A DNA stretch of 64,000 nt, taken from positions 18,942-82,941 of the forward strand of contig CAAGLY010000002.1 in the NCBI GenBank assembly GCA_900770925.1, in the 5' to 3' direction. Source of the DNA: Bacilli bacterium (GTDB taxonomy: Bacteria; Bacillota_I; Bacilli_A; RFN20; CAG-288). Under the pieces are notes generated by a model. It was not told where the DNA came from. It searched no databases and saw only the letters and a program-made list of their open reading frames with translations. A program made the translations under genes and the position numbers. Shown here one piece after another: positions 1-64,000 of this stretch (positions within the stretch are counted from its first letter, which is position 1; the number at the start of each line of letters is the position of its first letter).

Positions 1-208
1 TTAAGTTTGTGTCTCCGAAGAGAGTAAAGCTGCCTTCGCTTGGCTTTGCTATTCCGGTCAATAGACGGATTAAGGTCGTTTTTCCGGCTCCGTTCTTTCC
101 GACTAATCCGATGATTTCTCCTTTTTCAACGGAAAAAGTCGCATTACGGAGGACCCATTTCTTGCTGTAGCATTTTCCAAGCTGGTGGGTCTGGACAATC
201 GTTTCCAT
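1..208 (-). CDS. ABC transporter ATP-binding protein, N-terminal part. The start codon is at 206-208 and the gene runs off the window start.
   Basis: The reverse-complement translation is METIVQTHQLGKCYSKKWVLRNATFSVEKGEIIGLVGKNGAGKTTLIRLLTGIAKPSEGSF..., which contains a Walker A motif (GKNGAGKTT). Confidence 0.7.
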   Translation of the reverse strand, partial: METIVQTHQLGKCYSKKWVLRNATFSVEKGEIIGLVGKNGAGKTTLIRLLTGIAKPSEGSFTLFGDTNL

Positions 209-255
209 GATTTGCCTCCTTTTTTAAATTATATCAAACCGCTGAAAATAGCAGT

Positions 256-921
256 TCAGATATTCCTCAGTTCCGTATAAGAGTGCCTATAGTAATCGCA
301 GCTGCTCTGAATTTCCCTCTCGTGAAGCTTATTATGACGATCATAGACACCGACAACGGTAAAGCCTGCCTTCTTTGCTGTCACAATAGCCGGAAGGATA
401 TCTTCAAAGACAATGGTCTCTTCTGGTTTAGCATGCCTTTTCTCAGCTAACCTTAAATAGATCTTCGGTTCAGACTTTGTTGAGTTGATTTCATTGACGT
501 TCCTTGCAAAATCAAAATACTGTTCCCTCTGATTGCGGATAAGGCACGGCCTATAGAGTTCCCGCTTGTTGGTAGTGGCTAAGGAGAGAGGATAACCCTT
601 CTCTTTCAGGTATTTTAGGAATTCTTTGGTGTTTGGCTTAGCAAGGATATCTTTCTCATAGGCTTCCTTTGCCCAGGTAAGCCAGAGAGAGGCAATCTCT
701 TCCGGTGTCTCTTGGATATGGTATTCCTCTTTTGTGAACACCGCCCTTTCCCTGAAGGACATATGAGAGATTCTCTGTGAGTAGTCAATCGGCCTATCCC
801 TATGATGCAGCTTAAAGAATCGCTTGTCGATATCGAGCCACCTTCCTAAGGAATTGACCAGGGTTCCATCCCTGTCGAAAATAACTGCTTTCTTGTTTTT
901 GAATAATTCGGTTTTCTGCAT
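256..921 (-). CDS. HAD-superfamily hydrolase (phosphatase or beta-phosphoglucomutase-like)
   Basis: HAD motif I is present (VIFDRDGTLV). The protein is about 220 aa, typical for the family. It is divergent from the exonuclease gene. Confidence 0.65.
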   Translation of the reverse strand: MQKTELFKNKKAVIFDRDGTLVNSLGRWLDIDKRFFKLHHRDRPIDYSQRISHMSFRERAVFTKEEYHIQETPEEIASLWLTWAKEAYEKDILAKPNTKEFLKYLKEKGYPLSLATTNKRELYRPCLIRNQREQYFDFARNVNEINSTKSEPKIYLRLAEKRHAKPEETIVFEDILPAIVTAKKAGFTVVGVYDRHNKLHEREIQSSCDYYRHSYTELRNI

Positions 922-985
922 GAAATGATTATACCGAATTTATTCCTATGGCAGTTATTCTTCTTAAGATTCGCTCTTTTCGTTT

Positions 986-991
986 TATAAT
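986..991 (+). promoter_or_regulatory. -10 box (TATAAT) lying 9 nt upstream of the ATG at 1001, implying a leaderless or near-leaderless mRNA
   Basis: TATAAT is at 986-991. No SD is possible between it and the ATG at 1001. It lies inside a 15-nt motif TTTATAATCTAATTG that is repeated at 2154-2168. Confidence 0.4.
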
Positions 992-1000
992 CTAATTGTT

Positions 1001-1936
1001 ATGAACTACGTTTTCTTTGATATCGAATGTGCAAACTGTATTCAGGGCGAAGGAAAGATCTGTTCTTTCGGCTATGTTAAAACCGATGAAAACTTCAATG
1101 TCATCCAGGAACAGGACATTTTAAGGAATCCGGCAGCCCCTTTCCTTCTAGGCAATGCCAAGAAAGGCAAGGGAATCACCCTTGCCTATCCTCTTTTCCG
1201 TTTCCGGGAATCTCCGCTTTTCCCCCGCTTCTATAAGCAGATAAAGAAACTGCTTACGGATCCGGATACTCTTGTCTTCGGTTTTGCAGTAGATCAGGAT
1301 GCTTCCTATGTTTCCTATTCCTGTGCCCGTTATCATCTTCCTTATATCCAGTTTAAGTTCTTTGATATTCAGAAGCTTGAAAAGGAAATCAATCACCGGA
1401 AGAATGCAAGCGGACTTCAGGCCTTGATTGAAGAATACGGAGAGGGTGTCTTTACCTATCATCGATCAGAAGATGATGCCTTAAGGACTAGGGAAGTCTT
1501 TAAGCACAGGAGTAAAGCGAGGAACAGGTCGGTCAAGGAAATCTGGGAGAAGTATCCAGAGTGCATCAATGATACAGAGAGACTTCTTCAGCATCTTCAG
1601 GATCAGAAGAAGAACCGGGAAAGGAAGAAACGGAGGGTGACACGGAGGGAGGCTTTCTACTCTCTGCCTTGCCCTCAGGCGAATATCAACTGTTATTCTG
1701 CTCTTCTCTGGGGAAAGAAGTTCTTCTTTACGGCAAAGGTATTAAAGGATCAGAAGTTCAGGGATGTCCTATCTAAGAAGAGAGAGAGGTTCTTTAAAAA
1801 GGGCGGTAATCTGACAAGAGATTTCAAGGAAGCGGATTATGTTGTTCTTCATAGCCCGGCTGATAAGCGGCGGGCAAGCGAAGAACATCCGGAAACCGTC
1901 TTCCTTTCCTTTGAAGAAGTGAGGAAGGAACTCTAG
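1001..1936 (+). CDS. DnaQ-like DEDDh 3'-5' exonuclease with a basic C-terminal BRCT-like domain
   Basis: Exo I motif is FFDIE. An Exo III-like YHRSEDDA motif carries the Tyr/His plus Asp. The C-terminus is K/R-rich and reads WGKKFFFTAKVLKDQKFRDVLSKKRERFFKKGGNLTRDFKEADYVVL, which fits the BRCT consensus. Confidence 0.55.
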   Translation: MNYVFFDIECANCIQGEGKICSFGYVKTDENFNVIQEQDILRNPAAPFLLGNAKKGKGITLAYPLFRFRESPLFPRFYKQIKKLLTDPDTLVFGFAVDQDASYVSYSCARYHLPYIQFKFFDIQKLEKEINHRKNASGLQALIEEYGEGVFTYHRSEDDALRTREVFKHRSKARNRSVKEIWEKYPECINDTERLLQHLQDQKKNRERKKRRVTRREAFYSLPCPQANINCYSALLWGKKFFFTAKVLKDQKFRDVLSKKRERFFKKGGNLTRDFKEADYVVLHSPADKRRASEEHPETVFLSFEEVRKEL

Positions 1937-2132
1937 TTTTCATGATTCGCTTATCTTATCGGTAAAGGTTGCTTCTTACTGTTTTCCGTATGAAGATTAA
2001 GAAAATTTGGTTTAATTCAGATACTTTTTGCGTTAGAATACTAAGCAGATAGCCAATGAAAGAAACAACAGGGCTGTCATTGAATTGATAAGAGAACAGA
2101 ATCCTAAGGAAGAAAGTTTTCTTCAAGGGGTA

Positions 2133-2161
2133 TTGTAATCGCTTTCAATTCCATTTATAAT
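2133..2161 (+). promoter_or_regulatory. sigma-A-type promoter (TTGTAA, 17-nt spacer, TATAAT) for the HPr-like gene
   Basis: TTGTAA is at 2133-2138 and TATAAT at 2156-2161, with a 17-nt spacer. An RBS (AAGGAAAAG) lies 5 nt before the ATG at 2183. Confidence 0.45.
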
Positions 2162-2182
2162 CTAATTGCAAGGAAAAGAATT

Positions 2183-2449
2183 ATGGCTACATTCAAAATC
2201 AAAGTTACCAACATTGGCGGACTTACTTCACGTTCCAGCGCAGAATTAGTCGAAGAGGCTAATCATCATAAATGCGAAGTCATCAGGAAATTAGATGATG
2301 GCGAAGAATGCGATCTCAAATCCATCAGGAATGTCTTCGGTGTCCATCCGATTCAGCAGGGCGAAGTTCTCACTATCGTCTGCACTGGTGACGACGAAGA
2401 AGCTGCTGTCGAAGGCTTCCAGCGTTTAGCTGAACAGTACAGCTTCTAA
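2183..2449 (+). CDS. HPr-like phosphocarrier paralog (Crh-like) with Thr where the catalytic His15 should be and Ser47 retained
   Basis: The 88-aa protein aligns with HPr and Crh over GLxxRPA, KSIMGxM and IxxxGxDEE. The site reads GGLTSRSS instead of GIHARPA. The LKSIRNV serine is conserved. Confidence 0.65.
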   Translation: MATFKIKVTNIGGLTSRSSAELVEEANHHKCEVIRKLDDGEECDLKSIRNVFGVHPIQQGEVLTIVCTGDDEEAAVEGFQRLAEQYSF

Positions 2450-2778
2450 TCCAACCGACTTCCATTGGCCAAGTGGAATAGATGATTCGGTGCCGATCAG
2501 GGAAGGGATGACTATACGTTCCGTGTTGGGATGAGATGTGAAGTTCTGGGATTATACGATCCGGGATGTATTGTGCCGTTACGATATGGGATGAGATGTA
2601 AGCTGAGAAGAGAAGTGCCGTTACGAGCTGACGAGACGTTATGTTGACTAGATGGAGACGAAGTCTGGATTAACCCCTACTTTTGTTTCGACGGAGGAAT
2701 ATGGGAAGTACCCTTTCGATTCCGGTGACGCATGGGTTGGCGCGCTAACCTCACATTCATCTAATAGGTAAAAAATAA

Positions 2779-2802
2779 GGGAGCCGACGGGCTCCCTTTT
2801 TT
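2779..2802. terminator. Rho-independent terminator, bidirectional
   Basis: The hairpin is GGGAGCC-GACG-GGCTCCC, followed by TTTTTT on the + strand and preceded by an A-run. It terminates the HPr-like transcript 330 nt after the stop, and also the minus-strand two-gene unit ending at 2809. Confidence 0.75.
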
Positions 2803-2808
2803 CTGTGA

Positions 2809-3177
2809 TTAGAACAGCGGATTGAATAAATCCGTAATGGTCTTGTAGTTTTTCTGCTTAAAGGGGAACCTCCCCTTTAAAGCATAGTAGGTGTTATCCG
2901 AGTACCTGATCGTAAGGAAGAACTTCAGGGAGAAATCAGCTCTGTTATCTTCATAGAGGAGCGCACAGAAATCATCATCGGTGCTGTTTTTGACAGAATT
3001 GATGACTTCCCTTACTTTATCCTTCTCTTTGTCGGTTAACGGACGTGTCCCCTTAGAATTAGTCAGTATCCATTTGTCTTTGCCCGTATCGATTTCCAGA
3101 GACTGAGTCTTCTCGATGGATTCGGGGTCTCTTTTCCAGAAGCGGATGAATTTAATCGCCATTGGTCCTCTCCTCAT
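2809..3177 (-). CDS. hypothetical protein. The start is probably the internal Met of MAIKF at about 3162.
   Basis: The ORF overlaps the upstream zinc-ribbon gene by about 26 nt and is followed by the strong terminator. No domain was recognised. Confidence 0.4.
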   Translation of the reverse strand: MRRGPMAIKFIRFWKRDPESIEKTQSLEIDTGKDKWILTNSKGTRPLTDKEKDKVREVINSVKNSTDDDFCALLYEDNRADFSLKFFLTIRYSDNTYYALKGRFPFKQKNYKTITDLFNPLF

Positions 3178-3697
3178 CTGTCTCGAAGAACTGTTCGAAG
3201 ATCATTGGCAGGATTTTGAAATAAGGCGGGAAACGGTTTGTTCCCTTGTAGACTTTCTCAGGAAGGATAGAAAGAGAGAAGCCGAGCTTGATTTCGTACT
3301 TTGCGTTTCCGCTAGGAAGGAGAAGCCCTAATAATTCCGGTTCCCAGTCTAAGATATAGAGCTTGCGGAAAAGAAGGGTCTTCAGTTCCGGAAAGATTGG
3401 AGCGATGTTCCTTGGTTCGAAAGGCTGCCTCCTACCGTTTTTATCAATTGTGGAAGCGGATAGCATGACTTTCTCATTGCTTTCCTTATGGATCTTGATC
3501 TGTCTAGTGAAACCTTCTTTGTCTGTCTTCGAATAGAAAAAATCAGAAAGATTCTCTTCGTACTGTCCGATGGTTGTGCCATCATCGACTCCGAAGTCTT
3601 TATGGCAATCTAGACATTCAAAGCCATGGGTTCCTAATTTCTTATCCCTGAACGGCTGAGTGTTGTCTTTTCCGCAGCGTGGGCAGATTTCGTTCAT
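3152..3697 (-). CDS. hypothetical protein with an N-terminal Cys4 zinc ribbon
   Basis: The N-terminus reads CPRCGKD...CLDCHKD, with two CxxC pairs. There is no other recognisable domain. The start overlaps the rsuA-like stop by 4 nt. Confidence 0.45.
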   Translation of the reverse strand: MNEICPRCGKDNTQPFRDKKLGTHGFECLDCHKDFGVDDGTTIGQYEENLSDFFYSKTDKEGFTRQIKIHKESNEKVMLSASTIDKNGRRQPFEPRNIAPIFPELKTLLFRKLYILDWEPELLGLLLPSGNAKYEIKLGFSLSILPEKVYKGTNRFPPYFKILPMIFEQFFETDEERTNGD

Positions 3698-4413
3698 AAC
3701 TGGTCCTCCTTTTTCCTATGGCAGCTTTCTAAAAGCTGATCAGTTTCCTCTTCAGTAAGAAGACGTGTCTGATTTAAGGGCAGGTCTTTCAGTTCAATCG
3801 GTCCGAAACGGACTCTCTCTAATTCCCTTACATCATAATTATAGTGCCCGAAAAGACGCTTGACTTCATGATACTTCCCTTCATGCACGGTTAAGTAGGC
3901 GTGATAGTCATCGACGATTTCTAATTTGCTCGGCGCTGCAATCTCGCCTCTTCCGATGTCGATCTCCTGGTTGAATAAATCAGGCAGGGTCGGACGGAGA
4001 AGGTGGTTCACGGTGACATAGTAGGTCTTCTCTACTCCGGTCTTTGGAGAAGAGAGGCGTGCATTTAAGACTCCGTTATCGGTTAAGAGAAGCAGACCGG
4101 TCGTATCCTGATCAAGACGTCCTACCCTTCTCAGTCTCTTCCGGTATTCTTCCGGAATCAGATTCCTGACGGAAGGATAGTTCTCATCGATCCTTGAACA
4201 CCTGTATCCTTTTGGTTTGTTGATCATTAAAACTATGAAGGGAACATTCGGGATTTCCTTGTCGTTGACTTCAATCTTGTCTGTGCCATGGATTTCGGCA
4301 TCGTATTTGGAAACAAGGACTCCGTTTACTTTGACTTCCCTGTTGCGGAGATACTTCTTTACGGATCTTCTCGACCCGTATCCGTTAATCGAAAGGAACC
4401 GGTCTAAGCGCAT
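3694..4413 (-). CDS. pseudouridine synthase, RsuA/RluB family, with an S4 domain
   Basis: The N-terminal S4-like region reads MRLDRFLS. The catalytic motif reads GRLDQDTTGLLLLTDNG. Confidence 0.8.
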   Translation of the reverse strand: MRLDRFLSINGYGSRRSVKKYLRNREVKVNGVLVSKYDAEIHGTDKIEVNDKEIPNVPFIVLMINKPKGYRCSRIDENYPSVRNLIPEEYRKRLRRVGRLDQDTTGLLLLTDNGVLNARLSSPKTGVEKTYYVTVNHLLRPTLPDLFNQEIDIGRGEIAAPSKLEIVDDYHAYLTVHEGKYHEVKRLFGHYNYDVRELERVRFGPIELKDLPLNQTRLLTEEETDQLLESCHRKKEDQL

Positions 4414-5315
4414 GATTTGTTTCCGTTCTTTTTCTTGAGAAGCTCTGTTGCTTCCGGAATAGCAAGAATGAGAGAAATAAAGAACCTGGCTAAAGGGATG
4501 CAGATAAGTGTAATCTGCTGAGCTGTCTTAGTAATGCCTTCGACATAAACGTCTCCTTTTAGCTGGAAGGCAAAGGCATAGATGAATCCGGATAAGAGAA
4601 CAGCTGCTTTCCTGCTCAGCTGCTGAGGTTTTGCTTCTGTTCTTGATTTGACAAGATATCCTGTTGTGTTTCCAACTGCCCTAGCAAGAAGAATAAACAG
4701 AGCATAGATAATCCACGTCTTTATTCCGGCATAGACGGCTTCTTTCCTTATTCCGCTAAGCGGAAGAAGAGTAGAAGAGAGGTAAAGGAGACTTGTTGTG
4801 CCAAGTCCGATATAGCTCCTGAAGAAGAAGCTGATAGTGAATAGGCCAAGGATAATATATTTCGAAGACTTTGAATCACTCTCGAAAGTTGGCTCTTTGA
4901 TAAACATGAGAGATAAACAGATAGAAAACATAACTAAGAACACGAGTAGTGAGCTAATCCTATCTTTCTTTTCGTTTTTCTGGCTGAAGAACTTAATGAG
5001 CGTGATGCCAAATAAGGGAAGAGTAAAGACTCCCCTTCCGATAGTCAGGGCATAATGGAAGTTATTGTTGAGGTAGATAAACGGAACAGAAAAGATAAGA
5101 AGAGAGGTGATTGCCCCGCCGACATAATAGGTCCAGCTCGATTTAAGATAATTTAATTCTTTGTTCTTCACTCCTTCTCTCGGAGCGGAATCGATCTTCC
5201 TCCTTTTACGGAGAGAGCCGACGTCAAAAAAAGGAATGATGGCAAGAGCATAGACAAGCCTTCCTTTGATAAAAAGGAGAACGTAATCTCCGATTGTTTT
5301 TTTCTCGTTATTCAT
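4404..5315 (-). CDS. hypothetical polytopic membrane protein
   Basis: There are multiple hydrophobic segments. The track start at 5324 is a TTG. The ATG at 5315 (MNNEKK) follows a TATAAT, so it may be near-leaderless. Confidence 0.4.
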   Translation of the reverse strand: MNNEKKTIGDYVLLFIKGRLVYALAIIPFFDVGSLRKRRKIDSAPREGVKNKELNYLKSSWTYYVGGAITSLLIFSVPFIYLNNNFHYALTIGRGVFTLPLFGITLIKFFSQKNEKKDRISSLLVFLVMFSICLSLMFIKEPTFESDSKSSKYIILGLFTISFFFRSYIGLGTTSLLYLSSTLLPLSGIRKEAVYAGIKTWIIYALFILLARAVGNTTGYLVKSRTEAKPQQLSRKAAVLLSGFIYAFAFQLKGDVYVEGITKTAQQITLICIPLARFFISLILAIPEATELLKKKNGNKSCA

Positions 5316-5418
5316 GGATGACAATATTATATCGGAATTTAGCTTCTTCTGCTTTCTTAGTTTATCTAGATGCGATTAATCGTATAAGAAAGCCCTCTAT
5401 TTCTTTGTCGGGACTTCT

Positions 5419-6672
5419 TTATTTTTCGTAGGGAAGCGGATGTTTCCTGTTTAGCTTCCGAACTTCCTCTCTGACCTGCTCTTTGATCTTCCTGTTTTCC
5501 GGATTATGGAGAATCAGACTGATTAAATGCCCGACATTCTCAAAATCCTCTTCTTTGTATCCGCGAGTAGTCCTAGCCGGAGTTCCAAGTCGTAATCCGG
5601 AGGTGTAGGCGGGCTTTTCCTCATCACCAGGGATTGCATTCTTATTGGTCGTGATGTTGACCTCTTCTAAAAGGGTCTGTGCTTTCAATCCCGTAATATG
5701 ACAGGTGCTCTTCACATCCACCAGCCTCAAATGATTATCGGTTCCGCCGGTTACAAGACGGAATCCTTCCCGGATAAGAGTAGAGGCTAAAGCCTTGGCG
5801 TTCTTGATAATCTGATGCGTGTACTGAGTGAACTCCGGTTTTAAGTCCTCGCCGAAGCAGACCGCTTTAGCAAGAATGGTGTTCTCTAAAGGACCTCCCT
5901 GGCATCTTGGGAAGACGGCTTTATCAATCTTTGCTCCGATTTCTTCGTTGTTCGAGAGAATCAATCCTCCTCTTGGACCGCGTAGTGTCTTATGGGTAGT
6001 CGAAGTGACCACATCGGCATAAGGAAGCGGAGAAGGATGATCACCGGTAGCGACAAGACCGGCAATATGAGCCATATCCACCATCAATAAGGCGTTGACT
6101 TCATCAGCAATAGATCTGAATTCCTTGAAGTCGATGATTCTCGGATAAGCACTCGCTCCGCAGATAATCATTTTCGGACAGACTTCCTGTGCTATCTTCC
6201 GGACTTGATCGTAATCGATTCTTCCTGTCTTCTCCTCTACCCCATAGGAAAAAGACGTGTATTCTCTGCCGGAGAAGTTGAAGCGGTATCCATGGCTTAG
6301 ATGCCCGCCGGCATCTAAGGACCTGCCCAATATCCGGTCTCCGAGATTAAGCAGGGCACTATAGGCTTCCCTATTTGCCTGAGTTCCGGAGTGAGGCTGA
6401 ACATTAGCCCAGTTACAATGGAAGAGCTCTTTTGCCCGTTTGATGGCGAGCCTTTCTCCTTCATCAATAAACTGACAGCCTCCGTAGTATCTTTTTCCAG
6501 GGTAGCCTTCTGCGTACTTATTGGTGAAAATTGATCCGTTTGCTTCTCTTACCGCATTGGAAACATAGTTCTCGCTGGCAATCAGCTCAATGTTCTCTTC
6601 CTGTCTTTTCCGTTCCTTGATAAGAGCGGCATAGGCTTCCTTATCTTTCCTTAGTTCGGTGTTTTCAATCAT
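5419..6672 (-). CDS. glyA: serine hydroxymethyltransferase
   Basis: The full-length 417-aa protein carries the PLP-Lys motif [13 protein letters not shown] and the N-terminal [10 protein letters not shown]. The RBS is AAGGAGAAC. Confidence 0.95.
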
Positions 6673-6743
6673 AAAGTTCTCCTTTCGTTATTTTTAGTTT
6701 ATCATAGTGGACATAAATGGATTATACAGGAAGGAGTGGGACT

Positions 6744-7247
6744 ATGGAACAGAAGAGAAACAGAAAGCTGATTGAGAACAGGAGAAACAGAAAGAATATC
6801 TCTTTTCTTTTTCTGCTTGTTTTCTCCGCCTATTTCCTCCTCTCCTACTTCCTTCCTTTTTCTTATACCTATAGGAAAGGAAAAACCGTGACTATCTCTG
6901 GCTTCTCAATGTTCTCCTTCAAGGATGCCAGCGGCTATCTTCTTTTGTCCTATAAAAGGAGGATCGTTTCCTACGTGGCAGCCGGAATAAGGCTGCTTGT
7001 TTCTCTTCTTGCAGTTCTCTCAGGTGGGGAAATCAAGAAGAGAGCGACTTATCTTCTTTCTTTGCTTTTTCTTATCCTGCTTGCCGGAGAGATTGGTTTA
7101 TTAGTCGAAAGGAATGCCTATGGAGACACTAACGTTTATCCCCATGTGAATAGGATTATCCAGCTTATCCTCTCTGTCTGCTTCCTGATCGGATACCTTG
7201 TATTAGCCATCATCCTGAACAGAAAAAAGAAAGCAGAAAAATCCTAG
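6744..7247 (+). CDS. hypothetical membrane protein
   Basis: There are four or more hydrophobic helices. An RBS (AGGAAGGAG) precedes the ATG at 6744, although the track starts at 6717. Confidence 0.4.
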   Translation: MEQKRNRKLIENRRNRKNISFLFLLVFSAYFLLSYFLPFSYTYRKGKTVTISGFSMFSFKDASGYLLLSYKRRIVSYVAAGIRLLVSLLAVLSGGEIKKRATYLLSLLFLILLAGEIGLLVERNAYGDTNVYPHVNRIIQLILSVCFLIGYLVLAIILNRKKKAEKS

Positions 7248-7330
7248 CCATCAAAATAATCAAAAAAGACAACTTCTTTTTAATAGCAGAGTATTAAAGG
7301 AAGAGACAAACTGTTTTTCTGAAAAAAACG

Positions 7331-7366
7331 GCAAAGAAAAAGCGGCCTGAATCATCAAGCCGCTTT
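7331..7366 (-). terminator. Rho-independent terminator for the minus-strand lipoprotein gene
   Basis: The hairpin is AAGCGGC...GCCGCTT. On the minus strand it is followed by a T-rich tract. Confidence 0.5.
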
Positions 7367-7374
7367 ATTAAGGA

Positions 7375-7872
7375 CTACTTAGAATACTTGACGGTGATGT
7401 TGTAGGTGACCTTGCTGTTATCGCCAGTTCCCTTGGCTTTGATAGCAGTGACTAATCCGAATTCATTCCATTCGACGGAAGAAGAGGCTTTGCTTCCGTC
7501 ATCATCCTTGGTTTCATAAGTAACCTTGAAGGATCCGCCGGCATAATAGGTATAGCCATCCCTTTCGGCAACAGTGTAGGTAGTGATACCAAAGGCGTTG
7601 ACGATTACAGCATAGGGAGTATCAGAGAGAGAAGCTGGGGTGATGAGACGTCCGTTGACTTTGAGGTTGGCAGAAATTTTCTGCTCAGACTTGCTGTCAG
7701 AAGAGCGGGTAGTGGCGCTTCCGGAAACAGTGGCTGTCGTGTATTCGACCGTCTTCTTGACGGCTTCACCGGCCTTGGACTTGAAATCAGCAAAAGAAAC
7801 TTTGCTAGCGCAGGAAGCAAGAGATAAAGCGCAAACAGAGAGCATAACTAAACCACGTAAACCTTTTTTCAT
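7375..7872 (-). CDS. lipoprotein, function unknown
   Basis: The signal peptide carries a lipobox (MKKGLRGLVMLSVCALSLASC). The protein is Ser/Thr-rich. The RBS is GGAGGAAAA. Confidence 0.55.
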   Translation of the reverse strand: MKKGLRGLVMLSVCALSLASCASKVSFADFKSKAGEAVKKTVEYTTATVSGSATTRSSDSKSEQKISANLKVNGRLITPASLSDTPYAVIVNAFGITTYTVAERDGYTYYAGGSFKVTYETKDDDGSKASSSVEWNEFGLVTAIKAKGTGDNSKVTYNITVKYSK

Positions 7873-8113
7873 TTGATTTTCCTCCGTTTGTCTAGGATGG
7901 TAAATCTCTAGACACGTACCCTTATCTTATCATTATTTTTAGAAAAAGGTAGAAAAAGTTTAATATTTTCTTTGAGCGCATTTCATAGTGAATTGAAAAC
8001 CGAACTGTTGTTTTCCTCGGGAAATAGGATTGCAGGATTGCCATTGCTGTTTGGGCTAATTAATGGGGTATAGAACAGAATGGTACTATTGGTCTTGCCT
8101 GTAAGCGTTTTCT

Positions 8114-9823
8114 GTGTTATCTTCTTTTGGGTTTTGGGCTATCGCTATGGAAAAAAAGACGATTAAGCTAAAGTCCGTATTAATAGTTACGATTATCGAA
8201 ATTGCACTGATTCTTATCTCAGCGTGTATTTCGATTGTAATTCTGAATTCTGATGTTAAGAACTATCAGAAAGAAAATCAGGTTTATATCGAACACACCT
8301 TTGATGAATATCAGAAAAGGATACAGGAACGTGAGGAAGCTTTCACTTCAAATTGTTTGTCAATTGAACAGTCACGTAGTTTTAATGCTCTGAAAAACGG
8401 AAAAGATGAAGATGATTATCTTCAAAAAGCACAGGACATTAACGATGTAGAGGATAGGCTTCTCTCTCTGGTTCAATTTCATCCCATTGCGAGAAAGGCA
8501 TCCATCTACATTTCATCTAAGGCTGAGGATATTTATATCACCACAGATCAGATTGAATCGGAAAAAGTCATTTTCCGCACCTTCCTTTCGGAAGAAAATA
8601 ATCGTGTTTCCTTCCGTCTTTATCAGTCCGATATATATTTTGTGTACGGAAACAGAAACAGCGGACTTTTTACCATCCAGATAGATGATTTTTATCTACT
8701 TGATCTTTTTTCACGTATCGGAACTCTTTATGATAAAAACAATGCCTTTAAGTGTGTGGAAAACGGGAAAGCATATTTTGTTACCACCAATAGGAAAAGG
8801 AGTGATTCCGAATTTCTTTCTTCTCGGCCGAAGTACTCTTCCGGAATTCAGGGTAATCATATTGTCTATATCTCGAAATACTTTGACTTAGTTGATCTGT
8901 ATGTTCTTGTTTCTCTTCAGAATCAGAGGACAGAACGGATTCTTCCTCCGCTAGTCCTTAGGATTGTCATCTGTCTTTTTGAAGCGGTCGCTAGCGTTTT
9001 CCTTACCTATCGGATTGCCGGACGTCCAAGGAAAACAGTGCTTTCTGCAAGGAAAAAAATAGAGGATGGAAATTTTGATGTCCGGATTGAAGAAAAAAGC
9101 AGTATCAAGGATTTTTCTAGGCTGTATAACGGATTTAATCAAAGGACATCCTCTTTGAATCAGTATGTGAACGAAAACTATATTCAACAGCTTCGGATTC
9201 AGGAAAGCGAGTTCCGTTATCTTCAGTCTCAGATTAATCCCCATTTCCTTTATAACTGCTTTGCCAACATTTCCTCTCTTTGTCAAATAGGTGAAATCCA
9301 GAAGGCCGGAGAGAGGACAAACGATTTATCAAAGTACTATTATTACATTACGAACAAAGAACCGGTTGTTACACTGAGAGAGGAATACGAGAACAGGAGG
9401 CAGTTTATCCGAATCCAGGAAATCCGTTTCGGTGACCGGGTAAGCTTTGATATTCAGCCTCTTGATGATACTGTTTCCGAAATTAAGGTTCCAAAGCTGA
9501 TTTTTCAGCCAATCTGTGAAAACTCCTATAAATATGTGTTCTCTAAAATCGCAAAGGGAGGACATCTCTTTTTCCATTATTCTCTGAAAGACGGACAACT
9601 GATTGTGGAAATCGGGGATAACGGAAACCTACTTGATGATTCTCAAATCGAATCTCTGAATCAGCGTATTTCCTCTTCTAGTGTGATTGGCCAGCATGGT
9701 CTTACCAATATCTCTAGACGGCTTCAGTTCTTTTCCTCTGCGGAGGATAACGTTGTCTTAAAAAAGAACGAAAAAGGAGGACTTTCTGTGATTCTGAAAA
9801 TCAAAACCGAGGTAAACAGATGA
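8114..9823 (+). CDS. sensor histidine kinase, YesM/LytS family (PF06580-type)
   Basis: There are two TM segments and a HAMP-like region. The His box reads QINPHFLYNCFANISSL, and a C-terminal ATPase domain follows. Confidence 0.8.
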   Translation: MLSSFGFWAIAMEKKTIKLKSVLIVTIIEIALILISACISIVILNSDVKNYQKENQVYIEHTFDEYQKRIQEREEAFTSNCLSIEQSRSFNALKNGKDEDDYLQKAQDINDVEDRLLSLVQFHPIARKASIYISSKAEDIYITTDQIESEKVIFRTFLSEENNRVSFRLYQSDIYFVYGNRNSGLFTIQIDDFYLLDLFSRIGTLYDKNNAFKCVENGKAYFVTTNRKRSDSEFLSSRPKYSSGIQGNHIVYISKYFDLVDLYVLVSLQNQRTERILPPLVLRIVICLFEAVASVFLTYRIAGRPRKTVLSARKKIEDGNFDVRIEEKSSIKDFSRLYNGFNQRTSSLNQYVNENYIQQLRIQESEFRYLQSQINPHFLYNCFANISSLCQIGEIQKAGERTNDLSKYYYYITNKEPVVTLREEYENRRQFIRIQEIRFGDRVSFDIQPLDDTVSEIKVPKLIFQPICENSYKYVFSKIAKGGHLFFHYSLKDGQLIVEIGDNGNLLDDSQIESLNQRISSSSVIGQHGLTNISRRLQFFSSAEDNVVLKKNEKGGLSVILKIKTEVNR

Positions 9824-11010
9824 AAAAAGCGAATGTTGCTTTAATTGATGATGAAAAGCATATCGCGGATTTTTATTCTAAGATTATCCGGGATACTTTT
9901 TTTAAGGAAGCTGAGGTCTTTACTTTCTATTATTCAGAGGATCTTCTTGCGAGTCAGATTTCTTTTGATTTGATTGTCTGCGATATCGATAGGCCTGCAA
10001 TCGACGGAATCGAATTAGCGAAAAGAAGGCGAGAAAAAGGGAAAACAGAGATTATTTTTCTTACTGGAAGGAATGACTTCTCTCATTCCTATCAGGCTTT
10101 GCAGATTCCGAATGTCTCTTATATCCTGAAAATCGATGCGGCGGATAAGCTTGCAAATGCTGTTCGCGAGAAACTCTCTCAAATCAATGAGAAATGGGAA
10201 CTTCGGTCTTATTATCGGAATATTGAAAACGAGAACCAGAAGCTTCAGGAAGAAAAAATCACTAAAGAGTTGAAGAAGGTTTTAGACGGCAACGAGGTTG
10301 AAAAAGGAGTGCGTTTTGATGACTCCTACCTGTTTTTGGCGAAGCTTTTCACTTCAAAAGAAGACAATACCTCGCTTCTGAGAGATTCTTTTTCCCTTCG
10401 CACGGGAGAAATCCTGCGCTTAGAGGATGATCTCTATTTTTTCTTGAAGAATTCTTTGGAGCCCTCTTTTTACGAGAAGGCATCGGTGTCTAGGAATGCC
10501 ATTTATCAGAGTACAAAGGACAGGTGCAGGCTTGTTTATTTTGATCATAAAGTGAAGAGGGAGGACTTTGCTTCCGTCTACGGAAGGCTTAAGGAGTATC
10601 TTCTTTCCCATTCCGAAAACGGGAACAGGGTCTCCGTTTTCCGTCTATCTGATGACAGGGACGAGTTCACTCAAAGGGATAACGATAATCGGTTCCTAAA
10701 TGAAATCCATGAGTTTGTTCTAGAAGAGAGGGAAAGAGATGCAAGCCTGAATTCAATCGCAAAGCACTTCAACTACAATCCCTCTTATCTTTCCCGTCTA
10801 TTTAAAGCCAAATACAACCAGAATATTAAAGACTATATTATTTCCATTAAGCTGAAAAAAGCCAAGCAGCTGCTAAAGGAGACGGATTTGCTTACGAAAG
10901 AAATCGCGCAGAAACTCGGTTTCTATTCAATGTCTCACTTCTTCCGCGTGTTTAAGAAAGAATTCTCTAGGTCGCCAAATGAATTCCGAGAACTTTCCCG
11001 CAGAAAGTAA
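9820..11010 (+). CDS. response regulator with a C-terminal AraC-type HTH (YesN-like)
   Basis: The N-terminal receiver domain has the phospho-acceptor region (LIVCDIDRP). The C-terminal AraC HTH reads HFNYNPSYLSRLFK...FYSMSHFFRVFKKEF. The start overlaps the kinase stop as ATGA. Confidence 0.8.
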   Translation: MKKANVALIDDEKHIADFYSKIIRDTFFKEAEVFTFYYSEDLLASQISFDLIVCDIDRPAIDGIELAKRRREKGKTEIIFLTGRNDFSHSYQALQIPNVSYILKIDAADKLANAVREKLSQINEKWELRSYYRNIENENQKLQEEKITKELKKVLDGNEVEKGVRFDDSYLFLAKLFTSKEDNTSLLRDSFSLRTGEILRLEDDLYFFLKNSLEPSFYEKASVSRNAIYQSTKDRCRLVYFDHKVKREDFASVYGRLKEYLLSHSENGNRVSVFRLSDDRDEFTQRDNDNRFLNEIHEFVLEERERDASLNSIAKHFNYNPSYLSRLFKAKYNQNIKDYIISIKLKKAKQLLKETDLLTKEIAQKLGFYSMSHFFRVFKKEFSRSPNEFRELSRRK

Positions 11011-11088
11011 AAGAAGCACATAAATGTCATTTTTTGAGAATTGAAACGCTTTCATACTGAAATTATGATAATTTCAGGAGGATAGAAT

Positions 11089-12747
11089 ATGACAACCATC
11101 AAGAAAAACAGGATTTCGGCACTTGCATTTGCTTCAATTTTCACAATGACAGCAGGATGCAAACAGAAAGAAAACGAAAGCGTTTCTGTCTATAAGGATC
11201 CGGAATACCGCCCGTTTGGCAAATACGATGAACCGGTAAATATCAAAGGGGTCAGGGAATATCTTGACCATAATGATAGCCGTGTTCCTTCATCAACAAC
11301 ACCGGATAACCAGAAATTTATTCAAATCCTGAGAGATGAGCTGAATATCAATTTTGAGTATAGGTGGAAGGTTTCTCCAGCCCAATATGAAAACAAATTA
11401 ACCTCTTCTATCTTATCCAAACAATATCCGGATATTCTGAAGGTAACCGCCAGTCAGTATGCAGACTTTAAGAGTACCGGACTTTTGGCCGATTTGACGG
11501 AAACCTATAAATATGCATCACCGGCAGTCAAGAAATTCCTTGACCGTGATTCAAGTGTCATTGAATCCCTGAAAGACGAAGATGGGAAAATCTATGCTAT
11601 CCCTCAGTATGATGATTATAAAAAGGAAATCCCGGTAAGGTATTATCGCAAGGACTGGCTGAATGAACTTGGGCTTTCGGAGCCGAAGAATCCGTTGGAA
11701 CTGACAAATGTCCTGACACAGTTTAAGACGAAGAAAGGGGCTACTGACGGAATCGCTTTGTTCAAGGAAAGGAAGTCATCTTATTTTTCCTTCGATTATT
11801 ATAGGCAGAGGTTTGGCTACCAACCCTATACCTGGATTGATGATGGAACCGGCAATTTACAAAGTGCAGATGTTTCTCAGGATGCAAAAGATGCCCTCAC
11901 TTACTTCTCCGGACTCTATCAGGATGGACTGAGGCCGAAGGATTATGCTTCCCGGGATGCTTCTCAGGCAGAGAGCTCTGTCAAGTCTCAGAAAGCCGGC
12001 GTTGTTTTTGGACCTTGGTGGCAATACGAATATCCAATTGGTTCTCTCCTCCAGACTCAGGAATGGGGATGCTGTCCGATTCCTCTTGCTGAGGGGAAAA
12101 AGACAACGGTTTCCAGACAGAATATTTCCTATTATTATGTTGTTCTGAAACAGTGCAAGCATCCGGAAGCGCTAAGGAAGAGGATTAACAGGTATATTGA
12201 CGCGGATGGCAAGCCGGGATGCAATGCGTCCGATGGGTACGTCTGGTCCTGGTGCCCGACACAGTTTAACGATCCAAATGACGTTGATGAGACTTTCCTC
12301 AAAATCAATGCACAGCTTAAGACGGATCCTACGGCCAGCCAACCGGCTCCGGATACCTTTACTAGCCATGAGAAGAAGCTTTGGAACGCTTATCCGAACT
12401 ATCTGAAGTGGAGCGAAGACCATGGTTCGACTAAATTCGAAGAAAATAACTTTGCCAATATCATCGGCCGTATCAATCAGGATGGCGCTTGGGCTGCAAT
12501 CCGGAAGACAGATGAAGACAAAAAAGTTAAATTCAATGAGTTCTATGGTATCCCGGGAGACCAGAGGTCTGATTTCGGAAGCCAGATAACAACACATACC
12601 GATGTCTACTTCTCTGAAGTCATAACTGGAAAGAAAAATCTGAATTCGACCTGGGATGACTATGTTAAAGAATGGAATAATCTTCACGGAAAACAGATAT
12701 CGGAAGAAATCAACGCTTGGTATAAGTCTACTAAGTCAGGTAAATAA
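11089..12747 (+). CDS. ABC transporter substrate-binding lipoprotein (large family-1 SBP, LplA/YesO-like)
   Basis: The signal peptide carries a lipobox (IFTMTAGC). The protein is 552 aa and sits immediately upstream of two CUT1-type permeases. The RBS is AGGAGG. Confidence 0.75.
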   Translation: MTTIKKNRISALAFASIFTMTAGCKQKENESVSVYKDPEYRPFGKYDEPVNIKGVREYLDHNDSRVPSSTTPDNQKFIQILRDELNINFEYRWKVSPAQYENKLTSSILSKQYPDILKVTASQYADFKSTGLLADLTETYKYASPAVKKFLDRDSSVIESLKDEDGKIYAIPQYDDYKKEIPVRYYRKDWLNELGLSEPKNPLELTNVLTQFKTKKGATDGIALFKERKSSYFSFDYYRQRFGYQPYTWIDDGTGNLQSADVSQDAKDALTYFSGLYQDGLRPKDYASRDASQAESSVKSQKAGVVFGPWWQYEYPIGSLLQTQEWGCCPIPLAEGKKTTVSRQNISYYYVVLKQCKHPEALRKRINRYIDADGKPGCNASDGYVWSWCPTQFNDPNDVDETFLKINAQLKTDPTASQPAPDTFTSHEKKLWNAYPNYLKWSEDHGSTKFEENNFANIIGRINQDGAWAAIRKTDEDKKVKFNEFYGIPGDQRSDFGSQITTHTDVYFSEVITGKKNLNSTWDDYVKEWNNLHGKQISEEINAWYKSTKSGK

Positions 12748-12749
12748 TA

Positions 12750-13697
12750 ATGACTGCCGCTGGCATTAATCTTAGACCAGTCTCCAAGAAAGAAAAAAGA
12801 AGGCAATTTCTTAAATCACAAGGAGTCTGGTGGGCTAGGCTGCTTCCTGGTCTTCTGCTTACCCTGATTTTCAAATATGGATCGAGGTTTGGCATTGTCA
12901 TTGCCTTTGAAGATTTCAATTATGCAAAAGGTGGATTTTTAGGACATAAATGGGTTGGTTTAGATAACTTCATCTATGTTTTCCAGCTTTCCGGATTTCT
13001 TCAATCGGTAAAAAATACTCTGATTAGGCAAGCCTGGAAGGTCAGCCTTGGTATCATCGTCCCTTTGGTTCTTGCTCTTCTGATTAATGAGGTTGGTAAA
13101 AAGTGGTTTGCAAAGTTTGTTCAAACGACCTTCTTCCTTCCCTTCTTTCTGAGCTGGGTTATCTTAGGAGGAGTTATTAATCAGATTTTCTCCTATAACG
13201 GAATTATCAATGCGGTCGGTTCCTTCTTCGGTGCTGAAAAAGTACTATTCCTGACAGACAATCGTGTCTTCCGGACAATCAGGATAATAACGGATGTCTG
13301 GAAAGGAAGGGGATATAATAGGGTAATCTTCTTAGCCGCTATTATTGGTATTGATCAATCCCTTTATGAAGCAGCTGAAATCGATGGAGCGAATCGTCTT
13401 CAGCGAGTTCTCCATATCACTCTTCCTGGCATAAGGCCGATGGTTGTCAGGCTTTCGACTTTATCTTTAAGTGGATTACTTAACGGCAACTTTGATCAAA
13501 TCTATATTCTCTATAATCCTCTTGTTTATCAGACGGGGGATATCATCGATACTTTCATCTATCGTATCTCCTTCTCTGGAAAAAGGCAGATGGATGTCGG
13601 CGCCGCAATTGGATTATTGAAATCTCTGCTCTCGATTCTCCTGATTGGTTCCACCTATTTTGTTGCTTATAAGAAATTCGATTATCGTATTTTCTAG
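12750..13697 (+). CDS. ABC transporter permease (LplB/YtcP-like)
   Basis: There are six TM segments. The EAA loop reads YEAAEIDGANRLQRVLHITLPGIRP. Confidence 0.8.
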   Translation: MTAAGINLRPVSKKEKRRQFLKSQGVWWARLLPGLLLTLIFKYGSRFGIVIAFEDFNYAKGGFLGHKWVGLDNFIYVFQLSGFLQSVKNTLIRQAWKVSLGIIVPLVLALLINEVGKKWFAKFVQTTFFLPFFLSWVILGGVINQIFSYNGIINAVGSFFGAEKVLFLTDNRVFRTIRIITDVWKGRGYNRVIFLAAIIGIDQSLYEAAEIDGANRLQRVLHITLPGIRPMVVRLSTLSLSGLLNGNFDQIYILYNPLVYQTGDIIDTFIYRISFSGKRQMDVGAAIGLLKSLLSILLIGSTYFVAYKKFDYRIF

Positions 13698-13707
13698 GAG
13701 AAGACAT

Positions 13708-14655
13708 ATGGAAAAAACGAACAACACCATTACACGCAAGTTTTCTCTTTTTGCTAGTACGGATACAGTATCCCGAAAGATTTTCGTTGTCTGCAACTAC
13801 ATTTTTCTTGCGATTCTTTCTCTCATCTGTATTGCTCCTTTTGCCCATCTTCTTGCACTTTCTTTTTCGGGTGATGCCTATACAAGTGCGGGACAAGTCG
13901 GACTTGTTCCTAAAGGATTCACTTTAGATGCCTATATCCTTCTTGCCGGAAAACCGGAATTCTTCCGTGCTTTCGGAATCTCGGTCGCCCGTACGATCTT
14001 GGGAACTCTCTTCTCTTTGCTTGTAGTCATTCTTGCTGCCTATCCTCTCTCAAAAGGCAACAAACGATTTAAAGGACGAACAGCACTTGCCTGGATTCTT
14101 GCTTTTACTAGGTGGTTCAGCGGAGGATTAGCAGCAACCTATGTCCTCTATGGATCCTTAGGACTGATTGACAACTTCCTGGTATTCATCATTCCGAATG
14201 CCTGCGATGTCTACTTTGTTATCAGGCTGATGAATTTCTTCCGTAAGCTCCCCAAGGACCTCGAAGAAGCTGCAAGGAGGGATGGATGCTCTCAGCTTCA
14301 GATTCTTTTTAAAATCTTTGTTCCTCTTTCGATTCCTGCCATTGTTACCATTGTTCTCTTTACTGCAGTCGGACAGTGGAATTCCTGGTTCGATGGTATT
14401 CTCTTTAGGAATGATCCGAAAAATTATCCGCTTCAGTCCTATCTTTACAACAGGATCAGGTCTACCGATCCGACCAAGAGGGTATCGGCAGGTGGGAAAC
14501 TCACTCCTGAGCAGCTTGAGCAGTTAAAGAATATCGGCTCGAAGAATATCCAGTCTGCTCAGATTTTCTTAGGCAGGCTTCCGGTAACTATCATCTTCCC
14601 GTTTGTTCAGAAGTACTTTGTCAAAGGCCTGACCTTAGGAGGTGTTAAAGAATGA
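13708..14655 (+). CDS. ABC transporter permease (LplC/YtcQ-like)
   Basis: The RBS is AGGAG at 13696-13700, followed by ATG at 13708. The EAA loop reads EEAARRDGCSQLQILFKIFVPLSIP. Confidence 0.8.
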   Translation: MEKTNNTITRKFSLFASTDTVSRKIFVVCNYIFLAILSLICIAPFAHLLALSFSGDAYTSAGQVGLVPKGFTLDAYILLAGKPEFFRAFGISVARTILGTLFSLLVVILAAYPLSKGNKRFKGRTALAWILAFTRWFSGGLAATYVLYGSLGLIDNFLVFIIPNACDVYFVIRLMNFFRKLPKDLEEAARRDGCSQLQILFKIFVPLSIPAIVTIVLFTAVGQWNSWFDGILFRNDPKNYPLQSYLYNRIRSTDPTKRVSAGGKLTPEQLEQLKNIGSKNIQSAQIFLGRLPVTIIFPFVQKYFVKGLTLGGVKE

Positions 14656-16304
14656 AAAAGACCTTGTCTTTTTTCCTTTCAGCTTTTGTTCTGACTTCGT
14701 GCGGAGTCACTTCTGTTTCTCCTTCGGTTTCTGTTCCTACACCCGAAAAAGAATGTTCTGTTCTTGTTTGCTTCTCTGGAGATGGAGAGGAAGGAAAAAG
14801 TCTGAAAATAAAAGAATCTTTCCGGGAAAGAAATAAAACATCTTCTATTAGCTATGAAAGGCTTCCTCTTGGAACAAATGGAAGCAACTATGCTTCATTA
14901 GTTGAGAGTAAAGTTCTGTCGGCTGATTATGCCAAAGTTCTTGTTATCGGTCAGAAAACAGGATTTTATTTACAGGATACCTTTCAACATCTGCAGGGAA
15001 TCGATTTCGTTACCATCGATGCTGAAAATATTTATTCCTATTCCAATGTCAGGAGCTACGATTTCATTCCGGAAGAGATTGGATATCTCGCTTCGGGTTT
15101 GAGGAAAGAAAACAAAGTCGGCTATTTTTCTTCCTTTGATGATCAAAACGATAAAAAAAGACTATTTGGTTTTCTCCAGAAGCAGAAGGAAATCTCTGTA
15201 TCTAAGCACGTCTATGTTCACCATATTGAGGAAACCTCCAATTATGAAAAAACAGTTGCTTATTATAATGACTTAAAGGAAAAAGGAGTTCAGGCACTAT
15301 TTGAATCAATCGGAGATAATTATGATTTTCTTCCTGAAGAAGAGAAGAGGAAAGTTATCTCTGTTTCTTCTTCGGATTTTCTCTACAAGGACAGGGAGGC
15401 TGTTTACGATCGGATTGAAAAGGACATTCTTTCCCAAAAAGTCAAAAACACAGAGTTATCTTATAAGGATGGGTATCTGAAATTCAAAGACGGACATCAG
15501 GAAACGCTATCTTATCTTCCTTATGATGAAGGACAATTCAAACAGTTATCCGAGGAACTGATAGTCGATTCTTCAAATGATTATGGTCCGAAATACTCTG
15601 TCGATATTCCCTATCATGAAGGAATCCCCGAATGCGGTGAGACCAATGATTGGAAACATGCTCCACGTTATGGTGCTGATCATGGACGAAAACCATCTGG
15701 ATGGACAGCCATAGGCGCCTGGGCGACCATCTATAGCCAAGAAGGGTTCAGACGGGCGGAAAATACCGGAATTGAATTCAAGAACAGGAGAATCTGGGGG
15801 TACACTGAGCAGACCGGTTGGAAACTGATTGAATGGGCGAACCCGGTCGGCTCTTTCTACGACAAAGACTTCAAGAATGATTATCACAAGGATTTCCCGC
15901 TCTGTTTCAGAAACAATCCAAGTAATAAGACGACTCAGATTAAACTGGATGGAACAAACAAGGGCTTCAATTATCATCCTTTTTCCAGCCAAAACGACCT
16001 GATTCCTGCCGGACTCGAAAATCTCACCTATGTTATCTCCACAATGGATATTCGTCTCATTGTCTGGGATAAAAACAAGGAATCCGATATTGACAATGCA
16101 AAATACGTGGCAAACATCGGAGCAGATTACTGGAGTAAAAAAGGCGCTGTCTGGCAGCCGGACTGGTCGACAAACCGTGATGTCTGTGTTGGACAATTTC
16201 GGACAATTACAAAAAAATGGAAAACTCTCTATAGGACTAATATTCCCATAGATCAATACGATTCCGTCGTAAAGGACGGAAAGTTCTTATCTGAATTCGA
16301 GTAA
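14652..16304 (+). CDS. surface lipoprotein with a BMP/PBP1-like N-terminal domain and an uncharacterised C-terminal domain
   Basis: The signal peptide carries a lipobox (FVLTSC). The N-terminal region resembles BMP/PnrA binding proteins (FIPEEIGYLASGLRKENKVGYFSSFDDQ...RLFGF). The RBS is AGGAGGTG. Confidence 0.5.
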   Translation: MKKTLSFFLSAFVLTSCGVTSVSPSVSVPTPEKECSVLVCFSGDGEEGKSLKIKESFRERNKTSSISYERLPLGTNGSNYASLVESKVLSADYAKVLVIGQKTGFYLQDTFQHLQGIDFVTIDAENIYSYSNVRSYDFIPEEIGYLASGLRKENKVGYFSSFDDQNDKKRLFGFLQKQKEISVSKHVYVHHIEETSNYEKTVAYYNDLKEKGVQALFESIGDNYDFLPEEEKRKVISVSSSDFLYKDREAVYDRIEKDILSQKVKNTELSYKDGYLKFKDGHQETLSYLPYDEGQFKQLSEELIVDSSNDYGPKYSVDIPYHEGIPECGETNDWKHAPRYGADHGRKPSGWTAIGAWATIYSQEGFRRAENTGIEFKNRRIWGYTEQTGWKLIEWANPVGSFYDKDFKNDYHKDFPLCFRNNPSNKTTQIKLDGTNKGFNYHPFSSQNDLIPAGLENLTYVISTMDIRLIVWDKNKESDIDNAKYVANIGADYWSKKGAVWQPDWSTNRDVCVGQFRTITKKWKTLYRTNIPIDQYDSVVKDGKFLSEFE

Positions 16305-16401
16305 GATACGGGACGGGACTTGGTATACCAACAAAAGACGAACTGGCAGTCCTTAGTAAGGAGAAAGTACAAATGAGGACTGGCTGTATGTACTTATTTT
16401 T

Positions 16402-18042
16402 ATGCGGAACAAATTCAAATGTTTGATGACAATCTTAAGTGCTTTGGCACTGACTGGATGTGGTGTTAAGACGAGTGAATCAGGAAATATTCCTTCTGAA
16501 ACTGGTAAGAAGTCGTCTGTTTCTCAGCAAGCCGGAAAAATAAACGGAATTACGATGAGGAAGGAAGGAGTCGCCTGTGAAACTGTGTCGGTTGGCGCAG
16601 GATACACGGTTCAGCTTTCTGCTGAGGTCAATGCAACCGGAAATCCGGATAAAACCATTTCTTGGGAAACTAGTAATCCAAAGATTGCCACAGTTGATAC
16701 GAACGGACTTGTTACTGGTGTTGATTTCGGTGATTGTGAGATTAGTGCAAAAATCGGAAAAATCAAAGCAAGCTGCAAAGTCTCTGTCACTGACTATCAT
16801 CGTTCCTCTTCGGTGTTTGAAAATATTACCCGTTTAGCAAACAATCCTTACAATACACAGAACGGGCTTGCTGATTATGTGATTGATTGCTCATCCGAGG
16901 ACTATGTTACGGTTAAGTTTGATCGTGGTGCTACGGATAAGTGGGCATCTATTATCTTAAATTATGATGCCAAAATCTATGACTATACTGATTTTCAGTT
17001 AGGAGTTGAGCTGGTTAGCGGACATCTTTCAACGTTCGGTGTTGAGTTCCAGGGAACGAATGAATTCAAATCATTTTATAACGTTTCCTTGGAACAGGGA
17101 AAAGAAGCCGTTTTGAATGTTCCGCTTACCGATTATATTATCGAAGATTCCGGCAGCTGGTCTTCTATTGCTTTAGAATTCAATAATCCGACAGATGATA
17201 ATGATTCTAATCGCAAGGAAAACGAAAATGTTGAATTACGAATCAAGAAAGCAAAGCTTGTGAAAGGAGAAAAGAAAGCGCCTGGAAAAGTCGAAGGCCT
17301 GAAATTCGATGAGACTCTTCAGAAGCTCTCTTTCAAGAAAGTCATTGGGGCAACAGAGTATAAGGTCGAGGCGACAAAAGATGGTTCCCCCCTTGAATTA
17401 GATACTGCTTATACCCGCTTTGCTTCTATTACAGAGCCGATGACCGATATCCGTACGGTTTTCACTCCGAAGAAGACAAAAGATATCAATCAGAACTTCG
17501 CTGAAATCAAAGGTGTCTATACTTTCCAGATTACAGCAAAGAATAGTGTCGGATTTGGAACGCCTAGCGAGAAAATCACTGTCAATATTGATCAGAATGC
17601 TAGTGAGGAGAAGTCCGGATTCACTTGCATTGGATTTACCGATGGAACGATTAGTCCGAATCAATACAATGGAGATAAGGAATCGTATTCTACAGAAAAG
17701 AAGGAAGACGGATATCATCTGAAGTTTACAGGAAGTGCTGGCCATGAGTGGGATTCCTTTACTGCGAACTTTGGTACAGCCCAGGCGTTTAAACACTTCA
17801 AAATGAAGTTCTCCGTTCTTAAGGGAAATCCTGTAGAGGCAGTTGCCGAACTTGCCGGTGCTACCGACGAAGGAAAACAGCAGCATTCCTTTACCATCAC
17901 CGAAGGGGAAAATGTTGTGGCGTTTGACATTACCTGCGATACCACAAAAGGCTATGGTCGTTTAAGCCTTCAGTTTGGTCATTCCGGTGCCGCCTGCGGA
18001 GAAACCGAAATTCTTCTTACCGATTTAGAAATTACGGAATAA
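16402..18042 (+). CDS. surface lipoprotein with a Big_2 (bacterial Ig-like) domain
   Basis: The signal peptide carries a lipobox (ALALTGC). The Big_2 signature reads VSVGAGYTVQLSAEVNATGNPDKTISWETSNPKIATVDTNGLVTGV. The start context is unusual (see the uORF finding). Confidence 0.6.
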   Translation: MRNKFKCLMTILSALALTGCGVKTSESGNIPSETGKKSSVSQQAGKINGITMRKEGVACETVSVGAGYTVQLSAEVNATGNPDKTISWETSNPKIATVDTNGLVTGVDFGDCEISAKIGKIKASCKVSVTDYHRSSSVFENITRLANNPYNTQNGLADYVIDCSSEDYVTVKFDRGATDKWASIILNYDAKIYDYTDFQLGVELVSGHLSTFGVEFQGTNEFKSFYNVSLEQGKEAVLNVPLTDYIIEDSGSWSSIALEFNNPTDDNDSNRKENENVELRIKKAKLVKGEKKAPGKVEGLKFDETLQKLSFKKVIGATEYKVEATKDGSPLELDTAYTRFASITEPMTDIRTVFTPKKTKDINQNFAEIKGVYTFQITAKNSVGFGTPSEKITVNIDQNASEEKSGFTCIGFTDGTISPNQYNGDKESYSTEKKEDGYHLKFTGSAGHEWDSFTANFGTAQAFKHFKMKFSVLKGNPVEAVAELAGATDEGKQQHSFTITEGENVVAFDITCDTTKGYGRLSLQFGHSGAACGETEILLTDLEITE

Positions 18043-18061
18043 TTTCCAGAAAGGAGACAAA

Positions 18062-18096
18062 AGGCTGCTAATTCTTTAGCAGCCTCTTTATTTCAT
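18062..18096 (+). terminator. Rho-independent terminator-like hairpin directly abutting the next start codon
   Basis: The stem is AGGCTGCTAA-TTCT-TTAGCAGCCT, a perfect 10 bp, followed by CTTTATTTCATT. The ATG is at 18098. Confidence 0.6.
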
Positions 18097-18097
18097 T

Positions 18098-19306
18098 ATG
18101 AATGCTAAAGAATATATTATTTCTCATCTTCATGATACGCTACGAAAAAAGGGACGTCAGGAAGGCGCTAGGAGCCTGCCGTATTCCTACACCGCTCCTT
18201 GTGCAAATGGATTGTTTGATGATCTGTACTATTGGGATACTTATTTTTTTAACAAGGCACTTCTTCTCGAAGGAGAAGAACAGAGGGTTCGTGATAATAT
18301 TCTTGACTTCTGTTTCCTTATTGAACAATACGGCTTTATTCCGAATTCGGCTAATTTCGGAATGGTGAATCGCACTCAGGTGCCCTATTTTATCTTGATG
18401 TGCGATGAGTATCTTTCAAAGTATCCAAGCGTAGCAAGGCAGAAGAGGCTTTTCCCTTACAGGAAAAAAGAATATGAGTTCTGGATGGCAAATCGTCTCC
18501 TTCCCTGTGGGCTAAACCATTATTCCGGACATGCCGATGACCATTTTCTTGAAGAATTTTCTAAGGTATTTACGCAGCGGGTTCATACCCTCAGCCATCC
18601 GGAATTTGATTTGAAAACAATCGGGCATAATGCAATTGCGGAATGTGAATCAGGATGGGATTTCTCTTCCCGTTTTGATCAGCGCTGTGTTGATTTCGCC
18701 CCTGTTGATTTAAATGCCCTTCTTTATATCAATGAAGGAATCCTTGCCAAATACTCCAATAGTCCAACAGAAAAGGAGCAATACCTTTTTGCACAGAAAA
18801 AACGCAAGGAAAACAGGATGAAGTATAGGTATAAGGATGGTCTTTTCTTTGATTATGATACAAAGAATAAAAAGACATCCTCTTTCTATCATTGTGGAAT
18901 GTTCTATCCGTTCCTTGCTGACTTTACCTTTGATAAAAATGCTTTTGAGAAACTATGTTCTAAGTTGATCTATCCAAAAGGAATTGCAGCTTCAGAGAAG
19001 ATAGACAATACTCACAATTACCAGTGGGGATTTCCGAACAGGTGGCCGAATCTTGCAATGGTTTCTTTCTTTTCCTGCCTAAACGTCAAGGAAAACGAGC
19101 TTGCTAAGGAAATTGGACTGAAATACCTTTCGACTGTAGAAGAAGCCTATTTGGAAACAGGATGCCTTTGGGAAAAATATGATGTTCTCTTTGGCGGAAA
19201 GAGCCGGAAAAACGAATATCAGGATACGGAGAGGATGGGATGGACGGCAGGTACCTATCTTGTTTTGGAGAGCGAATGCCGTAGAAGAGGGTGGATTCAT
19301 GAATAA
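18098..19306 (+). CDS. glycoside hydrolase, trehalase-like (GH37 or clan GH-G fold)
   Basis: One motif resembles trehalase signature 1 (GLFDDLYYWDTYFF, compared with GGRFxExYYWDSY). Another resembles signature 2 (YQWGFPNRWPNL, compared with QWDYPNAWPP). Confidence 0.5.
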   Translation: MNAKEYIISHLHDTLRKKGRQEGARSLPYSYTAPCANGLFDDLYYWDTYFFNKALLLEGEEQRVRDNILDFCFLIEQYGFIPNSANFGMVNRTQVPYFILMCDEYLSKYPSVARQKRLFPYRKKEYEFWMANRLLPCGLNHYSGHADDHFLEEFSKVFTQRVHTLSHPEFDLKTIGHNAIAECESGWDFSSRFDQRCVDFAPVDLNALLYINEGILAKYSNSPTEKEQYLFAQKKRKENRMKYRYKDGLFFDYDTKNKKTSSFYHCGMFYPFLADFTFDKNAFEKLCSKLIYPKGIAASEKIDNTHNYQWGFPNRWPNLAMVSFFSCLNVKENELAKEIGLKYLSTVEEAYLETGCLWEKYDVLFGGKSRKNEYQDTERMGWTAGTYLVLESECRRRGWIHE

Positions 19307-21245
19307 AAGGGAACATTTGACTTCTTTTGGTTCCTGGGATATTAAGGATAGCAAAGGCAATTTATATCGCTGCAGTGATGGACCGAACGGAATTCGTGAG
19401 GTCATAAAAGAACAGAACGGATATCAGATTGCTAAGGAAAGCGATGCCTATCCCACCTTATCTTTTCTGGGAAACACATTTGATGAGGAAATTGTCGAAA
19501 AAATCGGATATTGTCTTGGCCAGGAATGCCGGGAAAAAGGGATTTCTCTCCTTTTAGGACCGGGAGTCAATATTAAACGGACTCCTCTTTGCGGTAGAAA
19601 CTTTGAATATTTTTCTGAAGATCCTTATCTTTCCGGCCGGCTCGGGTATTCCTATATCCAGGGAGTACAAAGACATCATGTCGGTTGTGCTTTGAAGCAT
19701 TTTTCCTGTAATAATCGGGAGTATGATCGCTTTTTTCAGAGCAGCGAAGTGGATGAACGGACACTTCACGAAATCTACTTCCGTCCGTTTGAAATCGCTC
19801 TGAAAGCCCATCCCTATGCTTTGATGTGTTCCTATAATCCGGTGAACGGAATTCTTGCCAGTGAGAATTCCTATCTTCTGAAAGAGGTTCTTCGACAGGA
19901 GTTTTCCTACCAAGGACTTATTATTTCGGATTGGGGAGCTGTCCGAAATCGGGCGATTTCCCTGAAAGCAGGAATTGATGTAGCCTTTCCTTACAATCCT
20001 TCTTTTTCTAGTCAGCTGGAAGAAGGATATCGGGATGGATATCTTTCAGACAAGGAGATTGACGCTTCCTTGAATCGGATTGATCATTTTGCAGATCAAG
20101 TAAACAGGAATGAACCGACAGAAAAAGCGAATCAATATCAGGTCATGAAAGAAGCATGTCTTTCTGGAATCGTTCTTCTGAAGAACGAGGAAGGGATTCT
20201 CCCTTTATCTCCGCTGAAGAAGAATATTCTTCTTTTGGGGTCCATACTGGATCAACCGATTCTTGGTGGCGGCGGTTCTTCTCAGATTACTCCCAAGAAT
20301 GAAGTAAAAAGCTTATTGAATGCTCTAACAGATATTGATCAAAGCCATAACTATTCCTACGAACAGGCTTATAGGATGCGTTATTCCTTGGTAACTCCTT
20401 TTGGATTTAAGATTGCTAGGGAAAAGGCGTATTCTGCTGATGTGGTTATCCTTGGAGTGGCAGATACGATTCTCGAGGAAAAAGAAGAGACCGATCGGAC
20501 AAGCTTATCTCTTGACCAGGCCTATCTTGATCTGATTGATAAAGTAGCAAGAATCAATCCGAATATTGTCTTAGTCGTTCAGTCCGGGTCTGCGGTTGAT
20601 CTTTCCGTTGTTCAGAGCAAAGTAAAAGCAATCCTTCAAATTGGCTATGCTGGTGAAAGGATTTATCCGGCACTTGCTGAAATTCTTCTTGGCAAAGTAT
20701 CACCGAGCGGACGTCTAGCGGAATCCTATCCTCTTTCTTTAGAAGACACCTACACGAAAGGAAAGGTTGGGAATTCCTTCAGGGAACGTTATACAGATGG
20801 AGTATTTGTCGGATATCGTTATTATTGCAGTGAAGAAATTCCGGTTCTGTATCCGTTTGGATACGGACTTTCCTATCTAAATGTCTGTTATTTATCTCTT
20901 GAGGTAAATGATAACTATCAAGTCAAAGTGCTAATCCGTAATGATTCGGATAGGCCAGGAAAAGAAGTTGTCCAGCTTTATATCCGGGAAGTCTTTCCGT
21001 CTGTTTCCCGCCCTATTCGTGAATTGAAGGCCTTTAAAAAAGTAAGTATACTTCCACATGAAACAAAAGAAGTCGTCTTTTCTCTCTCTAAAGAAGATTT
21101 CATGTACTATTCTGTGAATCTTCATCGTTATTATCTTGAACCAGGAAGTTATGAGATTCAGATTGGCCGCAATGCCAACGATATTGTTCTGAGTAAGAAA
21201 ATCAATATTCAGGTAGCAAAATGGGAAGGATATTCAAGATATTAA
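19299..21245 (+). CDS. glycoside hydrolase family 3 (beta-glucosidase or beta-N-acetylhexosaminidase)
   Basis: The N-terminal GH3 signature reads LLGPGVNIKRTPLCGRNFEYFSEDPYL. The catalytic-Asp region reads GLIISDWGAV. An RBS precedes the ATG at 19299. The track start at 19179 is upstream of that RBS. Confidence 0.8.
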   Translation: MNKREHLTSFGSWDIKDSKGNLYRCSDGPNGIREVIKEQNGYQIAKESDAYPTLSFLGNTFDEEIVEKIGYCLGQECREKGISLLLGPGVNIKRTPLCGRNFEYFSEDPYLSGRLGYSYIQGVQRHHVGCALKHFSCNNREYDRFFQSSEVDERTLHEIYFRPFEIALKAHPYALMCSYNPVNGILASENSYLLKEVLRQEFSYQGLIISDWGAVRNRAISLKAGIDVAFPYNPSFSSQLEEGYRDGYLSDKEIDASLNRIDHFADQVNRNEPTEKANQYQVMKEACLSGIVLLKNEEGILPLSPLKKNILLLGSILDQPILGGGGSSQITPKNEVKSLLNALTDIDQSHNYSYEQAYRMRYSLVTPFGFKIAREKAYSADVVILGVADTILEEKEETDRTSLSLDQAYLDLIDKVARINPNIVLVVQSGSAVDLSVVQSKVKAILQIGYAGERIYPALAEILLGKVSPSGRLAESYPLSLEDTYTKGKVGNSFRERYTDGVFVGYRYYCSEEIPVLYPFGYGLSYLNVCYLSLEVNDNYQVKVLIRNDSDRPGKEVVQLYIREVFPSVSRPIRELKAFKKVSILPHETKEVVFSLSKEDFMYYSVNLHRYYLEPGSYEIQIGRNANDIVLSKKINIQVAKWEGYSRY

Positions 21246-21246
21246 T

Positions 21247-22749
21247 ATGACAATTGAGATACAGATTCGGCAAGGAGAATCCTATTATGGCCTGGCCTGT
21301 AATGAAGGCGTTCGTTTTCCGTTGACTCAATCCAGTAGCTATGAATTTGATCTGAGAACCTATCATAGCGGAAATCAGGCGAGTTCTGTTCTTCTTTCGA
21401 CAAGGGGAAAGTATATCTATAGTGACTATCCCTTCCATATCCTTGTGAAAAAAGGAATTAGGACACTCGAAGGAAAGGATATTCTGGTTAAGGAAAATGG
21501 AAAGACGCTGAAGTCCGCTCACCAAGGTCTGATCAGAGACTTTTTCCGTTCCGACCATCGCATTCCAGATGAGAGAAGGTTCACCAGGATTCAATACAAT
21601 ACCTGGATTGAAAGGGGATGGGATTGCACGGAAGAAAAAGTTCTCCAGTATGCATCATCGATTCTTGAACACGGCTATCCTGCCGGAATTCTTAGGATTG
21701 ATGACTGTTGGTGCAAGGACTATGGAGAATGGGACTTTGATCCTAGTAAGTTCAAAAACCCGGGAAAGAGGGTGGAGAAGCTTCATCAGAGGGGTTTCCT
21801 TGTCATGCTTTGGTGCTGTCCGTTTGTTTCTCCGGACAGTGCTCGGTTCCGTTCGCAGGAATCTCTCTTTTTCCGGAATAAAAAAGGAGACACCGGTATC
21901 TCTCATTGGTGGAATGGCTATTCTGCTGTCTATGACAGGACTCTTCCCGAAGCAAGAAGTGCGTTTCTAGCGTCGCTTTCTTTCCTTAAGGAAAAATACG
22001 GAATTGATGGCTTTAAGCTTGATGCCGGAGATCCGGAATATTATCCAGATGATTTTGAATTCCATGGAATCGAACGTTCAAGGCAGGCTAAGGAATATGC
22101 GGCTCTTGGTGAGAAATTTCCTCTTTCCGAACTCCGTGTTGCTTTTAATAATAATCTGAAAGGAGTTGCCCATCGTCTGAGAGATAAAAACCATTCCTGG
22201 AACGAGGATGGCATCAACACATTGATACCTGATGGAATCAGGGAAGGCTTGCTTGGTTATCCTTACTTCTGTCCAGATAGGATCGGAGGAGGTATGCTTT
22301 TAGATTTTACCAAACCGGATTTTGTGTTTTCACAGGACCTTTTTGTCCGCTATGCCCAGGCCGCTGCATATAGGCCTAGGAGGCAGTTTTCTCTTATGCC
22401 TTATAAAAAATTGGATGAAGAACATTTAGAGGCAGTAAAAAAAGCCGTAGATATCCATCTTAAAAATTCCGGCCTTATCGTTTCTTTAGCTAAACAGTCT
22501 AAAGAGACAGGAGAACCGATTGTAAAGCCTTTGAATTATTTTTACCCAGGTTCAGCATATGATTCGATTAAAGACGAATTCGTTTTGACGGAGGACTTTC
22601 TTGTTGCGCCAATGGTGCAGGAAGGAACAAGCAGAGAAGTGGTGATTCCCGATGGAATCTGGGTGGATGAAACCGGAAAACAATATTCGAAAGGAACATA
22701 TCAGATTGAAGTTCCGCTTAATCGTATCCCTGTTTTCCGTAAAAGGTAA
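21247..22749 (+). CDS. clan GH-D glycosidase (GH27/GH36-like alpha-galactosidase or alpha-N-acetylgalactosaminidase family)
   Basis: The GH27-type signature reads GILRIDDCWCKDYGEWDFDPSKF. The downstream motif GIDGFKLDAGD can be compared with GVDYLKYDNC. Confidence 0.5.
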   Translation: MTIEIQIRQGESYYGLACNEGVRFPLTQSSSYEFDLRTYHSGNQASSVLLSTRGKYIYSDYPFHILVKKGIRTLEGKDILVKENGKTLKSAHQGLIRDFFRSDHRIPDERRFTRIQYNTWIERGWDCTEEKVLQYASSILEHGYPAGILRIDDCWCKDYGEWDFDPSKFKNPGKRVEKLHQRGFLVMLWCCPFVSPDSARFRSQESLFFRNKKGDTGISHWWNGYSAVYDRTLPEARSAFLASLSFLKEKYGIDGFKLDAGDPEYYPDDFEFHGIERSRQAKEYAALGEKFPLSELRVAFNNNLKGVAHRLRDKNHSWNEDGINTLIPDGIREGLLGYPYFCPDRIGGGMLLDFTKPDFVFSQDLFVRYAQAAAYRPRRQFSLMPYKKLDEEHLEAVKKAVDIHLKNSGLIVSLAKQSKETGEPIVKPLNYFYPGSAYDSIKDEFVLTEDFLVAPMVQEGTSREVVIPDGIWVDETGKQYSKGTYQIEVPLNRIPVFRKR

Positions 22750-22827
22750 AAAAAGAGTATTGACCTATGTTTTTCACAATTTCATGTATGTAACCGGTTT
22801 CCTATAATGGAAATGGTGAGGTATGCC

Positions 22828-23919
22828 ATGGAAAATTATGAAAAGCTGACCATCGGAAAAAGATATCTGACAGGAAGGATTAATCTTGGCCTTGTTTTTC
22901 TTTTTACTCTTTTCCTCTATTTAGTGGGAGGAATCGGGATTGGAAAGAAAATGGTGGGCTTTGATCAGGAAGTCCTACACCAGAAGAAACTTACCGGCGA
23001 AATCTATAATCATAGGTATGATACCCACCTTTATTGCAAAGATAAAGATGGTAATGCAAGGGAAGTGGATGAAATTTTCAAAAACTATGTTCAGAACCAG
23101 CTTTCTGGGGAAATGAAAGATGCAGATGGCAGTTATCTTGATCCGCTTGCTTATTATTACATCAGCTTTGATAAATCTAGGTCAGTCAATGAATTCAATC
23201 ATCAGATTCTTCTTGTTGGAAACGAAGATTCGTTCTATGAAGCAAAGGATAGGGAAAGCCTAGGATATCTCAAACTTGAAGTGAAGGAAAAGCTGTCTTC
23301 TTATTTTGATGGAAAGATGACGGATTCGAACAAGAAAACATATAATTCATTTTCTGATTTTTTCTCGAAAGCCTGGTTCAATGCCGTAGAGAAAGAAAAG
23401 AAAGGACCAATCATCACTTCATTAGTGAATCAGTTCAATCAATCGGTCCTACTGCAGGGATTGGGTTTAGGAATACCGGCACTCTGCTCTTATCTGATTG
23501 TAAGGATTCTCTTTGAATTTATCCTGCCTCTTTCCTGCAAGCAGCGGACAAGGGGGAACCTTCTTCTTCATTCTGACATCCGAAGAAAAAGCGGCAATTT
23601 TCGCCCAGCTTGGTGGCAGACACTGATTCGGTTTCTTGTCAATCTTATTCTTGATTGCTATATTCCTTTCTATGTTCTTGCCCTTGTTACTGGTGTAGAG
23701 AACGCATGCAAGGTTCCTTTGCTGAAGATTGGTTCTTTCTCTCTCCCGCTAGCAACCGTAGGATTTACCCTTACGATTTTCGCTTTAATCAATCTTTTTG
23801 TCCTCTCTTTTAGTAAATCCCATCAATCTTATGCTGATCTGATAACGGCGACTTATCACGCAAAGCGTGTCGAAAATCAAACGGAGGAAAATACAGATGG
23901 CAGACGTAAAGCTCATTAA
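22828..23919 (+). CDS. hypothetical polytopic membrane protein
   Basis: There are several TM helices. An RBS (GGTGAGG) precedes the ATG at 22828. The ATGs at 22807 and 22813 sit inside or next to a TATAAT at 22801-22806. The 3' end overlaps the following ATPase gene. Confidence 0.4.
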   Translation: MENYEKLTIGKRYLTGRINLGLVFLFTLFLYLVGGIGIGKKMVGFDQEVLHQKKLTGEIYNHRYDTHLYCKDKDGNAREVDEIFKNYVQNQLSGEMKDADGSYLDPLAYYYISFDKSRSVNEFNHQILLVGNEDSFYEAKDRESLGYLKLEVKEKLSSYFDGKMTDSNKKTYNSFSDFFSKAWFNAVEKEKKGPIITSLVNQFNQSVLLQGLGLGIPALCSYLIVRILFEFILPLSCKQRTRGNLLLHSDIRRKSGNFRPAWWQTLIRFLVNLILDCYIPFYVLALVTGVENACKVPLLKIGSFSLPLATVGFTLTIFALINLFVLSFSKSHQSYADLITATYHAKRVENQTEENTDGRRKAH

Positions 23920-25435
23920 TGTCAATAAGATCTACGATAATAAGGTGCAGGCTGTCCATGACTTCAACTTGGATATTAAAGACAAGGAGTTCACGGTCTT
24001 TGTCGGTCCGTCCGGATGCGGAAAATCAACAACACTTCGAAGGATTGCCGGACTTGAGGAAATCACGACGGGTGAATTATATATTGACGGTGTTTTCTGT
24101 AATTATGTACCTCCAAAAGACAGAGGGATTGCAATGGTTTTCCAAACCTATGCCCTTTATCCCCATAGGACTGTCTTTGATAACAGGGCTTTTTCTCTGA
24201 AAATCAAGAAATTTCCTTTCCCGGTTTTTGAAGAGGAAGATAAAAACCGTCTTAAGGAAATCAACAGAAAGCTTGATGGGCTCTATGATGTTTTAGATAA
24301 AAAACTTCAGAAAAAGAAAAAACTGGAAGATATTAAGAACGAATATAACGAATATGTCCGTTTCGAAAAAAGCAAGAACAAGGAACCTAATCCATCCAAG
24401 AGGGATAAGTATGAGAAAAAACTTGCGGGCTTTTCCCAATTAGTTGAGGAATGCAATCACCTTCAGGATCAGATTGATCTTGTTCAGGATGAATTCAAAC
24501 AGGCTAAGACCAATGCAAAAATCTGCACCGCCATTGATAAGAAAAGAATCGCTCAGCTTTCCAAAGAGATTAGCAAGCTGAAAAAGAACAATAGCCCAGA
24601 GGATATTGTTTCCAGGAAAGAAGAACAGTTAAAAGAAGCACAGACGATTCCTAGTCCGGTATATAAACTCAAACATAGGAACAAAAATGAAATCAAGGAA
24701 CGGATTCATCAGGCCGCAAAGATCCTTGATATCGAGAATTATCTTGGACGAAAACCACGGGAACTTTCTGGCGGTCAGCGGCAACGTGTTGCCTTAGGAC
24801 GTGCAATTGTCCGCAATGCTAAAGTCTTCCTGATGGATGAACCTCTTTCCAATCTTGATGCAAAGCTCCGTGTTTCCAGGCGAAGCGAAATCATTAAGCT
24901 GCATAAGAAAATAAATGCGACGACGATTTATGTCACCCATGATCAGACAGAAGCAAGGACAAGGGCAGATAAAATCGTGGTCAGGAAAGACGGCTATATC
25001 CAGCAGGTCGGAACTCCAAAGGAAATCTATTCTCATCCGGTGAACAAATTTGTTGCCGGTTTTATCGGAGCTCCTGCAAGGAATTTTATCGAAGTTCTTT
25101 ATCAGGATGGAAAAATCATCCATGATGGTGGTGAAGAACAAGTTGATGCAGAAAGGATAGAAGCTTTAAAGGCTTATAACGGCAAGAAAGTCATCTTAGG
25201 TATTCGTCCGGAAGATATTCAGATTTCTTCGGACAAAGGAAGCTATCCGATCTCTATCGATGTTTCAGAACTTCTTGGCAGTGAACTTCTGATTCATTTC
25301 TCTTTCTGTGGAGCAAATCTGACAGCAAAGTGTGAAGCGGACTCCATTTCCCCCGAAGAGAAGACAGCATGGATAACTTTCAAACAGAATAAAATCCATT
25401 TCTTCGATAAAGAAACGGAAAAGACAATTCTTTAG
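23897..25435 (+). CDS. sugar ABC transporter ATP-binding protein (MsmK/MalK-like) with an insertion of about 150 aa in the helical subdomain
   Basis: The RBS is GGAGG, followed by ATG at 23897. Motifs present are Walker A (GPSGCGKST), the Q-loop, the LSGGQRQRVALGRA signature, Walker B (FLMDEPLSNLD) and a C-terminal MalK-like regulatory domain. Confidence 0.8.
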   Translation: MADVKLINVNKIYDNKVQAVHDFNLDIKDKEFTVFVGPSGCGKSTTLRRIAGLEEITTGELYIDGVFCNYVPPKDRGIAMVFQTYALYPHRTVFDNRAFSLKIKKFPFPVFEEEDKNRLKEINRKLDGLYDVLDKKLQKKKKLEDIKNEYNEYVRFEKSKNKEPNPSKRDKYEKKLAGFSQLVEECNHLQDQIDLVQDEFKQAKTNAKICTAIDKKRIAQLSKEISKLKKNNSPEDIVSRKEEQLKEAQTIPSPVYKLKHRNKNEIKERIHQAAKILDIENYLGRKPRELSGGQRQRVALGRAIVRNAKVFLMDEPLSNLDAKLRVSRRSEIIKLHKKINATTIYVTHDQTEARTRADKIVVRKDGYIQQVGTPKEIYSHPVNKFVAGFIGAPARNFIEVLYQDGKIIHDGGEEQVDAERIEALKAYNGKKVILGIRPEDIQISSDKGSYPISIDVSELLGSELLIHFSFCGANLTAKCEADSISPEEKTAWITFKQNKIHFFDKETEKTIL

Positions 25436-25485
25436 ATAGTTAGATAAAGCAAATTATTCTAGATGATAAAAAGTGCCTGTAAACC

Positions 25486-26310
25486 ATGAACCATAGACTA
25501 ATTCATCTTAATCAATTATATCCTTTGGATACTGACCCAGTGCTAGAAGTGTTTCAGCCTACTTATTTTGACTTTGAGAGGAAACAGCAGCCATTAACAA
25601 GAGCAATGGTTGTTCTTCCCGGCGGCGGCTATAGTTTCTGTTCACATCGTGAAGCTGATCCGATAGCCTGCCGGTTTGTTTCTGAGGGATATTGTTCCTT
25701 TGTCCTTTGGTATAGCACCGGCCGACAGTTCCCGACTCCGTATTTAGAGCTCTTTGCTTGCATTGATTATCTTCAGGAGCATGCAGCTGACTTGCATATC
25801 AATAAAGAAAAAATAGCAAGGATTGGTTTTTCGGCAGGTGGCCATCTTGCCGGAAGCTATTGTTCCCTTTGGGATGATGAGTCAAGGAAAGCCTATCTTG
25901 GAATTGAAAATCATCAGGTGCATGTCAATGCACTTGTTCTATCTTATCCGGTGATTACAAGGGATAAATGGACTCATCTTCCGACAAGGAAGGTTATTAC
26001 CGGGGGAGATCCATATCTTCGGGAAAAACTATCAATCGAGAAGCATATTACAAAAGACTATCCGCCTACATTTCTATGGGCTACGGAGGAAGACAATGTC
26101 GTTCCTGTCGTGAATTCTAAGAGGATGGATAGGGCTCTTAAAAAAGCATCGGTTGAACATTGCTGTATTCTTTATCCGCATCTAGGCCATGGGTTGTCTT
26201 TGGGGAAAAAATTTCTGAACTATGATATTAAGGGACATGAAAAAGACAGGGAGGAGGTTTCTTCCTGGTTTGATGAGTGCTTATTGTTTCTGGACCGGGT
26301 TCTTGATTGA
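25486..26310 (+). CDS. alpha/beta-hydrolase fold esterase (carbohydrate esterase-like)
   Basis: The oxyanion-hole region reads VVLPGGGY. The nucleophile elbow reads GFSAGGHLAG. Confidence 0.65.
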   Translation: MNHRLIHLNQLYPLDTDPVLEVFQPTYFDFERKQQPLTRAMVVLPGGGYSFCSHREADPIACRFVSEGYCSFVLWYSTGRQFPTPYLELFACIDYLQEHAADLHINKEKIARIGFSAGGHLAGSYCSLWDDESRKAYLGIENHQVHVNALVLSYPVITRDKWTHLPTRKVITGGDPYLREKLSIEKHITKDYPPTFLWATEEDNVVPVVNSKRMDRALKKASVEHCCILYPHLGHGLSLGKKFLNYDIKGHEKDREEVSSWFDECLLFLDRVLD

Positions 26311-26323
26311 AAAAATAGCAGAA

Positions 26324-26352
26324 AACGATGCTGACTTGTGCATCGTTTTTTC
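26324..26352 (+). terminator. Rho-independent terminator after the esterase gene
   Basis: The hairpin is ACGATGC-TGACTTGTG-CATCGT, followed by TTTTTTCT. Confidence 0.6.
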
Positions 26353-26605
26353 TGGATGTAATTACTAGATATATTTGAGGAAATTTTTCACTTTCTCTGC
26401 CTTTCTCAGAATTTGTTTCTGATAGTGCAGATAGAACATGCAAAGAAGCTTTTCAAGCAAAGGATATTAAAAAAAGTCAAATATCTCTTTACTAGTTCTT
26501 ATTCAATTTAACTACTAAAAATGATATATTAAACAAGGTTGAAGAAATAGTTTTTAAAATGCCTCTTTCTTCCTGTGTGATTCATCTGCTACAAAGGAGA
26601 TAACA

Positions 26606-29113
26606 ATGAGCTTTCTCGATAAAGTATTCCGTATTGATGCACGTGCCTTTAAGAAAATCCAGAAAAAAGCAAGTCGGGTTTTCGGCTATGAAGAGGAATT
26701 CAAGAAGAAAACCGATTCTGAGCTGAAAGCAAGGACCCCTTATCTGAAGAAGAAATTCGCTGATGGCTATACTGTCGACGATCTTCTTCCGGAAGCATTT
26801 GCAACTGCCCGTGAAGCCGGACGCCGTGTCCTTGGCCAGTTCCCGTACCCGGTCCAGGTCTTCGGTGCTACCGTCTTAAATGAAGGCGACGTCGCTGAAA
26901 GGCGTACCGGTGAAGGTAAGACCTTAACCGCTACTAGGGCCGTTTATCTTAATGCTCTGGAAGGAAAAGGAACCCACGTTGTCACCGTCAATGAATACCT
27001 CGCTCAGCGTGACTCGGAGTGGATGGGAAACATCTATCGCTTCTTAGGACTTACTGTTGGTGTTAACCTCCGTGAGTTATCGACTCAGCAGAAACAGGAT
27101 GCCTATAAGTGTGATATCACCTATACCACTAACTCTGAAGTCGGTTTTGATTACCTCCGTGATAACAGGGCTAAGTCGGTTCAGAACCGTGTTATCCGTT
27201 CTCCTAAGGACGGCGGACTGCATTTTGCCGTCATCGATGAAGCTGACTCTATTCTAATTGATGAATCCCGTACTCCGCTTATTATCTCCGGCGGAAGCGG
27301 AATCACTGCTTCTAGCTATGTCACGGCTGACCGTGCGGTCAAAGGACTCCGTAAGGACCGTGATTATACGATCGATATCGAGAAGAAGGTTGCCAAGCTT
27401 ACCGACAGCGGTGTTGCCAAGGTTGAAAAAGCCTTTGGCATCGATAACCTCTTCGATGCTCAGTGGGCAGATCTTGCTCACCGTGTCCAGCAGGCATTAA
27501 AAGCAAACTACATCAGGCGTAACGGTGTTGAATACATGGTTGGAGACGGAGAAATCCTCTTAATCGATGGCTTCACCGGCCGTGTCAGGAAGGGACGTGA
27601 GTATTCCGATGGTCTCCAGCAGGCACTTCAGGCTAAGGAACATGTCGAAATCAAACCGGAGACAGTTACTTTAGCTACGATCACTTATCAGAACTTCTTC
27701 CGTCTTTATGATAAGCTTGCCGGTATGACCGGTACGGCTAAGACTGAGGAAGAGGAATTCCGTAAGGTCTACAACAGGCGTGTTGTGACGATTCCGACTA
27801 ACCGTCCGATTGCCCGTATTGATGATGCGGATTCGATCTTTGGAACCGAAGAGGCAAAGTATAACGCCATTGTAAAAGAGGTTGCAGCCCGTCATGAGAA
27901 GGGACAGCCGATCTTAATCGGTACTCCTTCTGTCGAGAAATCCGAGATTGTCGATCAGAAACTGAATGCTCTTCATATTCCGCATGAAGTTCTTAACGCA
28001 AAGAACAATGCCAAGGAAGCTGCGATTATTGCTAAAGCAGGCCAGAAGGATGCCGTTACGATTGCTACTAACATGGCTGGCCGTGGTACCGATATTAAGC
28101 TTGGCGAAGGCGTGAAGGAAATTGGCGGTCTTGCCGTTCTTGCTACGGAACGTAACGAGTCCCGTCGTATTGATAATCAGCTCAAAGGCCGTGCCGGCCG
28201 TCAGGGTGATCCGGGTTATTCCAAATTCTATGTTTCTCTCCAGGATGAAATTTTTGTCCGCTTTGCTCCTCAGTCAAGGAAGAACCTTTATGAGAAGTTA
28301 GGCGATGAAGCTTTTGAATCCGCCAGGAGGTCTAAGGCTATCACTTCTGCCCAGAAGCGTGTCGAAGGAAGGAACTTCGATACCCGTAAGCAGCTGTTGA
28401 ACTATGATGATGTTCTTTCACGTCAACGTAAAATCAGGTATGATCGCCGTGACCATATCTTATATAGCAAGACGATTTCTGAGACTAGGCCAGATTATTT
28501 CCATCTTACCAGTAAGACACTTTGCAACCAGGCAACTTATGTCAAGGATCAGGAAACGATTGTCAATGCTAAGAAGCTGACGGAAATCACTGCCAAAGCC
28601 TTATCAATTGATCCGAGCACAATCCATATCGAAGCTCTTGATCAGGCAAATATCAATGATGCTGTTGATCTCTTCTCTGCTGTCTTAGAGAAGAGGTATA
28701 AGGAACATAGCAAGGACTGGACACAGGAGAGGCGTGACTTTGCCGAGAAGACGGTCTGCCTTGACTGCATCGACCGTCGTTGGACAAAGCACATCGATTC
28801 TAGGTCTAAGCTCCGTGATGCTATCTGGCTCCGTTCTTATGCCCAGACTGATCCGCTTCAGGCTTATACCAATGAAGGCTTCGCTAGGTTCGATGAGAGG
28901 AACAACAACATCGCTAATGATGTTGTCCGTACTATCCTTCATGTCAGGTTCCGCAAGAATCCGGAAGTTCAGCAGAATATCCAGAGAGCACCGATTAATC
29001 AGACTGTTCCTGCTGCTGAAAAGAAGGTTAAGTTCAATCCAGATGCAGTCAGCAATATCACTCCGGATGATGACGGCATTGACCGGAGCAATCCGACTGC
29101 CAAGATTAACTAA
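26606..29113 (+). CDS. secA: preprotein translocase ATPase SecA
   Basis: The 835-aa protein carries the DEAD-like motor motifs (GEGKTLTA, DEADSILIDE), an IRA domain and a C-terminal tail. The RBS is AGGAGA. Confidence 0.95.
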   Translation: MSFLDKVFRIDARAFKKIQKKASRVFGYEEEFKKKTDSELKARTPYLKKKFADGYTVDDLLPEAFATAREAGRRVLGQFPYPVQVFGATVLNEGDVAERRTGEGKTLTATRAVYLNALEGKGTHVVTVNEYLAQRDSEWMGNIYRFLGLTVGVNLRELSTQQKQDAYKCDITYTTNSEVGFDYLRDNRAKSVQNRVIRSPKDGGLHFAVIDEADSILIDESRTPLIISGGSGITASSYVTADRAVKGLRKDRDYTIDIEKKVAKLTDSGVAKVEKAFGIDNLFDAQWADLAHRVQQALKANYIRRNGVEYMVGDGEILLIDGFTGRVRKGREYSDGLQQALQAKEHVEIKPETVTLATITYQNFFRLYDKLAGMTGTAKTEEEEFRKVYNRRVVTIPTNRPIARIDDADSIFGTEEAKYNAIVKEVAARHEKGQPILIGTPSVEKSEIVDQKLNALHIPHEVLNAKNNAKEAAIIAKAGQKDAVTIATNMAGRGTDIKLGEGVKEIGGLAVLATERNESRRIDNQLKGRAGRQGDPGYSKFYVSLQDEIFVRFAPQSRKNLYEKLGDEAFESARRSKAITSAQKRVEGRNFDTRKQLLNYDDVLSRQRKIRYDRRDHILYSKTISETRPDYFHLTSKTLCNQATYVKDQETIVNAKKLTEITAKALSIDPSTIHIEALDQANINDAVDLFSAVLEKRYKEHSKDWTQERRDFAEKTVCLDCIDRRWTKHIDSRSKLRDAIWLRSYAQTDPLQAYTNEGFARFDERNNNIANDVVRTILHVRFRKNPEVQQNIQRAPINQTVPAAEKKVKFNPDAVSNITPDDDGIDRSNPTAKIN

Positions 29114-29149
29114 TCTATCTATTTCTTTAATATAAGGAGCGCCGAACAA

Positions 29150-30268
29150 TGAAAGAACTTTCTGATCTGAATCGTTTACACGATACTCTTTCGGAACAGG
29201 TCCTTTCTTTGCAAGGCTGCCTTTGACTTCCCTAGACTGGAAGAAGAGAAGGCAGCCTTAAGCAAGCAAAGCGAGGATCCGTCGTTCTGGAAAAATCCAA
29301 GCTTAGCTGCCAGTGTTAACCGTAAATTAGCCGATATCGAAAATAAAATCAATTCGATTGAATCCTTTAAGTCCCGCCTTTCCTCGATTCAGGAGTCTTT
29401 AGATTTCCTGAAAGAGGATAGGGATAAGGATATCTTTGAGGATGCTGATCAGTCCCTGAATACCCTGAATAAGGACTTTGACGTTTTTTCTAAGACAATC
29501 TTCTATTCTGGCCCTTATGATGAGGCAAACGCTATTCTTGAATTTCATCCCGGAGCGGGCGGAACAGAAGCTCATGATTGGGCACAGAGGCTTTTAAGAA
29601 GGTATGAACGTTTCTGTGAATCGAATGGCTATCATTATAAGATTGTCGATAGGATTGAGGGAGAAGAGGCCGGTATTTCCTCTGCTACAAGGGTTGTGGA
29701 AGGAAAGAGGGCGTATGGAAACCTTCGCTCTGAGAACGGAGTCCATCGCTTAGTCCGTATCTCGCCTTTTGATGCTTCCGGTTCCCGGCATACTTCTTTT
29801 GCTTCCGTTTCCGTCATTCCGGAAATCGATGATTCCATCGATATCGAAATCCGTCCGGAAGATTTAAGAATCGATACCTATCATTCTTCCGGTGCAGGCG
29901 GACAGAATGTCAATAAGACGGAGTCTGCTGTCCGTATTACCCATCTTCCTACCGGCATTGTCGTATCCTGCCAGATTGAGCGGGATCAGCTTGCCAATAA
30001 GGAAACCTGTAGGGAAATGCTCCGCTCGAAGCTGTTCCAGATCGAACTGAAGAAAAAACAGGATGAACTGAATAAGATTTCTGGACAGAAGAAGGATATT
30101 TCCTTCTCTAGCCAGATCCGTTCGTATGTCTTCTGCCCCTATACCTTAGTTAAAGATCATCGGGATGACTATTCGGAAGTCTCTGTCCAGTCCGTCATGG
30201 ACGGAAAGATAAACGGATTCATCGATGCTTATCTGAAATGGGATTTCAGGAGAAATCATCAGAAATGA
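29150..30268 (+). CDS. prfB: peptide chain release factor 2, carrying the programmed +1 frameshift site CTT TGA C at 29221-29227. The 5' frame is anomalous (see finding).
   Basis: The post-shift frame encodes DFPRLEEEKAALSKQSEDPSFW...SGAGGQNVNKTESAVRITHLPTGIVV, giving the GGQ motif and an SPF-type region. The shift site and the upstream AAGG match the classical RF2 autoregulatory site. Synteny with secA is conserved. Confidence 0.85.
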
Positions 30269-31389
30269 AATGGTCTAGGAAATCTTGGCTGAAAAAGGAA
30301 GCCGGAATCATCAAGCGTGAATTCACGAGTGAAAGCCCCCGGAAGATAATCCAAAACATCCTTTATATTGTCTTAGGAGCTTCTATCTCTGCTTTTGCTG
30401 ATTCTTTCTTCACTATTCCTCTCAACATTGTCTCTGGCGGTATTGCTTCCCTATCCATTATTTCTCATCAGATTCCAGGGAGGAGTCAGATATCGACGGA
30501 GAGGTATGTCCTGATCTATACCTGGGGATTCTTCTTCCTCGGACTGATATTGGTCGGATTGAAGTATTCTCTTAACACGCTTGTCTATTCTATTACATAT
30601 CCGTTAATGGTCAGGCTCTTCACCTTTATGGTTAACCATGCCTGTATCGATGGGAATCATATCTTCAATGTTGTAGAGAGGGCATCCCGGATGGATCCTT
30701 CTCTGACAAGGCCAGACGGGAGCGCAGTAAATGCTAAGGACTGGTTACCTTTAGCTTATCTAGTCGGAGCAATCTTCGGAGGCAGGCTGGTCGGAACAGG
30801 TATCGGATTCGCCTTTGTCGGAGGAGGCTCCTCCGGAGGCACGGATGTGATTAATGTCCTCGCTAACCGATATCTTCATATCCGGATCGGAACATCCACC
30901 TTTATCTGTGACTTGCTGATTATCTCTGGCGGTTTCTTCGTGAATGGATACCAGCTGATTCCGACTCTTGTCGGCATTCTCTCTGCCTTCCTCTGTTCTT
31001 TTAGGATCGATAAAGTGTTCTTAGGGAACAGGCAGTATTTCATGGCTCTTGTCTCGTCTGAGAAAATCGATGAAAGGAATCAATTCATCAATCAGGATCT
31101 TGGCCGAGGCACGACCTTGATTTCCTGTCGTGGCGGCTATACGAAAAAACAGACGGAATTGCTTCAGGTCTGCTTCGATAAGCATGATTATTCGGTCATT
31201 AGGCAGGCCATTAAGCAATTTGATCCGAATGCCTTTGTTTCCGTTGTTGCCACGAAAGAAATTCTAGGATATGGCTTCACGCGGTCTACTCCGAAAGTGA
31301 ATAGGAAAGACATCGCTCTTTCCCCGGATGATGCAAGAAAACTCACAGCGAAAGCCCATCGCCTGAAAAAGAAAAACAGGTCGGAATAA
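30265..31389 (+). CDS. YitT-family membrane protein (DUF161/DUF2179)
   Basis: The ATG at 30265 overlaps the prfB stop as ATGA. There is a five-to-six-TM N-terminal domain and a C-terminal DUF2179-like soluble domain. Confidence 0.65.
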   Translation: MKWSRKSWLKKEAGIIKREFTSESPRKIIQNILYIVLGASISAFADSFFTIPLNIVSGGIASLSIISHQIPGRSQISTERYVLIYTWGFFFLGLILVGLKYSLNTLVYSITYPLMVRLFTFMVNHACIDGNHIFNVVERASRMDPSLTRPDGSAVNAKDWLPLAYLVGAIFGGRLVGTGIGFAFVGGGSSGGTDVINVLANRYLHIRIGTSTFICDLLIISGGFFVNGYQLIPTLVGILSAFLCSFRIDKVFLGNRQYFMALVSSEKIDERNQFINQDLGRGTTLISCRGGYTKKQTELLQVCFDKHDYSVIRQAIKQFDPNAFVSVVATKEILGYGFTRSTPKVNRKDIALSPDDARKLTAKAHRLKKKNRSE

Positions 31390-31405
31390 TCCGGCCTGTT
31401 TTGCT

Positions 31406-31807
31406 TTAGCGGATGAAACTTGGTTCTAGGATAACGTCTTCACCGGTTGTTTTAAAAACGAGACCGAATGAAAGAGTAGTTGTCTTGCTGCTGAGCTTTA
31501 TATTCTCTACGCATCCTTTTTTGAACAGAGTCTTATCTGTCTGGTTCTTGATTGAAAGGTAAGGGCCAATGAGCTTTTTATCCTCATTAGAAGCCGAAAG
31601 CCAGGTAAGGGAAGAATCATCATAGCTAAGCTCCGTTCCGTAAGGATAGGAAACAAGGGTTTCCTTTAATAACTGATCTTTGATCAGCCCTTTTCCTTCT
31701 TGGTAAGCGTATTGCCGGAAAGAGAGGATAGATTCACTTTTGTTTTGATGACAGCCGGTGAGTGAAAGAAGAACGGGTAGGAGTAAAAATATTTTCTTTT
31801 TCATCAT
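31406..31807 (-). CDS. lipoprotein, function unknown
   Basis: The signal peptide carries a lipobox (MMKKKIFLLLPVLLSLTGC). Confidence 0.5.
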   Translation of the reverse strand: MMKKKIFLLLPVLLSLTGCHQNKSESILSFRQYAYQEGKGLIKDQLLKETLVSYPYGTELSYDDSSLTWLSASNEDKKLIGPYLSIKNQTDKTLFKKGCVENIKLSSKTTTLSFGLVFKTTGEDVILEPSFIR

Positions 31808-32193
31808 CAGAATGAATCGAAATAGAAGACCATGCCTCTATTGAGAACGATTTCCTTTTTTCCGTTTTCGTCTAGACTGTTTTCAAGATTTGGTGAGTCA
31901 AAATCAAGATAGAAGGGCGTGCGGTAGAAATAGCATCCCCTGGCTGTTCCCTGGATATTCCGGACCAGGTCATCATCATAGCGAAGTACATAATCTCTTT
32001 GGAAGAGATGGTATTCTTGATATTTCCTTTCACCGGAAAAACAGATTGTGCCGTCTTCTTTGGTTTCCCTTGTATACTGCTTGAAGTAAACGGCCACATA
32101 ATCGGCTGTTGTTTTAATGTTAGAACTTTCGTTACATCCGACTAGTAGAAAAGAAATTGTGGCGAAGAATAATGATTTATTCATGTTAAACAC
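31807..32193 (-). CDS. lipoprotein, function unknown
   Basis: The signal peptide carries a lipobox (MFNMNKSLFFATISFLLVGC). The gene is co-oriented with the preceding lipoprotein gene and directly abuts it. Confidence 0.5.
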   Translation of the reverse strand: MFNMNKSLFFATISFLLVGCNESSNIKTTADYVAVYFKQYTRETKEDGTICFSGERKYQEYHLFQRDYVLRYDDDLVRNIQGTARGCYFYRTPFYLDFDSPNLENSLDENGKKEIVLNRGMVFYFDSF

Positions 32194-32355
32194 CCACGCT
32201 TGTTATCAATTTTTACTATAATACCACCTCCAACTTATTTTCAAGCTTTTTTGAAATTAAAAGCTGGTAAAGTCTGTAACGGGTAATCTACTAAGTCTTC
32301 AGCAATGAAGCAGGGAAAATCATTCCACCCTAGGAACATAGTGCACTATTTTCTT

Positions 32356-32895
32356 TTATTTTTCTATCCGATTTTTGATTAGGTAAGTGAAGAGGGCACT
32401 TTGAGTCTTAGCATCCGGAAGCTCATCATTTCTTACCCTATCTAAAAGCTGACCCCTTGGAATAAAGGAACAGGTGATTCTTTCTACGTTATCCAGATGG
32501 GTTTCTTCTTTGCGGAGCTTTCTTGCCAAAAAGAGATGCCTGACTTCGTCGGAGGAACCGACAGAAGGATAGATGACACCTAAGTCATTCCATTCTTCTC
32601 CGACATATCCGGTTTCCTCTTTCAGTTCCCGTTTCGCGGCATCAAGCCAAGACTCTCCTTCTTCCTTGTCTCCGGCTGGAATCTCAAGAATATCTTTGCA
32701 GTAAGGATAACGGAAGTTTGATTCAATCAGCACTTCTTCTTTTTCGTTGATTGCTAAAACACAGCTGCATCCATGGTAATGGATCAGCTGCCATGGAACA
32801 ATTGTTCCGTCTTCCCTTTCTGTCTTCGTGTTTTTGATTTCAAATCCGATTCCATGGAAGATACTCTCTTCCCTGATTCGTTTTCTTTTGTTCAT
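32356..32895 (-). CDS. NUDIX hydrolase (ADP-ribose pyrophosphatase-like)
   Basis: The Nudix box reads GDKEEGESWLDAAKRELKEETGY. Confidence 0.75.
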   Translation of the reverse strand: MNKRKRIREESIFHGIGFEIKNTKTEREDGTIVPWQLIHYHGCSCVLAINEKEEVLIESNFRYPYCKDILEIPAGDKEEGESWLDAAKRELKEETGYVGEEWNDLGVIYPSVGSSDEVRHLFLARKLRKEETHLDNVERITCSFIPRGQLLDRVRNDELPDAKTQSALFTYLIKNRIEK

Positions 32896-32896
32896 T

Positions 32897-33439
32897 TTAT
32901 CTGTCTAAGAGCAGATACTGTAAGATACCGGCAAGAGTCTTTCCGTCACGGATTTTATCTTCTTTGACCCTTTGCTTCACTTCTTCAAGTGGTACGAAAC
33001 GGTATTTGAGGTCTTCTCCGGCATCTAAATGCTGTCCTTTGAAGGTCAGACCTTTTGCTAAATAGATTTCGATGACTTCATCCGTATAAGCAACACTAGG
33101 ATAGAAAGTGCCGAGCTTCTTCCACTCTTTAGCCTGATATCCGGTTTCTTCCTCGAATTCCCGTTTTGCGGTTGTCAGCCCGTCTTCGCTTGGTTCAGCC
33201 TTTCCGGCAGGAAGCTCGATCCTGACATCGTCATAAGGATAACGGTACTGCTCTTCTAAAATGATTTCATTCTTCTCATTGATAGCAAGGATAGCAGAAG
33301 CATGGCAGTGACGGATGACTTCCCGGTGTGTCTTTCTTCCGCTAGGAAGAGTGACATCATCGACATAGACATCAAGTATATGCCCTTTATAGATTTCCTT
33401 GGATGCCGTTTTCTTTTCTCTTACTTCATCGATGTTCAT
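32897..33439 (-). CDS. NUDIX hydrolase (ADP-ribose pyrophosphatase-like), a tandem paralog
   Basis: The Nudix box reads GKAEPSEDGLTTAKREFEEETGY. It lies 1 nt upstream of the previous NUDIX gene. Confidence 0.75.
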   Translation of the reverse strand: MNIDEVREKKTASKEIYKGHILDVYVDDVTLPSGRKTHREVIRHCHASAILAINEKNEIILEEQYRYPYDDVRIELPAGKAEPSEDGLTTAKREFEEETGYQAKEWKKLGTFYPSVAYTDEVIEIYLAKGLTFKGQHLDAGEDLKYRFVPLEEVKQRVKEDKIRDGKTLAGILQYLLLDR

Positions 33440-33499
33440 AATATCTACCCCCGTGTTTTTCTATCTTTATTATATACTTCTGAACCCTTTCACAGAAAA

Positions 33500-33536
33500 A
33501 AGGAAGCAAGGGCATATCCCTGACTTCCTTTTGTTT
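33500..33536 (-). terminator. Rho-independent terminator for the metalloprotease-lipoprotein operon
   Basis: On the minus strand the stem AAAAGGAAG...CTTCCTTTT has an inner GGG/CCC pairing and is followed by TTTTTTCTG. A TATAAT for the NUDIX genes follows. Confidence 0.5.
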
Positions 33537-33540
33537 CGGA

Positions 33541-34221
33541 TTATCGGCTGACTGTTATATCCTTTCCGCTGTTTTCAAATCTGAATTTGTAAGTAATCGA
33601 GTCGGAACATAGGACAGACTGGTTTCCAAAGAAAGGGGCAGCGAAGTTTAAGGTCTCGTTTTCTTTCGGGGCAAGACAGGTGATAGTTAATTTAGCTTCG
33701 TTTCCGTCTCCGAGAATCGAATAGCAGGATGTGAAATCAATCTGGAAATCTAGGCAGACATCATAAACCCGGTAGAATACCTTATTAACACTCAAGGAAA
33801 AGACATGATAGGAAGACTCTTCTATTTCCGGAAGTGAAACTGCTTTGTATCCGAAGTCTTTTGATGAATCCGGAAAACCGAATTGACAATAAAGATAGGG
33901 AACTACAGATAGATAAAGGGAAGCATATTGACTGAAATTCAGGCCGACTCCTATCGTAAAAGTGATCCTCGGTCCGGAAACGGCCTGTTTTCCTTCGGTG
34001 TCCCTATCGATAATTAGATGCGCATCATTCACGGGCACACCAATTGGAATGTCTCCCGTGTCATCTGGTTCTCTGTTTTCTGATCTGAATGTGTTTTTCT
34101 GGGTCAGTTCCTCTGCTGTGTAAGGAAATCCGTTATCATCATATAGAAATTCTGCTGTTGATTGCGAACAACCGATAAGGAGAGGGAAAAGCCTGATTAG
34201 TGCAATTGATTTTCTGTTCAT
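33541..34221 (-). CDS. lipoprotein, function unknown
   Basis: The internal start is MNRKSIALIRLFPLLIGC (lipobox). The track ORF extends to 34311 but overlaps the upstream gene. A start at about 34221 gives a 4-nt ATGA-type overlap. Confidence 0.5.
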   Translation of the reverse strand: MNRKSIALIRLFPLLIGCSQSTAEFLYDDNGFPYTAEELTQKNTFRSENREPDDTGDIPIGVPVNDAHLIIDRDTEGKQAVSGPRITFTIGVGLNFSQYASLYLSVVPYLYCQFGFPDSSKDFGYKAVSLPEIEESSYHVFSLSVNKVFYRVYDVCLDFQIDFTSCYSILGDGNEAKLTITCLAPKENETLNFAAPFFGNQSVLCSDSITYKFRFENSGKDITVSR

Positions 34222-34898
34222 AATCTTTCTCCTTTGCTTGTTTGTGGCATAAGGCAATTTAATAGCGCTTCTGGTCTTTTGACTTCGAAAACGCTGTTGT
34301 GCACTGACCATTTCAATTTGATTTTGTTTGATACAATTGATCTTTCTTCAAAGCTATTTTGTTTAGAGTAGAACTGATTGCTTTGCGTATCAAACATTGT
34401 TAATCCAATAGAGATAGAACCGGAACTACCGCCCATCTTCTTCAGATAATAGTCGAAATCAATATCGATTCTGAAAGATCGATGATAGGTTAGATAATAT
34501 GTATCTGTGGTATAGTCCTCGGAATAATCCATCGCGTACTCACTTTGATTAATAGCAGGAAGTTCCTTTGAAAAGGAGTATTCATCCATGTCACCATAAA
34601 TGGCGATGACCGGCATATATTGCTTCCAGTCCTTTATTTTATCTTTGAATAGGCCGACATATATTTCTAATGGATAAATGTGGCTGCTGTCCACCTTTGT
34701 TTCTGGAAGCCGGAAATCGATTCTTGCCGGATTTTCAAAGGCATACTGCTTTCTTTCATTGACACTATAGGTATTGGAGAAATAATAGGTAAAGGTGTTT
34801 TCCTTTGCGATTTGGCTGCTTTTTGATTGACAGCCTGAAAGCAATAATAAGCAACAATTAAAAAGAATCCTAGGTAATTTCATATGATGTCCTTTCAT
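34218..34898 (-). CDS. lipoprotein, function unknown
   Basis: The signal peptide carries a lipobox (MKLPRILFNCCLLLLSGC). The start is probably at about 34883. It overlaps the metalloprotease stop. Confidence 0.5.
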   Translation of the reverse strand: MKGHHMKLPRILFNCCLLLLSGCQSKSSQIAKENTFTYYFSNTYSVNERKQYAFENPARIDFRLPETKVDSSHIYPLEIYVGLFKDKIKDWKQYMPVIAIYGDMDEYSFSKELPAINQSEYAMDYSEDYTTDTYYLTYHRSFRIDIDFDYYLKKMGGSSGSISIGLTMFDTQSNQFYSKQNSFEERSIVSNKIKLKWSVHNSVFEVKRPEALLNCLMPQTSKGERL

Positions 34899-37000
34899 CT
34901 ATTCAGTTTTGCAAAAGGACCATAGACTGGACCTAATTCTGTCTGTACACCCGTTGTCGATTTGTAGTAAGCAGTAATTGAAACGTAGTAATCTGGATGA
35001 ACCTGAATGTAATTTGCCTCATTGTTAGTCAATTTATAGTTCAGGTTGTCGCCCGAAGTTGTCGGGTATATCGGATTGCCGCTGTTTAGCATTTTGATTG
35101 GATTTCCTCCGGCATGATCGTATATTCCTATATAAAACTTATTGTTTCTGATAAAACCATTGTTAACTAGATGACCTTGATACATGTTTTGAGCTTTTTC
35201 TATATCTTTCCATTTAATAAGATGGGATTGTCCAGATGTGGTTAATTGTGCCTTACAGGGACATAAATGGTAGCATTCTGCTAACTCTGAAATCTCTTGA
35301 AAACCAAATTGCATTTGAAGCTCCCAAAGGTATTCGTAAAAATAATCTGGTGCTAAATCTTGCCCAATCATCGAAGTAAGTACTTTCCTTAATGAACTTT
35401 CACTGATTGAAAACACATCTTTTCCGATTTTGCTGGAATTCCATAGATGATAAAGGAATCTAATGATAGCCAATTCACATCCATCTCCGCCTTGTATATC
35501 TTCTAGATAATTGATATAGCCTGAATTTTCATCTTCCGGCATATATTCATCGAACGAGAATGTCCCATCTTTGTCTATCCCATAATTACTTGCATAATAG
35601 CGATTATCTCCTATGCTTAAGTAAGTTTCTTTTTTTAATTCATCAGGGAAAGACTCTTGAGCCATGGTTGCCCAAAACGTTGGCCAGCCTTCCGCCCATG
35701 CCAGTCGTAATCCGTCCTGCTTTGCTTTTTCTTCATTCAGACGGGGCACTGACTCGGGGGAATCGCTAATTGTATATTTGCTAAAATTCAATAGATAACT
35801 ACAATCATCGTTTGATGCGTAATGTGTGCCGCCAATTGAATTTGTAAAACGCCTGCAATGTTCAAGGTGATGACCGTATTCATGACCAAAGACATCCCAA
35901 GATTCGTAACTCTTTAAAGATGTATTATTATTTGGTGAATTACTTATATAGATAGTATTCTTGTTGTATAATGCGGTTTTTGTTTGAGAAGATGGGAATT
36001 GAACTGAGCATTGTTTTAGAGTTATAAACGAATTTGTTGGGAGAATGGTTTGTGCTGCATGTGTAGCATAATAATACAAGGATTGATAGATTTCTGTCAT
36101 CTGACCAAAATCGGAACTTGGAGTAAAACAATAATTTAAAGTCTTTTCTGTATTACCACTGACTAAAGTAATTGGAATTTCAATAGCATATTGTTGCCCT
36201 TTGCTATCAATTGAGTTTATATATTTAGAAGAAAGACTTAGAGAAATCGAGTATTTTCGGTTTTCGATTTCATTCCAAATTGAATCTAGATCATTTGTGT
36301 TATTCCCAATTGACGGAAGCCCCGATCCATTTGAAAGTGAAAATTCAAAAAGCGCAGTTCCCGTCTTATCTGTATTTTTTGTAATTGATTTTCCAGAATC
36401 CGTGGTTAGAGTAACTGTTACTCCAGTTAAAGGAAATTCTGTTCCTTTGGAATCTTTCCAGGAAAAAGTGCTTGAGAGACTCTTGCTTTTTATAGGTGAA
36501 ATAGGACCGATGATTATTGGTTTAAAGCCGGCTACTGTGTTTGTTCCGCTAAATAATATTTTCGATGGTATACCAATAGCTTTTTTTGCGGTGTCTAACG
36601 ATAACGAAGAACAAGAAACTCTTCCCAAACTATCTCTGTAAAAATAGAAAGTGCTAAGAGTACTATTATCGTTTCGAAGGATAGATAAAGTTGCTTCTGC
36701 TAGTTCTATTGTTGCATCGATGAATAAAAACTCGTTTGTGGCTTTAAAACCTGTTATGGTTAGTCCTTTTGTGGAGTAATTAAATTTATCTGAATTCTTG
36801 ACACTTAGTTTCAAAGATACCTGACTATTCGGAAAAATAGTTTCAAAATCTTCTATTCTGTCGTTGGAATAATATCTGATAGTCGAAGATGATGCGAAAT
36901 GTCCAAAACTGGCAGTGCTGCTATTCTTTTTCTGTGAGCCTGATAGTACAAGACCTAAAGAAGATAGGATGAAAGGAACCCTCAATATGTTTTTTATCAT
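34895..37000 (-). CDS. secreted putative zinc metallopeptidase (HEXXH)
   Basis: There is an N-terminal signal peptide without a lipobox Cys. Residues 1-370 are Ser/Thr-rich beta-rich repeats. The motif WDVFGHEYGHHLEH has the HEXXH arrangement, with Glu three residues after the second His. The RBS is GGAGG. Confidence 0.5.
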   Translation of the reverse strand: MIKNILRVPFILSSLGLVLSGSQKKNSSTASFGHFASSSTIRYYSNDRIEDFETIFPNSQVSLKLSVKNSDKFNYSTKGLTITGFKATNEFLFIDATIELAEATLSILRNDNSTLSTFYFYRDSLGRVSCSSLSLDTAKKAIGIPSKILFSGTNTVAGFKPIIIGPISPIKSKSLSSTFSWKDSKGTEFPLTGVTVTLTTDSGKSITKNTDKTGTALFEFSLSNGSGLPSIGNNTNDLDSIWNEIENRKYSISLSLSSKYINSIDSKGQQYAIEIPITLVSGNTEKTLNYCFTPSSDFGQMTEIYQSLYYYATHAAQTILPTNSFITLKQCSVQFPSSQTKTALYNKNTIYISNSPNNNTSLKSYESWDVFGHEYGHHLEHCRRFTNSIGGTHYASNDDCSYLLNFSKYTISDSPESVPRLNEEKAKQDGLRLAWAEGWPTFWATMAQESFPDELKKETYLSIGDNRYYASNYGIDKDGTFSFDEYMPEDENSGYINYLEDIQGGDGCELAIIRFLYHLWNSSKIGKDVFSISESSLRKVLTSMIGQDLAPDYFYEYLWELQMQFGFQEISELAECYHLCPCKAQLTTSGQSHLIKWKDIEKAQNMYQGHLVNNGFIRNNKFYIGIYDHAGGNPIKMLNSGNPIYPTTSGDNLNYKLTNNEANYIQVHPDYYVSITAYYKSTTGVQTELGPVYGPFAKLNR

Positions 37001-37598
37001 ATAAACCTCCGCTGTTTTGTTTCATTATAAAGCTATCCAATTTTACTAATTTGTTCCACCTCGTGATTCCTAGGACATTCGTATAGTAAAAACATCCTTA
37101 ATTATCGAGAAAATCAGAAAAAATTAGTAATTATTCATTGAAAAGAAAGCGTTTTCCTATAAACTTGCTGAGCTTTGCACATCACCTTGAACCATGTTTC
37201 TTTCCAATCTTCTTGATAACAGCTGCTTTCTTAAGGGATAACTGTGCGCGTAATTGCTACCCATTGCCATGTGCAGAAGAAGAACAGTGTTACGCAAAAG
37301 GATGTTGGTAGCCTTTTTTCACAATTTCGGCCACCCTTTCGCCGAATATTAATAGAGCGACTTGACGTATCGTTAGCAACTCCCCGTCCCTTTTTTGCTG
37401 CTGAACTCTGGCTTGGCTTTCGCGCTGAAGTCGCAATCCTTTAAGAAATCCTCGTAACATTCCTTGCTATGTCTCCTGAGACTGAAAATTATCCTTATTC
37501 GTTGTATCGGGAGGACTGCTATGTTTGCAGAAGGTCTAAATTATGAACTAGCTTTTTTCCTTTTTCCTTTCCCTTTTCTCAACTATAATGGAACGGAT

Positions 37599-38210
37599 AT
37601 GAACAAGAAAATAATTGTATTTGCAACGTCGAATCCGAATAAAGTCGTAGAAGTAAAGGAGAGGCTCTCTCCATTAGGATATTCTGTTATCTGTCTTAAG
37701 GATCTTGGATTAGAGGTCACGCATCCGGAGGATGCCGAGACCTTTGCCGGAAACGCAAAGATCAAAGCAGAGGATATCGCTTCGAAGTGCGGTTATCCGA
37801 TTATCAGTGATGACAGCGGACTTTCTATTGATGCTCTTGATGGTTTCCCGGGTGTTCATTCTGCCCGTTTCAGGGAAGGCCATCCTTATTCGGAAAAGAA
37901 TCAGGCCATCCTCAAGAGGAGGGAAGGCAAGGAAAACCGGAAAGCGGCATTTCATACCGCTAGGGTTTATCTGGATAAGAAGAAAGGAATCGAAGAGGTC
38001 TTTGAAGGGATTGCTCCCGGTGAGATAGTCAAGGCATTCGATGATAAGGCAAGGCATGGCTTTGGCTATGATCCGATCTTCTATTCCTATGATTTAAAGA
38101 AGACGTTCGGTCAGGCAACTAGGCAGGAGAAAGACTCTGTCTCGCATAGAGGACGTGCATTAAAGAAGACATTTGAATTTATTCAGAAGCTTAGCGAAGA
38201 AGGTAAATAG
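37599..38210 (+). CDS. rdgB: non-canonical purine NTP pyrophosphatase (RdgB/Ham1 family)
   Basis: The motifs ATSNPNKVVE, SDDSGL, GFGYDPIF and SHRG are present. An alternative in-frame ATG at 37521 follows a strong GGGAGGA and would add a 26-aa hydrophobic extension. Confidence 0.8.
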   Translation: MNKKIIVFATSNPNKVVEVKERLSPLGYSVICLKDLGLEVTHPEDAETFAGNAKIKAEDIASKCGYPIISDDSGLSIDALDGFPGVHSARFREGHPYSEKNQAILKRREGKENRKAAFHTARVYLDKKKGIEEVFEGIAPGEIVKAFDDKARHGFGYDPIFYSYDLKKTFGQATRQEKDSVSHRGRALKKTFEFIQKLSEEGK

Positions 38211-38213
38211 AAT

Positions 38214-38780
38214 ATGAAGATTATCTTAGGAATTGGAAATATCGGACCGGAGTATGAGGACACCCGGCATAATTCCGGATTCCAGGCAATTGATATTATC
38301 AGCGAGGATTTCCATATCGACAGGGGAAAGAAAAAATTCGATGCCTTTGTCGGAAAAGGAAATATCTATGGTGAGGATGTACTGTTAAGGAAACCGACAA
38401 CCTATGTCAATCTGAGCGGAAATGCGTTGATTCAGGCAAAGAATTTCTTTAAAGTGGATACCTCGGATATTCTGATTCTTGTCGATGACAGGGATACGGA
38501 GCCTGGATCAATCCGGCTGAGAAGGAAAGGTGCTGCCGGAGGCCATAACGGACTGAAGTCGATTATTTCGGTTCTTGGAAACGACACCTTCAACCGGATC
38601 CGGATTGGAATCGGAAGACCGGAAATCAAGCATAGCGATGTTGCTGACTTTGTTCTCTCCCATCCTAAGGATAAGGAAGTCTATGAGAAGTGGAAGGATG
38701 GTATTAATAAAGCAGCTGCAGCTGCGGAATGCTGCAGGAAGTTCTCTTTTGATAAGGCAAGGAATAGGTTTAACAAATAA
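38214..38780 (+). CDS. pth: peptidyl-tRNA hydrolase
   Basis: The N-terminus reads GIGNIGPEYEDTRHNSGF with the catalytic His. The protein is 188 aa and lies immediately upstream of mfd, a conserved pth-mfd synteny. Confidence 0.9.
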   Translation: MKIILGIGNIGPEYEDTRHNSGFQAIDIISEDFHIDRGKKKFDAFVGKGNIYGEDVLLRKPTTYVNLSGNALIQAKNFFKVDTSDILILVDDRDTEPGSIRLRRKGAAGGHNGLKSIISVLGNDTFNRIRIGIGRPEIKHSDVADFVLSHPKDKEVYEKWKDGINKAAAAAECCRKFSFDKARNRFNK

Positions 38781-41700
38781 ATGGGAATCCTTGACCATCT
38801 GTCCCTGTTCTCCTATCTCAATGGCAATCCGGAATTAGAAAAACTGAATCAGGATAAAGACCTATCGGTCTCTTCCCCGGAAGCGCTAGCTAGGCTAGCT
38901 GCCCTTTCGTTCCACGAAAAGGAACGGAAGAGGTTTTTCCTATTCCCGACTCTTGGCTATGCAGAAGCGTTCTATCAGTTCCTGAGCGACTATGTCAAAG
39001 AGGATGAGAGCTATCTCTTCCCCTTTGATGAAATCTTTAAGACAAGTGCTATCGGTGTTTCTCCGGAAAGGGATGAGGAACGTCTTCTTTCGCTTTCTTC
39101 CATTGTTTCTCCAAAGCCTTCTATCCTAGTCGGACACAGGTCTTCCTACCAGATCCGGATCAGGAATCAAAAACAATATAGGGATTCAAGGATAGATCTT
39201 AAGCAGGGAGATAGGTTACTCCTTTCTGATCTGGTCAGCAAGCTATTTAAACTCGGCTATCAGAGGAGGGACCGGGTAACCTGCCCGAATCAGATGGCAA
39301 GGCGTGGAGGCATCCTTGATGTCTTTGATGTCAGCTATTCCGATCCGATCCGAAGGGAGTTCTTCGGAGATGAACTTGATGACTTGCGTTTCTTCAAAGT
39401 CAATGATGAACGCTCTTTCCAGCATGTCAAGCAGATAACTCTCCATACGGCTTCTAGGCGTCTTCTTTCGGAAGAGGAAATATCCTCTGGTATTCAGCAG
39501 TTAGATTATCTTCTGAATAGTCAGGAAGCTAGGATTGACCGGATATCCTTCGATGAACTGAAACAGACAATCGAAGAAGTAAAAGAGGAAGCTAAACGTG
39601 GCTATCTTTCTGAACTCCATGCCCGTTTCTATCCTTTCTTTTCGAAGGAAGAACACTCTCTATCGGATTATCTTTCTGATTATGAGTGTTTTATCTTTGA
39701 TTATAAACAATGTAAAGAAGAACTAGAAGGATTAAAGAAACGGGAAAAGGCATTCTTTGATAAATCAATAAAAGATGGCTGCTCGTTAAAAGGAGAACAG
39801 AGGTTTGCTTCCGCCTGTTATCTTGATCATTTCCATAAAGTAGATAATAAGGAAGAAAACTCCTTCCTTCTCCGGGATAGCGCCTTTAAGGCCGTTTCCT
39901 ATGCTCAGTCCGATGATAGGATCAAAGCCTATCTTCAGGAAGGATACAAGATCCGTATCCTTCTTCCGGAACCGAACTATAGCAATTATCAGAATTATCT
40001 CCATGAAGCGAATATTCCTTTTACGATCTACCCTCTGCATAGTGAGGTCAGGTTCTTAGAAGGAAGACTTACCCATGGATTTGAAATCCCGAAAGAAAAA
40101 CACGTTTATCTTTCGGCAAAGGAAATCTATGGTATTTCTAGCCAGCGTTCCCGTTTCCTCTCCCGCTATAAGGAAGCAAAGGTCATCCGCCGGTATGAGG
40201 ACCTTGAGGTCGGAGACTATGTTGTCCATGAAGTCAATGGCGTAGGCAGATATCTTGGCGTAAGTGAACTGAACGGACTTGAATATTTAAAGATTCAGTA
40301 TGCCGAGGATGCTCTCTTCTATCTTCCTCTTGCTCAATATAAAAGGATCCGGAAATACTCTTCCCGAGAAGGGTTCACTCCTTCTCTAGACCGCCTTGGC
40401 GGTTCAACCTGGTCTCGCAAGAAGAGCCGTATCCGGAGCAAGATTTCCTATCTTGCTGACCAGCTTCTTTCCCTTTATTCAGAACGTGCTATCCGTCCTG
40501 GGTTTGCTTTTCCAAGTGATCCAGAGAGGGAAGAGGCGTTCAGGAAGAGTTTCCCTTATCCTTATACAGAGAGCCAGAGGAAGGCGAGGGAAGATATCCG
40601 CTTGGATAGGGAGAGTCCTCATCCTAGGGACCGGCTTGTTGCTGGTGATGTCGGATTCGGAAAAACAGAGATTGCCTTCTTCGCTGCCTTTAAATGCATC
40701 TCTAGCCATAAGCAGGCGGTCTTGCTCTGCCCAACCACGATACTCTCTAGGCAGCATTTTAAGGTGGCAAGGCAGAGATTCCATGACTTCGGTGTCCATC
40801 TTGCCTTACTTAACCGCTTTACTTCTTCCCAGGAAGAGAAACACATCAAAGAAGGACTGAAGAACGGAAAGATAGATTTTGTCATTGGAACCCATGCCCT
40901 GCTTTCGGATTCGGTTGTCTTTCATGACCTCGGCCTTCTGATTATCGATGAGGAACAGAAGTTCGGTGTTGCGCACAAGGAAAAAATCAAAGAAAAAGCG
41001 AAAAATGTCGACTGTCTGACTCTGACGGCGACTCCTATTCCACGGACAAGGCAGATGTCTCTTCTCGGTGTACGTACGCTTTCTTATCTGACCGAAGCCC
41101 CCGTTAACCGTAGGCCGGTTAAGACCTATGTTGCTAAGCAGGACAAGGAACTGATTAAGGAAGTCATCCAGAAGGAGCTTGACCGTCAGGGACAGGTTTT
41201 CTATCTTCACAATAAGATTTCCGATATCTTTGAAGTTGCCGGAAAGCTCGAGAAGAGCTTTCCGAATATGAACATCGGAGTTGTCCATGCCAGAAGGGAG
41301 CCGGAAGAGGTTGAGGAGAAGAGGACAGCATTCTACAACAAGGAAATCGATATTCTTGTCTGCACCTCGATTATCGAATCCGGATTAGATATTCCGAATG
41401 TCAACACGATTATTGTTGAGAATGCGGATCATTTCGGATTATCATCGCTATATCAGATTAAAGGACGTGTCGGAAGAAGTGATCGTCTTGCTTATGCCTA
41501 TTTCTTCTTCAAGGATTCGAAGAACATTACTCCCGATGCCCGTAAGCGTCTTAAAGCCTTGAAAGATTTCACGGAGCTAGGTTCAGGCTATAAGATTGCC
41601 AGGCAGGATCTTAATATCCGGGGCGCCGGCGATATCTTAGGAAGCGAGCAGGCCGGTTTTGTCGATTCTCTTGGTTATGACGCCTATAGGGATCTTCTCA

Positions 41701-42203
41701 AAGAAGTTGTCAGCGAGAAGAAACTGAGGAAGGAAGGAGTCGTGAAAGAGAACAAGACTGACTTTGAGCTCTCCTTCTCTCTTGATGCCCATATTCCCTC
41801 GGAATACGGAAATGAGAGCCAGCGTATTTCCATGTATCAGGAACTCTCCGACTGCAAAAATGATGAAGACCTCAAAAACTTTTCTAACAAGCTCGAGGAT
41901 GTCTATGGCCCCTATCCTGAGGAAGTCGCTAATCTTCTGATTAAACGAAAAATTGAAATTAATCTTAATTCCGGCATCTTCCAGTCCTTTGAGGAAGGCC
42001 TTGGCAAATACTGCAGGGAAAGGACAAAAGCTTTCTCTTTAAAGCCGAAAGCCTATAAGAAAAGGGACGGAGAACTCCGTCCTCTTAGGGTCAAGCTTCA
42101 TAGGAAGGTCACCTCTGATCAGCGCTTTGCCTTTGCTCTGACTAAGACAAGAGACTATCTTCAGGACAGGTTATTCCTGACGGAGAAACTCTGTCAGATA
42201 TAG
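38781..42203 (+). CDS. mfd: transcription-repair coupling factor
   Basis: The 1140-aa protein has a UvrB-homology N-terminus, an RNAP-interaction domain, superfamily 2 helicase motifs (GDVGFGKTE, DEEQKFG) and a TRG motif. Confidence 0.95.
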   Translation: MGILDHLSLFSYLNGNPELEKLNQDKDLSVSSPEALARLAALSFHEKERKRFFLFPTLGYAEAFYQFLSDYVKEDESYLFPFDEIFKTSAIGVSPERDEERLLSLSSIVSPKPSILVGHRSSYQIRIRNQKQYRDSRIDLKQGDRLLLSDLVSKLFKLGYQRRDRVTCPNQMARRGGILDVFDVSYSDPIRREFFGDELDDLRFFKVNDERSFQHVKQITLHTASRRLLSEEEISSGIQQLDYLLNSQEARIDRISFDELKQTIEEVKEEAKRGYLSELHARFYPFFSKEEHSLSDYLSDYECFIFDYKQCKEELEGLKKREKAFFDKSIKDGCSLKGEQRFASACYLDHFHKVDNKEENSFLLRDSAFKAVSYAQSDDRIKAYLQEGYKIRILLPEPNYSNYQNYLHEANIPFTIYPLHSEVRFLEGRLTHGFEIPKEKHVYLSAKEIYGISSQRSRFLSRYKEAKVIRRYEDLEVGDYVVHEVNGVGRYLGVSELNGLEYLKIQYAEDALFYLPLAQYKRIRKYSSREGFTPSLDRLGGSTWSRKKSRIRSKISYLADQLLSLYSERAIRPGFAFPSDPEREEAFRKSFPYPYTESQRKAREDIRLDRESPHPRDRLVAGDVGFGKTEIAFFAAFKCISSHKQAVLLCPTTILSRQHFKVARQRFHDFGVHLALLNRFTSSQEEKHIKEGLKNGKIDFVIGTHALLSDSVVFHDLGLLIIDEEQKFGVAHKEKIKEKAKNVDCLTLTATPIPRTRQMSLLGVRTLSYLTEAPVNRRPVKTYVAKQDKELIKEVIQKELDRQGQVFYLHNKISDIFEVAGKLEKSFPNMNIGVVHARREPEEVEEKRTAFYNKEIDILVCTSIIESGLDIPNVNTIIVENADHFGLSSLYQIKGRVGRSDRLAYAYFFFKDSKNITPDARKRLKALKDFTELGSGYKIARQDLNIRGAGDILGSEQAGFVDSLGYDAYRDLLKEVVSEKKLRKEGVVKENKTDFELSFSLDAHIPSEYGNESQRISMYQELSDCKNDEDLKNFSNKLEDVYGPYPEEVANLLIKRKIEINLNSGIFQSFEEGLGKYCRERTKAFSLKPKAYKKRDGELRPLRVKLHRKVTSDQRFAFALTKTRDYLQDRLFLTEKLCQI

Positions 42204-42801
42204 GATTTTGCTTTAGATTTGGTTCTTCTGCCTTCTGGTCAGAAAGGAAGGCGCGGATATTTTCGATTTTCCTTATTTCCTGGAAACGGATCGGAAGCAG
42301 GTAATAGAAGGAAAAGACGTTTTCGGCTGCTTCGCTGTCTTGGACGACATCGATATAGCAGATGGATAGCTCAGGTCTTGAACGGTAGTAATAGAAGTTA
42401 TCAGTAAGCAGAACCAAATCTCCTTTTGGATTCTGAGACTGGATGTTGTTCCGTTTGAATGCCCGGTATCCGTTTGGTATCTGGACAAAGAAATAGAGCG
42501 CCCTATATCCGTGGGGAAGTTCCCTGTTGTCTTTCTGATTGTCTTTCCATATCCTATGGCTTTCAAAGGAGAGTTTATCCTGTTCGCTAGTGATTGCGGT
42601 AACTGAAAAATAATAGGAATCGAAAGCTGCATTCTTGATGTCCCTTTCAAGTTCTTTTCCTTCGATTGAATCAAAAGCGGGAGCGGCTTTTGATACTATC
42701 CTGTTTCCGTAGTAGCACTGGTAACAGGCTGTTTTTTCTTCCTTTGTGCAGGAGGTCATCCTCCTTGTCAAGGATAGGCAGAGAAAGAGGTTCTTTTTCA
42801 T
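42142..42801 (-). CDS. lipoprotein, function unknown
   Basis: The internal start is MKKNLFLCLSLTRRMTSC (lipobox). The 5' extension shown in the track overlaps the plus-strand NUDIX gene. The start coordinate is uncertain by 1-2 nt. Confidence 0.5.
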   Translation of the reverse strand: MKKNLFLCLSLTRRMTSCTKEEKTACYQCYYGNRIVSKAAPAFDSIEGKELERDIKNAAFDSYYFSVTAITSEQDKLSFESHRIWKDNQKDNRELPHGYRALYFFVQIPNGYRAFKRNNIQSQNPKGDLVLLTDNFYYYRSRPELSICYIDVVQDSEAAENVFSFYYLLPIRFQEIRKIENIRAFLSDQKAEEPNLKQNPISDRVSPSGITCPEDSLLS

Positions 42802-42853
42802 TTCTGAATCCATTATAATCTTTTCGGAAAATAGAAGAAAAGAGGAACCGGTT

Positions 42854-43267
42854 ATGAGAGAAGTCATCACTCGCTGTATACTCTGCAATATCTGTAGGAT
42901 TGAGGATGGGAAAGGAAATGTCCTTGTCCAGGAACGGATTAAGAAAGACTGGCCGGGACTGAATTTTCCAGGCGGCCATGTCGAAGGGAAAGAGGATATC
43001 GATAATTCTGTCCGTCGGGAAATCAAGGAAGAGACAGGCCTTTCTCTTGGTAAGGTGACCTTCTGCGGCATCAGGGAATGGCCTTGGCGGGATGATATCC
43101 GGTATTTCACCTTTGTCTATAAGTCGAAGGACTTTTCCGGAGAACTCAAGAGCTCCGAAGAAGGTAAAGTATATTGGATTAAGAAAGAAAATCTGTTCAA
43201 TCATGTCTGCTCTCAGGATTTAGATAAGATCTTCGCTATCTGTGAAAACCGTCCTTATCTGGACTAA
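42854..43267 (+). CDS. NUDIX hydrolase (MutT-like)
   Basis: The RBS is AGAGGAA, followed by ATG at 42854. The Nudix box reads GGHVEGKEDIDNSVRREIKEETGL. Confidence 0.7.
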   Translation: MREVITRCILCNICRIEDGKGNVLVQERIKKDWPGLNFPGGHVEGKEDIDNSVRREIKEETGLSLGKVTFCGIREWPWRDDIRYFTFVYKSKDFSGELKSSEEGKVYWIKKENLFNHVCSQDLDKIFAICENRPYLD

Positions 43268-43280
43268 AAGGAGGAAAATT

Positions 43281-44000
43281 ATGCGAATCAGGATTATCCG
43301 TCATGCCGAGCCGAATTATGAGATTGACGGCTTAACGGAAAAAGGGCAGCGGGAAGCCTTGCTGCTTAAAGATAGATTATTAAAAGAAAAAATTGATGAT
43401 ATCTATGTTTCTCCTTTAGGACGTGCACAGTGTACGGCTGCTCCTTATCTGAAAGCATCCGGGAAAAAGGCAATTACGGTGGACTGGCTCCATGAATTCA
43501 ATAATGTCACGATCAATCGGGAATATAAGCCGGGTATCTGCTGGGATCTCCTTCCGAGTGAATGGGAAGACAAAAAAGAGCTTTATGATGAAGACAAATG
43601 GTATAAGAACCTGACGGAAATCAAAGGAAGCCTGAAGGAAGAGGCAGATAAAGTCGCAAAAGGCTTAGACTCTGTCCTTGCCTTGCATGGATATGGCCGG
43701 GAAGGAAAGCATTATCGTGTTGAACAGGGAAACCATGATACGATTGCTCTGTTCTGTCATTTCGGAGTAGAGTGCATCCTTCTTGCTCATCTTTTCTCCG
43801 TCTCTCCTGAGCCTTTGCTTAGGCATACGGTTGCCCTCCCTTCTTCGGTTACTATTCTCTATAGTGAGGAACGCCGGAAAGGAATCGCCTCTTTCCGTAG
43901 GACGGAATTCGGTTCCTTGGAACACCTTTATCAAAAAGAACCGGCCTCTTTTGCAGCCCGGTTCTGTGAAACATTTGAAGACGATACACGCCACGATTAG
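43281..44000 (+). CDS. histidine phosphatase superfamily protein (phosphoglycerate-mutase-like)
   Basis: The RBS is AGGAGGA, followed by ATG at 43281. The catalytic motif reads IRHAEP (the RHG motif). Confidence 0.65.
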   Translation: MRIRIIRHAEPNYEIDGLTEKGQREALLLKDRLLKEKIDDIYVSPLGRAQCTAAPYLKASGKKAITVDWLHEFNNVTINREYKPGICWDLLPSEWEDKKELYDEDKWYKNLTEIKGSLKEEADKVAKGLDSVLALHGYGREGKHYRVEQGNHDTIALFCHFGVECILLAHLFSVSPEPLLRHTVALPSSVTILYSEERRKGIASFRRTEFGSLEHLYQKEPASFAARFCETFEDDTRHD

Positions 44001-45076
44001 CGGATGTGCGGTTTATTCTTCTCTTTATACCTGCTCTTATCTGCTTCTTCTAGGATGTCAAGGACATTTCCGCTGCCTGGCTGGAAGTCAGCCTGACCGA
44101 AGGAGTAAGTCGGATAGAAAGGATGAAGGGTAATCCTATTCTGCCACTTCTGGTGGAAGTCTTTTTTCGCATCTTCGAATTTGTCCCTATTCTTATTGGC
44201 GAGAATGACAAACTCATCTCCTCCGTAACGGAAGACCTTTCCGCAGCGGTTGAAACATTCCCGCCTAATAGAGGAAAAGTCGATAAGGACCTTATCTCCT
44301 TTACGATGCCCATAGCGGTCATTGATGGATTTGAAATTATCGATATCAATCCTGATTATCTTAGCATTTGTGTTCCTATGCGTTAAGATGGATTCAAAGG
44401 TCTGTCTGTTCATTAACGATGTTAATCCATCTGTTTCTGAACAGATTTCGACAGTCATGATGTAAACAAACCTAGCGCTGACTGTATAGACAGGCCATTC
44501 GATGTGGAGTCCCGGTAAAATCCAATGGAGGAGGCTTGCGGTTAAGACGATGAGCTGTGTAGTAACCAGAGTAGGAAGGCAGTGGTACTGACGTTTCCGG
44601 CTGGTATTGAAGAGGGAAAACGTACTCAAAATAAAACCGATAATGACGATGAGTTCATAGATCCAGTAGAACTTTCCTCGCAGGATGACATTCGTGTCAC
44701 TGTCGTAATGGATAAAGAAATTAAATGGCCTACTGATACACTGGATGATTACGTTGATGATAATCAGGGCAAGGTTAGCAAGGGAGATACGTGTCTGCTT
44801 GAAGACTAGACCGGCAAAGAAGGCAACGACCGGTGTAATCATGAACTCGATGTGGCGGAGAAGTTTCCTTGCGGTAGGACTGCCCCATTTGAAAGGAGTC
44901 CTGCTGACGGATATCCATTCAAACCCCCTTCCGAAAAAGATAGTCAGGAATAGACAGAGGAAGGCATGCTTCTGCCAGCGACTTAAGGTCGGATTACGAT
45001 GAATGAGGTATTCACAGACGATAATAGCGAGATAGGATAGTAAACCCCCAGCTGAATAGTAATAAAACCAATTCAT
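43997..45076 (-). CDS. membrane-anchored diguanylate cyclase (GGDEF domain)
   Basis: An N-terminal region with about six TM helices is followed by RYGGDEF and upstream DxxN...RxGD motifs. Confidence 0.75.
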   Translation of the reverse strand: MNWFYYYSAGGLLSYLAIIVCEYLIHRNPTLSRWQKHAFLCLFLTIFFGRGFEWISVSRTPFKWGSPTARKLLRHIEFMITPVVAFFAGLVFKQTRISLANLALIIINVIIQCISRPFNFFIHYDSDTNVILRGKFYWIYELIVIIGFILSTFSLFNTSRKRQYHCLPTLVTTQLIVLTASLLHWILPGLHIEWPVYTVSARFVYIMTVEICSETDGLTSLMNRQTFESILTHRNTNAKIIRIDIDNFKSINDRYGHRKGDKVLIDFSSIRRECFNRCGKVFRYGGDEFVILANKNRDKFEDAKKDFHQKWQNRITLHPFYPTYSFGQADFQPGSGNVLDILEEADKSRYKEKNKPHIR

Positions 45077-45150
45077 ACTTTAAGATATACTATCTTATTT
45101 TTTAGCAGATGGAAAGGAGGATGCTTAAAAAAACAGATTTTATCCTGCTG

Positions 45151-45858
45151 TTATTTATTCAATAAACTAGCGGCTTCTTCATCGCAGTAGATTGTGGCAT
45201 CGTTATGCTGGTTAAGGAGAGAAGCGGGGGTGGCTTCATCGACTTTACCGAAAGTCTTTTTAATGGCTTCTGCTTTGTTCTTTCCCCTGGCGATTAAGAT
45301 AATCTTCTTTGCCTGCCTGATACTCTTCCTTCCCCTAGTGACTGCCTGGGTCGGAACATCATTGACGGAAGCGAAGAAGCGGGAGTTATCCTTGATTGTC
45401 TTTTCAGCCAGGTCAGCAATATGGGTTAAGGAATCGAAGGAAGTTCCCGGTTCATTGAAACCGATATGCCCATCTGCTCCGATACCAAGCAGCTGAAGGT
45501 CAACCCCTCCTGCTTTCTTGATTTCCTCATCATAAGTCTTCCTTCCTTCTAAGGACGGGAAATGCGTGTTTTCTTTCCTGATGTTGATGAAATCAAAGAG
45601 ATGCGTATCCATGAAGTAGCGGTAGGACTGTGTGAAATCAGGGTTATTGATGTACTCATCTAAGTTAAATGAAGTGACCTTGGAAAAATCGACCTTCTCT
45701 TCCTTTGCTAATTCAATAATCTTCTGATATGTCTTGATTGGACTAGATCCTGTGGCTAAGCCAAGCACCGCATTCGGTTTCTCTTTGACTAACTGAATTA
45801 TCGTCTTAGCGATTTCTAACGCCCTCTCATCCGGATTGTTAATAATGACAAGCTTCAT
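45151..45858 (-). CDS. nagB: glucosamine-6-phosphate deaminase
   Basis: The 235-aa protein has the motifs LGLATGSSP and LDEY, and is typical of the short NagB class. Confidence 0.9.
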   Translation of the reverse strand: MKLVIINNPDERALEIAKTIIQLVKEKPNAVLGLATGSSPIKTYQKIIELAKEEKVDFSKVTSFNLDEYINNPDFTQSYRYFMDTHLFDFINIRKENTHFPSLEGRKTYDEEIKKAGGVDLQLLGIGADGHIGFNEPGTSFDSLTHIADLAEKTIKDNSRFFASVNDVPTQAVTRGRKSIRQAKKIILIARGKNKAEAIKKTFGKVDEATPASLLNQHNDATIYCDEEAASLLNK

Positions 45859-45876
45859 TTTTCTATTTCCTTTCTG

Positions 45877-47031
45877 TTATTTCTGATAGACAATCTCGCC
45901 GCCCACAATTGTTGCCCAGATATTCCTATCCTTATCAGCAATGACAAAGTCTGCTTTCTTTCCTGCTTTGATAGAACCAATCTGATCATAGAGGCCCCTA
46001 TTCTTAGCTGGGTTCTTACTTGCCCTATCGACTGCATCTTCTAAGGATAAGGAGAGAAGATTCTTCCTGTTTCGGACCGCTTCATTCAGATGGAGAATCG
46101 ATCCTGCCAATGTTCCGTCAAGAAGTCTGGCAGCACCGTCTTTGACATAGACCTTCTGTCCGCCAAGCTGATAGGTTCCGTTTGGCCTTCCTTTGGCTTC
46201 CCTGGAATCCGTAATCAGAGTGATTTTATCCTTGCCCTTGCAGCGATACCTCATCTCGATGCATTCTCTGCAGACATGATGGAAATCTGCAATCAGTTCA
46301 CAGGAGACAGAGTCGGAGATCCTTAAGGCACCGGCCGTGCCCCTTTCCCGATGCTTGATTCCTGTCCTGGCATTGAAGGTATGAGTTCCGATTGTCACAC
46401 CGTTCTTGATGGCTTCTAAGGCTAAGGCACAGGTGTTATCCGTATGCCCGATGGAAGCGGCAATACGATGGGAGACCCTATATTCAAGAAAGTCTTTATG
46501 ATTCGGATCATAGGAGAAAGTGACTTCCTTGATATGATGCCCGGATAATTCATCGTAATGCATTAGAAGGGAAGCGTTCAGTGGAACGATATCTTCTTCA
46601 TTCTGTGCCCCGCAGAACTTCTTTGAAATAAACGGACCTTCTAGATGAATGCCCATCACACGGCTCTTTCCGGTCTGATTCCGCCTGTATTCGTTAATGG
46701 CAGTCAGAGCAGCTTCGATATGACGGTTATCCCTTGTCCTTGTAGTAAAGCTGAAGGTAGTAGTACCGTCTTCTGCTTCGGCATCCGCAATAGTCTTTAA
46801 TGCTTCTCCTGTTGCATCCCTTGCATCAGCGTTCTTTGCGCCATGAATATGTTCATCCACTAGACCGGGGAGGACAAAGTATCCTTCCGGAACAGAAAGA
46901 TAATCTGGGTTATTTTCTTTTCCGTCACCGATCTGACTGATGGTATCCTGATTGATTTCCAGAGAGGCTTTCTTGATTCCTTCGCCTTCGATATAAATAT
47001 CAGAATTTGAGATACCTTTAATTCTCTTCAT
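45877..47031 (-). CDS. nagA: N-acetylglucosamine-6-phosphate deacetylase
   Basis: The start is MKRIKG after a GGAGGA RBS. The metal-binding motifs are GLVDEHIHG, an HLEGP motif and an HTFN motif. The 5' extension in the track is upstream of the RBS. Confidence 0.85.
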   Translation of the reverse strand: MKRIKGISNSDIYIEGEGIKKASLEINQDTISQIGDGKENNPDYLSVPEGYFVLPGLVDEHIHGAKNADARDATGEALKTIADAEAEDGTTTFSFTTRTRDNRHIEAALTAINEYRRNQTGKSRVMGIHLEGPFISKKFCGAQNEEDIVPLNASLLMHYDELSGHHIKEVTFSYDPNHKDFLEYRVSHRIAASIGHTDNTCALALEAIKNGVTIGTHTFNARTGIKHRERGTAGALRISDSVSCELIADFHHVCRECIEMRYRCKGKDKITLITDSREAKGRPNGTYQLGGQKVYVKDGAARLLDGTLAGSILHLNEAVRNRKNLLSLSLEDAVDRASKNPAKNRGLYDQIGSIKAGKKADFVIADKDRNIWATIVGGEIVYQK

Positions 47032-47198
47032 TTCTGTTATCCTCCGCTTACTTATTTTAACATTATGTACTGAAGCAGAAGTGCAAGTGCAAAACACGAA
47101 TGATTTTTGATTAATGAGCAGGAAATGTACAATCTCATATCGAAACTCCAATTCATAAAGAAATGTGATTAGAATGTTATGAGGGGGAGGAATTATCC

Positions 47199-47924
47199 GT
47201 GGACCGAAAAGCTGATTCTTACCCAGTGCTTGCTGATGTGAAAGGAGTGTTCTTTGATTGTTGGGGAACACTTCTCCACGAGAAAGAAGACAGAAGAGTA
47301 TACCTAAAACAGATCTATGATCACTGCCTGAATAAAGGAGAGGTTGATTGGGATAAGGCATACAAGGAAGCTTCTGAGTTCTGGGACAATTACCAGAAAG
47401 TATCACATTATGACGTCCGTATTGATGCGATGGTTTCCCTATTCTGCCTGATGTATAACGTTAAACTTGACTCTCCTATTGAAGTTGTATCATCAAAGAT
47501 TATCGATGATATTGCAGGAGAACCAATTGATGGAGTAATTGACTTCCTCCACGAACTTAACAGACGGAATATTCAGCATGGAGTAATCAGCAATACAGTA
47601 TTTGATGGCAGAGAGACCGAGAAGATTATTCAGGATAAACTGAAAGACAATGGCTTCTCATCCTTTTTCTTCTCGAATGACTATGCTCTCCGCAAGCCAT
47701 ATCCGACTATCTTCCTCGCTGCATTGAAAAAAGCAGGAAGGCACAAGGAAGACTGTCTCTTTATCGGTGATTCCTTTATTGACGATATTGTCGGTTCTTA
47801 TCGCTTCGGATTTAAGAAATCTGTCTTTCTCTCCTATCGTTCTTCGCAGAGAGAACTCTCCGAGAAAAAAGAATACGCAGATGTGAACTATGTTTCTGTT
47901 TTCCGTTATCAGGATCTAATTTAG
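47199..47924 (+). CDS. HAD-superfamily hydrolase with a GTG start
   Basis: The RBS is GGGGGAGGA, followed by GTG at 47199. Motif I is degenerate (FFDCWGTLL). A motif IV-like LFIGDSFIDD is present. Confidence 0.55.
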   Translation: MDRKADSYPVLADVKGVFFDCWGTLLHEKEDRRVYLKQIYDHCLNKGEVDWDKAYKEASEFWDNYQKVSHYDVRIDAMVSLFCLMYNVKLDSPIEVVSSKIIDDIAGEPIDGVIDFLHELNRRNIQHGVISNTVFDGRETEKIIQDKLKDNGFSSFFFSNDYALRKPYPTIFLAALKKAGRHKEDCLFIGDSFIDDIVGSYRFGFKKSVFLSYRSSQRELSEKKEYADVNYVSVFRYQDLI

Positions 47925-47944
47925 CTTATCTATAGGAGGATAAT

Positions 47945-49351
47945 ATGATTCATTTTGGAACTGGCGGTTTCCGCGGAGTAATCGGTGATGATTTCACTAA
48001 GGATAATGTCAAAAAGATTGCCCAGGCAATCAGCGACATCATCCATGAGGCAAATTCCAAGAAACCTGTTGTGATTGGCTATGATTTCCGTTTCGGTTCC
48101 GATGCTTTTGCTATCTATAGGGCTAACACATTGGCTGCGAATAATATTCCGGTCATTTTAGCAAGCGGACCAACTCCTACTCCGGCAGTCAGGTCAGTGA
48201 GTAAAGCTATGGATAACGACTTTGGAATCAGGATCACTGCCAGCCACAATCCTTATTATTTCAATGGCGTGAAGCTGTTCCAGGGACAGGGCAGGGATGC
48301 GGAGGTCGAACTGACTGATTGCGTCGAACATAAAGTCCAGTGCCTGAACACCTATAAGACAAGGAACTATCAGGATGCTTTGGATTCCGGGAAAATTGTC
48401 CGCCAGGATATTCTTACTCCGTTCTTAGATCATATCCGCGCCTTCCTCCATCCATCAAAATCCAAAGCTCCACTTCATGTTCTCTTTGATCCAATCTATG
48501 GAACTGGTGCCTTAACCTTAAGGAATATCGCCAAGAATCTCGATATTGATGCCGATAGGATTCACTCTGAGCACGATGCTTTCTTCGGGCATCGACTTCC
48601 TAATCCGATTGAAGAGAACTTAATCGAAGATAAGAAGCTAATTCTCGAGAACCGTTATGATCTTGCAATCGGAACTGATTCCGATTGCGATCGTATTGCC
48701 ATCCTTGATGAAAAAGGAAACTATGTCGATGCCAATGAAGTCAGGGCCTGTATCTATTATTACCTCGTGAAATATCTAGGCAGGAAAGGTGACTGCATCA
48801 AGAATGTTGCCACAAGCAATCTCCTAGATGCCAGGAGTGAAAAGCTCGGATTCACCTGCCATAGGGTAGACGTCGGATTTAAGAATATCTCTGCCGGAAT
48901 CAAGAAGTATGATGCCTTAATCGGAGGTGAATCCTCTGGAGGACTGACCATCCGCGGCTACATCTATGGTAAGGATTCCACCTTCGCTTCTGCTCTCTTC
49001 TTAGAAAGGGTTAAGACAAGGAATAAGCCGGTCAGTGAGATTGTCAAAGAGGTCCGTGACTTTGCTGATTTCCACTCTATCAGGCTAGAAGACAGTTACA
49101 CTTTCCGTTATCGGAGCAATGTCTTTAAGGCCGGAAAAGAGATTGTGCCTGATTTTGATCAGAAACCAGTCGATAAGATTTGCCTGAATAACAACTTCAA
49201 ATATCTCTTCAGTGATGGGGGATGGGCATTGATTCGATTCTCAGGCACAGAACCCTTATGCCGTATCAGGGGTGAATCACCGGATAGGAACATCACAAAG
49301 AAACGGATTCAGATTCTGAAAGACTTCTTAAGCAAAGCGGATCACGCTTAA
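47945..49351 (+). CDS. alpha-D-phosphohexomutase (phosphomannomutase or phosphoglucosamine-mutase-like)
   Basis: The active-site Ser loop reads ITASHNPYYFNGVKL. The metal loop reads GTDSDCDR. The sugar loop reads GGESSGG. Confidence 0.8.
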   Translation: MIHFGTGGFRGVIGDDFTKDNVKKIAQAISDIIHEANSKKPVVIGYDFRFGSDAFAIYRANTLAANNIPVILASGPTPTPAVRSVSKAMDNDFGIRITASHNPYYFNGVKLFQGQGRDAEVELTDCVEHKVQCLNTYKTRNYQDALDSGKIVRQDILTPFLDHIRAFLHPSKSKAPLHVLFDPIYGTGALTLRNIAKNLDIDADRIHSEHDAFFGHRLPNPIEENLIEDKKLILENRYDLAIGTDSDCDRIAILDEKGNYVDANEVRACIYYYLVKYLGRKGDCIKNVATSNLLDARSEKLGFTCHRVDVGFKNISAGIKKYDALIGGESSGGLTIRGYIYGKDSTFASALFLERVKTRNKPVSEIVKEVRDFADFHSIRLEDSYTFRYRSNVFKAGKEIVPDFDQKPVDKICLNNNFKYLFSDGGWALIRFSGTEPLCRIRGESPDRNITKKRIQILKDFLSKADHA

Positions 49352-49356
49352 GAAAA

Positions 49357-49395
49357 CAAAAAATGCACAGGCGGATACCTGTGCATTTTGCTTTC
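49357..49395. terminator. bidirectional Rho-independent terminator between the convergent phosphohexomutase genes
   Basis: The hairpin AAATGCACAGG-CGGATAC-CCTGTGCATTT is flanked by an A-run and a T-run. Confidence 0.6.
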
Positions 49396-49403
49396 TGTTC
49401 TAT

Positions 49404-51089
49404 TTAGCGGAAGAATTTAGCTAAATCATCTGCAATGACCTGATCTTCTTCTTTTGCTTTCTCCCTAGAGGAGGAAGAAACGGAGATATAGGCTTTCAGT
49501 TTCGGTTCTGTTCCGGAAGGACGGACAATGATGGAGGATTCATCTTCAAGGATGAACATGAGGACATCGGCCTTCGGAAGTCCGTTTAATCCAGGAAGAT
49601 AGTCTAAGGTCTTGATGACCTTCTTTCCGCCGAGAGTCTCGATACCTTTGCGGAAGTGCTTCCTGATTTCCTGCCTCTTCTCGAAACCGGAGGAACCATC
49701 GAACTCATAGTTGTGAAGAGAATTGTTCGTGTATCCGTAGGTCTTATAGAGCTCATCAAGCTTGTCTAATAAGGAGATTCCTTTTGACTTGTAGTAGGCA
49801 AACCTTTCACAGATCCTGAAAGCACCATCGACAGCATCCTTATCCCGGACATAGGTTCCGGTCAGACACCCGTAGGATTCCTCAAATCCGAAGATGTAGC
49901 TATCTTCCTTATGTTCCTTTTCTAATAATCCGATCTGTTCACCGATGTATTTGAATCCGGTTAAGACATTGATGGTTTTAACCTGATAGTGGTTAGCAAT
50001 CTTCTCGGCCCTATCAGAAGTAACGATTGTTTTGACTAGAACCGGATCTTCCGGCCTCTTTCCTAAAGCCTGGCGGCGTTCGCAGATATAGTTGAATAAG
50101 AGCCTTCCGGTCTGGTTTCCGGAAAGGAGTTGGTAGTTGCCTTCTTTGTTTAAGACAGCGATACCGACACGGTCACAGTCTGGATCGGTGGCTAAGAGAA
50201 GGTCCGCCTTGTGTTCCTTTGCATAGTTCCTTCCTAATGCCATGGCTTCCTGGATTTCCGGATTCGGGAACGGACAGGTCGGGAAGTAGCCGTTCGGAAA
50301 CTGCTGTTCCTTAACGACGGTAATGTTCGTATATCCGGATTCCTCTAAAGTACGGGTGACCGGGATAAGTCCGGTTCCGTTAAGCGGAGTATAGACAATG
50401 GCAACGTTCTTATCGATCTTCTCATCGCCTAAGAGAGACTGTTTCTTGACTTCAGAAATAAAGGCAGTCAGGACTTTTGGAGGGATATAGGAAATCAGGC
50501 CTTTTTCGAAACCTTCATCATAGGAGATGAGCTTAATATCCTTGAAGATATCGAGAGATTCGATTTCAGATAAGACTTCGGCAGCGGCTTCTGTCGTAAT
50601 CTGGCAGCCATCCTCTCCGTAGACCTTGTATCCGTTGTACTTAGAAGGATTGTGGCTGGCAGTCACCATGACACCGGCAGAGCAATGGAGATAGCGGGTA
50701 GCAAAGGATAAGGTCGGGACAGGGGAAATCTGCGGATAGATGCTGACCTTGATTCCGTTTGCGGCAAAGACTCTGGCGGCAATCTTAGCAAAGACATCGC
50801 TCTTTAAGCGGCTATCGCGAGAAATAGCGACAGAACGTTTTCCTTCCGGATAATGTTTGCAGATATAGTTGGACAAGCCCTGAGAAGCCTTAGCAACGGT
50901 ATAGATGTTCCTGCGGTTTGTGCCGGCGCCGATGACTCCGCGTAAGCCTCCGGTTCCGAACTCTAGATCACGATAGAAGGCATCTTCCATCTGTGCCTCA
51001 TTCCTGCTTTTCAGCTCTTTGGATAAGTCGACATCATCGACTTCCTTTAGCCAGCTCTGATAAAGACTCTTATAGTCGCGTTCTGCCAT
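49404..51089 (-). CDS. pgcA: phosphoglucomutase (PgcA-like alpha-D-phosphohexomutase)
   Basis: The motifs VTASHNPSKYNGYKVY, ATDPDCDR and GFEESYG are present. The length, 561 aa, is typical of Firmicute PgcA. Confidence 0.8.
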   Translation of the reverse strand: MAERDYKSLYQSWLKEVDDVDLSKELKSRNEAQMEDAFYRDLEFGTGGLRGVIGAGTNRRNIYTVAKASQGLSNYICKHYPEGKRSVAISRDSRLKSDVFAKIAARVFAANGIKVSIYPQISPVPTLSFATRYLHCSAGVMVTASHNPSKYNGYKVYGEDGCQITTEAAAEVLSEIESLDIFKDIKLISYDEGFEKGLISYIPPKVLTAFISEVKKQSLLGDEKIDKNVAIVYTPLNGTGLIPVTRTLEESGYTNITVVKEQQFPNGYFPTCPFPNPEIQEAMALGRNYAKEHKADLLLATDPDCDRVGIAVLNKEGNYQLLSGNQTGRLLFNYICERRQALGKRPEDPVLVKTIVTSDRAEKIANHYQVKTINVLTGFKYIGEQIGLLEKEHKEDSYIFGFEESYGCLTGTYVRDKDAVDGAFRICERFAYYKSKGISLLDKLDELYKTYGYTNNSLHNYEFDGSSGFEKRQEIRKHFRKGIETLGGKKVIKTLDYLPGLNGLPKADVLMFILEDESSIIVRPSGTEPKLKAYISVSSSSREKAKEEDQVIADDLAKFFR

Positions 51090-51204
51090 ATTTGATACCT
51101 CTTCTTCCTAATCCATTTTATTCCAAAATCTGTGTTTATGGAACAAAAATGAGTACGGAAAATAGGAATAATGGAATTACGCTCTTTTTCTTTTTTCCGG
51201 AATA

Positions 51205-51245
51205 AGAAAAGCAGGCCGCTAAGGAGGGGGCAGCCTGCTCACATC
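51205..51245 (-). terminator. probable terminator after the MalK-like gene
   Basis: On the minus strand the hairpin AGCAGGC...GCCTGCT is followed by TTTCTTATTCC. Confidence 0.4.
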
Positions 51246-51260
51246 TATTGGAGATTGGGA

Positions 51261-52913
51261 TTAATCGATGTCTAACGAACCGGCCGAAATCAGCTTTTCG
51301 CTGGTTTTATCGAAGAGAAGGATATCGTTGCCCTTGAAGCCGACTTTGATGTGCTCATTGACCTTGAAGTCATTGGCACCGAAGATGACACCGGTAACGA
51401 TGAATCCGTTGATGTTCCTCTTGATTGTGGTTTCCCTACCACTAGGCCTGGCGGAGTAAACGACGGCATCCCTGCCTTTGCCTTCTCCTTCGGCAAGAGT
51501 AATGAATTCCGGACGCACACCTAAGATATAGTCTTCATCGGTCGGATCATGCTCTTCCTTACGTTCATAGAGACCATCAATCTTAGTGATTTTGTAGTTG
51601 AAGGTGGTATCCTTATTGAGCTTCTCAACGTAGCCTTTTTCCTTCTTCCTAGCCTCTTTCTTTGCCTTAGCATCAGCAATTTCCTGATTACGCATAGAGA
51701 CTTCTTCTGCTAAGTCAATTGGTTCATTCGGCTTGAAGACGGCTGTAATGGAATCAAAGAAGCGGCATTCGATGGTTCCGTCTTCTCTCTGTTTGACCTT
51801 GGTTTCCCTTAAGGTCATGGCCGGGTTACCGACGAAGTCGGCAACGAAGAGATTGTTCGGACGGCTATAGACCTTTAACGGAGCATCATACTGCTGGAGT
51901 GAGCCATTATTGATTAAGCAGATACGGCTAGCAAGGGTCCTTGCCTCTAACTGATCGTGGGTAACGTAGACAAAGGTTGCACCAGTCTCGACATGCAGAC
52001 GTTTTAACTCAGAGCGCCTTTCTAGACGAAGCTTAGCATCAAGGTTAGAGAGAGGTTCATCCATGAAGATGACCTTCGGTTCCGGTGCCAAGGTACGGGC
52101 GATAGCGACACGTTGCTGCTGACCGCCGGAGAGTTCGTTCGGATAACGTTTCCTGAATTCTTCGACTTTGACAATACGGGCAACATGGCGGATAGCCTGT
52201 TCGCACTCTTCTTTGGAAAGACCGCGCTTTTTCCTGAGAATTACTCCATTCTCTGCTAATTCTCCTCTTTCGTTGAGGACAATGCCTTTGGCTTTATATC
52301 CTTCGGCAATGGTCTTCCTCTTTTCCTGGCATTCTTTGATCTTAGCCTCAGCCTTTGCTTTCCTATCTCCCTGTTCAAGGTGCAGAGCATAGATTTCTTT
52401 AGCGGTATACCTAGAGATAGTGAAGTTATCGATTAACTTGATTAAGGCAACATCCTCATTGATCTTGCCTTTCTTATCGACCGAGTCTTTGACAAAGTAG
52501 ACAACACGGTCTGCTTTTTCACTTAGGATTCTGACGATCTGACTGCGGGTAAGATAATCGAAGTCCGTTTCGGGCCTTTCCTTCTTGATGTTCTTTAAAC
52601 CGAACTGGATGTTCTGATAGACAGTCCTGTTCGGCCAGAGTGCATAGTTCTGGAAAAGGAAGCCGACACGGCGCTTATTCGGAGGAACATTGATTCCCTT
52701 TTTAGAGGAAAAGACGATTTCGTCACCGATTGTGATTTCACCGGAAGTCGGAGTTTCAAGACCGGCGATCCTGCGTAACAGGGTAGTCTTTCCGCATCCG
52801 GAAGGACCAAGGAGAACAACGAAGGATTCATTCGGAATATCCCTAGTGATATGGTCGCTTCCGTAGAAATCCTTCCAGCGTTTGACAACATCTGTAATTT
52901 TAATTTCAGGCAT
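51261..52913 (-). CDS. ABC transporter ATP-binding protein (MalK/PotA-like) with an insertion of about 180 aa
   Basis: The motifs Walker A (GPSGCGKTT), the Q-loop, the LSGGQQQRVAIARTL signature and Walker B (IFMDEPLSNLD) are present. The insertion is K/E-rich. Confidence 0.8.
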   Translation of the reverse strand: MPEIKITDVVKRWKDFYGSDHITRDIPNESFVVLLGPSGCGKTTLLRRIAGLETPTSGEITIGDEIVFSSKKGINVPPNKRRVGFLFQNYALWPNRTVYQNIQFGLKNIKKERPETDFDYLTRSQIVRILSEKADRVVYFVKDSVDKKGKINEDVALIKLIDNFTISRYTAKEIYALHLEQGDRKAKAEAKIKECQEKRKTIAEGYKAKGIVLNERGELAENGVILRKKRGLSKEECEQAIRHVARIVKVEEFRKRYPNELSGGQQQRVAIARTLAPEPKVIFMDEPLSNLDAKLRLERRSELKRLHVETGATFVYVTHDQLEARTLASRICLINNGSLQQYDAPLKVYSRPNNLFVADFVGNPAMTLRETKVKQREDGTIECRFFDSITAVFKPNEPIDLAEEVSMRNQEIADAKAKKEARKKEKGYVEKLNKDTTFNYKITKIDGLYERKEEHDPTDEDYILGVRPEFITLAEGEGKGRDAVVYSARPSGRETTIKRNINGFIVTGVIFGANDFKVNEHIKVGFKGNDILLFDKTSEKLISAGSLDID

Positions 52914-52936
52914 GGTTATTTTTCTCCTTCAAGGAT

Positions 52937-54796
52937 TTACTTTGATTTACTGGCAACACCGCCATCAAGACGGGAACCGGTACTCCACTGAACGATTAAA
53001 TTTGCGGCTAAGACGAAGATGATGATGATAAGGTTACAGGCAGAAGACCTTGCCGGAACACCGATTTCATCGTAGTGGTTCCTAGCTAATGTCAGTAACG
53101 AAGTGGAATCGGTGGATAACCTGACGAAGAGCGAGAGCTCACGAGTGCAGGTGATAAGCGGAAGTGTGTAGCCGGAGATGAAGGAAGACTTCTGAATCGG
53201 GATGATGATCTTGCCCCTGCGCTTTGGCCAGGAAGCATTCTGGATGATAGCGGCTTCCTCGATTTCACCGGAGAGCTGACTCCTGGCATTGAGAGAGGAA
53301 CGGGAAGAGAACGGGATGTATTTGATGGTACCGACGAGAACAAAGAGCATGGTTGTACCCCTGATGTTCCTCTTTCCGCCGAGGACGGCGAAGGCGGCAC
53401 CAAAGCCAATAGACGGAAGCAGATAAGGAATGAAGGCCATTGCGTTAACGTATTGAGCAAACCGGCTCTTTCGGTTCTTGCTGACTGCATAACCGATTAG
53501 GTTACCGATGGTACCGGCGCAGAGTGCACAGATCAGACCTACTTTGACTGTATTACCGAACGCTTTCCATATTGTCTTGTTGTACAAGATACCGAGTTCG
53601 TTCCTGACTTGAGAGTTGGTGTTATCTTTATTTACCCACCAGATTGTTGTTAAGCCAGAAGAGAAATCGTTTGGATTCGGGAGTAATGTCTGTAAAGCGA
53701 AGGAAATAATCGGATAGATAGCGGTGCATGCGGTAAGGATGATGAGGATGGCGGCAGCAACCCAACGTCCGATTTTGCCGAGGTTGACCGGCTCAACCTG
53801 GCCGGCCTTTCCGGTAACGGTCGTATACTGCTTACGGCTACGGCTTGACCTTGTATTGAAGAAGAGAATGATTAAGCCGATAAATGTCCTGACTAAGGCG
53901 ATAACAGCTGCCATAGAAGGATAGTCTTTTTTGTTTAGCCTATACTGAACGGCGAGGCTGTCATAGTGGAGATAGTACGGAATCGGGTAGGAACCGATAG
54001 CATTGGAGAAGACAAGCAAGATAGTAGAGAGGATAGCAGGGGTAATCCTAGGAATGGTGACACGGAGGAAGATCTTCCACTTCGGAGTATTGAGAATCGT
54101 AGCGGCTTCCTCGAGGTTGGAATCCCTGTTTTTAAAGACATTACCGATCATCCTGTAGGCGAAGGCAGCGTAGTGGATACCAAGGATGAGAGATGTCGGG
54201 AAGAGACCTTCCGTAAACCAGGACGGACAATGAATGCCCCAGTTTGCAAGGATACCATTGGTTTCTCCTTTGTTCTGTCCTGACCAGAAGAGATATTTCC
54301 AGACAATTGCAAGAGTCCATTGCGGCCTGATGTAAGGGAAAATGAAGATAGTGGAAATATAGGATTTGCAGGGCCTATTCGTTCGGGTTACCAGATAAGC
54401 CGCAACACCGCCGAAGAGTAAAGCGAAGATACAGGAAAGCACACCGGTAATCAGAGAACGGCCAAGAGGAACCCAGAAGACGACTTCGGATAAACCGAGG
54501 AAATTCTGGTTTAAAGCGGCAAGCCATCCGAATGGATAAGTTGTCCCGACCTTTTTTTCAGAAAAGATGCTTTCGAATCCGGCGTGGATGGTAAAGGAAT
54601 CCGTTATTAACGAAATCATAGGCGCAATAATGCCTAAAGTTAATAGGATACCGAAGACAATAAGAATGATATGGTCCGGCTTTTCACAATAAGTGGCAAT
54701 CTGGTTGAAGATTTTACGGCCAGTGCTGATGTCACCTTTCTCTTTCGGATGCGGAGCAGGATTCTTTTTTACATTAGTGATATTTATTTCTGCCAT
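52937..54796 (-). CDS. fused two-domain ABC transporter permease
   Basis: The 619-aa protein has about 12 TM segments and two EAA loops (EEAATILNTPKWKIFLRVTIP and EIEEAAIIQNASWPKRRGK). The architecture resembles FbpB, ThiP and Mycoplasma p69 permeases. Confidence 0.7.
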   Translation of the reverse strand: MAEINITNVKKNPAPHPKEKGDISTGRKIFNQIATYCEKPDHIILIVFGILLTLGIIAPMISLITDSFTIHAGFESIFSEKKVGTTYPFGWLAALNQNFLGLSEVVFWVPLGRSLITGVLSCIFALLFGGVAAYLVTRTNRPCKSYISTIFIFPYIRPQWTLAIVWKYLFWSGQNKGETNGILANWGIHCPSWFTEGLFPTSLILGIHYAAFAYRMIGNVFKNRDSNLEEAATILNTPKWKIFLRVTIPRITPAILSTILLVFSNAIGSYPIPYYLHYDSLAVQYRLNKKDYPSMAAVIALVRTFIGLIILFFNTRSSRSRKQYTTVTGKAGQVEPVNLGKIGRWVAAAILIILTACTAIYPIISFALQTLLPNPNDFSSGLTTIWWVNKDNTNSQVRNELGILYNKTIWKAFGNTVKVGLICALCAGTIGNLIGYAVSKNRKSRFAQYVNAMAFIPYLLPSIGFGAAFAVLGGKRNIRGTTMLFVLVGTIKYIPFSSRSSLNARSQLSGEIEEAAIIQNASWPKRRGKIIIPIQKSSFISGYTLPLITCTRELSLFVRLSTDSTSLLTLARNHYDEIGVPARSSACNLIIIIFVLAANLIVQWSTGSRLDGGVASKSK

Positions 54797-54841
54797 AGAG
54801 GTATTCTCCTGTGACCAATAAACAGATGGTTTTTAATAAAG

Positions 54842-54871
54842 AATAGCGAGATGACGGACCATCTCGCTATT
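54842..54871 (-). terminator. intra-operon hairpin (attenuator or terminator) between the SBP and permease genes
   Basis: The stem AATAGCGAGATG-ACGGACC-CATCTCGCTATT is a perfect 12 bp. It is followed on the minus strand by a weak T-tract. Confidence 0.45.
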
Positions 54872-54897
54872 CTGATAGACAGACTAGAAAGCTAGGT

Positions 54898-56319
54898 TTA
54901 CTTTGTCTTTAAAGTGGTGAACCAAGCGGCAAGACCGGCATGAGCAGAGGAATATTCAGGCTCTTCTTCGACTAATTTATCCTTCCAATAACTCCAGCCC
55001 TTATCGTTCCTGGTCTTTGCTTCAATGACTTTATCGACCTCCTTGGTTTCCGGATTATAGATCTTCCATCCTTTACCGCTTTCGGAATGATCGATTCCGA
55101 CAGTGGAATTGATTGGGTAGCAGCCCATATCTTTACCCCAAGCATAGAAACCGTCCTTGGTGCAGGTAATGAAGTGGCTGAAGGCACAGGCAGCATACGG
55201 ATACTTAGCGTTCTTGAAGATCTGGCAATAATGCTTGTAGGAATATCCGCCAACACCGATATAGTCCGTGTTGTATGCGACGACATCGACGTTATTGACG
55301 GAAGCATCCTTGGATTCTTTGATCTTACGGAGCTTAGAATAGACGAGTAATCCGTTCTTTCCGGCATTGTTCTTGTTGGATAAAGCAGTCCTAATCGGGC
55401 CGTCATCGTTGTTATAAGAGTTGTTCTCAACAACTAACTTATCCCAAGCAAGAGCATATTCTCCGTCAGTGGAATCGACTTTGTATAACTTAGCAATCTT
55501 CTTATCACGGACATACTTGAGAGCTTCGTCAGCAGCCTTCTTTAAATCTCCTGCAGGAAGAGCATCATAAGCTTTCTTGACAACACTTGCATGTTCCTGT
55601 TTGGTTAACCTGATTAAGAAGTTACGGCCGACCGTTTCGTTACGGAAGTCCATGAACTCGAAGCCTTTAGTGGTGAATTCCCACCTATTAGTGACTTGCT
55701 TGCCATCGGCATTGTTGTGCCTGAAGACCTTGGCATTACGTTCCCTGCCTAACGGGCTATAGCTTTCGCCCGGAGCGGCTTCTTTGTATTCCTTCGGAAC
55801 GAAGTTGAGAAGATGTCCGGTCTCGATTTCCTTAGCCTGAAGGTCATTGGCGTTCTGGATTAAAGTCCTGTTGAACAGATTGGCGCCTTTGATATCGGCA
55901 TCAACGAAGTCATAGATCTGTCCGCCGGTCTGGTTCTGCCAATGGGAAGTGGCGGTAAAATTCGGCTTATAAGTCTTGAAATCGGCATAATCCGGATTAT
56001 CGACAAAGTCTGTGTGATTTTCAGCGTACTTCTGTCCCTGTAAGCATTTGATGAAGGCGTCCATGGCAGCCTGACCACGAGAAGTGTTTCCACATGCATA
56101 CCATTCCTGACCGTCTAACTCATCCCTTGCTTTCTTATAGAGATCTTTCCAGCTTAAGGTTTCTGCATCAGCGATAGCTTTTTCGACGCGGGTCTTTTCA
56201 ACCGGAGCTGGGCCGGCAGATGTTCCTGTCTGCTCACTGGCGGAAGTTTTTTCGCCGGCGCATCCGACTAATGTCAGCATCGAAAGTGCAGTCAAACTCA
56301 AAGAAACTAACTTCTTCAT
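54898..56319 (-). CDS. ABC transporter substrate-binding lipoprotein
   Basis: The signal peptide carries a lipobox (LSMLTLVGC). It is followed by a Gly/Ser/Thr/Ala-rich linker. The gene is the first in an operon with the fused permease and the ATPase. Confidence 0.7.
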   Translation of the reverse strand: MKKLVSLSLTALSMLTLVGCAGEKTSASEQTGTSAGPAPVEKTRVEKAIADAETLSWKDLYKKARDELDGQEWYACGNTSRGQAAMDAFIKCLQGQKYAENHTDFVDNPDYADFKTYKPNFTATSHWQNQTGGQIYDFVDADIKGANLFNRTLIQNANDLQAKEIETGHLLNFVPKEYKEAAPGESYSPLGRERNAKVFRHNNADGKQVTNRWEFTTKGFEFMDFRNETVGRNFLIRLTKQEHASVVKKAYDALPAGDLKKAADEALKYVRDKKIAKLYKVDSTDGEYALAWDKLVVENNSYNNDDGPIRTALSNKNNAGKNGLLVYSKLRKIKESKDASVNNVDVVAYNTDYIGVGGYSYKHYCQIFKNAKYPYAACAFSHFITCTKDGFYAWGKDMGCYPINSTVGIDHSESGKGWKIYNPETKEVDKVIEAKTRNDKGWSYWKDKLVEEEPEYSSAHAGLAAWFTTLKTK

Positions 56320-56530
56320 TTTTTCTAAACCCTCCTTATTAGGTTTATGCAGGCTTGCGCCTGGAACTGAAAAATATTTTAGGATGTAACCCCTTACTTT
56401 TCAAGACTAATTGTAAAGAAGCGCATACAATTCAACACAAATGTTGTTTGCAGAGACTCAAAAAATGTCAAAAAACATGGAAATTTAAAGGAAACCCAAG
56501 CTTATTTTTACAATTTACCAAACAGAAAAT

Positions 56531-57850
56531 CTAAATTTGTTCATTTCTGACAAATAAGCAGGGAATGAACATTGTGAAGGGAATATCGTTTTTCTTTAGG
56601 TCCTTAAAGAAAGGAACGCACTGGATTTTTTCGTTCTGGATGAACATGGGGTAGATTGGGATAAGGAAAGAAGGGACTCCCTGTTTCTTTAAAAACAGAT
56701 AGACGTCCTTTTCCTTTAAATCAGTGCCTAACTGATCCCCTTTATGATAGTTCCGGATCTTAACCGGAAGTCCTTTCCTATTAAATAAAGAAGGGTCAGA
56801 TAAGTCGATCTGGAAATAAGGTGTGATATATTCTTTTTTCTGTCTGAATACGTACTCATAGGAAATCCGATTCAGATCCGAATAGAGGAAGAAGCCTTCC
56901 TTATATCGATATAGATTAAGGGTATCTGTTAGTTTTAGGACACCTGGTTTTGGATTGAGAAGAAAAGAGTACCTCTTTTTCCCTAATCCGGAAGAATAGC
57001 TGCTTTTCGGAAGCTGCTTTTCTAACAGATAGAAGCAGAACCGCTTCTTCTGCTCTTTGCTTAAGGAAGAATAATAAGAGTAAGAATAAGGAGCTTTTTT
57101 CTGACTGAACTGTAAGTAAAGAAAAGAAAGGGTGTTATTTCTTTCTTCTGCTTCCTGGATTTCCTTATCCCTGTCCTCTTCTTTGATTTCTGTCCGGATC
57201 TTATTCCGTTTCTTGTTCCTGTTGTAGTTTGTAATGTCGTCATAGAAGAGGATCTTATTCTCTTCTAGCCTTGCGGTAAGCTGCTTTTTGCTGATGGATA
57301 ACCTAGGGCGGATAATCTTCCTTCCTTGGTAATTGTTGATTTCGGATAATCCGTAGTGTAGAGGAAGATTATTTCGGATTAACTGTAATCGATAGGTTTC
57401 GATATAGTCTGTCTTCTGATGTGCGGTAAGAAGTCCTTCGTAGTGATTGTTTTTCACTAGTTTCCGAAAATAATGGTAACGGAACCGACGTGCCCAGTCT
57501 TCAAAGTTTCCGTAGTTCTTTCGATAGCGGACATCTTTTCTGAAATAAGATAATCCAAAAAAAGAGACATAGTGGAAGAAGATTCTTTCTTCTTCTTTTA
57601 CCAGGCCTGAGTCATGGTAATTGATATAGACGAGAGCAATATGGTCTTTTAAGGATTCTTTGAAATAGAAAGAAAGCTGGTAGAGGAGAAAAACCGAGTC
57701 TCCTCCGGAAGAAAACGCAAGCAGATACTTTTTTCTTTTATCGACTAATCGCTCGAGTGATGTCTGAACCGAATCTATCGGCTTAAGGCTCATACTCAAT
57801 GATAACATCCTCATATGGAATGAAGATGTTGTTTCCTTCGAAATAGACAT
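56531..57850 (-). CDS. tilS: tRNA(Ile)-lysidine synthetase
   Basis: The PP-loop reads LLAFSSGGDSVFLL. The true start is probably the internal Met at about 57793 (MSLKPIDS...), which minimises overlap with the upstream gene. Confidence 0.85.
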   Translation of the reverse strand: MSISKETTSSFHMRMLSLSMSLKPIDSVQTSLERLVDKRKKYLLAFSSGGDSVFLLYQLSFYFKESLKDHIALVYINYHDSGLVKEEERIFFHYVSFFGLSYFRKDVRYRKNYGNFEDWARRFRYHYFRKLVKNNHYEGLLTAHQKTDYIETYRLQLIRNNLPLHYGLSEINNYQGRKIIRPRLSISKKQLTARLEENKILFYDDITNYNRNKKRNKIRTEIKEEDRDKEIQEAEERNNTLSFLYLQFSQKKAPYSYSYYSSLSKEQKKRFCFYLLEKQLPKSSYSSGLGKKRYSFLLNPKPGVLKLTDTLNLYRYKEGFFLYSDLNRISYEYVFRQKKEYITPYFQIDLSDPSLFNRKGLPVKIRNYHKGDQLGTDLKEKDVYLFLKKQGVPSFLIPIYPMFIQNEKIQCVPFFKDLKKNDIPFTMFIPCLFVRNEQI

Positions 57851-58100
57851 CGGCGTAGTCCTGGTCTTTGATATTATTGTTTTCCTGAGCGAGACCTTTA
57901 TACTTTTCGATGATCTCCGCTTCCTTTGCTTTAAGAGAATGGTTCTTCTGAATCTGATAAGAGGAGAGAATCACCATTACAGCTAAAAGAACAACACAGA
58001 AAATCCTGACGGAAATATAGATAATCGACCTTGCTTTCTTTGTGGAATGATTAGTTCCTTCCGTCTTTTTGATCATTCTGTTTCTCCTCCAGAATCTCAT
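57783..58100 (-). CDS. septum-formation initiator-like small membrane protein (DivIC/FtsL family), tentative
   Basis: There is a single TM helix (IIYISVRIFCVVLLAVMVIL) followed by a coiled-coil (LKAKEAEIIEKYKGLAQENNNIK). Its position between the S4 (yabO-like) gene and tilS mirrors yabO...divIC...tilS in Bacillus. Confidence 0.45.
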   Translation of the reverse strand: MRFWRRNRMIKKTEGTNHSTKKARSIIYISVRIFCVVLLAVMVILSSYQIQKNHSLKAKEAEIIEKYKGLAQENNNIKDQDYADVYFEGNNIFIPYEDVIIEYEP

Positions 58101-58329
58101 ACCTCATATCAGCATCGTCAATCTTAGAGACCATGCGGATCTCTTTGATTCTGGCACGGACGCTCTTACCGACCGGTGAAGATATCTCGATGGTATCATC
58201 AAGCTTGACTTCATTAGAGGGCTTAGCTATTTTTCCGTTCAGTCTAACATAGCCTTTATCGATGAATTCCTTCGCCGCATTACGTCGTTTGATTAAGCGG
58301 CTGACTTTCAGATATTTATCTAATCTCAT
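58051..58329 (-). CDS. S4-domain RNA-binding protein (YabO/Hsp15-like)
   Basis: The N-terminus reads MRLDKYLKVSRLIKRRNAAKEFIDKGYVRLNGKIAKPS, the S4 signature. Confidence 0.75.
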   Translation of the reverse strand: MRLDKYLKVSRLIKRRNAAKEFIDKGYVRLNGKIAKPSNEVKLDDTIEISSPVGKSVRARIKEIRMVSKIDDADMRYEILEEKQNDQKDGRN

Positions 58330-58671
58330 CGTTGTTTCCTATCTCTTCTATTATCGTTTTTTCTATGGAAAAAGGAAAGATAGGAAAATGAGAAAATTAT
58401 TCATTGCTGTTTTTTCCTTTTGATCTGGGCACAAAAAACAGAAGCATAAAAAGTCCGGCTTTTACCCGCTTAGAATACCTAGTCAAGAAAAAAATAAAAA
58501 AATATATGGGGATAATAAAAAAGCCATTTCATTTGACTAAAAATACGATGGCCACGATAAAAATCACTATTACTTGGTAGCGCTTACCATTTTTAAAAAT
58601 AGAAATGCCGTCCGGATTTTCGATTTCCTGACCTTATAATGTTCCTGTCATCGCGAGATGACTTTATCGTT

Positions 58672-58742
58672 TCTATTCGTATAATTACCCAGATTGGTGG
58701 GAAGTCTCTACGCTGTGGACCGCAAATCCAGCACTACGAATA
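58672..58742 (+). promoter_or_regulatory. purine riboswitch aptamer, guanine class (C at the specificity position)
   Basis: P1 is UUCGUA/UACGAA. J1-2 is UAUAAU. P2/L2 is CCCA-GAUUGG-UGGG. J2-3 is AAGUCUCUAC. L3 is ACCGCAAAU. J3-1 is ACUA. These match the xpt-type consensus. It lies about 95 nt upstream of the BMP nucleoside ABC operon, and a possible TATAAT sits at about 58635. Confidence 0.75.
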
Positions 58743-58835
58743 AAAAACAATCAATCATCTTTTTTCATTTTTTATTTAAAAAAGAGATTTTCATCCGTTC
58801 TTGGTAATCAAAGGCCAAAAAGGAGAAAATTCAAA

Positions 58836-60179
58836 ATGAAAAAAGGTCTTAAGTTTGCTGGTCTGGCTCTTTTATCTGTTTTAGCAAGGACGGGATGCAC
58901 AAAAGGCGGAGATTCTACTGCTACTGCTGGAAGCGAGAAACCTGCAAGCACGCTTAAAGTCGGCTTAATCTGTGTCGGTGATGAGACTGAGACCTACTCC
59001 AAGGCCCACATTGATGGAATCAAGGCAGCTGCTGCTAAGCTTGGAGCTACTGTCATTTATAAAAACTCTGTTCCAGAAGGAACCCAGGTTGTTGATGCCT
59101 GCACGGAATTAAAAGAAGCTGGCGCACAGCTTATTTTCACCAACTCCTATGGCCATCAGGATTATGCCTGTGCTTTTGCTAAAGATAATCTGGATCTTAC
59201 CATTGTCGCTGATACTGGTGATTATGCTGCTATCTCTGGACTTTCCAATCTCAAGAATGCTTTCACCAACATCTATGAAGCACGTTATGTCTCCGGTGTT
59301 GTCGCTGGAAGGAAACTGAAAGAGCTCAATGCTGCTGGAAAGATTGAAGCTTCTAGCAAGGATGCTGCTGGAAACATCAAGATCGGCTACGTTGGTGCCT
59401 ATAACTATGCTGAAGTCGTTTCTGGATACACTGCTTTCTATCTTGGTGTCAAGGAAGGCTTCGAAGCAGATAATGTTGTCAGGGAAGTCAAATATACCAA
59501 CTCTTGGTATGATCATGATGCTGAAAATACTGCTGCCAAGTATTTAAGGTCCCAAGGCTGCGTCATCATTGGCCAGCATGCTGATTCCACTGGTGCACCG
59601 GAAGCTGTCGAAGAAGAACACAATAAAGGCAAGGAAGTCTATTCTGTTGGATACAACATTGATAGGCTTTCCAAGGCTCCGACCGCTGCATTAACCTCTT
59701 CCACGAATAACTGGGAAAAGTATTATGAGTATGCCATTGGACAGTTCAAGAAAGGCGAATCCATTGCTGTTGACTGGGCAAAAGGATATGCCGATGATGC
59801 TGTTGGTATCACTACTCTTGGTCCGAATGTTGCTGAAGGAACCAAGGCTAAGGTTGATTCCCTTGTCGCTGAAATCAAAGCTGGCACCAAGCATGTCTTT
59901 GATACCTCTAAGTTCACCATCACCGGTGCTAACAAGGACAACATCAACAATGCCGGTGCCACTATTGATGAAGCAACCGGACATGTCACTAAGAACAGGG
60001 TTGACTTCTCTTACAAAGATTGGACCCAGGGCGGAAAGGTCATCTATCAGGGTGAGACTGTCGACACTGTCAAGAAGAGCGGCGATGTCAGCTACGTCGA
60101 AGAATCTGTCAAACGTTCTGCTCCTTACTTTGCTCTTCGTATTGATGGTATTAAGGAAACTGCCGTTGATGCCAAGTAG
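58836..60179 (+). CDS. BMP-family (PnrA/TmpC/Med-like) nucleoside ABC transporter substrate-binding lipoprotein
   Basis: The signal peptide carries a lipobox (LARTGC). The region VGLICVGDETETYSKAHIDG...AQLIFTNSYGHQ is typical of BMP/PnrA. The RBS is AAAGGAGAAAA. Confidence 0.85.
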   Translation: MKKGLKFAGLALLSVLARTGCTKGGDSTATAGSEKPASTLKVGLICVGDETETYSKAHIDGIKAAAAKLGATVIYKNSVPEGTQVVDACTELKEAGAQLIFTNSYGHQDYACAFAKDNLDLTIVADTGDYAAISGLSNLKNAFTNIYEARYVSGVVAGRKLKELNAAGKIEASSKDAAGNIKIGYVGAYNYAEVVSGYTAFYLGVKEGFEADNVVREVKYTNSWYDHDAENTAAKYLRSQGCVIIGQHADSTGAPEAVEEEHNKGKEVYSVGYNIDRLSKAPTAALTSSTNNWEKYYEYAIGQFKKGESIAVDWAKGYADDAVGITTLGPNVAEGTKAKVDSLVAEIKAGTKHVFDTSKFTITGANKDNINNAGATIDEATGHVTKNRVDFSYKDWTQGGKVIYQGETVDTVKKSGDVSYVEESVKRSAPYFALRIDGIKETAVDAK

Positions 60180-60231
60180 TCTTTCCACGAAGGAATTCTA
60201 AAAATCACAGGGAGGGCTATACCCTCCCTGT

Positions 60232-61800
60232 TTGCCGTTTATGAAAGGTATGAAAAATATGGGTGAAACAGCAATTCAGAGGATTTCAATCAGCAAACGC
60301 TTCGGTAAGACAATCGCAAACGAAAACGTGAATCTAAGTATTGAGAAAGGCGAAATCCTTTCTTTATTAGGCGAAAACGGCTCTGGAAAGACAACCTTAA
60401 GGAACATGCTTTCCGGAATCTATTATCCTGACTCGGGTGAAATTTATGTCGATGGAAAGAGAGTGGTGATTTCTTCTCCGAAGGATGCTTTTGATCTTGG
60501 TATTGGAAGGGTTCATCAGCATTTTAAGCTGATCGATGTTTTTACTGCTAGCGAAAACATTGTCCTTGGCTTGAAGAACGAGCCTTTCTTCCTCAGCCGT
60601 AGAAAAATCAATAAGAAAGTCAAAGAGATTTCAAATCGATATGGATTTGATCTTGATCCCAAGAAAAAAGTCTATGAAAGGTCTGTCTCTGAAAAACAGA
60701 TTGTTGAAATCAGGAAACTTCTTTATCGTGGTGTTCATACTTTGATTCTTGACGAGCCGACCGCTGTTCTTACCCCTCAAGAAACAGAACGTTTATTCCA
60801 TATTCTTCGTGAAAGGAAGAAGGATGGAAAAACGATTATCATTATTACCCATAAGCTGAATGAAGTTCTTGAACTATCGGATCGGGTTGCTATTCTACGC
60901 AAGGGAAAACTGGTGGATAGGATTAAGACGAGTGAAGCGAACGAGAGCATCTTAACCGATGCAATGGTCGGCGAGCATGTCAAGCTTGAAATCGAGCGGG
61001 ACGAGATTTCAGCTGAGAAAAAAGAAAAAGTTCTTGAGATTTCTCATCTCTCCTGCACTGCTGAGGATGGAATCCGTTGCTTGAAAGATGTTTCCTTCTC
61101 CGCTTATTCTGGTGAGATTCTTGGTATTGCAGGTGTTTCCGGATCTGGACAGAAAGTCTTACTCGAAGCCATCTGCGGACTTCAACATGCCGATAATGGA
61201 AGCAAGATTCTCTTCACAGACCATCAAAACATTACAGAAGATTTGATTGGAAGGACTCCGAAACAGATTAAGCACAAAGGTGTCCGTTTGGCCTTTGTTC
61301 CAGAAGATCGTTTGGGTATGGGTCTTGTTGGTGATTTCGGAAGGACTGGTAATAGGAGGTTACGCTCCTATGAAGATGGAAAGTCTCCGTTTATTAATTT
61401 CCGGAATCCGAAACATACTGCTGCGGAAGTAAAAGAAGGCCTCAATGTTCTCACTCCTTCATTGGAAACTCCTGTCCGTACTCTCTCTGGCGGAAATGTT
61501 CAAAAGGTTCTTGTCGGACGTGAGATTTCTTCTTCGCCTCGTCTCCTTCTCACTGCATATGCTACCCGTGGACTTGATATTAACACCTCTTATGCAATCT
61601 ACAACATTCTGAATGAACAGAAGAAGAAAGGTGCTGCTGTTATCTATGTCGGTGAAGACCTGGATGTTCTTCTTGCCTTATGCGATCGAATCCTTGTCTT
61701 ATGCGATGGGCAATGCACTGGCATTGTCTCCGCAAGAGACACGGATAAGAGGACGATTGGAAAGAGGATGAGCAGGAATAAGGAGAAGAACAATGACTAA
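60232..61800 (+). CDS. nucleoside/sugar ABC transporter ATP-binding protein with duplicated ATPase domains (NupA/RnsA-like)
   Basis: The N-terminal domain has Walker A (GENGSGKTT) and a signature plus Walker B (LILDEPT). The second domain has GVSGSGQ and LSGGNVQKV. Confidence 0.85.
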   Translation: MPFMKGMKNMGETAIQRISISKRFGKTIANENVNLSIEKGEILSLLGENGSGKTTLRNMLSGIYYPDSGEIYVDGKRVVISSPKDAFDLGIGRVHQHFKLIDVFTASENIVLGLKNEPFFLSRRKINKKVKEISNRYGFDLDPKKKVYERSVSEKQIVEIRKLLYRGVHTLILDEPTAVLTPQETERLFHILRERKKDGKTIIIITHKLNEVLELSDRVAILRKGKLVDRIKTSEANESILTDAMVGEHVKLEIERDEISAEKKEKVLEISHLSCTAEDGIRCLKDVSFSAYSGEILGIAGVSGSGQKVLLEAICGLQHADNGSKILFTDHQNITEDLIGRTPKQIKHKGVRLAFVPEDRLGMGLVGDFGRTGNRRLRSYEDGKSPFINFRNPKHTAAEVKEGLNVLTPSLETPVRTLSGGNVQKVLVGREISSSPRLLLTAYATRGLDINTSYAIYNILNEQKKKGAAVIYVGEDLDVLLALCDRILVLCDGQCTGIVSARDTDKRTIGKRMSRNKEKNND

Positions 61801-63001
61801 AACAAAAAGACCAAAGATTATCCGAGTTGCTAAACGGAGCATTGCTTCTCCGTTTGATAAGATCAAAGCTTATGTTGTCCCTTTGCTTTTCGCCTTAGTT
61901 CTTTCTGTCCTTTTCTTATGGCTGGTAGGACGAAAGAATCCGTTCACAGCTGTTAAGTATATTTTTGAAGGAACCTTCTTCATTACGGATTCTGGCTCCT
62001 TATCTCCGTCTCGTCTCCTTGCTTTTGCTAAGAATGCCATTGTCCTTCTCTGGATTGCACTTGCTTTAGCACCATGCTACAAAATGAGATACTGGAACAT
62101 CGGTGGACAAGGACAAGTTCTCATTGGAGCACTTCTTACGGCTTGCTGCAGGATTTATCTTCCACAGACAAGGCCGAACGCTCTTGCTGTCATGATAGCC
62201 GCTGTTGTTGCTGCCATTGGCGGAGCTATCTGGTCTTATATTCCTGCAATCTTCAAAGCCAAGTGGAATACGAATGAAACCCTCTTCACTCTGAGGAGGA
62301 ACTATCTTGCCATCCTTCTTGTTGAATTATGCACGAATATCTGGCGTGGAAGTAAATCCGCACTAGGGCAAATCAATGTCTCGAATCGCTTTGGATGGTT
62401 CTACCAGATTCCTCATACGGCAATCAAGAACCAGTTCCTTAACAGCAATGTGTTCTTCCCGTTGATTTTTGTAGCTGTTCTTGTTGCTGTTAGGTTTGTC
62501 TATATTAAATATACGAAGCATGGCTATGAAAGGACTGTTGTCGGCGAATCTCTTTCCACGGCTAGATACACTGGTATCAATGTCCGTCATGTCATTCGTC
62601 GCACCGCTGCTTTAAGCGGATTGCTTTGCGGTTTGATCGGATTCTTATCTGTTTCGAACTTTGATCATTCTATCTCCACCTTCTCTGATTTTGGTTATGG
62701 TTTCACGGCTGTTATTGTCTGCTGGCTTAGTAACTTCAATCCTTTCGCTAGGATTGGTTACTCGTCACTTCTTGTCTTTTTGGAAAGAGGGGCAAAGAAC
62801 CTTAGCGATAGTCAGTATGCAGCACCATATCTGAACGAATACTCTACGCAGTTTGTCATTTTCGTCATTATTCTTGCATTCCTTTCTGCTACCTTCTTCC
62901 TCCGCTATCAAGTAACTCTTGATTTGCCAGGAAAGCAGAAACGAAGGAAAGCGAAACTGACAAAAGGATTATTAAATCCAGCAAAGAAGGAGGCTAGGTA
63001 A
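61793..63001 (+). CDS. ABC transporter permease (BPD_transp_2 family, NupB/RnsC-like)
   Basis: It is a polytopic membrane protein that overlaps the ATPase stop. This gene order is typical of BMP systems. Confidence 0.8.
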   Translation: MTKTKRPKIIRVAKRSIASPFDKIKAYVVPLLFALVLSVLFLWLVGRKNPFTAVKYIFEGTFFITDSGSLSPSRLLAFAKNAIVLLWIALALAPCYKMRYWNIGGQGQVLIGALLTACCRIYLPQTRPNALAVMIAAVVAAIGGAIWSYIPAIFKAKWNTNETLFTLRRNYLAILLVELCTNIWRGSKSALGQINVSNRFGWFYQIPHTAIKNQFLNSNVFFPLIFVAVLVAVRFVYIKYTKHGYERTVVGESLSTARYTGINVRHVIRRTAALSGLLCGLIGFLSVSNFDHSISTFSDFGYGFTAVIVCWLSNFNPFARIGYSSLLVFLERGAKNLSDSQYAAPYLNEYSTQFVIFVIILAFLSATFFLRYQVTLDLPGKQKRRKAKLTKGLLNPAKKEAR

Positions 63002-63002
63002 T

Positions 63003-63980
63003 ATGGAAACGTTCATCTCCTGGTTCACGATTGCAATTGTCTACGGAACCATCCTTTCTCTTTCTGCCTGTGGGGAAACCATCAATGAAAAAGCAGGACA
63101 TCTGAATCTTGGTATTCCTGGAATTAGGTATTTAAGTGGCGTTGCTTCTTTTGCACTCACCAGTAGGTATGAAGGAACTGGAAACCCTAACGGATTTGTG
63201 GTTGCTAGGATTGCAATTCTTTCTTCCTTTGCTGTTGGTGCAGTTCTTGGTTTTATCTACTCTCTCTTCGCTGTAACCTTCAAGTGCAATCAGAACGTTC
63301 TTGGCCTAGCAATCGCTTCTTTCGGCGTCGGCTTCGGAAAGTTCATCTCTGTCAGGCTGGGAAATACTCCGAAACTCACAAAGGCCAATCAAGTCTTTAA
63401 CGCGGGCATTCCTTTCTTTAAGGACTTAGGCGTGGCCGGAAAGCTTTTCTTCAACTACGGGTTCAGGACTTATATCACATTATTGATTCTGATTCTGGCA
63501 AGGCTTTTCTTCCGCAAAACAAAAATCGGTCTTAATCTTCGTGCTATTGGCGAATCTCCAGCTACATCCGATGCCGTTGGCTTGAATGTTACAAAATACA
63601 AATATATTGCAACTAGGATCGGGTGCGGACTAGCAGGACTCGGCGGAAGGATCTATGTCAGGCAGTTCTCTACCGGTTCTTGGTCTACGAATAACAACAT
63701 TGAAGCCTTAGGATGGCTTGCTGTTGCCCTCGTTATCTTCGCTTCTTGGAAGCCGGTTCATCTTATCTGGGGTGCTCCTTTATTCGGATTCCTCTTCTGG
63801 GCTTGGACTTATCTTCCTTCTCTTCTTAAAATCTCGGGCTTCAAAGGCAGGAACGAGCTTCTGGAAAGGCTTCCGTATCTTGTTACCATCCTTATTCTTG
63901 TCTTTAATTCGAGGCGCAAAAAGAAAGAAAACCAGCCGCCGGAATCGCTTGGTTTATCCTACTTCCGGGAGGACAGATAG
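63003..63980 (+). CDS. ABC transporter permease (BPD_transp_2 family, NupC/RnsD-like)
   Basis: It is the second permease of the BMP-type system, with 8-10 TM segments. Confidence 0.8.
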   Translation: METFISWFTIAIVYGTILSLSACGETINEKAGHLNLGIPGIRYLSGVASFALTSRYEGTGNPNGFVVARIAILSSFAVGAVLGFIYSLFAVTFKCNQNVLGLAIASFGVGFGKFISVRLGNTPKLTKANQVFNAGIPFFKDLGVAGKLFFNYGFRTYITLLILILARLFFRKTKIGLNLRAIGESPATSDAVGLNVTKYKYIATRIGCGLAGLGGRIYVRQFSTGSWSTNNNIEALGWLAVALVIFASWKPVHLIWGAPLFGFLFWAWTYLPSLLKISGFKGRNELLERLPYLVTILILVFNSRRKKKENQPPESLGLSYFREDR

Positions 63981-64000
63981 AAGAACAAAGGCCGGAGCTA

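What the first reader, a model, noticed from the sequence alone, without database searches (positions are those of the whole stretch)
58620..58835. Guanine-class purine riboswitch controlling a BMP-family nucleoside ABC importer operon
A 71-nt element (58672-58742) matches the purine riboswitch consensus at every conserved position. These are P1 UUCGUA/UACGAA, J1-2 UAUAAU, L2 GAUUGG, J2-3 AGUCUCUAC, L3 ACCGCAAAU, and J3-1 ACUA with C at the ligand-specificity position, which indicates the guanine or hypoxanthine class. It sits in the 5' UTR of the four-gene BMP operon comprising the lipoprotein, a double ATPase and two permeases (58836-63980). Downstream U-runs at 58759-58776 suggest a transcriptional OFF switch. 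The pairing partner for an anti-terminator could not be resolved by eye. The link between guanine sensing and a PnrA-type nucleoside importer is functionally coherent, as a salvage importer would be repressed when purines are plentiful.
Basis: partly seen in the sequence, partly recalled or inferred. Interest (0 to 1): 0.55.

Follow-up and report, generated by a model that had tools for sequence, protein, structure and literature searches.

The report
Guanine riboswitch before purine ABC importer
This is a genuine guanine-type purine riboswitch in front of a BMP-family ABC uptake operon; it is an ordinary member of a well-known RNA class, but it probably works by hiding the ribosome-binding site rather than by a terminator, and the transporter looks more like a purine-base importer than a nucleoside importer.

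Summary
Rfam RF00167 (Purine) matches 58657-58756 (+) at 51.6 bits (gathering score 37, E 7e-6). It is the only Rfam hit above threshold in the window. The binding pocket is canonical guanine-I: U22, U47, U51, C74, an 8-nt J2-3 and a 2-nt J3-1. The downstream operon encodes a Bmp binding protein, a double ATPase and two permeases.

The same aptamer precedes BMP binding-protein genes in 15 of 80 related genomes and in 73 of 75 informative metagenomic loci, so the pairing is an inherited unit.

- There is no intrinsic terminator. The best hairpin followed by a U-run has dG -2.3 kcal/mol. Distant relatives have clear ones (dG -8.8 or lower). Instead, the U-rich tract and an anti-SD segment pair with the start codon and SD. 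The anti-SD segment can alternatively pair with J2-3 of the aptamer. This points to a translational OFF switch, homologous in logic to the antiterminator of the terminator-bearing relatives.
- The binding protein is much closer to the purine-base binders 3S99 and AtzT (E 1e-40 and 3e-35) than to PnrA (4e-4).

Verdict: a new member of a known kind, of low to moderate interest.

The parts
58635..58640 (+). Probable -10 box TATAAT of the operon promoter (conserved block CCTTATAATG). It predicts a transcription start near 58647.
   Evidence: Conserved in the window, L001, L002, L096, L098, L144, L155 and L166 while the flanking intergenic DNA diverges. The -35 region is poor. The start site is inferred, not shown.
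58647..58662 (+). 5'-terminal stem-loop of the leader (GUCAUC GCGA GAUGAC).
   Evidence: The consensus scan flagged it as terminator-like, but it lies just after the conserved -10 box. It also covaries: GUCAUC/GAUGAC in the window against GUCACC/GGUGAC in L002. It is read as a leader 5' hairpin.
58674..58742 (+). Purine (guanine-I type) riboswitch aptamer.
- P1: 58674-81 with 58735-42.
- P2: 58685-91 with 58698-703, with A58687 bulged.
- L2: 58692-97.
- J2-3: 58704-11.
- P3: 58712-19 with 58727-32, with a 2-nt insertion at 58716-17.
- L3: 58720-26.
- J3-1: 58733-34.
- Pocket: U22 = 58682, U47 = 58705, U51 = 58709, C74 = 58734.
   Evidence: RF00167 at 51.6 bits, gathering score 37. P1, P2 and P3 are 95-100% paired in 11 relatives with compensatory changes. 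The sequence was read directly.
58738..58747 (+). Distal part of the P1 3' strand plus its A-rich tail (GAAUAAAAAA). It is the 5' arm of the alternative 'tail helix'.
   Evidence: It is complementary to 58768-58777. In the window it is weak (-5.4 kcal/mol, z = -0.8). Across the family, tail and partner covary, for example AAUCAA/UUGAUU, AAUCUA/UAGAUU and UAAGAACAA/UUGUUCUUA.
58757..58771 (+). Anti-start segment (AUCUUUUUUCAUUUU), complementary to the start-codon region 58833-58847.
   Evidence: A 13-nt exact complement, 58759-71 with 58833-45. A match this long arose in 8 of 2000 dinucleotide shuffles. It is a 15-bp helix in the MFE fold and 84% paired in 11 relatives.
58768..58777 (+). 3' arm of the tail helix (UUUUUUAUUU). 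It overlaps the anti-start segment by 4 nt.
58783..58808 (+). Switching segment. AGAGAUUUUC (58783-92) pairs with P2-3'/J2-3 (58700-09). The stretch 58786-96 is also the anti-SD. The stretch 58795-58808 can extend the pairing into P2/J1-2 (58684-97).
   Evidence: It is the best partner of the aptamer segment GGUGGGAAGUCUCUAC, at -15.2 kcal/mol and z = -3.7. It is part of the unconstrained MFE of the transcript truncated at 58810. It is 88.7% paired in 11 relatives. The motif AGAGAUUUyC is conserved.
58811..58816 (+). 5' arm (AAGGCC) of a small hairpin that brackets the SD and AUG. Its partner is GGUCUU, 58845-58850 (codons 4-5).
   Evidence: RNAalifold calls it in the consensus. The outer pair switches between A-U, C-G and G-C.
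58822..58825 (+). Shine-Dalgarno core GGAG (within AAAGGAGAAAA), 10 nt before the ATG.
   Evidence: Read directly. It pairs with 58792-96 in the MFE. P(unpaired) is 0.10 with the aptamer folded and 0.36 in the alternative fold.
58836..60179 (+). BMP-family substrate-binding lipoprotein gene (447 aa). The start AUGAAAAAAGGUCUU is part of the regulatory pairing.
   Evidence: Pfam PF02608, 4.9e-27. The closest solved relatives are 3S99 and AtzT, both purine-base binders. The MKKGL start is conserved at the nucleotide level.
60207..60231 (+). GC-rich 11-bp intercistronic hairpin between the SBP and ATPase genes.
   Evidence: Its function was not tested.
60232..61800 (+). ABC ATPase with two nucleotide-binding domains. 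The true start is probably an ATG a few codons downstream.
   Evidence: PF00005, two stretches.
61793..63001 (+). Permease 1 (BPD_transp_2).
63003..63980 (+). Permease 2 (BPD_transp_2).

Best explanation
The leader RNA of the BMP-type ABC importer operon (about 58647-58835) carries a guanine-I class purine riboswitch (aptamer 58674-58742). It most likely binds guanine or hypoxanthine through C74 and represses the operon when purines are plentiful.

The expression platform acts on translation initiation, not through an intrinsic terminator.

Without ligand:
- The nascent RNA refolds, and the switching segment 58783-58808 invades P2/J2-3 (58684-58709).
- The P1 3' strand and its tail (58738-47) pair with 58768-77.
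- This ties up the anti-SD and part of the anti-start segment. The SD (58822-25) and AUG (58836) are left in the loop of a small hairpin (58811-16 with 58845-50) and are accessible.

With ligand:
- J2-3 and P1 are locked in the aptamer.
- The anti-SD (58786-96) and anti-start (58757-71) segments are free to form a long nested helix with 58822-58847. This helix buries the SD and the start codon.

Shown: the aptamer identity, the gene context, the absence of a terminator, the complementarities and their conservation.
Inferred: the ligand, the direction of the switch and the kinetic coupling.

The transporter itself more likely imports purine bases (guanine, adenine, hypoxanthine) than nucleosides.

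Sub-confidences: a real guanine-class riboswitch controlling this operon, about 0.9. Translational RBS masking as the main mode, about 0.6. Purine base as the cargo, about 0.6.
For: Aptamer:
- RF00167 at 51.6 bits, gathering score 37.
- Canonical U22, U47, U51, C74, 8-nt J2-3 and 2-nt J3-1, checked against the definitions of the variant classes.
- P1, P2 and P3 are 95-100% paired with compensatory changes in 11 relatives.

Context:
- RF00167 lies upstream of SBP homologues in 15 of 80 genome loci.
- An SBP gene follows the same aptamer signature in 73 of 75 informative metagenomic loci.

No terminator:
- The scan finds none between the aptamer and the ATG.
- The best hairpin plus U-run is -2.3 kcal/mol, against -8.8 kcal/mol or lower in 18 distant relatives.

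Sequestor:
- The full-length MFE pairs 58757-71 with 58833-47 and 58786-96 with 58822-31. The leader's z-score is -2.57.
- The 13-nt exact anti-start match has P = 0.004.
- The fold is 87% paired in relatives, against 46-55% in slid controls.

Alternative fold:
- It is the unconstrained MFE (-30.2 kcal/mol) of the transcript ending at 58810, and 8 kcal/mol better than the fold with P1 forced.
- The aptamer segment pairs with the switching segment at -15.2 kcal/mol, z = -3.7. That site lies inside the stretch that pairs with the RBS.
- It is 81.6% paired in relatives, against 43-56% in slid controls.
- The same aptamer segment pairs with the 5' arm of the terminator in the terminator-class relatives.
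- J2-3 pairs to the platform in the MFE of 38 of 50 terminator-less and 15 of 18 terminator-class leaders.
- The tail helix covaries across the family.

Accessibility: RBS P(unpaired) is 0.14 with the aptamer folded and 0.55 in the alternative fold. For the AUG it is 0.01 and 0.50.

Cargo:
- 3S99 at 1e-40 and AtzT at 2.7e-35, against PnrA at 4e-4.
- AtzT binds guanine with a KD of about 110 nM through Tyr45, Ser97, Glu165 and Trp194 (PMC6834077). These align with Y54, S104, E193 and W224 in the window protein, which are invariant in the subfamily alignment.
- Some relatives have an operon of riboswitch, PRT gene and SBP gene.
Against: - No experiment of any kind supports this. Ligand, direction and mode are all inferred.
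- In equilibrium folding the sequestor helix is present whether or not P1 forms. With the P1 5' strand blocked, the MFE is -35.3 kcal/mol and keeps the sequestor. The forced alternative fold reaches only -33.8, and aptamer plus sequestor reaches -40.6. The switch would therefore need co-transcriptional, kinetic control or help from ribosome binding, and this was not tested.
- The platform is A/U-rich and of low complexity, so some complementarity is cheap. The tail helix in the window has z = -0.8 and the RBS duplex z = -2.0.
- True compensatory changes in the platform helices are few, because the aptamer side is almost invariant. The 11 aligned leaders represent only about 6 lineages.
- RNAalifold's own consensus recovers only the aptamer and the small RBS-bracketing hairpin.
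- The aptamer's shortened L2, P2 bulge and P3 insertion could affect affinity.
- The cargo inference rests on roughly 30%-identity homology.
Confidence: 0.6

Rival explanations
1. Transcriptional OFF switch. Ligand binding lets a weak AU-rich hairpin (58758-65 with 58778-85) plus the following U's, or the U-tract itself, terminate or pause RNA polymerase before the SBP gene.
For: - U-runs lie at 58759-58776, and an 8-nt complement UCUUUUUU/AAAAAAGA is followed by UUUU.
- Distant relatives of the same riboswitch-BMP unit clearly use intrinsic terminators.
- Most Bacillota purine riboswitches are transcriptional (general knowledge; PMC2018637 abstract).
Against: - The best hairpin plus U-run is -2.3 kcal/mol with no G-C-rich stem, against -8.8 to -11.1 kcal/mol in the terminator-class relatives.
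- The consensus scan finds no terminator between 58743 and 58835.
- The closest relatives (L002, L004, L003, L010) have no candidate at all.
- The U-tract is better explained as an anti-start element.
Confidence: 0.1
2. Translational control, but simpler than proposed. The small conserved hairpin 58811-16 with 58845-50, and/or the local anti-SD pairing, is the functional element. The long-range anti-start helix and the extended invasion of P2 are chance products of A/U-rich sequence. Repression might also be reinforced secondarily by Rho or by mRNA decay once translation is blocked.
For: - RNAalifold's consensus keeps only the aptamer and this hairpin, with covariation at its outer pair.
- The z-scores of the individual platform duplexes are modest.
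- The sequestor forms independently of the aptamer state at equilibrium.
Against: - The 13-nt exact anti-start match is rare in shuffles (P = 0.004).
- Anti-start complementarity recurs in relatives with different sequences.
- The switching segment's dual complementarity to J2-3 and to the SD is conserved. It is homologous to the antiterminator of terminator-class relatives.
Confidence: 0.2
3. The aptamer senses something other than guanine or hypoxanthine, for example guanosine or 2'-deoxyguanosine, xanthine or 8-oxoguanine, as the known guanine-riboswitch variants do. On this reading its unusual periphery (6-nt L2, bulged P2, P3 insertion) retunes the specificity.
For: - Natural variants of this fold with altered specificity exist (PMC9295807 and PMC10556655).
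- The periphery here deviates from the consensus, and does so lineage-wide.
- A BMP transporter could in principle carry nucleosides.
Against: - None of the defining changes of those variants is present. There is no U51G and no insertion in J2-3 or J3-1. U47 is present and C74 is present.
- 2'-dG-III is an ON switch tied exclusively to nucleoside hydrolase genes.
- The GG of L2 and the CC of L3 needed for loop-loop pairing are retained.
Confidence: 0.07
4. The element is a decayed or non-functional relic, or a chance match.
For: The aptamer's folding energy alone is not exceptional (z = -1.05).
Against: - It scores 51.6 bits, above the gathering score.
- The aptamer is identical in genomes whose SBP is only 82% identical, and it is conserved in position in dozens of loci down to 33% SBP identity.
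- There are compensatory changes in P1, P2 and P3.
Confidence: 0.02

Closest known systems
Guanine-I riboswitch, Rfam RF00167 (prototype: B. subtilis xpt-pbuX)
   Same: - A three-way junction of P1, P2 and P3.
- J1-2 is UAUAAU and J2-3 is GUNUCUAC, with U47 and U51.
- J3-1 is AC, with C74.
- The GG/CC loop-loop pairs are present.
- It sits in the leader of a purine salvage or uptake operon, with presumed OFF logic.
- It scores above the curated threshold.
   Different: - L2 is 6 nt instead of 7. P2 has a bulged A and P3 a 2-nt insertion.
- There is no intrinsic terminator. The platform appears to mask the SD and start codon.
- The downstream gene is an ABC binding protein, not xpt or a permease.
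Terminator-bearing relatives of the same riboswitch-BMP unit (e.g. L081, L092, L106, L112 from metagenomes)
   Same: - The same P1 sequence (UUCGUA/UACGAA), the same short P2-L2 module and the same downstream gene family.
- The same alternative-fold logic. J2-3 (GUCUCUAC) pairs with a downstream GUAGAG-type segment, and the P1 tail pairs with a downstream partner.
   Different: There, the segment that pairs with J2-3 is the 5' arm of a GC-rich terminator, GGCUUCC...GGAAGCU followed by U's, at about -9 kcal/mol. In the window it is an anti-SD sequence. L110 (UUAGAGGCUUUCUUUUCC) looks intermediate.
Translationally acting purine riboswitches (e.g. the Vibrio vulnificus add adenine riboswitch; from my own knowledge, not checked here)
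   Same: A purine aptamer is coupled to SD or start-codon accessibility rather than to a terminator.
   Different: - add is an adenine-sensing (U74) ON switch in a proteobacterium.
- This one is C74, presumably an OFF switch, in a Bacilli MAG.
- It uses two sequestering segments (anti-SD and anti-start) plus an RBS-bracketing hairpin.
Guanine-riboswitch variant classes: adenine, 2'-dG-I/II/III, xanthine-II, guanine-II and 8-oxoG (PMC9295807, PMC10556655)
   Same: The same three-stem scaffold.
   Different: None of their defining pocket changes is present:
- C74U.
- U51G with insertions in J2-3 and J3-1.
- A 1-nt J2-3 insertion.
- Deletion of U47.
- Association with a nucleoside hydrolase gene as an ON switch.
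Purine-base-binding BMP proteins: 3S99 (Brucella, adenine modelled) and AtzT (6PI5, guanine KD about 110 nM)
   Same: - They are the best solved-structure matches to the SBP subfamily (1e-40 and 2.7e-35).
- The stacking and hydrogen-bonding residues Tyr45, Ser97, Glu165 and Trp194 of AtzT align with Y54, S104, E193 and W224. The QHxDS motif is shared with 3S99.
   Different: - Identity is only about 30%.
- The window protein is a Gram-positive-type lipoprotein of 447 aa. It has an internal insertion (about 160-180) and a C-terminal extension of about 100 aa.
- Its ligand has not been tested.
NupNOPQ (B. subtilis guanosine ABC importer) and PnrA/TmpC nucleoside-binding BMP proteins
   Same: The same Pfam family (PF02608) and the same operon architecture of SBP, double ATPase and two permeases. 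All have a purine-salvage role.
   Different: - PnrA/TmpC matches the subfamily profile only at 4e-4, and the pneumococcal PnrA-type lipoproteins at about 1e-2.
- I found no paper in the searchable library linking NupNOPQ or BMP operons to a purine riboswitch.

Membership tests
Purine riboswitch RF00167 (guanine-I) | A covariance-model score at or above Rfam's gathering score. | tested here: met
   51.6 bits against 37, with the full model 1-102 and E = 7.4e-6.
Purine riboswitch RF00167 (guanine-I) | A three-way junction of P1, P2 and P3 supported by covariation. | tested here: met
   The MFE of 58670-58746 gives the three helices. In 11 relatives P1 is 100% paired, P2 95.5% and P3 100%, each with a pair changed on both sides.
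Purine riboswitch RF00167 (guanine-I) | Conserved junction nucleotides that contact the ligand: U22, U47 and U51, with an 8-nt J2-3. | tested here: met
   U58682, U58705 and U58709 are present. J2-3 is GUCUCUAC. Only the variable position 48 differs from xpt (definitions from PMC9295807 and PMC10556655).
Purine riboswitch RF00167 (guanine-I) | C at position 74, giving a Watson-Crick pair to guanine or hypoxanthine. U74 would indicate adenine. | tested here: met
   C58734 lies in a 2-nt J3-1 (AC). The rule is stated in PMC11477304 and PMC10556655.
Purine riboswitch RF00167 (guanine-I) | An L2-L3 loop-loop tertiary interaction between 7-nt loops, with GG of L2 pairing with CC of L3. | tested here: inconclusive
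   The GG (58696-97) and CC (58720-21) are present. However, L2 has 6 nt, P2 a bulged A and P3 a 2-nt insertion. This is a lineage-wide trait: 68 of 73 unique aptamers have a shortened P2-L2 module. Tertiary folding is not testable here.
Purine riboswitch RF00167 (guanine-I) | Selective, high-affinity binding of guanine or hypoxanthine, with a ligand-dependent structural change. | not testable with these tools
   It needs in-line probing, ITC or a reporter assay.
Xanthine-II / guanine-II variants | U51G and/or insertions in J2-3 (1-2 nt) and in J3-1. | tested here: not met
   J2-3 has 8 nt, U51 is present and J3-1 has 2 nt (definitions).
8-oxoguanine riboswitch | Deletion of U47, and association with an 8-oxoG deaminase gene. 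| tested here: not met
   U47 is present, and the downstream gene is a BMP SBP.
2'-dG-III (guanine-nucleoside) riboswitch | An altered J2-3, an exclusive association with purine nucleoside hydrolase genes, and an ON switch with a terminator. | tested here: not met
   J2-3 is canonical, the gene is an ABC importer and there is no terminator.
Intrinsic-terminator expression platform | A stable G+C-rich hairpin immediately followed by a U-run, between the aptamer and the start codon. | tested here: not met
   The scan finds none. The best candidate is -2.3 kcal/mol, against -8.8 kcal/mol or lower in 18 relatives that do have one.
SD/start-sequestering (translational) expression platform | A leader segment complementary to the SD or AUG that can alternatively pair with part of the aptamer. 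| tested here: met
   - The anti-SD 58786-96 pairs with the SD, and the anti-start 58757-71 pairs with the AUG region.
- The same segment pairs with J2-3 at -15.2 kcal/mol, z = -3.7.
- The alternative fold is the MFE of the pre-RBS transcript.
- Accessibility is 0.14 with the aptamer folded and 0.55 in the alternative fold.
- All of this is computational.
SD/start-sequestering (translational) expression platform | A ligand-dependent change in ribosome binding or translation. | not testable with these tools
   It needs toeprinting or translational fusions. Equilibrium folding does not by itself couple the sequestor to P1.
BMP / PnrA-like ABC substrate-binding proteins (PF02608) | A Pfam Bmp domain above threshold, in an operon with a double ATPase and two BPD_transp_2 permeases. 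| tested here: met
   PF02608 at 95.1 bits against a cutoff of 24.1. The ATPase has two ABC_tran stretches, and there are two permeases.
BMP / PnrA-like ABC substrate-binding proteins (PF02608) | A lipoprotein signal peptide with a lipobox cysteine. | tested here: inconclusive
   The N-terminus is MKKGLKFAGLALLSVLARTGC. Cys21 is invariant in the subfamily alignment, but the -3 to -1 residues (R-T-G) are not a textbook lipobox. No predictor was run.
Purine-base-binding BMP subfamily (3S99 / AtzT) | It is closer to the base binders than to the nucleoside binders, and the base-contact residues are conserved. | tested here: met
   - The profile hits 3S99 at 1e-40 and AtzT at 2.7e-35. PnrA is at 4e-4 and BmpA at 5e-6.
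- Y54, S104, E193 and W224 align with AtzT Tyr45, Ser97, Glu165 and Trp194.
- Actual ligand binding was not tested.

The most novel reading that the evidence does not exclude
This is a distinct, vertically inherited lineage of guanine riboswitches dedicated to BMP-type purine ABC importers. Its marks are a fixed P1 sequence, a shortened L2 and a bulged P2. Within one gene family the expression platform has been rewired from an intrinsic terminator to a dual SD plus start-codon sequestor, while keeping the same J2-3-invading switching helix. As a result, the first five codons of the binding-protein gene (MKKGL, AUGAAAAAAGGUCUU) are constrained by RNA pairing rather than by protein function. This would be a clean natural series for studying how riboswitch platforms change mode. 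It would also point to an uncharacterised Gram-positive guanine or purine-base ABC importer.
Probability: 0.45. Interest if true: 0.4.

Novelty: new member of a known kind. Interest (0 to 1): 0.25.

Why it matters
It gives a confident functional annotation for an otherwise generic 'BMP family ABC transporter' operon in an uncultured Bacilli lineage. The operon is a purine uptake system, probably for purine bases, that is feedback-repressed by guanine or hypoxanthine.

For riboswitch biology, the aptamer itself is textbook. The family of leaders collected here is more useful. About 70 distinct sequences show the same aptamer and the same switching helix coupled either to a terminator or to RBS masking. 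That is a convenient comparative set for studying how platforms evolve.

Nothing here challenges current understanding.

Tried and rejected
- **Intrinsic terminator.** I looked for one with the consensus scan and with my own hairpin-plus-U-run detector. The first version was too strict about the spacer and missed the obvious terminators of distant relatives. The corrected version finds them and finds none in the window clade.
- **Hairpin at 58647-58662.** The scan flagged it as terminator-like. I rejected that reading because the hairpin follows the conserved -10 box and covaries as a leader 5' stem.
- **Promoter-like hit at 58658-58685** (ATGACT-16-TATAAT). This is only the aptamer's J1-2 UAUAAU.
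- **Variant ligand classes** (adenine, xanthine-II, guanine-II, 2'-dG and 8-oxoG). I rejected these on their defining nucleotides.
- **MAFFT alignment of the variable platform.** It misregistered the P1-tail helix, giving 74.5% paired. I re-tested that helix per sequence with duplexfold.
- **RBS hairpin.** My first coordinates were off by one and were corrected.
- **Literature.** Five searches for a published link between purine riboswitches and BMP or NupN operons found nothing explicit. I believe such associations are listed in older comparative surveys, but I could not verify that.
- **NCBIfam.** It gave no name for the SBP. The ATPase and permeases gave only sub-threshold 'putative B6 ABC transporter' hits, which I did not use.
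- **Not run.** Structure prediction and the large protein-representative search would not have changed the verdict.
Full report

Yes. A scan of the whole window, both strands, against all 4227 Rfam families gives exactly one match above a gathering score. It is RF00167 (Purine riboswitch aptamer) at 58657-58756 on the + strand, with the full-length model, at 51.6 bits against a threshold of 37, E = 7.4e-6.

The sequence shows these elements:
- P1 is 8 bp, UAUUCGUA 58674-81 with UACGAAUA 58735-42.
- J1-2 is UAUAAU.
- P2 is 58685-91 with 58698-703, and L2 is GAUUGG.
- J2-3 is GUCUCUAC, 58704-11.
- P3 is 58712-19 with 58727-32, and L3 is CCGCAAA.
- J3-1 is A58733 and C58734.

In xpt numbering the ligand-contacting nucleotides are U22 (58682), U47 (58705), U51 (58709) and C74 (58734).

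The claim that 'every conserved position' matches is slightly generous. L2 lacks one nucleotide. P2 has a bulged A (58687). P3 has a 2-nt insertion (58716-17). Positions 48 and 63 are C. The aptamer's folding energy alone is unremarkable (z = -1.05). The evidence lies in the covariance score and the conservation described below.

**2. Gene context**

The ORFs downstream are a Bmp-domain binding protein (58836-60179, PF02608), an ATPase with two ABC domains (60232-61800) and two BPD_transp_2 permeases (61793-63001 and 63003-63980). Upstream genes run the other way: a small S4-domain protein and a TilS-like PP-loop protein. So 58330-58835 is a divergent intergenic region.

A block CCTTATAATG (-10 box at 58635-40) is conserved in the closest relatives, while the surrounding DNA diverges. 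It is followed by a hairpin at 58647-62 that covaries: GUCAUC/GAUGAC in the window against GUCACC/GGUGAC in L002. I read this as the promoter and a 5'-terminal leader stem. The terminator-like flag the scan gave this hairpin is therefore rejected.

**3. Relatives**

The binding protein has thousands of homologues. The closest genomes are MAGs labelled 'Bacillales (now Caryophanales) bacterium UBA4682' (93% identity) and UBA784 (82%).

Among 80 genome loci encoding SBP homologues (48-93% identity), RF00167 lies just upstream of the SBP gene in 15. These are L001-L010, L014-L016, L025 and L060. The Clostridia-type loci lack it.

I scanned metagenomes with a pattern specific to this aptamer's P1, J2-3 and J3-1. 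It returned 88 stretches. Thirteen of them were too short downstream to judge. Of the other 75, 73 have a BMP SBP homologue (33-97% identity) right after the aptamer. The two exceptions are L114, which has a xanthine/uracil-family permease, and L128.

The riboswitch and the BMP operon are therefore an inherited unit. Across 11 aligned relatives, P1, P2 and P3 are 95-100% paired, and each helix has at least one pair changed on both sides.

The shortened P2-L2 module is a lineage trait. Sixty-eight of 73 unique aptamers have 18-20 nt where xpt has 21.

**4. Which ligand class?**

The published variants of this fold are defined by changes in the pocket:
- C74U for adenine.
- U51G plus insertions in J2-3 and J3-1 for xanthine-II.
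- A 1-nt J2-3 insertion for guanine-II.
- An altered J2-3, a nucleoside-hydrolase gene and ON logic for 2'-dG-III.
- Deletion of U47 for 8-oxoG.

These definitions come from PMC9295807 and PMC10556655. None of the changes is present here, so the aptamer is of the guanine-I type. Actual binding cannot be tested with these tools.

**5. Expression platform: not a terminator**

The consensus scan finds no terminator between the aptamer and the ATG. I scanned 68 unique leaders with my own hairpin-plus-U-run detector, and the result is bimodal.
- Eighteen leaders, all with distant SBPs (33-40% identity), have a hairpin of -8.8 to -11.1 kcal/mol followed by a U-run (GGCUUCC...GGAAGCU, then CAUUUUUAUU).
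- The window and its close relatives reach only -0.4 to -2.3 kcal/mol, or have no candidate at all.

**6. What the platform does instead**

The full-length leader folds into the aptamer plus a long nested helix.
- 58757-71 (AUCUUUUUUCAUUUU) pairs with 58833-47, which contains the AUG.
- 58786-96 pairs with 58822-31, which contains the SD (GGAG).

The 201-nt leader has a z-score of -2.57. The core is a 13-nt exact complement, CUUUUUUCAUUUU with AAAAUGAAAAAAG. Despite the A/U-rich composition, a match this long arose in only 8 of 2000 dinucleotide shuffles.

A competing fold appears without any constraint as the MFE (-30.2 kcal/mol) of the transcript truncated at 58810. It has these features:
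- 58783-58808 invades 58684-58709 (P2 plus J2-3).
- 58738-47 (the P1 3' strand and its tail) pairs with 58768-77.
- P3 is kept.
- With P1 forced, the same RNA reaches only -22.2 kcal/mol.

The aptamer segment GGUGGGAAGUCUCUAC has its best partner in the leader at AAGAGAUUUUCAUCCG (58782-97), at -15.2 kcal/mol and z = -3.7. That site lies inside the stretch that best pairs with the RBS. One segment can therefore pair either with J2-3 or with the SD.

Computed accessibility of the RBS rises from 0.14 with the aptamer folded to 0.55 in the alternative fold. For the AUG it rises from 0.01 to 0.50, and for the SD from 0.10 to 0.36.

**7. Comparative support**

- In the terminator-class relatives, the same aptamer segment pairs best with (A/G)GUAGAGGCUUCCA. 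This is the 5' arm of the terminator, so it acts as a classical antiterminator (z = -2 to -4.7). The window's switching helix is thus homologous in logic, with the terminator arm replaced by an anti-SD. L110 (UUAGAGGCUUUCUUUUCC) looks intermediate.
- In pre-RBS transcripts, at least 5 of 7 J2-3 nucleotides pair to the platform in the MFE of 38 of 50 terminator-less leaders and 15 of 18 terminator-class leaders.
- On an alignment of 11 window-type leaders, the aptamer-plus-sequestor fold is 87% paired, against 46-55% for slid partners. The alternative fold is 81.6% paired, against 43-56%. Its main helix is 88.7% paired.
- The P1-tail helix is weak in the window (-5.4 kcal/mol, z = -0.8). Across the family, tail and partner change together. 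Examples are AAAAAA/UUUUUU, AAUCAA/UUGAUU, AAUCUU/AAGAUU, AAUCUA/UAGAUU, UAAGAACAA/UUGUUCUUA and UAAAAUCA/UGAUUUUA.
- RNAalifold, run independently, recovers the aptamer and one platform helix. That helix is a small hairpin, 58811-16 (AAGGCC) with 58845-50 (GGUCUU), which brackets the SD and AUG. Its outer pair switches between A-U, C-G and G-C. This explains why the start AUGAAAAAAGGUCU (MKKGL) is conserved at the nucleotide level among SBPs that are only 40-55% identical.

**8. Weaknesses**

- Everything about mechanism is computational.
- At equilibrium the sequestor helix is in the MFE whether or not P1 can form. The energies are -35.3 kcal/mol with the P1 5' strand blocked, -33.8 for the forced alternative fold and -40.6 for aptamer plus sequestor. 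Ligand dependence would therefore need co-transcriptional trapping or competition with ribosomes.
- The platform is of low complexity, and several individual z-scores are modest.
- Real compensatory changes are few, because the aptamer side barely varies.
- The 11 aligned leaders represent about six lineages.
- I therefore give about 0.9 to 'a real guanine-class riboswitch regulating this operon' and about 0.6 to 'mainly translational RBS masking, OFF with ligand'.

**9. What does the transporter carry?**

By sequence, the SBP's closest solved relatives are 3S99 and AtzT.
- 3S99 is a Brucella BMP lipoprotein deposited with adenine in the binding site.
- AtzT co-purified with guanine, with a KD of about 110 nM (PMC6834077).

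With a profile of the subfamily, 3S99 scores 1e-40 and AtzT 2.7e-35. BmpA scores 5e-6, TmpC/PnrA 4e-4 and the pneumococcal PnrA-type lipoproteins about 1e-2.

AtzT's ligand contacts Tyr45, Ser97, Glu165 and Trp194 align with Y54, S104, E193 and W224. These four residues are invariant in the subfamily alignment. AtzT's Asn218 and Asn220 are replaced by H248 and D250, as in the QHxDS motif of 3S99.

In L147, L149 and L156 a phosphoribosyltransferase gene sits between the riboswitch and the SBP gene. That arrangement mirrors xpt-pbuX, and the enzyme uses free bases. A purine-base importer is therefore the better guess (about 0.6), but this is homology-based inference only.

**10. Comparison with what is known, and novelty**

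The aptamer is a member of a thoroughly studied class. Both transcriptional and translational platforms are known for purine riboswitches, and regulation of purine uptake genes is their normal role. I found no paper in the searchable library that explicitly links purine riboswitches to BMP or NupN-type ABC operons. The association is nonetheless so common in public genomes and metagenomes that it cannot be considered unknown to the databases.

I classify it as a new member of a known kind. The mildly interesting extras are the lineage-specific aptamer periphery, the apparent switch from terminator to sequestor within one family, and the RNA-level constraint on the first codons of the gene.

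Interest is 0.25.

Noticed in passing
window 58574-58589: TTGGTAGCGCTTACCA is a near-palindromic motif resembling a cre or LacI-type operator (L096 has TTGATAGCGCTTTCTA). It lies about 50 nt upstream of the -10 box and is conserved in L001, L002, L096, L098, L144 and L155, although the rest of the intergenic region diverges. It may be a second, protein-mediated layer of control such as catabolite repression. In the window it can also fold as a small hairpin followed by TTTTT.
   Followed up: partly
window 60207-60231: A perfect 11-bp, GC-rich hairpin (ACAGGGAGGG CTATA CCCTCCCTGT) lies between the SBP stop codon (60179) and the ATPase gene. It is probably an intercistronic stabiliser or partial terminator that gives an excess of binding protein. 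It also suggests that the ATPase starts at an ATG just downstream (60242 onward) rather than at the TTG at 60232.
   Followed up: partly
window 58836-58850 and the corresponding positions in L001-L010, L090 and L110: The first five codons, AUGAAAAAAGGUCUU (MKKGL), are conserved at the nucleotide level among binding proteins only 40-55% identical overall. GGUCUU pairs with AAGGCC/AGACC upstream of the SD.
   Followed up: yes
L147, L149 and L156 (about 100-680 nt after the aptamer); L114: In three metagenomic loci a phosphoribosyltransferase (Xpt-like, PF00156) gene sits between the same riboswitch and the BMP SBP gene. In L114 the same aptamer signature precedes a xanthine/uracil-family permease (PF00860).
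   Followed up: yes
L051 450-608, L053 1304-1398, L056 437-568 and L068 1312-1406: THF riboswitches (RF01831, 45-84 bits) lie 1-2 kb upstream of the BMP SBP genes in Faecalibacterium, Gemmiger and Cibiobacter-type genomes. In L053 the riboswitch precedes a 189-aa membrane-protein ORF (1533-2102), and the SBP gene follows at 2501. Whether the two units are co-transcribed is unknown.
   Followed up: partly
window 58836-60179 (protein residues about 160-180 and 342-447): The binding protein is about 100 aa longer than the solved BMP proteins. It has an internal insertion and a C-terminal extension beyond the Pfam Bmp domain (matched residues 53-341). No NCBIfam model names it.
   Followed up: no
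window 58658-58685: The promoter scan's best hit (ATGACT-16-TATAAT, 10 of 12 matches) is only the aptamer's J1-2 UAUAAU. Purine riboswitches will regularly produce false -10 boxes in this way.
   Followed up: yes
whole window 1-64000: Apart from the purine riboswitch, no Rfam family reaches its gathering score in 64 kb. There is no tRNA, no rRNA and no other riboswitch.
   Followed up: no
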